Source: Octopus vulgaris (Eukaryota). From it: 64,000 bases of DNA. Shown here in pieces: positions 1-64,000 of the stretch. Each line of letters begins with the position of its first letter. Position 1 is the first letter of the stretch. Made by a program: the position numbers and the translations under genes. The DNA lies in NCBI GenBank assembly GCA_951406725.2, contig OX597818.1:48112001-48176000 (forward strand), read 5' to 3'. The notes under the pieces are model-generated. The model searched no databases and had not been told where the DNA came from. It was given only the letters and a program-made list of their open reading frames with translations.

Positions 1-429
1 CGTCACAAATACAATCTGTAAGCGAAACAGTAAAAATATGCAAGATTTCTCTAAAGGCCATCTTGCAACATTTATCATTGTTGTTATCGATGGAGCTTTG
101 ATTCTTTGTTAGAAACCAGCTCCTTCCTTACCAGAAGAAGTCTAATAATTAAAAAGAAATGACTCAATTTCAAAATGGAATCAAAATACATTATTGAACA
201 GAAACAAATAATGAACAGCAAAGCGCTAACGGGGGCTGGAGGGTGGGGTACTACACTAGTAGAAGATGTTACTATTTGGGGACTGGGTACTTGTGAGAAG
301 TACAATGTACATGTTCTGAAAAAAGACATGGCAAAGCTCCAACGAAAGTTACTACTCTCTTCCTTCCGAACATCCCACATACATGTATATATGTACGTAC
401 GCATTCGCGCGTGTACACACACATAGACA

Positions 430-910
430 CACAAACAAACACATGCATTCATACATACTCCTTAGATGACCATGACCATCGCTGACAGGTTGACTCATAG
501 CTGATTGTTCCTATGAACGTGAGATCAACATTTGACTCATAAAACCCGGCGAGAGACTCGCCGAATTTACCGCAAAGACTGCAAACTAAATCCGTGTTTT
601 CTGCCTGACGATTAGGCCTCGCAGGTGGTGGACTATTATGGGTTTTCAAATGTCTCATGAGACTGGAGCGGTTCTGGCAGGCTTAACAACATACATCACA
701 GGTAAGCGAATCTGCAATAGCGAATTGAACATAATCTCTTTGTGGATTGTCTATGTGGTTCCTGACGTGATTTTGGAGTCTTGCATTTGACAGGCATATT
801 CGGCCACTCTCATAGCAAACAAACTGAGGAACAGCTAATACTTCTTCTTCTCCCTTGACTTTGCATGGGATAAGCGACATCCTTCGTGCATTTGTTTTCT
901 CCAATCGTTT
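430..910 (-). mobile_element. Degenerate LINE (RTE-like) 3' fragment with zinc-finger-like motifs
   Basis: DLVCSLCGKFGESLAG and VCYESGRICLSNARLQNHVRNH resemble C2H2-like C-termini of RTE ORFs; frameshifted. Confidence 0.5.
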
Positions 911-2810
911 CTTATTTCTTTACTACTCACAAGGGTAGACGGAAACTGAAAGAAGCCCGTCGTATATATGTACATATATATGTATGTATGTGTATGTGTG
1001 TATGTTTGTGTGTCTGTGTTTGTCCCCCCAACATTGCTTGACAACCGATGCTGGTGTGTTTACGTCCCCGTAACTTAGCGGTTCGGCAAAAGAGAACGAT
1101 AGAATAAGTACTAGGTTTACAAAGAATAAGTCCTGGGGTCGATTTGCTTGACTAAAGGTGGTGCTCCAGCATGGCCGCAGTCAAAATGACTGGAACAAGT
1201 AAAAGAATATATTGGTTGGCATGTATAAAAGGAAATATATGCATGTAAGTGTAGATGCCTGAAACAAGAGAAATCTATTTAAAACTGTTTCATCTTTTAA
1301 TGCTGACACTGAATTAGCCTCGCTGATTGACAGGTGACAGTCTCGTTTAGAGAATGCCTTCATTAGTCAGTTAAAGTTGAGACAGTGTCATGTGACAACT
1401 TGCTTGGGGCTGCCTGCTGGAGCCTAGCAGCAAGTATTTAAAGGGAAATTTGACAAGACAGTCAGTTGGCCGCTGACACTCGTTGACGCTACATCGAAGA
1501 GGCTAAGGAACAGAAGAAAGAAGACATGCACCCAACACCAGAGCTGAAAACATCTCCGAAAGGGGAGCCCCATCATGTCAAAACGGTAGAGGAGTAGGGG
1601 CTGAAACCGGACGTGGTTCCTCCTGATGATGTCTTGAGCCAACTGGATCCTATAAAGGAGCTGTTGTGGTAGCAGACCACGAAACACAGTTGAAATTCCT
1701 ACATCCAGCTCTGGAGGTAAACAAGACATTCAAGGAAAAACAGTTCCTTAGTATCATTCTATGAATAATTATATACTTCAAGCTGGGAGTATAAAATTAA
1801 CAAAACGTAATTTGAAAAATTAATGAAATTTTATTTGAAATAGATAAAATGTCTTGACTTTATAACAAGTCAGTACTCGTGTTTTCTAAACCAGTCCAAA
1901 ATTTGATCAAATGCATACCATCACATTTGTATACTTTTTTTAATTACATTATTAACAATAATTTAAAGGCAGTGTGCTGGCAGAATTGTTAGCACATCGG
2001 GTAACATGTTTGCTGGCATTTCATCTGTCTTTGTCTTCTGAGTTCAAATTCTGCAGTGGTAGACTTTGCCTTTTGTCCCTTCAGGGTCAATAAAATAAGT
2101 ACCAGTACCTAACTTAGCCGCTCCAACGAAATTGCTGGCCTTGTGCCAAAATTTGGGACCAATGTTAATAACAACTGAAATTTTTATGGAATTTTTTTGC
2201 ATTTTTTTTTTACATTTCATTAGTTCAGAGTACATATATACGTGTAAATATTTAATTATACATGTATAATACAAATTTATAATACAAATAAGAAAATGGA
2301 AAAATAAATTTGGTTTGTTCATCAACTTATGGATATTATAATGTTGGATTATTTATTCATTTTACAAATTAGAACATTAGAAGCATACAAGAATATTATA
2401 TAAATCAATAGATAATATAATAATACAAATACAGATTTTAAAAGTCATAGTATAAATTAATGAAATCCTAAAAATTACTTCTTACAGCTGTTTCAGCCTA
2501 TGGTCAAAAATAAATTAAATTTTCATTGCCTATAGATGTCAACAACCAAATTTGTTTCTCCATTTTCTTATTTGTATTATAAATTTACGGTAAAAATATT
2601 TCTTTACCTTCACCCGTTTAATGAAATAAATGACTTAATTGCATTGCAATTAAAAACATTTATGTATTAAGAATTTGGGTACTTTACCAACAGTATATTG
2701 GATAAATGATATCCCATAGTGGGTTACACCCATAACCCCTATCTTACTTTGTACTATAGTTATACATGTAAATATTTAATTTATATCATTATAATATTTA
2801 GTAGAAAATC

Positions 2811-3062
2811 TTATGTCCAAGGTAAAAAATTTGAGAAAGCTATAGTTCCAATGAAGCAATATGAAAGATAGTAAAAGATTATGAGTCTTGAAATATTATT
2901 GGATTTATTTGTTAGAATTTCTTGCATAATTCTGCAAAATCTATTTTTCTTCAAGGTGACACTTTCTTCATCTGCTGAGACGTCTTGTGTGTTTGTACTA
3001 ATAACATATGCCGAAAACCAGTAGACAAAAGGACAACTGGAAGCGATAAGTCTTGTAAGTAC
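2811..3062 (-). CDS. PIGV: PIGV last coding exon (VLTRLIASSCPFVYWF...FSNFLPWT*)
   Basis: ttgcag acceptor; conserved PIG-V C-terminus NFLPWT; TAA at 2811-2813. Spliced product about 496 aa. Confidence 0.95.
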   Translation of the reverse strand, partial: VLTRLIASSCPFVYWFSAYVISTNTQDVSADEESVTLKKNRFCRIMQEILTNKSNNISRLIIFYYLSYCFIGTIAFSNFLPWT

Positions 3063-3227
3063 CTGCAACAAGAAAATATTCTTCATATATTTTATATCTA
3101 ACAAGACAACAATTATTCATTTACAATATTTCTAGAGAGAGGCTTTACATATAGTCTTTGCTTCAAATTAGAAAAGAGCTAAATAAAAAGTGAAATATAT
3201 TTAATCAGTATTATATTTAACCCTTTG

Positions 3228-3473
3228 TGGAGGCATGTGGCTTAGTGGCTAGGGTGTTGAACTCATGATTGTAAGGTTGTGGTTTCGATTCCTGGACCGG
3301 GCAATGCGTTGTGTTCTTGAGCAAAACACTTCATTTCATGTTGCTCCAGTCCACTCAGCCGGCAAAAATGAGTAATCCTGCAGTGGACTGGCATCCCGTC
3401 CAGGTGGAGAATTTCTACGCCACTGAAACCGGGAAACCGGCCCTTATGAGCCTGGCATGGCTCGAGAAGGAAC
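3228..3473 (+). mobile_element. tRNA-derived SINE family D (other copies about 12599-12905 +, 13380-13690 +, 16151-16457 -)
   Basis: Head with A-box (TGGCTTAGTGG) and B-box-like GTTTCGATTCC; shared tail gagcctggc..ggct.ga.aagg. Confidence 0.75.
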
Positions 3474-3840
3474 ATTATATTTAACCCTTTAGCATTCAGA
3501 TTACTTTGTCAAATGTAATGTTTATTTATTCACATTGTTTTGAATTAACCAGGCATTATCTTGTGGCTTCAAGATTTCAAAGATGAGATTATTTATTTTT
3601 AGAATGACATTGTAGGATAGATACAAGAGGCTGGATCTGGCCAGTTTGAACATAAAACAGGTAGAATATTTGGGTCTGATAGGACCAGTTTAAATGCTAA
3701 AGGGACAAATTTAACAATTACTAGAATATGAACCAACAATTTTCGATCATTTTCTACTTTCATCAATCATCAATATCTCAGAACATAGATTCAGAAGGTT
3801 GAATTATATATATGTCTGTGTGTTTGTTTACAATCATATA

Positions 3841-4254
3841 TAGGCGCAGGAGTGGCTGTGTGGTAAGTAGCTTGCTAACCAACCACATGGTTTCGGGTTC
3901 AGTCCCACTGCGTGGCATCTTGGGCAAATGTCTTCTGCTATAGCCTCGGGCCGACCAAAGCCTTGTGAGTGGATTTGGTAGACGGAAACTGAAAGAAGCC
4001 TGTCGTATATATATATATGTATGTGTATGTTTGTGTGTCTGTGTTTGTCCCCCTAGCATTGCTTGACAACCGATGCTGGTGTGTTTACGTCCCCGTCACT
4101 TAGCGGTTCGGCAAAAAGAGACCGATAGAATAAGTACCAGGCTTACAAAGAATAAGTCCCGGGGTCGATTTGCTCGATTAAAGGCGGTGCTCCAGCATGG
4201 CCGCAGTCAAATGACTGAAACAAGTAAAAGAGTAAAAAAAGAGAGTAAAGAGAG
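3841..4254 (+). mobile_element. tRNA-derived SINE family A, full length (copies near 923, 7465, 11308, 20085, 24365, 28820, 33690, 34463, 55540, 58155, 59282, 59815, 60680)
   Basis: Head GGAGTGGCTGTGTGGTAAG...GGTTCAGTCCC, central TA/TG microsatellite, tail CAGCATGGCCGCAGTCAAATGACTGAAACAAGTAAAAGAG; many copies in both orientations. Confidence 0.9.
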
Positions 4255-4676
4255 AGTGTGCTATTGTCAAAATCACTTTAAGAATAAAAAACACTAATAA
4301 AACTAGCTGATATTATAATTTACACTACACTAACTTCTATTCTCTCACCTACTGAGCATTTACTTATGCATTGCTTCACGATTTCTATGTAATTTATCAC
4401 AAAGTTTGCTTGCCCAAGATATTACACAGTGAAACTCAACCCTAGCCAAGTAATTGGAAAAAAAAATTTTTTGACCATTCTAACTACACAGCATCTTCTA
4501 CTTTCTGTCCTCTTTTCACTTTCATTTAGAGAGAATTTCGTTTTGAAACTCTACAATGGTTATTTTCAGCACCTAGTATATCATTCTTAAAAAAATTTTT
4601 AATACTATTCCTAAAATAATCCTAGATGGTTATTTCACTTAATGTACACAGAACAGTAGATTAAAATATTTCTTAC

Positions 4677-5846
4677 CTGTACATGAATACAAAAAAATCC
4701 ATATATTGTAAAAAATAGCATTTGTGCACCAAACACGAAAATTTGCATATTAGAGAAACCATATTTCATGGCTTTTGGATTTGATGATATTTGACTTCTT
4801 CTGGGAATTGTCAGTCCTAAGAATAAGCAGTGACTTCTCTGTAATTTAAAATATGTATAGCAAGAAGCTAAACAAAGACAAATCATTGGTGAAGCCAGTA
4901 GAAAGTTAGGGATTTGTTTCCAGTGAAAATAACTAAGGAAACCTGTATTCCAATAATGGTTTTGAATAAATAAATATGAAATGGGAAGATTGTAATGACA
5001 CCATTCTGAAACATTGGTAGAATTATCTGGAAATTTAAAGCCCATTTCATGTCCATATTTAGTTACATGAATGTCAAAAGGAGTTTTTATTAAGTGGTCC
5101 TTTGGGTCATTTGGTTTACAATAGAGAAGAAAAGTATATAACTGGTATAAGAAAAATGGAGTCACAAGAATTATGATTTGGATGATTGTAAATATAAAGT
5201 TTTTTAGATGCTCTTTCATCATAAACAGCATCTTTTGGGATGAAAAGATAATATTTAAACATTTTTGTGAAAACCAATGGAAGATAAATCCAAGAGCTAC
5301 TATACCATTTGAACGTGTTAAGGCACTAAAACCAAATAATAAAGCAGCATATATCGGTCTTCGTTTCAGGTGTAAAAGCATTCCGGTGAAAGAAAGGAAA
5401 CTGAATAGGCTTTCAGAATATGGAGCCATGAAAAAGACTGAAGCTGGAGAAAGGATGTATAATAATGCTGCTTTGAAAGCCAACGGTTGGCTCCCTGTTG
5501 CTTCTTTTCCTAAGTTGTATAATGCAAGAGATGAAAGAACAGAAAATAGCATGTTGAGAGAAACAGAAGTTAATAGAAGGAGTCTTGAAAAACTGAAGAT
5601 AAAATAGAAAGGGAAATAGATGCAGGATGAAAATATATAAACTGTGAGAGGGAAAAGTGGGAAAAATGCTAAACAGTTTTCGTAAGTGTAGCCATGGTTG
5701 GCAATATGCAGAAAGTAAATGGCATCCCAGCGTCTTAAACCTCCGAAAAGTTTATCAATGAGAGAATCAAACATCCCGGAACTTTCTGGAAAGGGAGAGT
5801 TAAAAACGCCGGCATCATGGTCAGGAAGTATTTCATTTGAAATCAT
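4677..5846 (-). CDS. PIGV: PIGV coding exon 2 (390 codons), GPI mannosyltransferase II
   Basis: ORF 4635-5876 carries PIG-V motifs PDHDA, RWDAIYF, GYTYE..AFFPLFP, PASVFFMAPYSESLF, RSNG, YWNTGFLSYF..KQIPNFLLASP. Poly-T ccag acceptor at 5847-5848; CAG|GTAAGA donor at 4676. Confidence 0.96.
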
Positions 5847-6016
5847 CTGGAAAAAAAAAAAGGATAGATTATACATACATATATGTCATGACACAGAAAT
5901 GCAAATAATTGTGAAAACAGCACCAATAGCAATTATACACACACACACATATATATATACATACATGCACACGCATACTCTTGCACATGTTCAATTCTAA
6001 GTAAAATTATCTGTAA

Positions 6017-6520
6017 CTAGCAGTATCGCCCGGCGTTGCTCGGGTTTGTAAGGGAAATAACTATATAAGCATTTTCAGAGAGTTACTTCCCTTATAGATA
6101 CCAATTCGGGCTTTCTTAGCCATTTCTGTTTTGGTGTCTTCAAGCCATGAAGTCGTTGTTATAAAAGAACGCTGATCTCCTTGACAACGCATTACGACGT
6201 TGATTTCTTTACACTCCCTTCCCCACAGCTTCACGAGGGAGGGAAGAAGCAAACAGGTGCAGGTGTGACCGTGGATGCCAACTCCGCCACCATTGACACA
6301 CGAAAGATTATGCATTAAAATGGAATAAAAAATGATGTTAAATTATTTTTAAAATCGTAGACTCATCGTAGACGCGCGCTAATACTCAGACGGGCTCGAT
6401 ATGAATCACGACTATAAGATACCCGAATTTGGTTAAACTGCACCGCAAAATGTGGGAGGAGTTAGGAATCTAAATCGAAGGGGACAGACACTCACACAAC
6501 TAGAGTTTTATATATATAGA
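6017..6520 (-). mobile_element. Non-autonomous Helitron
   Basis: Minus strand starts A|TCTATATATATAAAA and ends with hairpin CCCGAGCAACGCCGGG then CTAG|T: 5'-TC, subterminal hairpin, CTRR end, AT target. Confidence 0.8.
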
Positions 6521-6636
6521 TGTGAGAGCCAGAGTTATCTGGTCTTCCTGCACCAGTCTTTTCATTTGTCCCTCTGTATCAACTCTTGTCACCACAACTT
6601 CACCTATCACCTAACTCATCACAAGATTTTCTCAGT

Positions 6637-7232
6637 TTATTATTTCTTTATTGCCCACGAGGGGCTAAACATAGAGGGGACAAACAAGGACAAAGGGATT
6701 AAGTCGATTAGATCGACCCCAGTGTGTAACTGGTACTTAATTTATCAACCCCGAAAGGATGAAAGGCAAAGTCGACCTCGGGAGAATTTGAACTCAGAAC
6801 GTAATGGCAGACGAAATACCTATTTCTTTACTACCCACAAGGGGCTAAACATAGAGAGGACAAACAAGGACAAAGGGATTAAGTCGATGAGATCGACCCC
6901 AGTGCATAACTGGTATTTAATTTATCGACCCCTAAAGGATGAAAGGCAAAGTCGACCTCGGGAGAATTTGAACTCAGAACGTAACAGCAGACGAAATACC
7001 TATTTCTTTACTACCCACAAAGGGCTAAACACAGAGGAGACAAACAAGGACAGACAGACGGATTAAGTCTATTACATCGACCCCAATGCGTAACTGATAC
7101 TTATTTAATTGACCCAGAAAGGATGAAAGGCAAAGTCGACCTCGGCGGAATTTGAACTCAGAACGTAATGGCAGAGGAAATACCACTAATCATTTCGCCC
7201 GGCGTGCTAATGTTTCTGCCAGCTCGTTGCCT
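6637..7232 (-). mobile_element. SINE family B with a tandemly repeated ~180-bp internal unit (copies near 1967, 15552, 17528, 20935, 30948, 36620, 41060, 43058, 49076)
   Basis: Head GGCGAGCTGGCAGAAACGTTAGCACGCCGGG...GAGTTCAAATTC and core GACTTTGCCTTTCATCCTTTCGGGGTCGATAAATTAAGTACCAG repeated across the window. Confidence 0.85.
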
Positions 7233-7711
7233 TTTTCTCAGCTTTCTCAGTTTGTGTAGAGCCACATCAACTGTGATAGATTCATAGAGTGGTATTGAAT
7301 AAGGTCAGCTTAGCTGGATTTGTTTGTAGAAAGATTTGCTGCTTAATTTTCTCTCAAATAATTCCAAATAGTTAAGTACATTGACCTTTGTGAACTGCAG
7401 AATTGGTATAAACAATAAACTGATATTCTAACTCTTCTAATATTCAATAAAACACACACACATCCATGGCTGTGTGGATATGGAGTTCACTTTCAAGCCA
7501 AGTGGTTTCAAGTTCTATCTTATGGCATGGCACCTTGGGCAAGTGTCTTCTACTTTAGCCTCAGACTGACCAAAGCATTGTGAGTGGATTTGGTATGTTT
7601 GTGTATCTGTGCTTGTCCCCCCAACGTCGCTTGACAACCGATGCTGGTGTATTTATGTCCCCTGTAACTTAGCAGTTTGGCACAAGAGACTGATAGAATA
7701 AGTGAGTGTAG

Positions 7712-8174
7712 TGGGTGCTTTTTACGTGCCACCTGCACAGGTGCCAGACAGAACTGGCAAACGGCCACGAACGGATGGTGCTTTTACGTGCTACCGGCAC
7801 GGGGGCCAGGCGAGGCTGGCAACGGACACGAACGGATGGTGCTTTTACGTGCTACCGGCACGGGGGCCAGGCGAGGCTGGCAACGGACACGAACGGATGG
7901 TGCTTTTACGTGCTACCGGCACGGGGGCCAGGCAAGGCTGGCAACAGACACGAGCGGATGGTGCTTTTACGTGCTACCGGCACGGGGGCCAGGCGAGGCT
8001 GGCAACGGACACGAACGGATGGTGCTTTTACGTGCCAACGGCACGGGGGCCAGGCGAGGCTGGCAACGGACACGAACGAATGGTGCTTTTACGTGCTACC
8101 AGCACGGGGGCCAGGCGAGGCTGGCGATGGACACGAGCGGATGGTGCTTTTACGTGCCAACGGCACGGGGGCCA
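7712..8174. repeat. 61-bp GC-rich minisatellite (about 7 units) derived from SINE family C
   Basis: Unit GTGCTTTTACGTGCTACCGGCACGGGGGCCAGGCGAGGCTGGCAACGGACACGAACGGATG; explains three overlapping periodic ORFs. Confidence 0.92.
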
Positions 8175-8178
8175 GATA

Positions 8179-9754
8179 TTAGGCTATCAGGAAAGTTCTG
8201 AGCATTTTTTTAATATGCAAAAAGGTATATAAATAATTGACCTTTCAATAAATCTTATTCACTGAAATAATTTCCATTATTATTAATGACCTTTGTCCAT
8301 CTATCAGGCAATTGAAATATTCCATCAGCATAAAATTTGACTGGTTTTGATGGAAAAAAGTCCATCTAGATACATTTTGAATCCATATTTTTCACTGCAA
8401 TAGGTTCTGTAGAGACAAAAACAAGTGGAAGCCAAATGGTGCAATATCTGGAGAATATGGTGGATGGGGTAAGGGATCTCAGCCAAGTTCCTGTAACTTT
8501 GTTCAGGTAGTCAAAGACACACCTGGTCAGGCATTGTCTTGTTGGAACACTACCCGCTTCTTGTTGGCAATCTCTGGCTACAATTAAAAATTTTTTGGGG
8601 GTTCAAATTAGCCAGCTGGCAACAGTACACATCAGAATTAATTGTCTGGTTTCGTGGGAGGATCATCGTTCATCGTTTAACGTCCGCTTTCCATGCTAGC
8701 ATGGGTTGGGTTTGACTGGGGTCTGGGAAGCCAGGAGGCTGCGCCAGACCCAGTCTGATCTAGCAGTGTTTCTATGGCTAGATGCCCTTCCTAATGCCAA
8801 CCACTCCGTGAGTGTAGTGGGTGCTTTTTACGTGCCACCAGCACAGGTGCCAGGCGAGGCTGGCAACGGCCACGATCGGTTGGAGCTTTTTACATGCCAC
8901 CGGCACGGAGGCCAGTCGGGACAGTGCTGGCAACGGCCACGTCCGGATGGTTCTTTTACATGCCACCGGCACTGGTATCACAAAAAAAATGCACTTATGA
9001 TCCCACTAAACACAAAGCATAGTTTTTTGGCACAGATATGCATTTTTGGTTGTTGTTTTGGGGACCCTTATGCAAACTCCAGGATCATTTCTACACTACC
9101 GTTTCATACACAATCCATTTTTCGTCTCCTGTTACAAGTTGTTATAAAAATGGCATGCTTTCATTCTATTTCAAAAGCATATCACAAACAGAATACCAGT
9201 CCAAGCAATTATTTTCTGAGAGTTTATGAGGGACCCATACATTAGAGTGAGAAATGTATCCTCGCTTCACTAGGTTTGCATGAGCCATACTTTTAGAAAC
9301 TTTGCAAGTTCTCTAGTTGTGATATTTGAATTTTCTTCAATTTTTGCCTTCAAAACATCTTCATTTCAATTTTGAAGGTCTTCCACTGTGACTGTGATCT
9401 TCCAAGATAAACTCTCCAGCTTTAAATTCTGCAAACCACTTTTGAACAGTTGATTCGCCTACAGCATCATTACCATAAAGTTCACAAATGTTTTTGCAAG
9501 TCTTTGCAGCATTTTCTCTGATTTTAAAAGAGAAAAGCATTACAACGCAAATAGGAAATTCTTGGTTATCCACTTCAAATGTCAATAAAGGGTAACCAGA
9601 ATGAAAGATAAATCTATTTTTAGTCAGGAACAAAGAAGAGATGCACTACCATTTCAAGCAATACCAAAGTTTTAACTGTGTTACATTTCAGGTGTGTTCA
9701 ATAAGTGTTAAAAGATTTAGCTTAAAAACGGTCAGAACTTTCTAAACAACCTAA
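8179..9754 (-). mobile_element. Degenerate mariner transposon interrupted by a SINE (about 8663-8980)
   Basis: TIRs TTAGGCTATCAGGAAAGTTCTG / CAGAACTTTCTAAACAACCTAA with TA flanks. Minus strand encodes HTH region ICELYGNDAVGESTVQKWFAEFKAG..SGRP and HPPYSPDIAP near 8440-8470. Confidence 0.85.
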
Positions 9755-9825
9755 TATATATACATACATTCTTGGAAATGGATGCGTCGCATTCAATTAA
9801 ATAATAAATAGTAAATAATATATAA

Positions 9826-9887
<62 letters not shown>

Positions 9888-12800
9888 GTGTCGGTGGCAC
9901 ATAAAATCACCCACTACACTCTCGGAGTGGTTGGCGTTAGGAAGGGCATCCAGCTGTAGAAACACTGCCAGATCTGACTGGCCTGGTGCAGCCTTCGGGC
10001 TCCCCAGACCCCAGTTGAACCGTCCAACCCATGCTAGCATGGAAAGCGGATGTTAAACGATGATGATGATGATGATATATATATATATATGAACGGAGAT
10101 GTGTCGATAGATGCTTGAACGGAGATGTGTCGATGTGTGCTGCATCCAAGAAAGTGGAGAGGAGGCAAAGAACACAGGTACATGATTTTCTGGGCAGGAA
10201 ACACTGACAGGGTTGGGAGCATGGGTATACTTCTTGTGGGGAAATGGGTAGATAAGGTAATCGAGGTAGTCAGAGTATGCGACAGAATACTTAAGATTAG
10301 ATTAGTGCTTCATCATGGGTTAGCAACCATTATCTTGGTGATTCATTTGACAAAGGTAGTAGAGAGCCAATCCGATGATAAATCTGACCTTGGATCTTGA
10401 AAGTTTGCATGAATCCTGGCTCAGTTAAATCTCTTGTGGCTCCAAATGATGTCAACTGTAGCACAGCACAGAATTGTCTAATTTTGTTTTGGAAGTGCAC
10501 ATTAAATTACTCACTGGACTCATTGCTGATTTTCACTGATTTTCATGTCCAGTGAAGGAAAGGTATGCATAAGTGGGCTGGTTACACTCCTGGCATAGAC
10601 CACAAGGTTTATGGTCTCACTTGAGCTTGCCGAGTCTTCTCAAGCACAGCATATTTCCAAAGGTCCCGGTTACAAGCCATTGCCTCGGTGAGGCCCAAAG
10701 TTCGAAGGTCGTGCTTCACCACCTCATCTCAGGAGCTATTTATCTACCTTCACTTTGCTTAGCAACACCAAAAGGACTCTATCAGAGTTTTCTTCACACC
10801 GATGAGTGCTAAAGGTAGGGGCTTACTCCTAACTAAATACTCCTCTTGCAGCTGGGTCACTGAAAATACGACATCTCTTTCTAGGACAAAGTTGAAATGA
10901 ATCTCAATCAAGCTAATCCTGTTCCTACCCAGTTTTGCAAAAACCTTTCATAACCTGATCCAACAATTTGATGCCTTGGTAGTTTTCTCCTCTAAGGTGT
11001 CTCCCTTGGCCCTTTTAGCAGTTTCAATTAGCATTGTTTTGATAGTCACTGAATATGACACATTCCTGCATGACTTGACTATTCAAATAACTAGTCTGTA
11101 CCCTACATTGCTTCATATTTTATGCACCTCAGTGACCCTCCTGATGAATCAGCTGGTTTTCCTACATTCACGTCCTTAACCCTTTAGTGTTCAGATTATT
11201 CTGTTAAATGTAATACTTTTTCACTCAAATTGTTTTGAATTAATTATGCATGATCTTATAGCTTTGAAGTTTCAATGATGTGATTGTTTATTTTTAGAAT
11301 GTCAATGTAGGCGCAGGAGTGGCTGTGTGGTAAGTAGCTTGTTTACCAACCACATGGTTCCGGGTTCAGTCCCACTGCGTGGCACCTTGGGCAAGTGTCT
11401 TCTACTATAGCCTCGGGCCAGCCGAAGCCTTGTGAGTGGATTTGGTAGACGGAAACTGAAAGAAGCCTGTCGTATATATGTATATATATATATATGCGTG
11501 TGTGTGCTTGTCCCCCTAGCATTGCTTGACAACCGATGTTGGTGTGTTTATGTCCCCGTTCGGCAAGAGAGTCCGATAGAATAAGTACTGGGCTTACAAA
11601 AGAATAAGTCCCGAGTTGCTCGATTAAAGGCGGTGCTCCAGCATGGCTGCAGTCAAATGACTGAAACAAGTAAAAGAGTAGGTTAGGTGTGAGAGGCTGG
11701 ATCTGGCCAGTTTGAATATAAAACTTGTAGAATACTTTGGGCTGGATATGGCCGGTTTAAACACTAAAGGGTTAATCACTCAACTAAAAGTGGTGCTCCA
11801 GCATGGCAAAACTGAAAAATTTAATAAACATAGGCGTAGAAGTGGCTGTGTGGTAAGTAGCTTGTTTACCAACCACATGGTTCCGGGTTCAGTCCCACTG
11901 AATAAAGGGTTAATCACTCTATCAACTACATTACTGTCAATTTGGCTGGCTGTCCCTCTTCTGAGTTTACTTGGGGTAGACTCTCTCTCTCCCATCAAAA
12001 GCCTCTCATTGAAACACTTTCATACCTCTTTCATCTAGCATCGGTGAGAGCAACTGTGCAGCTATCATTCTGTATACACTTCCCCCGTTGACATCTTTTC
12101 TTTTGTCCACTGCTTAGCTACCTGGAAAATCTCACTTCTAGTCCTCACATCACAGAACATAAGCAACATCTTCCTTTCTCCTACATATACATGACATCTA
12201 GTTTCTCTTCTAGCTTTTGATCTTTTTCTCTTCCACCTGCTTTCTTCCAGTTTTCCCAAGCTTGGCTCTTAGTAGTTATGACTCTGTCTACAATATTGTT
12301 CCAACACCATGTTTCCTTGTGTTTATCCAAAACCTTGCAGCAGCCACAAATGTGGACTATAGCCCTCGGCAGATTGTGTAGTAAAAACTACCAATTTTGC
12401 TTCCATTATTAGTCTCTCTCATAATACCTACATAACCCCTGAAATAAGTATCAGTTATTACCTTTCTTGAAACCCCTACAATAAGTTTTAGTAAATACCA
12501 GTAGAGGGTTGTATCAGCTTCCATGTCTTTCTTTTCCAAATCCTGTTTTGATCCTTATTAAGAGTAGCTAACATTTTGAAGTCACTAGCCACTTATCTGT
12601 GGAGGCGCAATGGCCCAACAGTTAGGGCAGTCGACTCGCAGTTGGAGGATCGAGGTTTCGATTCCCAGACCACGTGTTGTGTGTGTTTATTGAGCAAAAA
12701 CACTTAAAGCTCCACGAGGCTCCGGCAGGGAGTGGTGGCAACCCCTGTTGTTCTCTTTCACCCCAACTTTCTCTCACTCTTTCTTCCTTTTTCTTGAGTA

Positions 12801-14008
12801 ATGCTGCGATGGACTGGCGTCCTGTCCAGCTGGGGGGAATACATATGCCATAGAAACTGGGCCCATGAGCCTGGCTAGGCTTGAAAAGGGTGCATAAATA
12901 AAATAAAACCACTTATCTATGTTGAGTAGTACATTCTTTATCTGGGAAAAGCGTGGCACTTACAGTCATTAACCTATGGTGTTTCCTGGTATGAATAAGG
13001 GACTGTAATCTCACTTCTAGCACCATGGGTAAGTGTCTTCTACTATAGCCTTAGGCCAACCAAAGCTTTGTGAGTGGATTTGGTAGACGGAAACTGAAAG
13101 AAGCCATGTTGATCATGATAATGTTATTTTTATGTTGTGCAATGATCACGAGCAAGTTATTGAATATTTAAGAGGGATGGATTTCTTTTCTTTTTGAGTT
13201 AAAAGAAAAAAATTCAATTTAAAAAATGTTTCATCAAAATAATTCTCATCTCCAACTTTGAAAACATATCTCTGCAAAAGACATTTTAAAAAAATGTAAG
13301 GAAGCAAAATCTCAAGAATTGGAGTACTGAATCTTTGACAAAGACAATATACGCCATGGAAACTGGTTAGGCTTTAAAAGGGCGCAATGGCCCAGTGGTT
13401 AGGGCAGCGGACTCGCGGTCGGAAGATCGCTGTTTCGATTCGCAGACTGGGCGTTGTGTGTGTTTATTGAGCGAAAACACCTAAAGCTCCACAAGGCTCT
13501 GGCGACCCCTGTTGTACTCTTTCGTCCCAACTTTCTCTCAATCTCTCTTCCTGTTTCTTGAGTAATGCTGCGATGGATTGGCGTCCCGTCCAGCTGGGGG
13601 GGGGGGGGGGGGCACATACGCCACAGAAACCGGGAAACCGGGCCCACGAGCCTGGCTAGGCTTGAAAAGGGCGCATAAAAAAAAATAAATAAAACTTATT
13701 TTAAAGATGAAAGGCAAAGTCAACCCCGGTGGAATTTGAACTCAAGACGTAAAGTCGGAAGAAATGCCGTTAAGCTCCCCTTATTTTTTCCGGCACCATA
13801 GCGATTCTGGCAGTTTGTTATCCCTCGGGCAAAGGCAATATTAAAAGTTATAAGAAAATGTTGAAATATGGAGTTATCTCCCTTTACATTTTATTATTAG
13901 TACACAACGATTATAGTCGTCAATACAGTAATCCCTTGACTATCGCTGGTGTTACGTTCCAAAACCCCCGCGATTGGTGAAAATCCACGAAGTAGAAACA
14001 ATACTGTA

Positions 14009-14064
<56 letters not shown>

Positions 14065-14341
14065 GTATAAGGACACCGTGACGGTGTCGAGCCTTTCTGG
14101 TGACGTCGATGTTCGCCTGGGGCTAAATGCAACAGTAACACCCCCACCACCCTGCCCTGTCCCTAGCCATATTCAGATGGCTTTAGTCCCTTATGTTATC
14201 GAGCAGTTACTGTCTATATCTCTTTTAGAGAATTATTATTGCTTTCGAACAGATTTTCGAAATCAGCAAATGTATTTTGCTTGAAAATCTATATATGAAT
14301 ATCCTGCAGAGTGAGAGTTCGTCGAGGAAGCGGAAGCCTAC

Positions 14342-14387
14342 CACACGCCGACGATAGGCAATACACCTTGAAACCATGGTCCGTGTG
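14342..14387 (+). ncRNA. Minimal type-I hammerhead ribozyme motif, copy 1 (variant core CCGACGA)
   Basis: CACACG-CCGACGA-t-AGG(caataca)CCT-t-GAAA-C(CATG)G-TC-CGTGTG. Helix I is extended by GAAGCGGAAGCC/GGTTTCCGCTTC. Predicted cut after C14381. Confidence 0.75.
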
Positions 14388-14701
14388 TGGTTTCCGCTTC
14401 ATCGGGGAATTACCTCCCTTTGCAGGTTAAGGACACCGTGACGGTGTCGAGCCTTTCTGGTGACGTCGATGTTCGCCTGGGGCTAAATGCAACAGTAACA
14501 CCCCCACCACCCTGCCCCGTCCCTAGCCATATTCAGATGGCTTTAGTCCCTTATGTTATCGAGCAGTTACTGTCTATATCTCTTTTAGAGAATTTTTATT
14601 GCTTTCGAATAGATTTTCGAAATCAGCAAATGTATTTTGCTTGAAAATCTATATATGAATATCCTGCAGAGTGAGAGTTCGTCGAGGAAGCGGAAGCCTA
14701 C

Positions 14702-14747
14702 CACACGCCGACGATAGGCAATACACCTTGAAACCATGGTCCGTGTG
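14702..14747 (+). ncRNA. Minimal type-I hammerhead ribozyme motif, copy 2
   Basis: Identical to copy 1, exactly 360 bp downstream. Predicted cut after C14741. Confidence 0.75.
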
Positions 14748-14961
14748 TGGTTTCCGCTTCATCGGGGAATTACCTCCCTTTGCAGGTTAAGGACACCGTG
14801 ACGGTGTCGAGCCTTTCTGGTGACGTCGATGTTCGCCTGGGGCTAAATGCAACAGTAACACCCCCACCACCCTGCCCTGTCCCTAGCCATATTCAGATGG
14901 CTTTAGTCCCTTATGTTATCGAGCAGTTACTGTCTATATCTCTTTTAGAGAATTATTATTG

Positions 14962-15552
<591 letters not shown>

Positions 15553-18191
15553 TTATTTATTGTCCACAAGACGCTAAACAAGGGCCGACAAAGGGATTAA
15601 GTCGATTACATCGATCCCAGTGCGTAACTGGTACTATATATAAACGACCCCGAAAGGATGAAAGGCAAAGTCGACCTCAATGTAATTTGAACTCAGAACG
15701 TAACGGCAGACGAAATACCGCTAACGATTCTGCCAGACTGAGCAGATACAAATGTTTTATTATAAACCCAAAACAACATCACGGAGGCATCGCCATAAGC
15801 TTAAATAAGAAACTGCGATATGGCGAGGAATTACTGTAAAAGAAAATATATAATATACAGATCTCAAAAGTCATTATCACAGCTATCAATTTTAATGAAC
15901 ATGCTGGACTTGGGTACAGTACAAAAAATGAGGAAAGATCAGGTCTTTTGAAGTTCTGCAATGCAAATCATCTCAGAATCTGCTACATATTCTTCAGGAA
16001 TTTGTCTATCCACCAGACCATCTTTTAATCAGGTTAACACAGAAGCCATACAGTCCCTTATTCATACCAGGAAACACCATAGGTTAATGACTGTAAGTGC
16101 CACGCTTTTCCCAGATAAAGAATGTACTACTCAACATAGATAAGTGGTTTTATTTTATTTATGCACCCTTTTCAAGCCTAGCCAGGCTCATGGGCCCAGT
16201 TTCTATGGCATATGTATTCCCCCCAGCTGGACAGGACGCCAGTCCATCGCAGCATTACTCAAGAAAAAGGAAGAAAGAGTGAGAGAAAGTTGGGGTGAAA
16301 GAGAACAACAGGGGTTGCCACCACTCCCTGCCGGAGCCTCGTGGAGCTTTAAGTGTTTTTGCTCAATAAACACACACAACACGTGGTCTGGGAATCGAAA
16401 CCTCGATCCTCCAACTGCGAGTCGACTGCCCTAACTGTTGGGCCATTGCGCCTCCACAGATAAGTGGCTAGTGACTTCAAAATGTTAGCTACTCTTAATA
16501 AGGATCAAAACAGGATTTGGAAAAGAAAGACATGGAAGCTGATACAACCCTCTACTGGTATTTACTAAAACTTATTGTAGGGGTTTCAAGAAAGGTAATA
16601 ACTGATACTTATTTCAGGGGTTATGTAGGTATTATGAGAGAGACTAATAATGGAAGCAAAATTGGTAGTTTTTACTACACAATCTGCCGAGGGCTATAGT
16701 CCACATTTGTGGCTGCTGCAAGGTTTTGGATAAACACAAGGAAACATGGTGTTGGAACAATATTGTAGACAGAGTCATAACTACTAAGAGCCAAGCTTGG
16801 GAAAACTGGAAGAAAGCAGGTGGAAGAGAAAAAGATCAAAAGCTAGAAGAGAAACTAGATGTCATGTATATGTAGGAGAAAGGAAGATGTTGCTTATGTT
16901 CTGTGATGTGAGGACTAGAAGTGAGATTTTCCAGGTAGCTAAGCAGTGGACAAAAGAAAAGATGTCAACGGGGGAAGTGTATACAGAATGATAGCTGCAC
17001 AGTTGCTCTCACCGATGCTAGATGAAAGAGGTATGAAAGTGTTTCAATGAGAGGCTTTTGAAGGGAGAGAGAGAGTCTACCCCAAGTAAACTCAGAAGAG
17101 GGACAGCCAGCCAAATTGACAGTAATGTAGTTGATAGAGTGATTAACCCTTTATTCAGTGGGACTGAACCCGGAACCATGTGGTTGGTAAACAAGCTACT
17201 TACCACACAGCCACTTCTACGCCTATGTTTATTAAATTTTTCAGTTTTGCCATGCTGGAGCACCACTTTTAGTTGAGCAAATCAACCCCAGGACTTATTC
17301 TTTGTAAGCCTAGTACTTATTCTATTGGTCTCTTTTGCCAAACCGCTAAGTTATGGGAACATAAACACATTAGAAGACACTTGCCCAAGGTGCCATGCAG
17401 TGGGACTGAACCCAGAACCATGTGGTTGGTAAGCATGCTACTTACCACAAAGCCACTCCTACGCCTGTGAGTGCCATCTTTTTTTCTCTTTAGCACTCTT
17501 CCAAAGTCTTTCAATATTTTGGGTGTGAAAGGTGGCAAGCTGGCAGAATTGTTAGCATACTGGATGAAATGCTCAGCGGTATTTCATCTGCTGCTGCATT
17601 CTTGGGTCAAATTCCACTGAGGTCAACTTATGCTCTTCATCTTTTCAGGGTTGATGAAATAAGTACCAGTTACACACTGGGGTTAATGTAATCGTCTAGC
17701 CCCTTTCCCCAAAAAATTTTCAAGGCCTTGTGCCTAGAGTAGAAATAATTATTTAAGGCAGTGAGCTGGCAGAATCGTTAGAATGCCAGGTGAAATACTT
17801 AGAGGTATTTCGTTTGTCTTTATGTTCTGAGTTCAATTTCCGCCGAGATCGACTTTGCCTTTCATCCTTTCAGGGTCGATAAATTAAGTATCAGTTGCAT
17901 ATTAGGGTCAATCTAATCAACTGGCCCCCTCCCTGAAAATTTAAGGCCTTGTGCCTAGAGCAGAAAAGTATACTTTGGATGTGAGCTCTATTAGTAGGAT
18001 TGACAAAGTGTAGAGAATGATAAACAGTGAGAATTGTTAATTTTGGTCAGCCCAAGGCTATAGTAGAAGACACTTGCCCAAGGTGCCATGCAGTGAGACG
18101 GAACCTGGAACCATGTGGTTGGTAAGTAAGCTACTTACCACACAGCCACTCCTACGCTGAAAATGACCAATATTATATTTTTATATGCTGA

Positions 18192-19350
18192 TTATTTGTC
18201 ACTTAAGATGGTAGTACCAAGTCCTATAGTATTTTCTATTATTGGAAGAAGTGTTGTCACAGACCTGTCAGGGACAATAAACATGAAACACTCTGTTGTT
18301 TCTCTACAAATACCTCCAAAAACCCATTGTTGAGGGAGTTGTAAATATCTTGGGTCATACATATCATCATCTGAAAAAGATTTTCTAACTAGAAAGGGTA
18401 TGGCCCGGTCAGCCTGTAATGATATGCATAAGATCTGGTCATCAAATTTAAGTAGAGATTTCAAACTTAAAATCTTCAAATCCACAGTCGAACCAATTCT
18501 ACTATATGGCTCAGAAACCTGGACATTATCAAAGAAGCTTGAGAGGCGGTTGGATGGAACTTACACTCGCCTCCTTATGAGAGCTCAAAATCTCTCGTGG
18601 AAGCGTCATCCAACCAAAGTACAAATATATGGGAAACTACCACCTGTATCATCTCTTGTGAAAAGTAGAAGAGTCCAGTTTGCTGGACATTGTTGTAGAG
18701 CTGAAAACGAGGTAATTTCTGCTCTTCTCCTCTGGAAGCCATCTGCACACGATACCAGAGGGCGCACACTCTCCTACCCTGATGTAATCTCCAGGGATTC
18801 AGGCATCCAGCAACAGGACCTCCGTAATGCTATGATGGACCGTGAAGTCTGGCGTAGCATAGTAAATTCCATTGTTTCGACCACGGTCAAACAATGATGC
18901 TGATGATGAGGTAGTTGATGCAATTTTTTCTTTTAGTGAACAAACTTACACTAATTTCAAGAGTCGTGTTGGGTGCCCCAATCACTCTTGGGTTAGCCAA
19001 AATGTGTACAGTACAAACTTCTCTCAAATAATTATTCCGGTCAATAACACAATTGGCTTTCATTTCAAGCTCATGTTCACAAGATTTGATACTTGTCGTG
19101 TTGTGTGCCCAGAAATATATGAAAAGTGCTGTTTTATGAAAAGATAAACGTGAATTAGTAAACCAATTATCTGTTCTTATTCCTTCTTCTTGTCTGCATC
19201 CATGAATTCTACACCACCATCTATTTTGACTTCCAACTGAAAAATTCATAAAATGACCGTTGTTGCATTGCTTTTCTTGGTGAAGAATTTTGTTTGTTTT
19301 GTTTTTTTCTTGAAAAAGAGAAACACTTTTCGCAAATTTCGCTTAGACAT
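18192..19350 (-). mobile_element. Merlin (IS1595/ISXO2-like) transposase relic split by a LINE
   Basis: QQWVFGGICRET..F...VPDRS..TLLPII...I..GTTI.SD and NYLREVC...VIG.P..TLEI..SLF.KRK motifs. Confidence 0.8.
18342..18906 (+). mobile_element. 5'-truncated RTE-clade LINE
   Basis: KYLGSYI...LLYGSETWTL..RLDG.YTR RT C-terminal region; (TGA)n tail; TSD tgagg(g/t)agttg at 18331 and 18907. Confidence 0.85.
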
Positions 19351-19360
19351 AAAAGATTTG

Positions 19361-19821
19361 GGATCTTTTCGCTTTGACCGGCAGATTTTTAAAATAATTT
19401 CTTTGTAACTAAACACTTTTAAACTTCGTATACTGGTAGAATGTGTTTATAAAACATCTTTTTCTCTTGGCTTTATTGAGAAAATTCTATGGATTGTAAG
19501 ATATTTCCTCTTTAATTTCTTAATTTTCAGCAATTTCAACCAATCAATGACGTCTATTGAGGTGAAAATAATATCTGCCGAAGGCTGTCAACAGCAATTT
19601 TTTGCGGATATTGTTTTCACCTCAATAGACGTCATTGATTGGTTGAAATTGCTGAAAATTAAGAAATTAAAGAGGAAATAGCTTACAAACTACAGAATTT
19701 TCTCAATAAAGCCAAGAGAAAAAAATGTTTTATAAACACATTCTACCAGTATACGAAGTTTAAAAGTGTTTAGTTACAAAGAAATCATTTTAAAAATCTG
19801 CCGGTCAAAGCGTAAAGATCC
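19361..19821. mobile_element. Palindromic MITE (arms about 215 bp), probably Merlin-type
   Basis: GGATCTTTTCGCTTTGACCGGCAG...CTGCCGGTCAAAGCGTAAAGATCC; almost the whole element is self-complementary; 8-bp TSD aagatttg/aagattcg. Confidence 0.85.
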
Positions 19822-22108
19822 AAGATTCGTAATGCAGAGGAAATTAATCAGGCATAAAAATAAGATGAAACAAAATCATTGAGTAAGCCAAGGGGAGATA
19901 ACCCAAATTTTTAACGGGAGCGAGATAAACAAAAAGTACTTCTTTTTTATTGTACCTTCCAGTTTCCAAGTTGATTATGATAAATAACAATAATAATCTG
20001 GATAATGACCTCGTTTTATTTGGCTTTTTCTTCTTGGAGGGAGGATCTGCATGTTGTACAATAATCATGAGTGAATTAAGTGATGTGGTAAGTAGCTTGC
20101 TTACCAACCACATGGTTCCAGGTTCAGTCCCACTGCATAGCACGTGTCTTCTACTATAGCCCCAGGCCGACCAAAGCATTGTGAGTGGATTTGGTAGACG
20201 GAAACTGAAAGAAGCCTGTCGTGTATGTATATATGTGTGTGTGTGTTTGTCCTCCCAACATCGCTTGACAACCGATGCTGGTGTGTTCATGTCCCCGTAA
20301 CTTAGCGGTTCGGCAAAAAAGACCGACAGAATAAGTACTAGGTTTACAAAGAATAAGTCCTGGGGTCGATTTGTTCGACTAAAGGCGGTGCTCCAGCATG
20401 GCCGCAGTCAAATGACTGAAACAAGTAAAAGAGAGAGAAAAAGAGATATCTTCCCCCAATCATTCCTACCGTCTTTCCTAAAATATTTGTTCATGTGGCA
20501 CCTCTACAGAAAGAAACCTACTCTGCTCTGGATACCTTTTCTCATACTTGTACCCATATTTTGCCCTCCATCTCCCGCCATAAAGCTGCGTTCGTGGGGT
20601 TTGTAGTCTTGCAAACTGCATGGCAGCCTCACTAATGCTGGTAACGGAGAGAAATTACCCAGTACATGTAAAGTGGTCGATGTTAGGAAGAGCATTCGAC
20701 CACAAACCATGTCAAAGCAGTCGCTGGAGTACGGTGCAGCCTTTGGGCCCATAAGATCCTCTCAAACTGTCCAACCCAATCAAGCGTGGAACATGGGACG
20801 TATAATAAGGGTGGCGAAACATCATCTACACCTTTAAAATATTCCTTAGCAAAATTTTACGTAGAAGTATGCATTATTAAAGAAACTATAAGGAAACAAG
20901 GCCCTAAGGAGGTAGGAGGGACCAAACTATAGTTTGTTTCTTTACTACCCACAAGGAGCTAAACACAGAAGGGACAAACAAGGACAGACAAACGGATTTG
21001 AACTCAGAACGTAGCGGCAGACGAAATACCTATTTCTTTATTACCCACAAGGGGCTAAACACAGAGGGGACAAACAAGGACAGACATAGGTATTAAGTCG
21101 ATTATATCGACCCCAGTGCGTAACTGGTACTTAATTTATCGACCCCGAAAGGATGAAAGGCAAAGCCGACCTCGCGGAATTTGAACTCAGAACGTAACGG
21201 CAGACGAAATACGGCTACGCATTTCGCCCGGTGTGCTAACGTTTCTGCCAGCTCGCCGCCGTGGACCAAACTATAGTTATGACTGGCTTACAGGCAACTC
21301 TACTTAGCTAACCGTTGCGTGGTCGTTAGGCTAGAAATAGCAGTCAAATTTCTTCGCATCATACCTCTTTTTAAGTAGGAAAAGAACGTTAGATCATGTA
21401 GTTCTGCATACCTCAAAAATACAAGATTGTCTCGGCCGAGCCTACTTCATCAGGGGGCTGACCTGGGGCTAATAGACAACAGTGCACCAAAGCAAGTACA
21501 GTATAAAGCAAACAATTTCACCGTTAATCCAGATTAATACCTCGTCTAAGTTTCGCGTTTCATTTAAATAATTCCACTTTTAAAACATCCACTAGAGTTT
21601 GCCATCGATTCAACTGATTTTCTTTCTATATGACTTAGATTTAAAAGTTTCCATCTTTCTGGTAAATATCTAAAAGGAGAGTGCGTAAGTGATTTAATCT
21701 TTAGTATTTGTTACGCTAACATTTACGAAAATTTGTATCTTCTCTATTTATTGTAACAGATTAGTCTGGTATAGTCGAAATATTTGGATCCAAAAAGCAA
21801 AGTAACGAGAGATAATGAAAACAATACAAGTTGGAAAACGAAACTGACAAAATAAGAAAAATATTATCTCAAGTAACAAATATAAGTCAGTGAAATGTTT
21901 CCAAAATATATCATCGATGAATTTATTTTTTAAAAAAATACGAATATTGTTAGTAATAATATAAAATTCATAGGCCCAATTAAATTGTGTCTAAGTCAAT
22001 ATAGTTGGATACACATGGAAAAAATGTAAACAAACTTTTAACATGTGGCGTACAAACGCCTTTACCAAGTTATCTAGATGAATTTATGTAGTATCAATTA
22101 CACGAAAA

Positions 22109-22487
22109 TGATGCTAGGATCACTTTATATAAGGATATATGTAACTGGTATCCTTAAAACTGAATACATAACGAACAACTTCGACTAAATAAATATACAA
22201 TTCTGTTTGTAAACAAATTTTTTTTATATATATTTCGTGACTGAGAAAATTGGTTTCATTTTATTAATGTTTTCGATTGTTTTCATTACCTCCCGATGCT
22301 AGAATCACTTAATATAATGATATATGTAACTGGTATCCTTTAAACTGAATACATAACGAACACTTTCGACTAAATAAATATATAATTCTGTTTGTAAACA
22401 ATTCTTTTTTTTTATATATATTTATTTCGTGACTGACAAAATTAGTTTCGTTTTCTTCCTGTTTTCGATTGTTTTCATTACCTCCCC
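22109..22487. repeat. Diverged direct tandem duplication (about 190 bp x2)
   Basis: gatgctag..atcact...ttttcattacctccc occurs twice. Confidence 0.85.
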
Positions 22488-22860
22488 CTGATTATTTACA
22501 TTAATTTTAGCGAGAAATAAATAACTGAATGCATTATTAGTATTTTAGAAAAGGTTTTATACAAGTTAAAAGCTTTCAGGTCTCGAATAAAGTGAGTTCA
22601 AAAATAAACACTTCGATTATTTGTGTAAATAACATGTTTCTAACGTCTAAGAACAAGCGAGGGGATAACTCCAATAAGATCAGCTAATTGCGATTCGGGG
22701 GAAATAAGATGCAGCTGGAAGGGAATCACTGAGACCGGTTTTTTTTGTTTGGATGCAGCAAAACACATGTAATCTACAAATATTTCTTCAGATTCGAAAG
22801 AAAAAAAATATTAAGTAAGCAAATAAGTACTATTTAGATAATTAAGTATACACAAATTAC

Positions 22861-22929
22861 CTGCAAAGCAAGAAGGAAGAATTTAAATATCAGAGAAAAA
22901 TATATTATATCTTTCTGCCACTTGTCCAT
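22861..22929 (-). CDS. PIGV: PIGV coding exon 1 (MDKWQKDIIYFSLIFKFFLLALQ)
   Basis: Minus strand reads aaccATGG (good Kozak context), 23 open codons, then CAG|GTAATT donor. Phase 0 joins exon 2. Resembles the short first PIGV coding exon ending in ...LQ. Not in the ORF track. Confidence 0.85.
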
Positions 22930-23060
22930 GGTTTACCAACAGAAATTAGGGTCGTGGAATTTGATTGGCCAGTTTTTAATAATGGTTAAAAGCTTGTTTT
23001 TTATTGGCGTATATTAATTTTCATGGCCGACTCAATGCATATTAGAAAGGTAAGCTAACA
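22930..23060. promoter_or_regulatory. Putative bidirectional PIGV/TADA3 promoter with probable non-coding TADA3 exon 1 (donor AAG|GTAAGC at 23050)
   Basis: PIGV ATG at 22929 (-). ATTGG (CCAAT) boxes at about 22964 and 23003. Strong + strand donor at 23050. Repeat-poor, relatively CpG-richer surroundings. The TADA3 ATG exon starts with an acceptor, so an upstream exon must exist. Confidence 0.6.
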
Positions 23061-24249
23061 AATCTATTGTGTTCAAGGAAGTTTTTTTTTTATTAACTTT
23101 GTATATTTCCACCTAAGTTTAAATTACGCATGAACTACGAGGAAAGAAGTTTGCATCTTTCCTGCTGGCAGGAATCTGCTTTGGAATTTGCAAAAAAATG
23201 CATTTGTAACATCCACGTGCAGCCATCCGCGATTCTGTTTTAATGAATTTGCACTACTTGACCACCTAACTTTACATTTATCGTTTTGTTCGTTTTATTT
23301 ACTTGATCATGCACAAACTACTCAGCCTTCTTGATCGGTTACTGTTCTTTATAGACTGATAAAAGACGGGATTCATCGCCAGGGTTGTAGTCGTATAAAT
23401 AGAGTATTTGATCCTTGTATCAAAACGAACACAAGCAATCAATTTTGCATCTGAAGTGGTTTTTAACATTGTTGTCAAACAAATCTACTGAAAAATTACA
23501 TATCCGATTTATTTATTTTGAGACATACTCTCCGGATAACATTGACCACCACCGGAGTTCTATTTTGGCTCCGATTTATCCTACCCGACTTAGTCTTTTC
23601 AATTTCATGAGATGCATTGTAATATAACAACATTTCGGGAATTGCAATTTTCAAATAAGTTAAATAACTGTTTATTTTGACTACGGGTTAACCTATTTGT
23701 TCTTTTAAGTTGGATGCACCGTATTCAACGGACGCAATGTGCTACTGGTGATTTGTATCATCGATCCCCGGCGCGATTAGAAATTTTTCACTGAGAAATC
23801 GAATTTTATAGGGAGATAAACACAGGTAACTTTTAAGTCCCTACATTCCCCTTTTTCTCAGGTGTGTGGACCGGCTCCATTCGTTGAGACTATAACGGAG
23901 ACGCGATTAAAATATCGAGATTATAGTTTTTCACGTTAATAATAATCGAACCTTTAATAAAGGAGGAATGTTTTTTCAGTGCGACTTGTTTTTATTTTGG
24001 ATTTCGGTCCAAGTAGTCAGGTTAACATGATCGAAGGTCTGGCTGACACAGACTGACTGAGGGTGGAAGAGAGAGAGAGAGAGAGAAAAGCATTTCTGAA
24101 CGTTTGTTTCTGTTTACAAACGAAGAAAAGAAGCATTCGGTACATAGGTGTTTGTATGTTTTATGAGAAACTAAAGCCTCTTACGTCTTATTAGAAACCA
24201 ATGTTTCTTATTTTAGTTTCATGATGCCGATATATATATATATATATAA

Positions 24250-24368
<119 letters not shown>

Positions 24369-27300
24369 TGTGTGTGTTTGTGTGTCTGTGTTTGTCCTCC
24401 GCAACATCGCTTGACAACCGATGCTGGTGTGTTTATGTCCCCGTCACTTAGCGGTTCGGCAAAAGAGACCGATAGAATAAGTACTGGGCTTACAAAGAAT
24501 AAGTCCCGGGGTCGATTTGCTCGACTAAAGGCGGTGCTCCAGCATGGCCGCAGTCAAATGACTGAAACAAGTAAAAGAGTATATATATATACACACACAC
24601 ATACATATCTGCGTATATATATATATGAACACACATATGCATATATGTAAATATTTACATAAATACACATCGTCAACATCATCGTTTTATATCTGCTGTC
24701 CGGTGCTGGCATGGGTTGAACGGGCATACTGACCTGGACGGTCAGGTTGACCATTCTAACTCGCGTTTTATTTCGTTTGGTTAACACCAACCACTTTCGA
24801 GTCCACTGGATACTTTTCGTTTTTCGTGTCACCAGTACTCGAGAGTTGTTATGTCTTCAACGAAACCTCACACTTTAAGAGTGTACTGGGTGTGTTTTTT
24901 TGTTTTGTTTTGTTTTTTATGATACCGATACTAGAGAAATAGCCATCTGCTCCCTTCATTTCTTTTTAGCCTGTGCATTCAAAATCCAACTCTCACCATA
25001 TAGCATTGCACATAGCACTCAAGCATTATATGGTCTGTCCTTCAATTTGGGAGAGATGCGTTGTTTGCTCCATGGACTCTACCTAGTTCTTATTTTGACG
25101 ATTATACTCTCAAAATACCTCCATTCTTACACTCCTAATTAGGTCTCCTCGGTAAAATAAGCTGTCATTTATTCTAGAGAACCACCTGTACATTGGAAGA
25201 AATCTAATGTCCACTTCAAGCTTCCTTAGTGACCACCAGATCGTGGAGTGGAGAAATCTATCAAAAGCCAGGTATAGGAGCATCTTCATAGCTGGATACT
25301 TCTATTATATTGTTTCACAAGGCTTGTATTTCTTCCTGGCACAACAACCAAACTGCATGATATCTATGGTGACTCTTTCCCTAATCAATTGTGTTATAAT
25401 CCTTTCTGCAAACCTCATACCTCTAGTTTCCTCTCTCTCTCTCTAATGCATTATCTTTGCCCTTATAACAGTTGACAATGATACTTACATCAGTCATTGG
25501 CTATGACACCATCCTGTACAACTTGGTTTACTATGTGAATGACCAGCTCATATGCCAACCTGCCAGATAGTCTAAGTTATCTCAGCAGTGATTTATGATG
25601 GACCTGGGTCCTTTTTTCTTTTTCATGCCACCAGCACTTAGGAGATTGCCAGATAACTTGCAAGACAAGAAAAGAAAAGGAAAAAGTTTCCACAACTGAG
25701 TGGAGTTTATTTGAGAGAGGGGAAAGGTAGCTTTATGCCCGATGTTTAGAGACTAAAGTATGATGGCGAGATAAGCAGAGGTGTCTTGCTATAGAGGGGA
25801 TAAAGGTTACTCCACATCATATAAAGGTGGAAGCACATAGAAAGAAGATAGACAAACTACCAAGTGAACTCTCAAGGTACAAGGAGGTGAGTATGAGAGA
25901 ATATAGACAGTGGACCAGAGAGGATGGTTAATTTCATAAGAGTGTGAGTGGAGAGTAACAAATGGTTAGAGATAGAGGTTGAGGTGATTGTAGTGAATTA
26001 TGTACAAGGGTGGTGTGGCTGGTAGAAAATGTCAGTATGGAGGTGGGGTGAGAAAGATAGAAGCAGATCGAGAAAGAGGGGTGGCAAGCAGCAACCTGTA
26101 TATAGATCAGAAAGTGAAATAAGTAAACGGTAAAAGTAGTTAGATGTACTTGTATTTTTGAAGTCCTTTTCTGCTGACAGCCTCCCCACTCCCTCTCACC
26201 TTAATTTGTCTCCTGCAACTGCCCTCTTTTCTACCTACTATATAACACTCATGTAACCCTGAATAAAGATAGCATAGAGTAGTGAGGATCCTGCAACAAG
26301 GCAGCCTCTCGAGTACTGATGCTATGACAAAGTGCATTCAGTACATTTTTGTGAAGAAGTGGATGAATAAACAAAGACATTAAAGGGGGAGCGGGTGGCA
26401 CTTGACATATTTTGGCAACCTGTAGTGCTGCTGCCACAAAATATGCACACCCAGTACACACTAGACATGTTTGGAAGAAAAATTGTTCCCTATATATGTG
26501 TGGGGGTTGGATGGTGTTAAAAAGGCAAATGGGCACAAAAAGGAAGGCAACATGAGAGGGACAAGTTTTAACAAATGTTGTATTAATTTACACCCACACA
26601 CATATGTTTATTAATATTTAGCAGAAGCAACAGAGTGACTCAAGGTCTGAGAGTTTTGTCTATTGGGGCCAACACATGAAACTCTCAGACCTTCAGTCAC
26701 TCCATTGTTTATACATCCATGCCATTGGCACGTAAAAAGCACCAACCGATCGTGGCCATTGCCAGCCTACCCTGGTACCTGTGCTGGTTGCACCTAAAAA
26801 GCACCATCCGTATGTGGCCTATGCCAGCGCTGCCTTGACTGGCTTCCGCGTCGGTGGCACAGAAAAAGCACCAACCGATCGTGGCCGTTGCCTGACTCCC
26901 CTGGCACGTAGAAAGCACCCACTACACTCACGGAGTGGTTGGTATTAGGAAGGGCATCCAGCTGTAGAAACACTGCCAAATCAGACTGGAGCCTGGTGCA
27001 GCCTCCTGGCTTCCCAGACCTCAGTCGAACCGTCCAACCCATGCTAGCATGGAAAACGGACGTTAAACGATGATCATGATGATATACTCATATTTTGAGT
27101 TCTATTTTTCCTGTTTCATATATATATATACTCTCCTTGTTTCTTTCTGTGTTCCTTTCTGTGAAAGAGCGTAGGCTCAAAACGTTAAAGACTTTTTCAC
27201 TTCCCAAGCATTATACTAATACATCTGTTTGTTGTCTACACCACCTGTCTTCGTCTTTTTTTTTTTTTTTTTTTGTGAATTCTCCCTATGTATATAGTCC

Positions 27301-27499
27301 AGTTTATAGGGTTCAATAGAATCAAGGAACATCAACATATAGGGTGTCAGAAGAGGCTGACTCCATGTGGCTCAATGTTCAAACAGTGTTTTTTACATGC
27401 CAGTCAGATGGCACTGGCATCGGCTATGACTATGATTTCATTTGGCTCGACAGGTCTTCACAAGCACAGCATATTACCTAATGCTTGAAGAGTGCTTTT

Positions 27500-28400
27500 A
27501 ACGGGTCTTCTTAAGTGCAGCATATCACCAAAGATCTTGGTTACTTATTGCCTCCATGAGACCCAACATTTGAAGATCGTGCTCCACCACCTTGTCTCAT
27601 GTCTTCCTGGATCTACCTTTTCCACAGGTTCCCTCCACCATTAGAGTGCTTCTTCACACAGCTGTCCTCATTCATATGCATCATATGACTATATCAGTGC
27701 AGCTGCCTCTCTTGCACACCACATCTGTTGCCTCTTATGCCCAACTTTTCTTTCAGGATGCTTACGCTCTGTCGTGCATGCACACTGACATTACACATCC
27801 AGGAAAGCATACAAGCTTCATATCTTACAAACCTATGCATGTCCTTGGCAGTCACAACCCATGTTTCACTGCTGTGTACCATGGCTGTTCACACACAGGC
27901 ATCATATGGTCTACCTTTCACTATGAGTGAGAGGCCCTTTGTTACCAGCAGAGGTAAGAACTCTCAGAACTTTGCCCAGCCTATTCTCATTCTAGCAGCT
28001 ATACTCTTAGAGCATCCACCTCTGCTGCTGACTTGGTCACCTAGGTAATGGAAGTTATCAACTACTTGTAGTTTTCCTCGCTGGCATGCGATGGAATCTA
28101 TTTTCTGCACCTTTCACACACAAAAACTATTTTCCCTGTTAACTTTCCTCTGATATTGTTGCACATCTTATATGTATCCATAGCTTACACCAGGTGCATC
28201 TTATGGAGTTTCTATCTACGTCTTTTCTACAGATCGATCAGGATCATCTACCTGAGGGGATTTGTGATTTGTCTGCTTTCTTCCTTACTAAGACTCTGGT
28301 TTTTGTTAGGTTACCTCTAAGGCCATTCAATTCTAGGCACAGACATGGCTGTGTGGTAGAAAGTTTGCTTCCACACCTGAAATTTCTTCTCTAGCTCTGA
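27500..28400 (-). mobile_element. Degenerate RTE-clade LINE 3' part
   Basis: MVHSSETW...LSWMCNVS...KLGIRG RT C-terminus; same family as 53340-54482. Confidence 0.75.
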
Positions 28401-29187
28401 TAGTGATTGTGTATATATTGTGTGTGTGTGTGTGCATAATTGTAGGTGTCACAATATTTAAATCTTTATGAAATAGTAATCAAACAAGCCAGGTAGCTAG
28501 AATATGTGTCTACTGAATTGAGTTAGTTTTGTCTTATGTATGATAGAGATGACAAAATTTATATTAAAAAATTTTAATTAGTCATCATCATCATCATTTC
28601 ATATCTGTATTGCATGCTGGCATGGATTAGGCTGTTCAACACAACAGAATCTAACTACTCTGAGAGCTGCATTGCATTCCAGTGTCTGCTTTGGCAAGAT
28701 TTCTACCACTGGACAAAGCAGACATTGGAACCCAACACAGTACTCTGGCTAGTCAGATCCTGTCACATAATTATTCTCACCATCTTAATTGTTCTTTTTG
28801 TATTGGTTAGTCTCTCTCTCTTTTACTCTTTTACTTGTTTCAGTCATTTGACTGTGGCCATGCTGGAGCAACACCTTTAGTTGAGCAAATCAACCCCAGG
28901 ACTTATTCTTTGTAAGCCTAGTACTTATTCTATCAGTTTCTTTTGCTGAAACGCTAAGTTACGGGGACGTAAACACACCAGCATCGGTTGTGAAATGATG
29001 TTGGGGGGAAAAACACAGACACATGATGATGATATACATATATGCAATGGGCTTCTTTCAGTTTCCGTCTACCAAATCCACTATTATTGTTATATTATTC
29101 ATTATAATATTTGAGCAAAAAAACAAAACTAATGAAATGAAATACTAAATATCTTTTTGTTCTGGTATTTATTTCATTGCAGACATC

Positions 29188-29293
29188 ATGAAGGGAAAAG
29201 GTAAAGGGATAGGGGACTCAAAAGATTGTCCCCTCCAATTTCCAGATCTCAAACCTGTTGATCATACAAAATCATGTCCGCTTTACTCATCAG
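29188..29293 (+). CDS. TADA3: TADA3 coding exon 1 (MKGKGKGIGDSKDCPLQFPDLKPVDHTKSCPLYSS)
   Basis: ttgcag acceptor before 29183, ATG at 29188, CAG|GTGAGT donor. KDCPLQF..K.VDH.K.CP.Y matches the ADA3 N-terminus. Confidence 0.92.
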
Positions 29294-32107
29294 GTGAGTT
29301 TTCTTTATGAATATATCTGTCTTGTTTATCCAGTATGTTGAAATGCATAAGCCCTTATATGCCCCAAAGTTTTTTAGACCATTTACTTCGTTAATTCTAT
29401 TTTTATTACCTTTTCTTCCTATGGATGATATGGTTATCCCAAGCAGATTAATGGGTAGCTGTTTCTTAAAACACATTTAATAGAATTCATTCTAAGTTCC
29501 TCTTTCACTCTACTCACAGCCACTTCCTGGTTTATTTCCACTTAAGTACATACTTTATCATTTGCCATTGCTTTTGTCTTTCCAATATTCACCTTCATGG
29601 CATTTACCTCCATCCATTCTCTCTATTCTCAACACTATATTACCTATCTACAACAACTCCCATAATAAAAACCTTTGTGCCTACTCCTCCATGACATATA
29701 CAAATATTGGGGTTTAACACTGACCCCTTATACAATCCTACCTTTACTTCAAATTCATCATTCGTTACCCACTTTCATCCTTACCACTGTCTACTCATAC
29801 ATTTGCCATGTCACTACTCTGACCAACTTTTCCTTTACTCCTACTAAGAAATTTAGGAGTAACTGTATCACTACTTCAAGTGCATCTATCAAAAGCTTTC
29901 TTCAGAGCAACAAGCCAAAAATGAATTAATTTCTTTCTTATGCCCCTGTTGTTCTGTTGTAATTGCATCAGTCATTCTATTTCCTGATATTAAACTAAAC
30001 TGCATTTAGAAAAACAGAATTGCTTATGAACAAATATAAAAAATTACATATATTTAATATTACATCTTACTAGCACTTGTGCTGGTGGCACATGAAACAT
30101 TCAGGCGAGGTCGTTGCCAGTGCCGCTGGACTGGCTCCTGTGCAGGTGGCACATAAAAAACACCATTTGAGCGTGGCCATTGCCAGTACCACCTGGCTGG
30201 CCCTCGAGCCAGTGGCACAAAAAAGCACCCACTACACACTCGAAGTGGTTGGCATTAGGAAGGGCATCCAGCTGTAGAAACTCTGCCAGATCAGATTGGA
30301 GTTTGGTTCACCAGACCTCAGTCAAATCGTCCAACTCATGCTAGCATGGAAAGCGGACGTTAAATGATGATGATGACATCAAGTTATATGATTTATCTTT
30401 AGTTTATGAATTTGGAATATTTTCAAGATACGTGGTCAATAGTTGATTCCTTGTAAAAAATTATAAACCCCATTGCTGTCTTCATTTAAGATATGTTCAA
30501 TCAGTTACTCTAAATGATCTATATTATAACTTGGAAAATTGGCATTATTAGATTTGAGATAGCAAGGGATGTTGCCAACTAATTCATAACGTGATGAAAG
30601 AGCAACTAAGCCATACACTGGCAGCCTCATATGTAGCTGTGATCCTCTACTGTTGCTATGATAAAGGTTGTTGCACTAACACTTCCAAACTGATTGTAAA
30701 GAAGAAGAATGAGAAGCATCAGTAGATTATCTCCCTTAGTAAGCATGTTCAGTTACAGTAACTGTTATACAAACTCAGGAACTGGATCAACTGCTCTGTT
30801 CACGATCTCACAAAGAAGTATGAATAGTTGTGTCTTACCTTAAGGTGGAAGAAACGAAGCCAGAAGCAGTCAGTCTATTGCAGTGCTCTGCAACCCTTTT
30901 TCTCTTGCGGTATAGTTATATTCTTTTCAGAATACAGCAGAATATTAAGGTGGCAGGCTGGCAGAAATGTTAGCACGCCGGGTGAAAGAAATAGGTATTT
31001 CGTCTGTCTTTATGTTCTGAGTTCAAATTCCGCTAAGGTCAACTTTGCCTTTCATCATTTTGGGGTCGATAAATTAAGTACCAGTTACGCACTGGGGTCG
31101 ATGTAATCAACTTACTCCATTTGGCTGTCCTTGTTTGTCCCCCCTATGTTTAGCCCCTTGTGGGCAATAAATAAATAAGAATACAGCAGCACTGTATAAC
31201 TAAAAGTATAAGGGGGAAAATTATATTCAGGTCATGCTGCAGCACACCTAGCATCATGCCAGTGTGTCATGGCATGCTGATTGTGGAGCACTGATCCATT
31301 GCATACAGAAGACACAAAAAATAAATTGTCTGAGTTGCTTCTTTACTGAAAACAAGATATCATAAACTTTGGTGCCAACTTAACCTTTTTCACCAACACT
31401 CCTTTAGTTCCATGATACAAAATTCCTGTATTAAAATTTTCTCAATTAAAAATTCCCATTGAAATTCATGTTAATTTATCTTCCAAATACCAGCCTAATA
31501 ACAAAGGTCTTAAACTAAATTCTTCATCATTTTAAGAATTAAGGGAAGAATTAATTTCTGGCACCTGTGCTGGTAGCATTTGTAAAAAGATTCGAGTGAG
31601 GTTGTTGCCAGTACCGCCTGACTGGTCCCCATGCTAGTGGCATGTAAAAGGTACCCACTACACTCTCGGAGTGGTTGGCATTAGGAAGGGCATACAGCTG
31701 TAGAAACTCTGCCAAATCAAGATTGGAGCCTGGTGCAGCCATCTGGTTCGCCAGCCCTCAGTCAAAATCGTCCAACCCATGCTAGCATGGAAAGCGGACG
31801 TTAAACGAACGATGAATGAAATGCAGTATTAAAAGGGTTAAACGGGGGCTTATTACCTTGGTGTTGGTGGAGAGACATTGACAGAGTAGTTCAGAAATTA
31901 GTAACCATTGTAGCATCTGCAAAAGAAACGGTAACTTTTTCTTTCTGTGAGCTGGTAGTTCTGCAATATTTTTGGGTGAATCATTGTCAATGAAATGAAT
32001 GTCTATTTTCTATGTAATCTAGGATGTTTGTGTGTGTAACAACAGTCCTGTTCCAGATATGGAAACTGTATTCCACTATGGATCTTAGGGAGCTTTATGG
32101 AGAGTTA

Positions 32108-32385
32108 CTTGAGTTGACTTGAGACAGCATTCACCCAGGGTGGGTTGAGCTGGCTTCATCCATCCTCAGTGCTGCATCTCTCACAAACGCCGACCAGGCC
32201 TAGCGATTTGAGGCTAACGACTGTGTGATCTCCAGCAGCGAACGCTGTAGATATGAGGTCCTAGGTTGGGTTCCAGATCAGCCTTGACTGTCATCAGCCA
32301 GGTTTTTCGTTGTCCACCACATCGCCTTCGCCAACCCTGAAGGAGAGCTGGGGCAATTGCTTCGTAGATGAATTCTCCTGGTAAC
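32108..32385 (-). mobile_element. RTE LINE 3' end
   Basis: GWRRRCGGQRKTW; CAAGT-type tail; 13-bp TSD ttatggagagtta. Confidence 0.75.
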
Positions 32386-33313
32386 TTATGGAGAGTTAGC
32401 AACTGATCAAGACTGAAGTGTGTGTCTAGCCCTAAAGAAGCAATGCAATTTTGGCAATGTGACTATAAAAGATTATCAGAGATTGAGGCCCAGCATTTTT
32501 ATTTTTGGACTTTAGTTACATATTGGTTCATATATGGAGTGGGTGTGGTACAACCAGGGCTATGGGCTCTGTTCACCAAACATCTAATTCTTTATTTATT
32601 ACGCTGATTGAAAGCACTCAACTTACATGACCTATGTGAATCATCAGGCTTCTTTTTAGTAACCTAATGTGTTAACAGCTTGGTTTAAAGGATATTGCCA
32701 AGCTAGCATTACTTTTTATATTATTTATCAAAGTCATAACTTATTATTTATCAGAGGCACAAATATTAAATTAAATTAAAAAGTAACAAAACTAACAAAA
32801 TAGACTGTTTTTACAGTGCATTCATTCCTTTTTACTTTTGATAACTCAACTCTCTGAGACTTCGCTCTACTCTGCATTTTGTGTAATGTGGAGGGACCAG
32901 AGCTCCTAGACAGGATGTCTACTTTAGTTCTCTTACTGTGGCATCCAGTTTAAAACAGCCTCTGGCTCTGTGGAAGTTGGGTGGTGACTTTAACGGAGTC
33001 TACTCTGTTGCTAGAGGATAACCTACTTATACCTTCAACAGCCGAGGAGGCCTTGGCAAAAGGGCACCACAGCTCACAAGAGTGGTTTCTCTCTTCAATA
33101 ACACAAAGAAAATAGGGCAGCCATATCTTGAAGCTCCAGTATGCAGTCCTTGCATTTAAACCCATTGGAGAATACAACATAGGTCCCTTTATTTGTTCAC
33201 CTTACATATCTTCTGTATTAATTAGTTTCAGTAGGAGGCAAAGAGACCTCTTACTTGTAGTAGGAGAGTTGTGTGGTTGTGTTGTTATTGCTGTTCTTGT
33301 CTTCTTCCTTCAG

Positions 33314-33489
33314 TCTTATCACGAACTCAAGAAGAAGGCATTGGAGGAGATGAAATTGACCGCTTACAAACAGAATTGGAAACACTGCTTGCTTCTGCAG
33401 GCAAAAGACTACAGCTGCTACAAAAAGAAATACAAACATTGAATAACTGGCAAGACAAGAAAGAGAAGAAACCTGCACCCGGCAAAGTT
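33314..33489 (+). CDS. TADA3: TADA3 coding exon 2 (VLSRTQEEGIGGDEIDRLQTELETLLASAGKRLQLL...WQDKKEKKPAPGKV)
   Basis: cttcag acceptor in phase 1, consistent with the previous exon; ADA3 motifs LQ.ELETLL and WQDKK; donor GTTAGT at 33490. Confidence 0.92.
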
Positions 33490-33894
33490 GTTAGTATAGA
33501 TATATTCCATGAGTGTTTTTCTTTATCTTATGCATTATTTTATCTTAATTTGTCACAGAATAGAAGCAGGATTGAATTAAAATAGCCATCTCTGTATCAT
33601 ACTTAATGTATACACATCATTGAAAAGCAAATTTACTGTGGTATTTGCCCAGAGGTACCATTTCTTATGGATATGCTCTGTGTGTGTATATGTTTATGTG
33701 TCTGTGTTTGTCCACCCAGCATCGCTTGACAACCGATGCTGGTGTGTTTACGTCCCTGTAACTTAGCGGTTCAGCAAAAGAGACCGATAGAATAAGTACT
33801 AGGCTTACAAAGACTAAGTCCTGGGGTCGATTTGCTCGACTAAAGGCGGTGCTCCAGCATGGCCACAGTCAAATGACTGAAACAAGTAAAAGAG

Positions 33895-33933
<39 letters not shown>

Positions 33934-36900
33934 CTTTAATTTTTCTTTAATTTTTTTTTATTGTTTTTTCATACTACAAAGTATGAATAAATATTTGTTG
34001 GATCTTACATTTGTCAGCTTGAAGCTTATGACAGATCTTTGATTAAATGACTGCAACTGATACAATAATTATATTACTATCGAACTGGTTTTTAAAAATC
34101 TTAGTTGCCTTCTTGGTCCACATCAAGACTAAATTTACTTACTCGCTCTTATTACTAGTATATGAGCTTTAAATACAAGTAAACACATTATACTCTCCCA
34201 CCCTCTTACACACCACTGTGATAGGGCTCTGTAAGGGTCTAACAATCTCTTCACAGTTACTCAGAGTGCTACAAAAACTGTTGCAAGAAACCAGAGATTG
34301 TGGACATAGGGACCTGAGTGGATTGGTGTGGTGAACAGCACATAACAGACTAGGTTAGAGATTGATGATATTCTGAGATTATATATTTAAACTAATAATA
34401 ATTCTCAACATTTCCAAGCCAAGCCTGGTTCATCTCACTGTTTAAAACTACTAGAGATAATCCTGTGTGGTAAGTAGCTTGTTTACCAACCACATGGTTC
34501 CGGGTTCAGTCCCACTGCGTGGCACCTTGGGCAAGTGTCTTCTACTATAGCCTTGGGCCGACCAAAGCCTTGTGAGTGGATTTGGTAGACGGAAACTGAA
34601 AGAAGCCCGTGGTATATATATATATATATATATATGCGTGTGTGTGTTTGTGTGTCTGTGTTTGTCCCCCTAGCATTGCTTGACAACCGATGCTGGTGTG
34701 TTTATGTCCCCCGTAACTTAGCGGTTCGGCAAAAGAGACCAATAGAATAAGTACTGGGCTTACAAAAGAATAAGTCCTGGGGTCGAGTTGCTCGATTAAA
34801 GGCGGTGCTCCAGCATGGCCACAGTCAAATGACTGAAACTAGTAAAAGAGTAAAGTTTAATTTCATTCTTGTTTATTTAAGTGTATATGTTTGTCCACCA
34901 TTGTCAGATATTTATATAAATGTCTTCTCATTGACTCAAATGTATGTTTATATGTATGTATAATACGTGTACTCATTATTTACATTCAGTTATTGGATTG
35001 TCAGATAAATTGATTTATTTCCTTCCATGGCTTAATAAATTGTTTGAACCTAAATCTGGTGATTTCTCCCGTTAAGCCATTGATAAGCTCGTGGACTGTT
35101 TGCAAGAAGTCGTGAACAAAGGAGAATGTATCATTAATTGATCTGTTAAAATTATTGCTGAACAATAAGGATTAAAATAAATGGGCAAAAGAAACCCAAT
35201 GAATTTATCTGACATTCCAATAGTTTATCATTTTATGTACATCATTTCTCTGTGAATGCTATGTAAGTGGTACTCTTTAATAATGTGTCTCATCATTTGA
35301 TGTCTGTCATCAATTTTCTTTGTTCTTTGTTGAGTTTTCTCAGGTAACATCAACCTGTTCTAATTCTCTTTCCCAGTTTAGCTCTTTCTCTCACCTCTTA
35401 TTGGCCATCACCTCACAATGCATCATCTTGCATACTTTCCCATGTTCATCATCATCATCATCATCATCGTTTAACGTCCGTTTTCCATGCTAGCATGGGT
35501 TGGACGATTTTGACTGAGGTCTGGCGAACACAGATGGCTGCACCAGGCTCCAATCTTGATCTGGCAGAGTTTCTACAGCTGGATGCCCTTCCTAACGCCA
35601 ACCACTTCGAGAGTGTAGTTGGTGCTTTTTATGCACCACCGGCACGGGGGCCAGTCAGGCGGTACTGGCAACGACCTCGCTCGAATCCTTATACACATGC
35701 CACCAGCACAGGTGCCAGTAAGGCGACGTTGGTAACAATCACGCTCGAATGGTGCCCTTTTACGTGCCACTGGAACGGAAGCCTGTTGGCTGCTCTGGCA
35801 ACGATCACGCTCGGATGGTGCTCTTGGCACCTGCTTTATTAATCTCCATCTGCAAATATATCTTTAGTCAAAGATTCGGCCATATTTATGGTTTCTATTA
35901 TATCAAGTTTCCAATCTTGAGCAATGGGTAACAGTAGTGGGATACAATCCTATTGAGACAGGATGCAGTGAGTTTGCAGGCCAATCCCTTCTGCAGAGCT
36001 TAGAACATGCTTGGCACCATAGGGGCCCAGTTGGCAAAAGGTCATCAGGCTGGATGTGGAAGCAGTGGAGGTTACCTCTCAAAGTGGCTGTGGATTAGAT
36101 GGTGTGAGCCCTAGAAGGGGTAGTGCTAACTTGACACAAGCTAGGGTTTGATCAATCCCTACTGGGTCACCTGGGTTAGGGTGCCTGATGTTGACCTCTG
36201 TGTTAAATGTCTCTATCTTCTCCTTGTCAAATGCTTCAATTAGGACGTCTCTAAATCTCTGGTTATTCAAAGGAGCTTTAATCCTAATGACCCCTAGGAA
36301 ACATTTCTGGTGCAGCACAGGATGATGATATTATAGAAAAACAAGTTCAACCAAGAAAAAATGTCATAATAATATAATATTGTGTAAAAACCATTCCATC
36401 TTCTCATTAGTCATTTGTGCTAATTTTTTTCTCTTTCATTTTTCTTTCTTTTAAAGTTTTCTGTGTAAGGTATTTATTTTAATATCTTTTTCGTAACTAT
36501 TATCATTGAGTATTTGATAACTTACAATTTTTAAAAGTGATTTGCAAACAGTGGAGAAATAAAAGAAAATTTTCATATTATAGTTGAAGCCATTTATTAT
36601 AATCAGTGATAATGTTATATGGCAGAGACGTTAGCACGCCGGGTGAAATGCTTAGCGGTATTTCGTCTGTCTTCACGTTCTGAGTTCAAATTCTGCCGAG
36701 GTCGACTTTGCCTTTCATCCTTTTGGAGTTGATTAAATAAGTACCAGTTACGCACTGGGGTCGATATAATCGACTTAATCCGTTTGTCTGTCCTTGTTTG
36801 TCTTTTCTGTGTTTAGCCCCTTGTGGGTAGTAAAAAAATAGGTATTTCGTCTGTCTTTACATTCTGAGTTCAAATTCCGCCGAAGTCGACTTCGCCTTTC

Positions 36901-37449
36901 ATTCTTTCAGGGTCGATAAATTAAGTACCAGTTGCATACTGTGGTCGATCTAATCAACTGGCCCGCTCCCCCAAAATTTCAGGCCTTGTGCCTAGCATAG
37001 AAAAGAATAATGTTATCAAGCTGCTGAGTAAGGACTCCACCAGTTTATGTTGACCATGCATCTGTACATGTATGTGCAGCTCAGGCAAGATTTTTGAGGA
37101 TGACTTGTGGTTGCCCATGTATGCATGTCACCAATGTTTATTTAAGGGAAAGGTCATTGACTTGATCCAATACAGTGTGGCACTACAGTCATGGCAGGCA
37201 TTGCTGTTAGAATATAAAAATCCAAAACAGATACCACAAGGTATCTTGCCTGACCCGCTTACTATTCCACCAATCCACCACCCTGAATTGATATTTTTTT
37301 TTTTTTTTTGATCCTGAAAGAATGGAAGATAAAGTTGATCGTGGCAGCATCTTAAACTGAAAGCACACAGATTCAGAACAAATATTGAGAGTCATTCTAT
37401 GTGACTCTCTAATGACTCTGTCAATTCACCACTAATTATAATTACAGAT

Positions 37450-37686
37450 AACATTATCAAATTGTTATTGTTATCAAAATGAATGGGTCCTAAACACACT
37501 CAGGATATTATGTTGCTATATCCTCTGCTTAATTTTATCTATCTGTTATTATTACTTAAAAGAGTCTAACATTATCAAATGGTTATTGCTATCAAAATGA
37601 ATGGGTCCTAAACACACTCAGGATATTATGTTGCTATATCCTCTGCTTAATGTTATCCATCTGTTATTATTACTTAAAAGAGTCTA
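37450..37686. repeat. 118-bp direct tandem duplication
   Basis: aacattatcaaat...acttaaaagagtcta twice with few mismatches. Confidence 0.9.
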
Positions 37687-38132
37687 TCTTGAAGTGATCA
37701 TAATAAGCAGCTTCTAGTGTATCTCAGGGCATCATATATGTTGCATTTAGATCCAACTTAACCTTTCCTCCTTTAATGTCAAAAGTAGAGGTTATTCATT
37801 CTACTTATTAAAAAAAGCCCATCTGTTTTTAGAAATATCTTTCTAATTAAAATATTACTTCTAGGATGTGTTGATGCTAATTATGTTCATGTTTAATGAC
37901 AATGTTTACTAAAATTGTTTGATAATAATCATTTAAACTAACTTTTATGTAAAAACTCAGGTAAAAGTATTGACTTCAATCAAGTAACATTGACTGACAG
38001 TGTAAAGTAATTTTATTAATTAACCATGAATAGTTTCATAGTCTTGCATATAAAGAGGGACCTCCTTCTGATATCATATGCAACACCGAATTAGTTCTGT
38101 AGGTTTCTTGCTTTGTCTCTTGTATCTTTCAG

Positions 38133-38180
38133 GAGAACAGTGTTGTGAAAAATAAAAATGAAACTTTGAAGAATTTTCCT
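38133..38180 (+). CDS. TADA3: Candidate 48-nt TADA3 exon (ENSVVKNKNETLKNFP)
   Basis: Long polypyrimidine tract ending tctttcag, GTAAGT donor, open phase 0-0 matching the flanking exons. No homology evidence. Confidence 0.6.
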
Positions 38181-40259
38181 GTAAGTATTTCTTGAATATT
38201 TACATCCTATGTAATTTAGTTATAGCGTTTATTCTGATTTTTCTTCAATCTTCATCATTTCTTTAAGAAATTTTTCAAATTTGTAATTTCAGAAAATTTT
38301 TCCTGTTAAACATTTTAAAAGTTAATTTTCACTTGGTTATATTATATCACAATAGCAATAGAACTGTCGTTTTTTGGTATATTTGTAATATTCCAGAATA
38401 ATTATATTGTTGCCAGTGTGTGAAATAATACAGCTAAAGAAAGAATTCATGAATTGTAATTGTAATACTGAATACAATTTTCAAGATATTATATAAAAAT
38501 ATTACATCTTTGCACTGGTAAAATGCTAATCTACATAGCAGAATGTAAAAATCTATGAAAAAAAAAGTTTAGTGAATGTATAGTAGTAAATGAATGGGTA
38601 TTTAAATAATTTAAACTAATTCATCACAAATGTGACATGCTAGATGCTGATGTATATATAAATCATGTATTTCGTCTTCTACATTTTGATTCTTAGTAAT
38701 TTGGTAGAGAGATCATTTCTTTAAATTTCACACACATGTGTAGGGCATACATCTTTATATACATAGTGATTGCTTTACTACTTACTCTGTTACATTCTGT
38801 CACAACTATTCCTTTCGTCTTGTTCACTCCCTCATCCCTCTCCACCTAAAATCATCACCCATTCTCGCTTCTATTCTCAACATTGCCAGACATAAGGTGA
38901 TCTTCACTAAAGCTGGTGCCAGGAAAAAAAGCACCTTGTACACTTTGTGAAGTGTTTGGTGTTAGGAAGGACATCTAGCCAAAGAAACTATGCTTAAGTA
39001 GACAGAGCATGATGCAAACCTTCAACTTGTCAGATCCTTGTCAAACCATCCAACCCGTGCCAACATGGGTGCCGGCCTTTAGCCCTTTCGTTACTGTATT
39101 TATTTTGAGATGCTCTGTTTTTCTTTCAATTAATTTAAATACAACAAAAAATTTGGTAAAATAATTTAGTTATCATTCTTCTAGTGTTAGGAACATAAAT
39201 TGTGACTAAGGTTTGGTGGAAGATTTTAATTCAAAACTTATGAAAACAAGACATTTGTACTCAGAACCAGAGCCGGTTTCAGCCAGGTTGGTAACAAAAG
39301 GGTTAAATAATGATGATGACAATTGTAGTTTATATTTGTCTTCACTTTTATGTGGCTCTTGTCAGATTCCAGTATCAGCATTTTTAAAGTTTTGTTCAAA
39401 GGTTTACTCCTTCTTCATTCCATCTTTTGTGCTGTAAACTTTTTATCACATGGTACTGCCATTAACTGTTAAGTTTATCAAATTCTACAATTCTTAGCAA
39501 TCAGTTATTTTATGTAATTTAAATGATAAAAATCTCCATCAGTTCATTGTTGCTTAGTTCCATATTAACCCTGATAGAGCAGCTTATAGTCAAAAGAATT
39601 CTCTCATTGACCATCTTGCCATTATTGCAGGCTGAGGTATCTGGGACAACATTACCCAATTTGTCCTCCCTCCCTCCATTTCTCCCCCCCTCTCTCTCTC
39701 TCTCCAAGGTTTGTCTGGTGAGTTAAGTGACTTTATAGAGGCTCTCTGAATTAATTGTTTTCTTTATTGCAACAGGGTTGATATTTCTTAATTTACAAAT
39801 TCTATTCACTTTATATTAAATGGGCATTAATTCTAGAACCCTTTTATTTTATTATCAGAATTGAGAACATAAGAATTTATGAAAAATAAAAGTTTATAAA
39901 TTGAAAAGAATAGCATGAAGATGTTAAAACTAATTTCAAATCAATTTTAGTCATTAAGCTAAACTAAATAGAATTCTTTGAGTTACGTTAGTTATATATT
40001 GTTTTAACTCTGACAGGATAGTGTTTGGTTTGGTTTCCTCTTTTTCATAAGATTGTTTCTATGAAATTTCTGGGCAAAGGTCATTAATTTCATCCAATGA
40101 AAGTTTTTTGATGTGTTGAAAATTTGTATATCTTGTCATTGTCATAAAGTCGTATATTTTCATCCCATGAAAGTGATGTGGCTTGTTCACTAGTCTGCAG
40201 TGGTGGCAGCATGGCTGTCACTTCCGTTGACCAACTTCCTGTCATCCCAATACAAATAT

Positions 40260-42060
40260 CTTGGCTCATTTGTTTCGTTTCTCATTTACAACCCCAGCTG
40301 GAGCTGCAGGATGAACAAACTGACTGATTTTATCATACCTTTTCGTAGACTACCTCAGTACAAATGATAAAGGCCGTATCTTCATGGCTGGTGACTTCAG
40401 TGGGTATGTTGGGTAACAGTTAGGTGACTTCAGTGGTGTGCATGGAGGTTAAGGGGTTGGTTCCCTAAATGCGGAGGTAAGAAGGCTACTGGAGTTCTGT
40501 AATGCTAACAACCTAATGGTCTGCAACACTAACTTCAGGAAACTACCCAGTCTCCTGGTTACTTATCAATCTGGTGGCCACATGAGACAGATTGACTACA
40601 TTCTCACTAGAAAGTGGAATAGATGGCTGCTCATAAATGCAGAGAGTTTCACGGGGAAGGAATATATTCTTCAGCATAGGTTGGTCATTAGCAACTTTGG
40701 ATTTGAGGCTTGAAGGGTTCCAAGAAGCAAACCAGTTTGGAAAAGGAAGATTTGGAAGCTTAAGGACACATCGAATAGTTTGAGCTTTAGAGACATCCTA
40801 ACTGAAGCATTCAACAAAGCGGAGATGATAGGGACACCAAACATAGAGACCAACTGGAAATTACTATGAGGCAACTTACTGAGGGCCACAGACTAAATCT
40901 ATGGCTGGTGCTTAGCCCCAACCAGACCTAGGGTGACATGGTAGTGGAACAGTGAAGTAGACAGGGCCATAAGAGCAAAGAAACAGGTCTGTAAGAGTGG
41001 AGGTAGCGGAGAACTATACCAGGCAGCTGGAAGAGAAGCTAGGCAACAGGTATATTTTAGGGCGGCGAGCTGGCAGAAACATTAGCACGCCGGGCGAAAT
41101 GCTTAGCAGTATTTCGTCTGCCGCTACATTCTGAGTTCAAATTCTGCTGAGGTCGACTTTGCCTTTCATCCTTTCGGGGTCGATAAATTAAGTACCAGTT
41201 ACACACTGGGGTCGATGTAATTGACTTAATCCGTTTGTCTGTCCTTGTTTGTCCTCTCTGTGTTTAGCCCCTTGTGGGTAGTAAAGAAATGGGTATATTT
41301 AGCTAGGGAAGAAACAGAAAAGAAGAAGTCTGTCATTGTTCTGTAACATGAGGACCAGAGGCATGAGGTTAGTCAAACAAAATTGTGATGTATGTTTCGA
41401 TGGATGATGGTACTCTTGTACTTAGTGATTCTGCAAAGAAAAAGGCATTGTGGTGCTATTATGAAGGGCAGCTAAATGTAGAGAATGCATGGGTGAAGGT
41501 AAATCTTCTTAACATGAGCACAACGGAAGGACCAACTATCCAAGTTGATAGCAGCATGATAGATAAAGCAATTGAGGATATAAAGACAGGAAAAGCCCCT
41601 GGCCCATCAGGAATTACTGCTGAGACGCTTAAAATATCTGGCAGAGTGAGATGTGGCTTAGTCATCCGTATAATTAATCAGGTTGTCCAGGAAGAGGTCA
41701 TACCCAATAACTGGTGTAGCAGCATTATAGTCAACTGCTAAAAGGTAAAGAAGATGCCTTAGGCAGAAGTGATTACAGAGGTATCAAATTGCTGGATGTG
41801 CAATGCCAGTGTGCATGTATGACATGCACACTGGCATTGTTTTGAGTGAAAAATTGAGTGTAAGAGGCATCAGATGTTGTGTGCAAGAGAAAAGACTGCA
41901 CTGGTATGGTCATGTGATGCATATGGATGAAGACAGCTGCATAAAGAAGAGCCGATCTCTAAATGTGGTGGGGGAACCTCAGCAAGAGGAAAACATGGGA
42001 CAAAGTGTTGAGAGATGATTTTCAGGTGTTGAGCTTCATTGGGTTGATGACAAAGGACCA
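40260..42060 (+). mobile_element. Degenerate RTE-clade LINE (APE endonuclease to RT, internally deleted) with a nested SINE B at about 41060-41290
   Basis: AGDF, LMVCNTNF, QIDYIL, KAPGPSGITAE.LK and RLHWYGHV motifs with stops. Confidence 0.85.
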
Positions 42061-43630
42061 AAACAACAGGTGCATTGTTGTGCCTGAGAAGACACATCCA
42101 GCCAAGTAAAATCAAGGCCGTAAAGGCATGTCCTTTACATCCATGCACCACCACCCTACAAACAATCAGTCCCTGGCAGACCTCTTCCCCCATGTTCCAT
42201 CTTCCCAACACCTCCTTTCCCTCCACCCATGCTCACCACCCTCAGTATTCCCCTCTCCTCTGTCTCCCACTCACCCTTGCTATCCTACCTGCACACAAAT
42301 GTCTTGTCAAATCTCTTCCCCACAGCATACCCTTCTAATCCCCACTCCATCTTTCACTCTCCATTTGCAGTATTGTAAACTTACTCATCCTCTCAAATCC
42401 CCTTCACTATATACACCTCCCTGTAACTTGAGTCTATACCCCATCATATGTACACCATCTTATTTCTGCCTCTCTCTCTTTTTCCACCTGAGATATAGCC
42501 ATGTTTCTCCTCTACTACTAGACCCCTGTTTCTGTCCCTCAATAGTACACATCAGTTGAGACTGGGAGAAGTGAGGGGGAACTCTTGTCTTTCAAGTTAC
42601 TTGGTGGCCTCACTGCTGCCAGTACCACTTAAAAAGCACCCAATACACTCTGTAAAGTGGTTGGCATTATGAAGAGCTGTAGAAACGATGCCAATGCAAA
42701 CAGTAGAACTTGAGGCAGTCCAACTTTTACCAGCATGGAAAGCAGACATTAAATGATGATGATGATGATTTATTTGGAATTATTTTTCGTATAGTCTCCT
42801 ATTTTCCCAAGCTTGTTCTTGAGGTACAGGGCCTATTTAACTGTAAGACAGGAAGACTGGTTCATCCAACATCAAAGCATGTTCACACCCAATAGTCCTG
42901 TGTGACACATGTCTAAAGGCCATCCCTCCTCTGAGCCCTTATGTTTCAGCCACAATACCATCTGCTAGTTGACCCATAACTAGTGCTCTTGACAGGTACT
43001 AATAGTCTAAACACTGCTAGTATTAATTGTCTTTCATCTGAAATATATGTTTGTATAAGGCGGCGAGGTGGCAGAAACATTAGCACACCGGACGAAATGT
43101 TTAGTGGTATTTTGTCTGTTTTTACATTCTGAGTTCAAATTCATCCGAGGTCGACTTTGCCTTTCATCCTTTCAGAGTCAATAAATTAAGTACCAGTTGC
43201 ATACTGGTGTCGATCTAATCGACTGAACTCCCTCCCCAAAAATTTCAGGCAAGCTGGCAGAAACGTTAGCACACTGTGCGAAATGTTTAGTGGTATTTTG
43301 TCTGTCTTTACATTCTGAGTTCAAATTCCACCGAGATTGACTTTGCCTTTCATCCTTTCGGAGTCAATAAATTAAGTACCAGTTGCATACTGGGGTCGAT
43401 CTAATCGACTGACCTCCCTCCCCAAAAATTTCAGGCCTTGTGCCTAGAATAGAAAAGAATATATGTTTGTATGTCTTCACAATAAATACAAGGTCAGAAT
43501 ACAAATGTTAGCAGTCTACTAATAGATTTAAAAGTATGTTTTTTAGATGAAGGTTAAACATCAGCATTTAGCTTGTACAAGAAAGATCAATACTATATGT
43601 TACTTTATATATATATACATATATATATAT

Positions 43631-44052
43631 GTAATGATAAATCTCAGAGCGAGTTATAAACAATGGCGGTAACACATTGTGACGCATATTTGCCATTTGA
43701 ATATGGCTAACCCCTAAGGGTGGATGCTACTGTAGTTTGTAGCCCCAGGAAGATATCTCCTCCAGCTGGCTATAGACACACTATCTGTGCCCTATCAGTA
43801 TTTGTGAAGGGAAGTCATCCTTCCCGTCTTCAACTATGATTGTCACACGCTGATGATAGGTAAACACCTTGAAACTCGAGTCCGTGTGTATCATAAGTTG
43901 AAGACAGGAAGGATGACTTCCCTTCACAAATACTGATAGGGCACAGATAGTGTGTCTATAGCCAGCTGGAGGAGATATCTCCCTGGGGCTACAAACTACA
44001 GTAGCATCCACCCTTAGGGGTTAGCCATATACAAATGGCAAATATGCGTCAC
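43631..44052. mobile_element. Fold-back element in (TA)n: inverted arms 43679-43840 / 43890-44052 with a hammerhead between them
   Basis: Arms are reverse complements with a handful of mismatches/indels; TA-rich runs on both sides; homologous to the 14-kb unit. Confidence 0.85.
43844..43888 (+). ncRNA. Minimal type-I hammerhead ribozyme, canonical core, in a TADA3 intron (sense)
   Basis: CACACG-CTGATGA-t-AGGT(aaac)ACCT-t-GAAA-C(TCGA)G-TC-CGTGTG. Predicted cut after C43882. Confidence 0.85.
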
Positions 44053-45118
44053 TATATATATATATATGTGTATATATATATCCTGGCTTCATTTTTTTCT
44101 GCTAGCATAATAAAGTTGATCTTATTAAAGTTAAGAATATAAGAGTTGAATATTATTATTATGTAAAAAGCTATTAGCAATTTGATTTGAATATATAACT
44201 TTTTATCTCATTGTTTGTGGTGTCAAATTTTGGCCTAGATTATCAGGTATCTTTTAGGCAAAGTATGACATTGTATATTAGCAAGGTATCTATTCAGTTA
44301 TCCCTTTGAGGGTGGGGGTCACTTTAGAAGCAGGTAAGTATCTAGATTCAAATTTTTCTGCATTTTTAACACCACTTAACTAGCCTCATTCTTAGATTTT
44401 GATTATAAATTTATTTTATGCACTGTCTTTGCATATCCTTTGTCACTTTTATACTTAAATCTTTCTTCTTTGGGCTAGAATCCTTGCACCTCTCAACCCT
44501 CTCGTAGAACCTACGGCAAACTCCTATATTATTTTTGCCTCATTTAGTAAGCCTTTCCTTACCGTCTGCTTTTTATTTTTCCATTATTGCTGTTGCTTTT
44601 CTTGTTATCAAAAGCTTTTCTAGACATGCTTCATTGGTAATACATTTTTTAAACTAATTATAATTTTTATCTCAATCTAAGCATCTTGTTTTAATAAATT
44701 TTATTTCCTTTGTCCTTACTTTGCCTTACTAAATCTGATAAAGTCCAAAGGACAGGAAATTTATTTTGAAACTTTTGCATGGTTAGTGATCCATTCTGTT
44801 GTTATCAGTGGTCCTAATTTAAGCACCATCCTTATTTCATAAAACCAAGCTTAGTTTTAATCCATAATCAGTTTTAGTCTCATAAATTTGCTTTCAGTTC
44901 TGTCATTTGTGTCTATAGACAAAAGATAATCTCAGTTGTATTTTTAGTGCTGTTTGTGGTATTTTCATCACTTTGTGTTTTATGCTAGTTTTTTTTTTTT
45001 TTTAAATTTTTCAAAACTTATCACTGTCAGTCTTTCTCGGATAACTTGGCACTATATTTTGACTTTTTGCATTCATTATGTGCAGGTATTTCAATTTGTG
45101 TAAAATGCCATTAGGTAG

Positions 45119-45151
<33 letters not shown>

Positions 45152-46166
45152 TGTTCCTACTTAGTTTGTGTTTGTTGTTTCGAATTGGTATGTAAACCAT
45201 GCAAATCAGAAAGCAGTCTATGACAAACAACATATTATATTAATTAAATATTTGAAACGAAATTATTGTAAAACAAAAAAGAAAATGTATTTATTCTATG
45301 TGACCTGTCTTTTACCTGGAATTTTCTAAATGTGTATTCTGATTATGGTATTATATAAGACAAAAAAAAAACTAAGTAACAAAGTAAATTAGTTTGTACT
45401 ATTTGTAAGTTTCCAAAGTCACTGAGTTAAATCAAAACTTCTTATAAAACACAGCCAAATTATTCTGTTATATTTCATTTTTTTCACGGGAGACAGGCTT
45501 TAAAAACAGAAAAAAACTTTCTTCATTAACAATAGTTCTATGATGATTCCATTTTATTTGAATTACTTTATTCTAGTTTCGGCTGCACAAAGGTAAAGTT
45601 AGGAGAAGAATTCAATTTGTAAGATGCTATTGGGGACTCCATTCATCGTGTGATTAATTATTTTGTAGATTTTTCATACAGCTGCTGGAGGTTTGGGGTT
45701 TCAAGCCACTTAACCATAACTCTACTGTATAAATCTCAAAGATTTCTTAAAAGGAAAAAAAGGAAAAAAAGGAAAAAAATTACAATTTGTTGATTGGGCA
45801 AATTTTATACCAAACTGCCAGTGTTTTTGTACCAATCAAATATTACTTTGTTAGCATTGTGTAATTAATTGTATTGTAGCTAATTATTGGACAAGTTCAT
45901 CGGTTCTTTATATTAATTAGAAAGTTTTTGGTTGGTTGTATTTATTTATATTTTTATTCTCTCATCTTTTTTTATATTTTTATTTACTTTGCCTTTATTT
46001 TTATTGTTTTCATATTAAGAGCTGTTTTTTATTTCTTTATTAATTGTTTATAATTATTTCATTGCTTTTTAAAAAAAAAAAAAAAAATTACTAATTCAAC
46101 AAATATAATAACTAATTAGCAAAAATAACATTAATGTTATTTGGTATTCTGTATTTCCTCACATAG

Positions 46167-46196
46167 GGTCGTCCAAGAAGCAGATGGAGGAATGAG
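46167..46196 (+). CDS. TADA3: Candidate 30-nt TADA3 microexon (GRPRSRWRNE) overlapping the 5' edge of an RTE-LINE remnant
   Basis: gtatttcctcacatag acceptor, GAG|GTAATA donor, phase 0-0, no stop codon. Confidence 0.35.
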
Positions 46197-46869
46197 GTAA
46201 TAAACCATGCAGGGATTAACTGGAATGCTAGAACAGGAGTTAGGGGAAAATGAGGAGTGATGAGGGAGCCCTGTGTCAAGCAGTGGATCAAAAAAAAACA
46301 CAGCTGTTATGATGATGATGATGATGATGATGATGAGGATGATGATGATGTTGATAATGCTAATTATCCCCAAGATTATACCCCAAGCCTTGCATGAATG
46401 AAATGGAATTAACACTTTCTTTTGTGTGATGTTTAATTATAACTGGGATATAAATCTGTTATTAATTATTTGCTATTGTGATCCACAGTTTTAGAACTGT
46501 AACATTAAAAAAAAAAAATCTTGCTAGTGATGTTAAGGATTCAATTATGCAGTATTCTCATCTTCTTATCAAATAATTTCAACTTTTTCCTAGTTTATTA
46601 CTGAGTTTGTGCACACACACACACACACACTTATACACACACACTCACACCTCTGTATGTGGCGTATGTATGATGGTCGCTTACATCAGGAACAACAACA
46701 GGAAAAGTGTTTGGCAAATGTGTTCTAGCAAATGGTGAGAAGACATGTAAAGAACAGATAACGATATTTAATTAGGAACAAGAAAATAATGGAAAACAAT
46801 TAAAAGGATGTGTAATAATGAAATCACTCTAGCTGATTGACAGTAGTAACCCCATGTCTTATTGCTGAC

Positions 46870-47443
46870 AAGAGAACATTCCTTCCTTCTTTGGACACTA
46901 AAACTCTACTTGCGAAGACCTGTTGAGGCAAGTGAAATCAAATAAATCAAACAAAAGCAAGATCAAAATCAAATTCGATGACTGGAGTCCATGCTGGCAG
47001 GGTGCAAAGAGTACCATACAAGCGTGATCATTGACAGAACAGCTAACCGGCTTCCGTACCAGTGGCACTTAAAGGGCACCATTTGAGCGTGATTGTTGCC
47101 AGAGCAGCCAACTGGCTTCTGTGCCAGTGGCACGTAAAAGGGCACCATTCGAGCATGATCGTTACCTACGTCGCCTTACTGGCACCTGTGCTGGTGGCAT
47201 GTGTAAAAGGATTCGAGTGAGGTCGTTGCCAGTACCGCCTGACTGGCCCCCATGCCGGTGGCATGCAAAAAGCACCCACTACAATCTCGGAGTGGTTGGC
47301 GTTAGGAAGGGCATCCAGCTGTAGAAACTCTGCCAAATCAAGATTGGAGCCTGGTGCAGCCATCTGGTTTGCCAGCCCTCAGTCAAAATTGTCCAACCCA
47401 TGCTAGCATGGAAAGTGGACGTTAAACGATGATGATGATGATG
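46870..47443 (+). mobile_element. SINE/non-autonomous retroposon family C with (GAT)n tail (copies near 8663, 9890, 26715, 30075, 31560, 35447, 52930, 57410, 61340, 63060)
   Basis: Shared GGAGTGGTTGGCGTTAGGAAGGGCATCCAGCTGTAGAAAC...CCATGCTAGCATGGAAAGCGGACGTTAAACGATGATG 3' end. Confidence 0.85.
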
Positions 47444-50400
47444 AGAACAGAGAAGAGATGTTTGGTACATGTGCAGTAGAAGACCCTCATTGCTTTAGTG
47501 CAATGTGAAAGCTTACAAATATCTCATTTACTTAACAGATTTTCATTGAAATCTCATCTGATGTGACATGCCCCCCTCCCCCTGGTTCTGAGATTGGGAG
47601 ATTTATTCATGGTGTTTAACTTGGTGTTACTAATTAAAAACCTGCATAAATTCTCCCCAGGCATTTCTTGGTGGTTGACCTGTTTGCTTTTTTTTTTTTT
47701 TTTAAGCTTATTGTTAATCTGCAGAATTTGCCTTCTGGAGATCAGTTGACAAGGCAGTTTATATCATCTAATGTGTATGTGTACTGCTAAAACAGAACCA
47801 TTGGCAAAATGAAACACTAATCTTGAAGATAACATAGAAAAAATAAAAGCAACCCCTTAAAAAAGAAGAAAATATAGGGCAAATAGCATTTGTACAGTCA
47901 CATAACTCTGGTTTTGTCATTTTACATTGGAAATTTTATGAAGTTCCTTGGTAATAAGCAAATACCATCATTCTCTACATCCAAGTAAATGTTATACTCC
48001 AGTTAAGACCCTCAGGAAACCAAACTACCACAAATTTTATATACGTACAAAATCAAATTATGTGCCTAAAGTTGTGAAATATCATTGTAAAGACATTAAG
48101 TGGACTCGGTCCACCTATCCTTAGATAAAGCCACCTTCAAAAGTCACAAAATGACGTACTCACCTGTAGGAATATATGGCTGTCTTATAATGACTGAGAA
48201 AATGAATAAATGGAAGAAAGCTGAAGTATTACCGCAATGTGAAAAAGTGTGTTGTAAGAAGTTTTCTTCTTTGTGAAAGAATTCTTTTTCTAAATGGCCA
48301 CAAATTGCATTGGTTGTTCAACAAGGTATAACACGCTTCTGATGCCTGCCAAAAATGTCCCTCTATTATCAAGGATACGGTGCAAAAACATTGTAAATGG
48401 TTCAAGAAATATAAATCTCAACATGCTTTTATTGCTGAAGAATAGAGCTCTTCTCCCCCCCCCCCCCAACTCCCCCGAAAGGAAGATGCCTGAAGAAATA
48501 CCCCTCTGTTGCATTGACATCACTACAAAATACATCTTAACCAGCTACATTGGGATTTAGATTGAAAATAATCTCTTCAGATCAAGATTGAAGCCTGGTG
48601 CAGCCATCTGGTTCGCCAGCCCTCAGTCATTCATCCAACCCATGCTAGCATGGAAAGCGGACGTTAAACGATGATGATGATGATTAGTAGAACAGATCAT
48701 GTCATTAATTTCGTTACGACTACTTAACCTTTTAGCATTTAAACCAGCCATATCCGGCCAAAAGTATTCTGCCTGTTTTATGTTCAAACTGGCCAGATCT
48801 GGTCTCTCACACCAACCCTACAATATCGTTTTAAAAATTAACAGCTACCTCATCAAAGTCTCATAGCTACAACAATGATTAGTAGAACAGATCATGTCAT
48901 TAATTTCGTTACGACTACTTAAAGAACAGTACAGCACTTAAGATGTGTATGGAAATCAAAAACTGAAGAGAGAAATATTAACGTTATATGAGTAAGAACT
49001 GATCAGGGCACCGACATTTAGTTATGGGTCCAGGCAAGGTTCTCTTCTGACCTGGCATACAGAAATATTCCATACCTATTTCTTTACTACCCACAAGGGG
49101 CTAAACACAGAGAGGACAAACAAGGACAGACAAACGGATTAAGTCGATTAAATCAACCCCAGTGCGTAACTGGTACTTATTTAATCGACCCCGAAAGAAT
49201 GAAAGGCAAAGTCAACCTCGGCGGAATTTGAACTCAGAACGTAGCGGCAGACGAAATACGGCTATGCATTTTGCCCGACGTGCTAACATTTCTGCCAGCT
49301 CGCCGCCTTTCCATACCTGTTATCACCACATGCTCAGTTTTCTTGAGAACTTTTAAGAAAAACTCTCCTGATGCACATGAGTCAATAAATAGTGTTTGAT
49401 ATGCACACATTTCTATGTCTGGATTGAGCACTTCACTGTTCAAATATAACAACCTAACATATACAAACATATCTATAACATATATATATATTCATTCACG
49501 TGTGTGTGTGTGTTTTTTAGCATTAGTTAGTTTGGGAAACTACTAAAGATTTTCCAAGTTTTTCTGCAGATGTGTTTATGAAAAATTGTTCCTATAAAAC
49601 ATTAAAACTACTCAATTTTCACAAAAAGGAAAATTACTAGCAATTTAATGATTGCCATAATATTTTTAGTAAAGGCATTGTACTAAAAATATCAGTAATC
49701 AGACAATCAAAAGTCAGATGATTATTTTCTTTGAAAATAAATGAAAATATCTTAAATAATGTTAGTATTAATTATACAATTAATTATAGAATAGGCTAAT
49801 TATATTACGAAGTTACTTGGTATGAAAATGAGCTGGGAAAATTAGAAATTTATATTATGTTAAAAAAAAAAAACAGATTTTGTTTCAATCATTTGATCCA
49901 GTTAGTGAGTTAGTTATACTAATTACAAAACTTAAATTGTATTTTAAGGTATGTGGTAACTGAGGTTAATATTAATAAAGTAGGGCAACGAGATGGCAGA
50001 ATCATTGGCATGCCAGATGAAAAGCTTACCAGCATTTCCTGCATCTCTACATTCTGAGTTCAAATACTGCCGAGGTCAGCTTTGCCTTTCATCAATTCAG
50101 GGTTGATAAATTAAGTACCAACTGAGAACTTCAGTCAGTATTATCAACTATTCCCTTCACCCAAAATTGCTGACCTTGTTTGTGCTCCATCCCATGCCAA
50201 TATGGGAAAACAAAATTTGTATGATGATATATATTTATAATGAAATGTTGGCATTGTCTTGTCTTATTAAAGCTACTAAGGGATATTTTACCTATTTTCC
50301 AGATAGTCTTCTAGTATATGAACACTTATCATGCTTGTGGATGATAATGTAAAACTGTTTTTTTACTGCATTCACTGTAAGCTTATGGTGTTTGTTAGCC

Positions 50401-51918
50401 AAAATTCCATACTACAGTTTTGGGACCAGGCAGTGAAAATTCACTTTCTACTCAAGGCTGAATGATTGGCTCTTGAACAGCAATTCAACTATTAAAACAG
50501 TTGCTTCAGCAAAATGAATATCATTCACTCTTTCTAGCTGAGAAGCTGAGAACAAACAGATGTAGACCAGCTTAGAACTAAGTTCTATTACGTGTAAATA
50601 TAGAACTGGGAATACTGTTAAAGCATCTCATCCTTGAACAAAGACCATATTTAACAACCCAGTTATGATTTTGTATTGTTTTCTAACTTGATATAAAAAG
50701 CATAATAATAATAATAATAATAGTTTATGTTATCAGAATTCAAATTAGTGTACCGACATTTTGTGTATTTTGAAATTTGTTCCTGCACAACTTTGTTACG
50801 ATATTTTTTTCTCAAAATTATAATTTCATTTAAAATATAACCCATTGGAGCTACCCATTGTCTTAGCCAAAGAAACTAAATTCATAATAATTAGAAAATT
50901 AACAATAAATTTGCAGGCTGCTTGCTAGAATGAAGTAATTCCAATTAAATGGTCATTTTTGAAGTTTGAGATATAGAAAAAACATTTTGCTTTCCTCTAA
51001 GGTTTTCTGAACTTTTCACTGTTAACTGTTTTAAAATTTTTGCTAATAATTGCATTTATCAACAATTAGTTCTAAGCTTTTCAGTTTGATTTTTTTTTTT
51101 TACTTTTCTTATGCAATTATTTTTAATATAAAAAAAATAATTTTTCATCATTTTATTTTAAAGTTATACATTATTCTTTTTAATTATTCCAGATAAAAAT
51201 CTACACATGCATACAATTATTCCTATCAAATAATTTCTGTATATTTTTGCATAGCTGAAGATTTTAATTAATATGTTTTGATAAGATAATGCTATATATG
51301 TTTTAATAATTAAATAATTTATTTTATAAAATAGAACTGCTAGACACATTTTGATCCCACTTTGCGACATCTTAGGCACCTGTAGCCTTTGTTGATCAAA
51401 GCCTTGTGCCTTGAATTTGGTAGACAAAAATTGTAGAGGAAGCCCATTACACTATATATATATACATATACATATATATATATACACACATATATATACA
51501 TATATATGTATGTATGTATGTGATTTCCTTGTCAATGTTTACCAGGTATCAAGTTGTGTCTCTTTATATCAAAACTTAAACTCAGCCCTTCGAAAAATAG
51601 ACATTGATAAAATCAGTACAGACTAAAATATAAGTACTGGGGTTGTTTGACCAAAACCCACGAAGGTTGGTACCCCAGCTTGGCTGCAGTCCAAAGTCTG
51701 AAACCAGTAAAAGAATAACTTGGTATATTTCAGATATAATGTCTGCTTCTTCCTCATTGGAAAATTTAGCATTTGTTACTTGATATTCTTCCTTTTAGAC
51801 TGAATTCTAGACCTTTTTGATGTTTAAATATTTATACAAGAATATATATGTGTATTTAGGAGTGTCTTTTTTCTTTTCTTTTTTTTTTTTTTTTGCTTCA
51901 TTTTTTTGTTTTCTCCAG

Positions 51919-52056
51919 GCTTCCGATGTGCCAGTCGTGAAACGGGGGAAAGGTGGCAGTGGAGCTGAAGACAAACCAAACAAAAAATTCAAAGACAGCA
52001 ATGGAAAAGCCACTCATTGTAGTGGACCAGGAAGGCCAAAGAACAAAAATTCACAA
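51919..52056 (+). CDS. TADA3: TADA3 coding exon (ASDVPVVKRGKGG...GPGRPKNKNSQ)
   Basis: Very long T-tract plus ccag acceptor; GPGRPK.KN motif of ADA3; donor GTTAGT. Confidence 0.92.
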
Positions 52057-53339
52057 GTTAGTAACTTTCCAATTAAATTCTAATTGTTCCAATTTTACAT
52101 GCAAATTTAAAATTATTATATTTCTTAGATCTGAGATACATCTGATGGATACTCTGGGATGCATCATCAGTGATGTTTGTGGGGTCCCATGGAGGGTTTC
52201 GAGTCTTTTAACATCAGACCCTTCACCCAGTTAATCCACACCTGCAGTTGATCAAGTCGCAGCTTCAATAATGGAATTTATGGCCCTCCTCTTTACTGCA
52301 CCAGTAACCCCAAGCCCATTCACATCATTTTAATTCACAGCAATAACCCTGGTTTCACATTTTGGTGCAAAGCCGGCAATTTCGGGAGAGGAACTGAGTC
52401 AGTTACATCAACTGGTATTTATTTTATCGATCCCAAAAGGATGAAAGGCAAAGTCAGCCTCGGAGGAATTTGAACTCAGAATATAAAAACTGACAAAATG
52501 CCTCTAAGTATTTTGTCTGGCATGCTAACGATTCTGCCAGCTTGCCAGCTTAATTCGTTGAATCAATATTGTTCCTATTTTTTAAAAATATATAAAATTT
52601 TGTTACATGGATATTTTTCAAGTGGCTCTTTGGCTGGTTTATGGAAAAGAAACCACCACCAGAGACTCTTGACCAGCCAGAGAGTAGGAAAGATGTGGAA
52701 GGAGTTCAGGAAATTGTAACCCCTTGGTAAATGGAGGATTTCTCTTTCCACATGAATGACAGAAGCAAATGTTAGAATAGTGATGCTAAATGTTGGGAGA
52801 CATGAATTACCTGTGTGTAAAAGATTGACAGCAGTGATGTAACTATGATCCATTGTTTATGTCATGTTAACCTACATGAAAGGCAAAGCACAAGCTGAGA
52901 AAGTCTTGTAGAAGTGAAGTGTTTATATTCATCATCATCATTGTTTAACATCCGCTTTCCGTGCTGGCATGGGTTAAACAGTTTGACTGAGGACTGGCAA
53001 GCCAGGGGGCTGCACCAGGCTCCAATCTGATCTGGCAAGGTTTCTACAGCTGGATGCCCTTCCTAATGCCAACCACCCTGAGAGTGTAGTGGGTGCTTTT
53101 TACGTACCTCTGGCACAGGGGCCAGTCAGCAGCGCTGGCATCAACCACGCTTGAATGGTGCTTTTTATATGCCAGTCAGGTGGCACTAGCATCAGCCACG
53201 CTCAAGTGGTGCTTTTTACATGCTACTGGCATGGGTGCCTGTCAGGCAGAACTGACATCGGCCACGGCTATGATTTCACTTGACTCAACAGGTCTTCTCA
53301 AGTACAGCATAATGCCTGACAAGTGAAGGGTACTTTCAT

Positions 53340-54482
53340 ATGCGACACTGGCATCAACCACGGCTACGATCTCACCTGACTTGCCGGGTTTTCTCATTTA
53401 TAGAATATTTCCAAAGGGCTTGGTTGCTTGTCATTGCCTCTGTGAGATCCAATGTTCGAAGGTTGTTCTTCACCACCTCATACCATATCTTCCTGGATCT
53501 TCCTCTTCCACAGATTCCCTCCACTCTTAGGGTGTGACACTTAACACAGCTATCCACATCGATACACAACACATGACCATACCAGCACAGTTATCTTCCT
53601 TGCATACTACATCTGATGCTTCTTATGCCCAACTTTTCTCTCAGGGCACTTACACTCTCTCACGTATGCACACTGATATTACTCCTTGCATACCACATCT
53701 GATGCTTCTTATGCCCAACTTTTCTCTCAGGGCGCTTACACTCTCTCGCGTATGCACACTGATATTACACATCCAGCGAGGTATACTAGCTTCATTTCTT
53801 TCAAGCCTACACACGTCCTCAGCAGTCACAGCCCATGCTTCACTGCCGTGTAGCATTGGCTGTTTGCACACTTGCATCATACAGTCAACCTTTCACTCTG
53901 AGTGAGAAACCTCTTGTTACCAGCAAAGGTAGGAGCTCTCTGAATTATGCCCAGGCTATTCTTATTCTTGCAGGTACACTCTCAGAGCATCCACCCCCAC
54001 TACTGACTTGGTCACCTAGGTAACGGAAGCTATCAACTTCTTCTAGTTTTTCCCCCTGGCATGTGATGGAATCAATAAACATCTTTGGTGTTTATTGCTC
54101 CTGTGCATCTGCCACACGCAAAAATTATCTTCCCAGTTAACCTTCCTTTGGTATTGCTGCATGTCCAAAGCTTACACCGGGTACGTCTTATGGAGTTTCT
54201 ACCTATACCTTTTCTACAGATCAAGCAGGGCCATCTATCTGAAAGGACTTGTGATTTGTCTGCTTTCCTACTTACTAAGACTTTGATTTTTGCTAGATTG
54301 ACTCTAAGGCCCTTCAATTCTCGACCTTGCTTCCACACCTGAAACTTCTCTAGTTCTGATAATAATTCAGCTAGTAGAGCAAGGTCATCAGCATACAGGA
54401 GCTCCCAGGGGCAGCCCATCTTGAATTCCTCTGTTATTGCCTGAAGGACTATGATGAATAAGAGGGGGCTGAGGACTGATCC
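53340..54482 (-). mobile_element. Degenerate RTE-clade LINE reverse transcriptase fragment
   Basis: GSVLSPLLFIIVL...LLYADDLALL...GLRVNLAKIK RT motifs. Confidence 0.9.
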
Positions 54483-54825
54483 TGCTGTCAATATTTCACA
54501 CAGAGATAGTTCATGTCTCCCAACATGTAGCATCACAATTCTTACATTTGCTTCTGTCATTCATGTGGCAAGAGAAATCTTCCCTTTACCAAGAGGTTAC
54601 GATTCACTGAACTCCTTCCACCGCTTTCCTACACACTGGCTGGTCAAGAGGTTCTAGTGGTGATTTCTTTTCCATAAAGCAGCCTCTAGAAAAATATCCT
54701 CGTAACAAAATTTGATATTTTTTTTTTAAAATAGGAGCGCTGGCAGAATCATTATTGCATTGTGAAATATGCTTAGCGACATTTCTTCCAGCTTTACATT
54801 CTGTGTTCAAATTCTACCATGGTCA

Positions 54826-55133
54826 TGGACATCACGGGTGATGTCCTCCCAACTTCCGTGATGTCCTTCTCCCAACTCCACTTCCCAACTGGCGGAAACG
54901 CGCGGGCGGGCAGCTGAAGACCTGGGTTACAACGATCAAGGAGGACCTCTCCATGCTCACGGGACCGCAGGTGGTTGGCCTACACCTATGGAACCGTGAC
55001 TGGCTCACTATCTCCTGTGAACTGGTGCAGGACCGTCGTGCGTGGGCTGTCATGGTTCGAGATGCCTTGAGGGTGGTAGAAGAAGCCGACTCAACTCACC
55101 CAGGGTGAATGTCACCACAAGTACAAGTAATTA
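54826..55133 (+). mobile_element. RTE LINE 3' end inserted into a SINE B
   Basis: WRKRAGGQLKTW...QDRRAW; CAAGTA tail; 12-bp TSD ctaccatggtca at 54814 and 55134. Confidence 0.8.
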
Positions 55134-56060
55134 CTACCATGGTCAACTTCAGTTTTCATCCATTCTGGGTCAATAAAATAAAGTACCAGTTGAGCACTGA
55201 GAATGATGTAATTGACTCACCCCACCTCTAACCAAAAATCTCTGGCCTTGTGCCATTACTTGAAACCATTATATTGGTTTCAAATTTTGGCAGAGATGGG
55301 GTAATCGATTATATCGACCCCAGTGCTCAACTGGTACTTATTTTGTTGACCCTGAAAGGATGAAAGGCAAAGTCAACCTTGGCAGGTTTTGAACTCAGAA
55401 TGTAAACACGGACAAAATGTTGCTGAGCATTTTGCCCAACATGTTAATAATTCTGCCAGCTTGCTGCCCTAATTTGAAACCACTGTTTAAGAATGCAAAT
55501 TTATTTGCACCTAATGTGTTGAGGACTTACATGTTGCTCTTTTTTTACTCTTTTATATGTTTCAGTCATTTGACTGTGGCTACCACCTTTTAGTCAAACA
55601 AATCAACCTCAGAACTTTATTCTTTGTAAGCCTAGTACTTATTTTATTGGTCTCTTTTACCAAACTGCTAAGTTATGGGGATGTAAACACACCAGCATCA
55701 GTTGTCAAGAGATGGTGCGGGGACAAACACAGACACACAAATATACACACATATACATATATATATGTATGTATGTAGGTTATACCACAGGCTTCAGTTT
55801 CCTTCTACCAAATCCACTTACAAGGCTTTGGTCAGCCCGAGGCTAAAGTAGAAGACACTTGCCCAAGGTGCCATACTGAGGGACTGAACCTGGAACCATG
55901 TGGTTGGCATCATTTTTATGGGATTTTGTTAAGTAAAAAATAGATATTAGTGTTGACATGTTTGATTTTAAAAATTCTAATGTTCTGTTTTCAGGTGACA
56001 GATTAAAGAACCAAAATAATACGACTCCTAATTTTTTAAAAACATTTGTATTTTCTCTAG

Positions 56061-56310
56061 GTGAAAATGCCTGACTATGACATTTCGGAATCTTCTGACA
56101 TAGCTCGTAGCCAGAAAAATGATATTGTAAATCGCTTTTGGGCATCGGTTGATCCTTACTGTGCAGAAATCAGTACTGAAGATATGAAAGTTCTAGAAGA
56201 AGTTCTGGTGACAATTAAAGATGATAGTGAGTTTTTCAAAATTCCGCCTTTGGGCAAACATTACTCGGAACGATGGGCTCAAGAAGATATCATGGATGAA
56301 CAAAAAGAAG
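56061..56310 (+). CDS. TADA3: TADA3 coding exon (VKMPDYD...NRFWASVDPYCAEI...KIPPLGKHYSERWAQED..EQKE)
   Basis: Diagnostic ADA3 motifs NRFWASV.PYC and IPPLGKHYS.RWAQED; ctctag acceptor; AAG|GTACAT donor. Confidence 0.96.
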
Positions 56311-58353
56311 GTACATATCTTAAATTCCCATTCTGTTTGCTTTTCAGTATATCAGTTTTCATCATCATCATCATCAACATTTAATGTCCATCTTCCATGC
56401 TGGCATGGGTCGGATAATTTGACAGGATCTGGCTAGCCAGAGGAGTACACTAAGCTCCACTGTCTGTTTTGACATGCTTTTTGCAGCTGGATGCCGTTCC
56501 TAACACCAACCACTTTACAGAGTGACCTGACTGCTTTCCAAGAAACACCAGCACGGTTTCTTTTGGTATGGTTTTTATGGTTGGATGCCCTTCCTAACAC
56601 CAATCACTTTACAGAGTAGATTGGTTCCTTTTACATGTAGCACCAGCAACCGCGAGGTCTCTTTTAGCATGATCTTCATGGTTGGATGCCCTTCCTGATG
56701 CCAACAATTTTACAGAAAGGGCATCCAGCCATAAATTTTGTTAATACAATCTATTTGTGCTTCTCACTGGTAGACATAGAGGATTTCTTATTCAGTGTAA
56801 CTTTATCGTCATCATCATCATCATTTTAACATTTACTTTTCCATGCTAGCATGTGTCACAGAGAATTTTGTTAAGGCAGATTTTTCTATGGCAAGATGCC
56901 TTTCCTGTTGCCAGCCAGCACCTGTTTGCAAGGGAGGTAATCTTTCCCCTTGCCAAGGGATATTTTCACAAAAGATTGGAAACACAAACAACAACTGTAT
57001 GATGGTGATGCTTGCTTACAACAGATGTGCAATGTCAAGACAGGAAACTTACACATGCAACAGGCTTCTTTCAGTTTCTATTTGCCATATCTACTCACAA
57101 GGCTTTGATTTGCCTATGACTATAGTAGAAGACACCTGCCTAAATACCATGAAGTGGGATTGAACCCAAAATCACATACCTCAATAACATATTCATCCAA
57201 CTCATGCTACCATGGAAAAAACAGACATAAAAACAAAGTAAATGTATAAACAGATATAAAGATTTGCTATTTAAAATTGTGGTGGCAGCACCTTCTTTTC
57301 CTCCTCCTCCTTCCAATATAAAGCAAAAACTTTTTGTGGTAACATTGTTAGTGATACCTTGTATTTGGATCCTTGGTAATTTTATAAATAGTGCTGCTGT
57401 GGTTGAGGAGACCTACTGAGTCAAGTACATCAACATCAAAATAGAAATCAAATGGAAATCGTAGTTGTGATACCTGTGCCGGTGGCACGTAAAAAGCACC
57501 ATCCAAACGTGGCCGATGCCAGCGCCACCTTGACTGGCTTCTGTGCCGGTGGCACGTAAAAAGCACCATCCGAACGTGGCCGATGCCAGCGCCACATTGA
57601 CTGGCTTCTGTACCGGTGGCACGTAAAAAGCATCAACTGATCGTGGCCGTTGCCAGCCTCCCCTGGCACCTGTGCTGGTGGCACGTAATAAGCACCCACT
57701 ACACTCACGGAGTGGTTGGCATTAGGAAGGGCATCCAGCTGTAGAAACACTGCCAGATCAGACTGGAGCCTGGTGCTGCCTCCTGGCTTCCCAGACCTCG
57801 GTCGAACCGTCCAACCCATACTAGCATGGAAAACGGACGTTAAACGACGATGACGAAGTAGTAGTAGTAGTAGTAGTAGTAGTATCATCACAGTAATGCA
57901 GCTGGGGCTTCATTTCAGTATCCCCATACACCTCACGTGTGTGTGTGTGGCTGGTATGATCTCAGTGAGGAATCGACCTTTCTCATTATTCACTTCATCA
58001 TAATCATCCTCATCATTTAACATCTACCTTCCATGCTAACTTGGTTTGGACTTTTTGACAGCAGCTGGTAAGGCCAGGGGCCACACTAGGTCCCATTGTA
58101 TATTTTGGCATCGTTTCTACAGCTAGAAGCCAACCACTTTACAAAGCGTATTCTTTTATGCTTTTATTTGTTTCAGTCATTTGACTGTGGCCATGCTGGA
58201 GCACTGCCTTTAGTCGAGGAAATCGACCCCAGGACTTATTCTTTGTAAGCCTAATACTTATTTTATCGGTCTCTTTTGCTGAACCGCTAAGTTACGGGGA
58301 CGTAAACACACCAGCATCGGTTGTCAAGCGATGTTAGTGGGGAACACACAAAT

Positions 58354-58408
<55 letters not shown>

Positions 58409-58914
58409 TACGACAGGCTTCTTTCAGTTTCCATCTACCAAATCCAAGGCTTTGGTCGGCCCAAGGTTATAGTAGAAGACACTTGCCCAAGGTGCCACGC
58501 AGTGAGACTGAACCCGGAACCATGTGGTTCGTAAGCAAGCTACTTACCACACAGCCACTTCTTTTTACATGGCACCATCACCAATGCTTTTTACATGGCA
58601 TCAACACTGCTACTTTTTACATGGTGCCAGCACTAACATGGTCACCAAGTAACTTGCAAGATGACCCCCCCCCCACCCTTCACCTTGGAGGGGAGCATTA
58701 ACCAAGTCGATTTAGGTTATCAACTTTTTGGTTTATTTTGTTGCAATGTAACTGGAATGGATTTTCAACTTCATAACTCTTTGATCTCAAATCTGACTTA
58801 TGCAGCTGTCTTGAGGATTCTTGAATTTTTGTAAAATTTGATTTTTTAATTCATCTGAAAACATTTTTTCATCTTATTACTAAACCATTTTCTTTCATTT
58901 ATCTTCCTAAAAAG

Positions 58915-59008
58915 GTGCCAAGATCTCTGATAAACGACGGAACAACAATAACTCAACTGCAACAAATTCCAATGAATCTACCAACCTCTTAAAAAAATCT
59001 GAAAGTTG
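58915..59008 (+). CDS. TADA3: TADA3 coding exon (GAKISDKRRNNNNSTATNSNESTNLLKKSES); gene continues beyond the window
   Basis: Phase 1 matches the previous exon; LLKKSE motif of ADA3; GTAAGT donor at 59009. Confidence 0.85.
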
Positions 59009-59486
59009 GTAAGTTTTAAGTTTCGTAACTTATTTTTTTAAGGTACTTCTTTCTCATTGAAACTTTTTTTTTTCGTTTGTGGAACCAATTCATGTTTACA
59101 TTTTTTTTCTTTTATTTATTACATACTGTAAAAAGGTTGAAGTTAGGAAGGGCATCCAGCCATAGAAAGCATGCCAAAGCTGACACTGGAGTTCGATGCA
59201 GGATCCTGTCTAATCATCCAACCATGCCGACATGGGAAGAGAACATTAAATAATAATAATAGTAATAATAATAATAATGATACTCTTTACTCTTTTACTT
59301 GTTTCAGTCATTTGACTGCAGTCATCGTGGAGTACCGCCTTTAGTCGAGCAAATCGACACCAGGACTTATTCTTTGTAAGCCTAGTACTTATTCTATTAG
59401 CCTCTTTTGCCGAACTGCTAAGTTACAAGGACATAAACACACCAGCATCGGTTGTCGAGCGATGTTGGGGGGACAAACAAACATGC

Positions 59487-59535
<49 letters not shown>

Positions 59536-59712
59536 CGATGGGCTTCTTTCAGTTTCCGTCTACCAAATCCACTCACAAGGCTTTGGTCGGCTCGAGGCTA
59601 TAGTAGAAGACACTTGCCCAAGGTGCCATGCAGTGGGACTGAACCCGGAACCATGTGGTTGGTAAGCAAGCTACTTACCACACAGCCACTCCTGCGCCTA
59701 TAAAAGTATATA

Positions 59713-59784
59713 AGGTCTCACCGAGACTTGAACTCGGATCACTGGATTCAGAGTCCAGAGTGATAACCATTACACCATGAGACC
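59713..59784 (-). tRNA. tRNA-Gln (anticodon CTG)
   Basis: GGTCTCATGGTGTAATGGTTATCACTCTGGACTCTGAATCCAGTGATCCGAGTTCAAGTCTCGGTGAGACCT: 7-bp acceptor stem, CTGGA/TCCAG anticodon stem, CCGAG/CTCGG T-stem, TTTT terminator 8 nt downstream. Confidence 0.9.
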
Positions 59785-61932
59785 TACTTATCAATTTATT
59801 TTTTTATATTGATCGGTGCAAGCATGGCTGTGTGGTAAGAAATTTACTTTCAAGTCACATGGTTCTGGGTTCAGTCCCACAGCATGGCACCTTGGGCAAG
59901 TGCCTTCTAGTATAGCCTCAGTTCAACCAAACACTTGTGAGTAGATTTGGTTGGTGGAAACTGAAAGAAGCCCATATATGTGTGTGTTTGTGTCTGTGTT
60001 TGTCCCTTACCACAGCTTGACACCTGGTGTTGGTTTGTTTATGAGCCTGTAACTTAGTGGTTCAGCAAGGAAACCAATAAAATAAGTACCAAGCTTTTAA
60101 AAAAATTTAGTACAGGGTTCGATTCATTCAACAAAATTTTCTTCAAAGCTATGCCCCAGCATGGCTACTGTCTAATAACTGAAACAAGTAAACGATAAAA
60201 AAAAAGCATAAAAAAATATGTAGAAAACATTATTTTTCAAAATGATTTCACCTTTAATATCTAGTATATTTTACCTGAAGATGCAAAAATATAGAGGCTA
60301 CAGTCCTCTATATATGATGGGACCAACACTATCGCTTATTGTATTTGTTTAGCTACCCCCTTATCAACCTTATTTGAGCAGACATATGATCAAAGGTGTT
60401 CCAGCTGTATATATCCTGTCTTAATTAAAGTTATGTAAGATATGTTATCTAACATGTCCTTTCTTTATATAAGACAGTAGGGTGTAGTTGAAGGAAATTG
60501 GTTGCTCTTTCTAGTTGGATGAGCAATGACATAGAGTAACCATGAGTGAACTGCAGCTTGGAGTACTTTCTCAATGGTATGCCTGACAAAAAGTTACCTT
60601 GAATTTTTTTTTTTTGGTATTGTGACTTACCTGAAGAAGAGCCTTGTCTCATGCAACACACTTCTTGGAAAAGGTTGCACATTGGCTGTGAGGTAAGAAG
60701 TTTGCTTCTCAACTACATGGTTCTAGGTTCAGTCCCACTGCGTGACAAGTTGGGCAGGTGTCTTCTACTATAATCTTCAGGCAACCAAAGCCCTGTGAGT
60801 GGATTTGGTAGACGGAAATTGGAGCCTGACATATATATATGTATATGTGTGTCTTTAACCCCACCACCACCACCACCACCATCGCTTGACAACTGATGCT
60901 GGTGTGTTTACGTCTCTGTAACTTAGAATAAGTCCTAGGGTCAATTTGTTCGACTAAAGGTGGTGCTCCAACATGGCCGCAGTCAAATGACTGAAACAAG
61001 TAAACAAATAAAAGAATATATATATATATATCTTGTGTGTGTCTTTGTATCTGTGTTTGCCTCCACCCACTGCTTGACAACTGGTGTTGGTGTGTTTACA
61101 TCCCTGTGACTTTGCAGTCCGGGAAAAGCGATCAATAGAAAAAGTAAGAAAATAAGTAGTGGAGTCATTTCATTTGTCTAAAAATCCTGCAAGGCAGTGC
61201 CCCAGCATGGCCTTGATCTAATGACTGGAACAAGAAGAAGATAAAAAACGCCCGACATAGAGGGATGTTCAGCTTGTTGTACAGTCTCGTAGGAAGATGT
61301 CATTATTTCTTATTTACCAAAACAAAATACAAGCTACAATTCTGTTCATTGAAAATTGTAGTTGTGATCCCTGTGCCGGTGGCACGTAAAATGCACCATC
61401 CGAATGTGGCCGATGCCAGCGCCGCCTTGACTGGCTTCCGTGCCGGTGGCACGTAAAAAGCACCAACCGATCGTGGCTGTTGCCAGCCTCGCCTGGCACG
61501 TAAAAAGCACCCACTACACTCACGGAGTGGTTGGCATTAGGAAGGGCATCCAGCTGTAGAAACACTGCCAGATCAAGATTGGAGCCTGGTGCAGCCCTCT
61601 GGTTTCCCAGACCCCAGTCGAACCGTCCAACCCATGCTAGCATGGAAAACAGACGTTAAACGATGATGATGATGATGATGATGATTTTATTTTGTTTACT
61701 AACAGATTACACTGATAACAACCACAGAAAGCTTACCATTCAGTGCAGATATATCATCAGTCTTCACTTAGTATAAAGGCTGTGTTTTTCAAGCGAGTGT
61801 TATCACATCTCACTTAAGCTCGGTATATTTTGTAAATGTTTGCTTTAGTTACTTAGTGAGGTTTTATGAAAGTAATCTCAACTGCAGACAATTTAACTAA
61901 CAATTATTTCTTTCTTGTTGCTCTTACAACAG

Positions 61933-61938
61933 GAAAGG
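61933..61938 (+). CDS. TADA3: Candidate 6-nt TADA3 microexon (GAAAGG)
   Basis: ACTAAC branch point (61896), pyrimidine tract, TGC at 61919, acag acceptor, GTGAGT donor; frame-preserving. Confidence 0.55.
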
Positions 61939-62213
61939 GTGAGTATATTTTTGATTTATATTCCTACCCCCTACCCCCTCCCCTGTTACCTTACCTTACC
62001 AGGAATCATATTTACCTCAAATTCTGCTTGTTCCCTCTATCTTTCATCTAATTCGTTTTTTTTTTTTTTTCCTTGATACTTCTTCCCCACCTTATCTTCT
62101 TCCACGGTTAAGAAATTGGAGAAGAGAACATAAGTTCTACTCAAGATTTCTCCCCCGTCCCCTTCTCTCTCTCTAATTGAAGCTTTTTAATTTTTGAAAC
62201 CGAAATTCCTTAA

Positions 62214-62438
62214 CCCTTTAGCATCATGGTTATTATTCTGTCGAATGTAATGCTTATTTGTTCACATTGTTTTGAATTAATCATACACTATTTTGTAACT
62301 TTGAGATTTCAATGATGCGATTATATATTTTTTAGAATGACATTGTAGGATAGGTATGACAGGCCAGATCTGACCAATTTGAACAAAAAAACAGGTAGAA
62401 TATTTGGGTCGGATATGGCTTGTTTAAATGCTAAAGGG
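62214..62438. mobile_element. piggyBac-like MITE (copies near 3481, 11177, 48724; related element near 39080)
   Basis: TTAA|CCCTTTAGCAT...ATGCTAAAGGG|TTAA: TTAA TSD and CCC/GGG termini. Confidence 0.85.
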
Positions 62439-63344
62439 TTAAAATTGTTTTGCTGAGTCGATAATTCTTTAATTGAAATGTAGTATGCAATTTAAGACTC
62501 GTAAGAAACTGTAAGGAATTTTTGGAAAAAAAAAGAAATTCTTAAAGCATATTTTATTTCAAATATTTCTTCTATTAACATATGAGCAATCTTCTTTGCA
62601 CTGGGTATTAAACCTTTCCTTTTTTTCTCTCTCTCTCTCTCTTTCTAACATGCTTGTTTATTTTGGGATTTTTTTTTTATCTCCTGCTATTGACTTGTTG
62701 CTTGTTACTTCCACACAAATCTCCTAAATAATTGTCATATCCACCTGAATGCTTCAATTGTTTGTCCTATTCACTTCTTGTATGCTTAAAAAATTCACTG
62801 TTGCGCTGAGAGCAAAAAAATAAAGAAAGAAAGAAATGCATTCTAATATTGATAGAAAATAACTTTCCATTATAATTAATTTGTAGTTGTTTTGATTAAT
62901 AAATATTCAACATTAATGTATCAAATTAAATTTCGTATTGATTCATTCTTTTTTAAGCTAGATTGATTTAACTTTGAGATTTTGAATATTTAAGAAACGG
63001 AGAGAGTAAATGAATTTTTGACTACTTTTTTTCCTGTGGAATTAATTGAAAGGAACGTGGTTGTTGCCATCGCCACCTCAATGGCACGTAAAAAGCACCA
63101 TCCGATCGTGGCCGTTAGCCAGCCTCGCCTGGCACCTGTGCCAGTGACACGTAAAAAGCACCCACTACACTCACAGAGTGGTTGGTGTTAGGAAGGGCAT
63201 CCAGCCGTAGAAACATTGCCAGATCAGACTGAGCTTGATGCACCCTTCTGGCTTCCCAGACCCCAGTTGAACCGTCCAACCCATGCTAGCATGGAAAGCG
63301 GATGCTAAACAATGATGATGATGATGATGGACTGCCTAGATTTT

Positions 63345-63712
63345 TGTTGGCTCTGCCATCTTGATATAATAATGAAATTATTGTATACAGTGCTCAGGTG
63401 CACCACAACTTATCAAAAGTGCATATAAAGCATATGCAGTAATGTACAAATGTCTGGAAAGTGAACAGTGTATGAGTCAGATACATGCTTGCGTGTGTAT
63501 GGAGGGGGGAAAATCAGGTGTAGTGTTGGCAAATCTCAGGAAGCATGGAAGTTTTGAAGGATGCAGTGCTCTGACAACTAACAACTGATGCTGGCAGTTT
63601 GTTCCATGCTTCAGCAACTCTTAGCGTGAAAAAATGTTTCCGAAAGTCATGGGAGCTGTGCTGTTTTCAGACTTTGTAAACATGTCCACGGGTGTTAGAC
63701 AGGTGGAATTTG
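63345..63712 (-). mobile_element. CR1/L2-like LINE 3' end
   Basis: Minus strand RKHFFTLRVAEAWNKLPASVVSCQSTASFK, typical of a CR1-group ORF2 C-terminus. Confidence 0.75.
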
Positions 63713-64000
63713 AGTTTTATTAAATGAGTCTTCTTTAAAAAGAAGTCTCATTTAATAAAATGTAATTAGGAGCAAACTATATCTAAAGCATGGGATGATT
63801 AAGACTAAAATGTCTTTGATGATAGGGCATTGTTGACTAAATATTTACACTAAACCTATCTACTGCTAAATCATAGGAAATATATTCACAGAACGAAGAC
63901 TGTTTGTGTCTGAGTAAGTAATGCACTTGGTTAAGAAATATCTCATCGTCAGTACATTTATTATGTCATGTGACCATTCTTAACCATCCATTGTTTGTGC

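Follow-up and report, generated by a model that had tools for sequence, protein, structure and literature searches.

A hammerhead-capped hairpin in a TADA3 intron of Octopus vulgaris as a probable head-to-head insertion of a 352-nt non-LTR retrozyme

The analysed window is a 64,000-nt stretch of the Octopus vulgaris genome in which the TADA3 gene is located on the + strand. The TADA3 exons were placed by alignment of database proteins (Table 1); a 451-aa protein labelled as TADA3 of O. vulgaris / O. bimaculoides agrees letter for letter with the window exons, and the Ada3 domain maps just past the window edge on the + strand. A scan with TADA3 motifs gave no match. A 420-nt inverted element lies in an intron of this gene in the sense orientation, as the original prediction had stated and as the flanking exons confirm. 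That prediction also spoke of nearby cassette exons; one such exon was found, but not several. This 30-nt exon is present in three and skipped in three of the six octopod proteins examined. Since it is both included and skipped in the annotated isoforms of other octopods, its alternative splicing there is common to several species.

Table 1. Features of the inverted element and the neighbouring TADA3 exons (positions in the window; m, position in the 352-nt unit, m1 being the first base after the predicted cut)
Feature	Position	Strand	Basis or remark
TADA3 exon upstream of the element	38133..38180	+	database protein match
Left (TA)n target flank	43619..43632		direct reading of the sequence
46-nt one-sided tail, unit m171-216	43633..43678	-	outer end is the putative RT start site B (m216)
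Inverted 5'-truncated arm, reverse complement of unit m14-170	43679..43835	-	arm and family alignment
Head-to-head junction, 5-nt microhomology	43831..43835		supplied by the natural extension of helix I, in which m301-305 pairs with m14-18
Natural 5' strand of helix I and its extension, m301-319	43831..43849	+	forward arm begins here
Type I hammerhead core	43850..43882	+	motif reading, family alignment, sub-threshold Rfam match
Forward arm, unit m1-170	43883..44052	+	outer end is the putative RT start site A (m170)
Right (TA)n target flank	44053..44081		direct reading of the sequence
TADA3 30-nt cassette exon, 2.1 kb downstream of the element	46167..46196	+	database protein match
TADA3 exon downstream of the element	51919..52059	+	database protein match

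The inverted arms at 43676-43835 and 43896-44055 are 160 nt in length and 98% complementary; the part derived from the element itself (the right arm being 43896-44052) forms 157 bp with three mismatches. After a 1-nt bulge, the arms pair for 5 bp further (43836-43840 with 43890-43894), which leaves a loop of 49 nt. The predicted fold has an energy of -339.3 kcal/mol (z = -32.6), and none of 100 shuffled sequences was equally stable. Complementarity and fold energy thus confirm the arms and 49-nt loop reported earlier, and the pairing coordinates bear out the claim that the long hairpin is continuous with helix I of a hammerhead. Two features had been overlooked: the unpaired 46-nt extension, present on the left arm only, and the (TA)n sequence on both sides of the element. 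The apparent TSD is about 13-14 nt (43619-43632 versus 44056-44069), its boundary being blurred by microsatellite slippage. The element has no ORF for RT and GIY-YIG; its stop-to-stop frames are short, the longest (79 aa) being antisense. Apart from the tandem unit, the element showed no direct repeats at its termini.

The hammerhead is formed on the + strand by helix I (43844-43849 with 43883-43888), the CUGAUGA box (43850-43856), helix II (AGGU/ACCU with the loop AAAC), GAAA (43871-43874), a 2-bp helix III capped by UCGA, and the GUC triplet, with the predicted cut after C43882. The window copy thus has the CUGANGA, GAAA, and NUH letters, the three helices, and the open helix I of a type I hammerhead. 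The description of this motif as canonical holds for the core letters, but not for helix II, which has a U.U mismatch at its base, nor for helix III with its 2 bp. The match to Rfam Hammerhead_1 (RF00163) in a search of 181 nt scored 21.9 bits (E 0.003), under the gathering score of 34, and a whole-window Rfam search at the gathering score did not report the hammerhead. The nearest-neighbour probability of the exact hammerhead fold, 1e-5, is uninformative because tertiary contacts are absent from the model. In the family described below, the core with an NUH triplet is kept in 76 of 93 hammerhead copies (67 loci). Among 53 distinct gap-free copies, 97.9% of cells are paired and compensatory change is seen at two pairs; as the copies are related, this covariation reflects few events.

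The 2-bp tetralooped helix III and the U.U at the helix II base are shared with the axolotl HHR_Amex2, whose monomer, according to the available text of PMC7229834, cleaves 22% in 1 h and whose dimer cleaves better. By this analogy, the earlier suggestion that the octopus hammerhead may need a dimer partner is plausible, and weak monomer cleavage at C43882 is predicted in TADA3 pre-mRNA, both halves staying paired. Eight of nine Xenopus retrozyme dimers are given as showing no cleavage in vitro in the available part of bioRxiv 10.64898/2026.07.22.740005. The octopus subfamilies co-vary at position 10.1, in the helix III loop (palindromic or not), and in the triplet (GUC or GUA). These differences may mark dimer-dependent and monomer-active forms.

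A genome search with the element gave 118 matches among the best 40 scored of 2723 candidates, these matches being chosen by likeness to the query. Two exact patterns gave 101 and 530 genome matches (the latter with a single 29-mer), and their reversed controls gave none. The family occurs as natural direct tandems with a 352-bp period and one hammerhead per unit, and also as 5'-truncated solos; in the natural unit, the hammerhead is already enclosed by an imperfect stem of about 50 bp. It has the characters of non-LTR retrozymes: low-GC tandems within the 150-450-bp range, each unit having a type I HHR, no coding capacity, no LTR structure, and TSDs longer than 4 bp (8-15 nt in five of the eight inverted pairs outside microsatellites). 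The element is a young copy of this high-copy non-LTR retrozyme family. It had been proposed that the locus might otherwise be an inert one-off inversion product; this alternative is wrong, as such inversions are a routine outcome of insertion in this high-copy retrozyme. Because core intactness is the family norm, it says nothing of selection at the TADA3 locus. A related retrozyme family, alignable across the full unit, is present elsewhere in the window as 2.5 tandem 360-bp units (14068-14963, +); it has the variant core CCGACGA and another helix III palindrome, and ends at the site-B equivalent in (TA)n.

In unit numbering, the window copy consists of m14-216 in reverse complement, followed by m301-352 and m1-170. 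Its arms are 222 and 203 nt in length, and each holds sequence absent from the other; they differ at three of 149 compared positions, which marks the copy as young.

A census of copies was based on 100 loci, which were the first-listed matches of the two exact patterns and were not chosen by inversion; matches below 86% identity were ignored. Removal of 16 loci that overlapped others or belonged to the window, and of L070 as an apparent duplicate, left 83 loci. L068 and L070 have an identical layout, are 373 kb apart on C1, and probably represent a segmental duplication. Head-to-head pairs were found at 51 of the 83 loci, the other 32 having no adjacent inverted partner. The outer ends were classed as A (m170, range 166-177) or B (m216, range 212-220). 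One end of each class was present in 43 of the 51 pairs, A+A and B+B did not occur, and eight pairs had one non-standard end; under independent 50:50 ends, the chance of such an A+B excess is about 1e-13. Both sites are located in hairpin loops predicted downstream of the hammerhead. A (TA)n flank accompanies 43 of the 51 pairs, and TSDs were seen in five of the remaining eight, as given above. The cleavage site is read through in 38 of 86 arms, which suggests that uncleaved or religated RNA was copied.

Arm divergence is 2.4% within an insertion and 3.6% between loci, the value within being lower in 34 of 39 cases. This fits one source for both arms, but fits conversion too; later deletion or conversion could change both the lengths and the similarity of arms. 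Two other regularities of the arm ends were considered. A preference for arms to begin at the cleavage site was not established (2 of 86 arms, 0.44 expected, p 0.07). In loci L066-L130, 11 of 86 arms have their 5' end within m40-53, where the extended stem has its base, against 3.9 expected (nominal p 0.002), but the interval was picked post hoc and p is 0.12 after scan correction, so a truncation hot spot here is only suggestive.

The junctions of the 51 pairs overlap by 1-6 nt in 23 cases and by more than 6 nt in two, are blunt in six, and contain filler in 20. Their positions are scattered, and none of these 51 unselected pairs is in the register of the hammerhead stem. A fixed fold-back point was therefore rejected: the genome does contain many family copies, but the fold-back point varies among them. 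The window junction was defined by comparing natural upstream with reverse-complemented downstream sequence and by m305/m13 covariation; 43831-43849 is the same as in natural tandem copies of the window's subfamily. The first pattern set, with anchors of that subfamily, gave genome-wide two matches at gaps 37-67 (one being the window), two at gaps 6-36, and three at gaps 68-98, with no spike at stem-register gaps. With the second set, the stem-register gap of 20 received all three genome-wide matches and 30 other gaps none, the probability by chance being about 0.03 for each match; gap length serves as its own control. These three copies had been seen before the second pattern was designed, and two of them share one subfamily. 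The helix-I stem is at most a minor junction hot spot, of which the window copy is an example. Whenever the junction falls in helix I, the core must end up at the tip of a long hairpin. The view of the element as a purpose-built ribozyme-capped rod is thus not supported, the hammerhead being at the apex only since the junction fell in helix I.

We consider it highly probable that a 352-nt non-LTR retrozyme was inserted here in inverted, head-to-head form. A Penelope-like RT/GIY-YIG protein is the likely agent, and the insertion is likely to be neutral for TADA3. An uncleaved tandem or circular retrozyme RNA would be bound by the protein of a Penelope-like element (PLE), and both target strands would be nicked about 8-15 nt apart. 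A cDNA would be primed by each 3'-OH, at m170 in one case and at m216 in the other; synthesis would end at varying positions, after which the cDNA 3' ends would be joined by microhomology. In the window copy, the cDNAs would have annealed via the ribozyme's own helix-I complementarity. We infer twin priming, in which each nicked strand starts a single cDNA, the two strands using different sites. The more specific proposal that a two-subunit RT primes once per nicked strand, always at different sites, with cDNAs joined by microhomology and the hammerhead stem acting as a stall or annealing site, seems to us evenly poised between right and wrong.

This scheme has counterparts in PLEs. An inverted pLTR, one-sided tail, TSD, and head-to-head arrangement are a described PLE pattern (available text of PMC3846280 and PMC8557442), and the formation of the inverted repeat and one-sided tail is named as unresolved in the accessible part of PMC8557442. 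For the purified Anolis Poseidon PAc, the available text of PMC11167929 describes that both strands are cut and extended, that two RT start sites bound the tail, that uncleaved RNA is used, and that a dimer is predicted. The octopus family resembles PAc in two internal start sites bounding a tail, AT-rich targets, and an uncleaved template; in that text, the two sites are not tied to inverted insertions, and no pairing of one of each is reported.

A GIY-YIG search of the octopus genome gave at least 150 matches scored of 6136 candidates, several of them in 781-aa frames with RT. These RT ORFs with a C-terminal GIY-YIG are intact, are inserted in (TA)n, and contain a C-x4-C-x2-C linker, which denotes the Neptune type in the available text of PMC8557442; their PLEs have two ends 38 nt apart, i.e., a 38-nt tail. 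No PLE sharing pLTR sequence with the retrozyme was found among 44 GIY-YIG loci examined (6136 candidates), and local alignment of the A/B region to the 44 PLE loci was at shuffle level except for L172. The latter was rejected as the autonomous partner, as its 82% match is a separate insertion, 600 bp from the PLE's end. L167-L170, L179, L180, and many other GIY-YIG matches belong to a young, abundant 781-aa-ORF PLE with an upstream open frame; no hammerhead was found in loci of this PLE by relaxed motif scans. L172 (1321-4483), L173, and L176 represent a second PLE family, which carries a minimal hammerhead of its own about 150-180 nt before the end, with a U.U-based helix II and a palindromic helix III. 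L172 has 766-bp arms of 100% identity, apparently ending at the same site.

An insertion of the same retrozyme could also have become inverted by self-primed fold-back, a model discussed in the available text of PMC3846280, in which one strand serves as its own template after folding back at a palindrome, for instance helix I. The greater similarity of arms within an insertion than between random copies and the location of some junctions, including that of the window, within the natural stem agree with it. A self-copy, however, must lie inside its template: containment of the A arm within the B arm is possible in 11 of the 43 A+B pairs, whereas in the other 32, as in the window copy, neither arm contains the other. 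These non-contained arms speak against self-priming and for twin priming, and with no unselected junction in stem register, we regard self-priming as unlikely. The inverted arms might also be an assembly artefact, a fold-back chimeric read, palindromes being known to arise in this way; given the three arm differences, the family-wide A/B end rule, and the TSDs of sister copies, this is barely conceivable. A MITE or foldback DNA transposon with a captured hammerhead, moving as a fixed palindrome, would account for long inverted arms and TA-rich flanks. The original prediction had already set the element apart from MITEs, and rightly so: its ends are asymmetric owing to the 46-nt tail, the junction is different in nearly every copy, and the sequence is found as 352-bp direct tandems and 5'-truncated solos, which makes a MITE most improbable.

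There is also the reading of the element as a host-exapted regulator, a ribozyme-capped rod nicked or edited in TADA3 pre-mRNA and tuning the cassette exon. Its core is intact and sense to TADA3, its hairpin is very stable, and the exon is 2.1 kb away. However, it is a young copy of a high-copy family, in which an intact core is usual, and both cassette isoforms are annotated in other octopods; we consider exaptation very unlikely. Contigs of one presumed-RNA run cover the repeat and not the unique flanks, so they cannot be assigned to the TADA3 locus. A>G differences in the repeat were rejected as editing, since they are equally frequent in DNA-like runs and thus represent family variants. 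Nothing found indicates a special role in TADA3, for which the retrozyme insertion is likely neutral. Like any inverted repeat, the 157-bp dsRNA in TADA3 pre-mRNA is predicted to be open to ADAR editing. Heavy A-to-I editing is known in the animal group of the octopus, and if the proportion of 51 of 83 holds, the family would be a source of many long, perfect dsRNA stems in its genome. The HH9/RECK-type intronic hammerheads of amniotes are single-copy and deeply conserved; the octopus hammerhead shares with them the sense orientation within a host intron, but it is a young member of a repeat family.

When compared with known metazoan non-LTR retrozymes, such as those of mussel (350-390 bp) and the axolotl Rtz_353 with HHR_Amex2 (available text of PMC7229834), the octopus family shows clear likeness. 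It shares a non-coding low-GC unit of about 350 nt with one type I hammerhead, tandems and dispersed copies, long TSDs, and co-occurring PLEs (PMC7229834 and bioRxiv 10.64898/2026.07.22.740005, available parts). Tandems and monomers, but no head-to-head insertions, are described in those parts, and the word "inverted" does not occur in the main text of PMC7229834; in the octopus, most dispersed copies are inverted A/B pairs. With EN+ PLEs, as presented in the available text of PMC3846280 and PMC8557442, the family shares an inverted 5'-truncated copy, a tail at one end, a TSD, partial tandems, microhomology junctions, and a hammerhead upstream of the ends, and with Neptune-type PLEs a bias for microsatellites with (TA)n targets. 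Unlike EN+ PLEs, the retrozyme has no ORF; its tail is 46 nt versus 30-40 nt, and no sequence link to a specific PLE was found among the 44 loci examined. In the part of the literature searched, no statement of an octopus retrozyme family, of strict A/B pairing, or of PLE twin priming was found.

The locus itself is ordinary, one intronic retrozyme copy, and its value lies in the family. The 43:0 A+B rule together with the non-contained arms makes a sharp prediction for the existing PAc in vitro system. If true, two-site priming would account at once for the inverted pLTR and the one-sided tail, and tests of how PLEs build inverted insertions would have a minimal substrate in the 352-nt RNA.

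Several other features of the window can be noted. An inverted duplication of 1229 bp (11779-13007 and 16049-17277, 99.9% identity) flanks a region of about 3 kb with the 360-bp tandem as well as a long (TA)n tract. A 460-bp self-palindrome (19361-19821, 93%), in which a motif scan found no hammerhead, is a possible MITE. A tRNA gene (59713-59784, -; 66.8 bits) with a CUG anticodon (Gln) is antisense in a TADA3 intron. Finally, a 416-aa open frame at 4638-5885 (-) resembles a GPI mannosyltransferase and may be PIGV-like.
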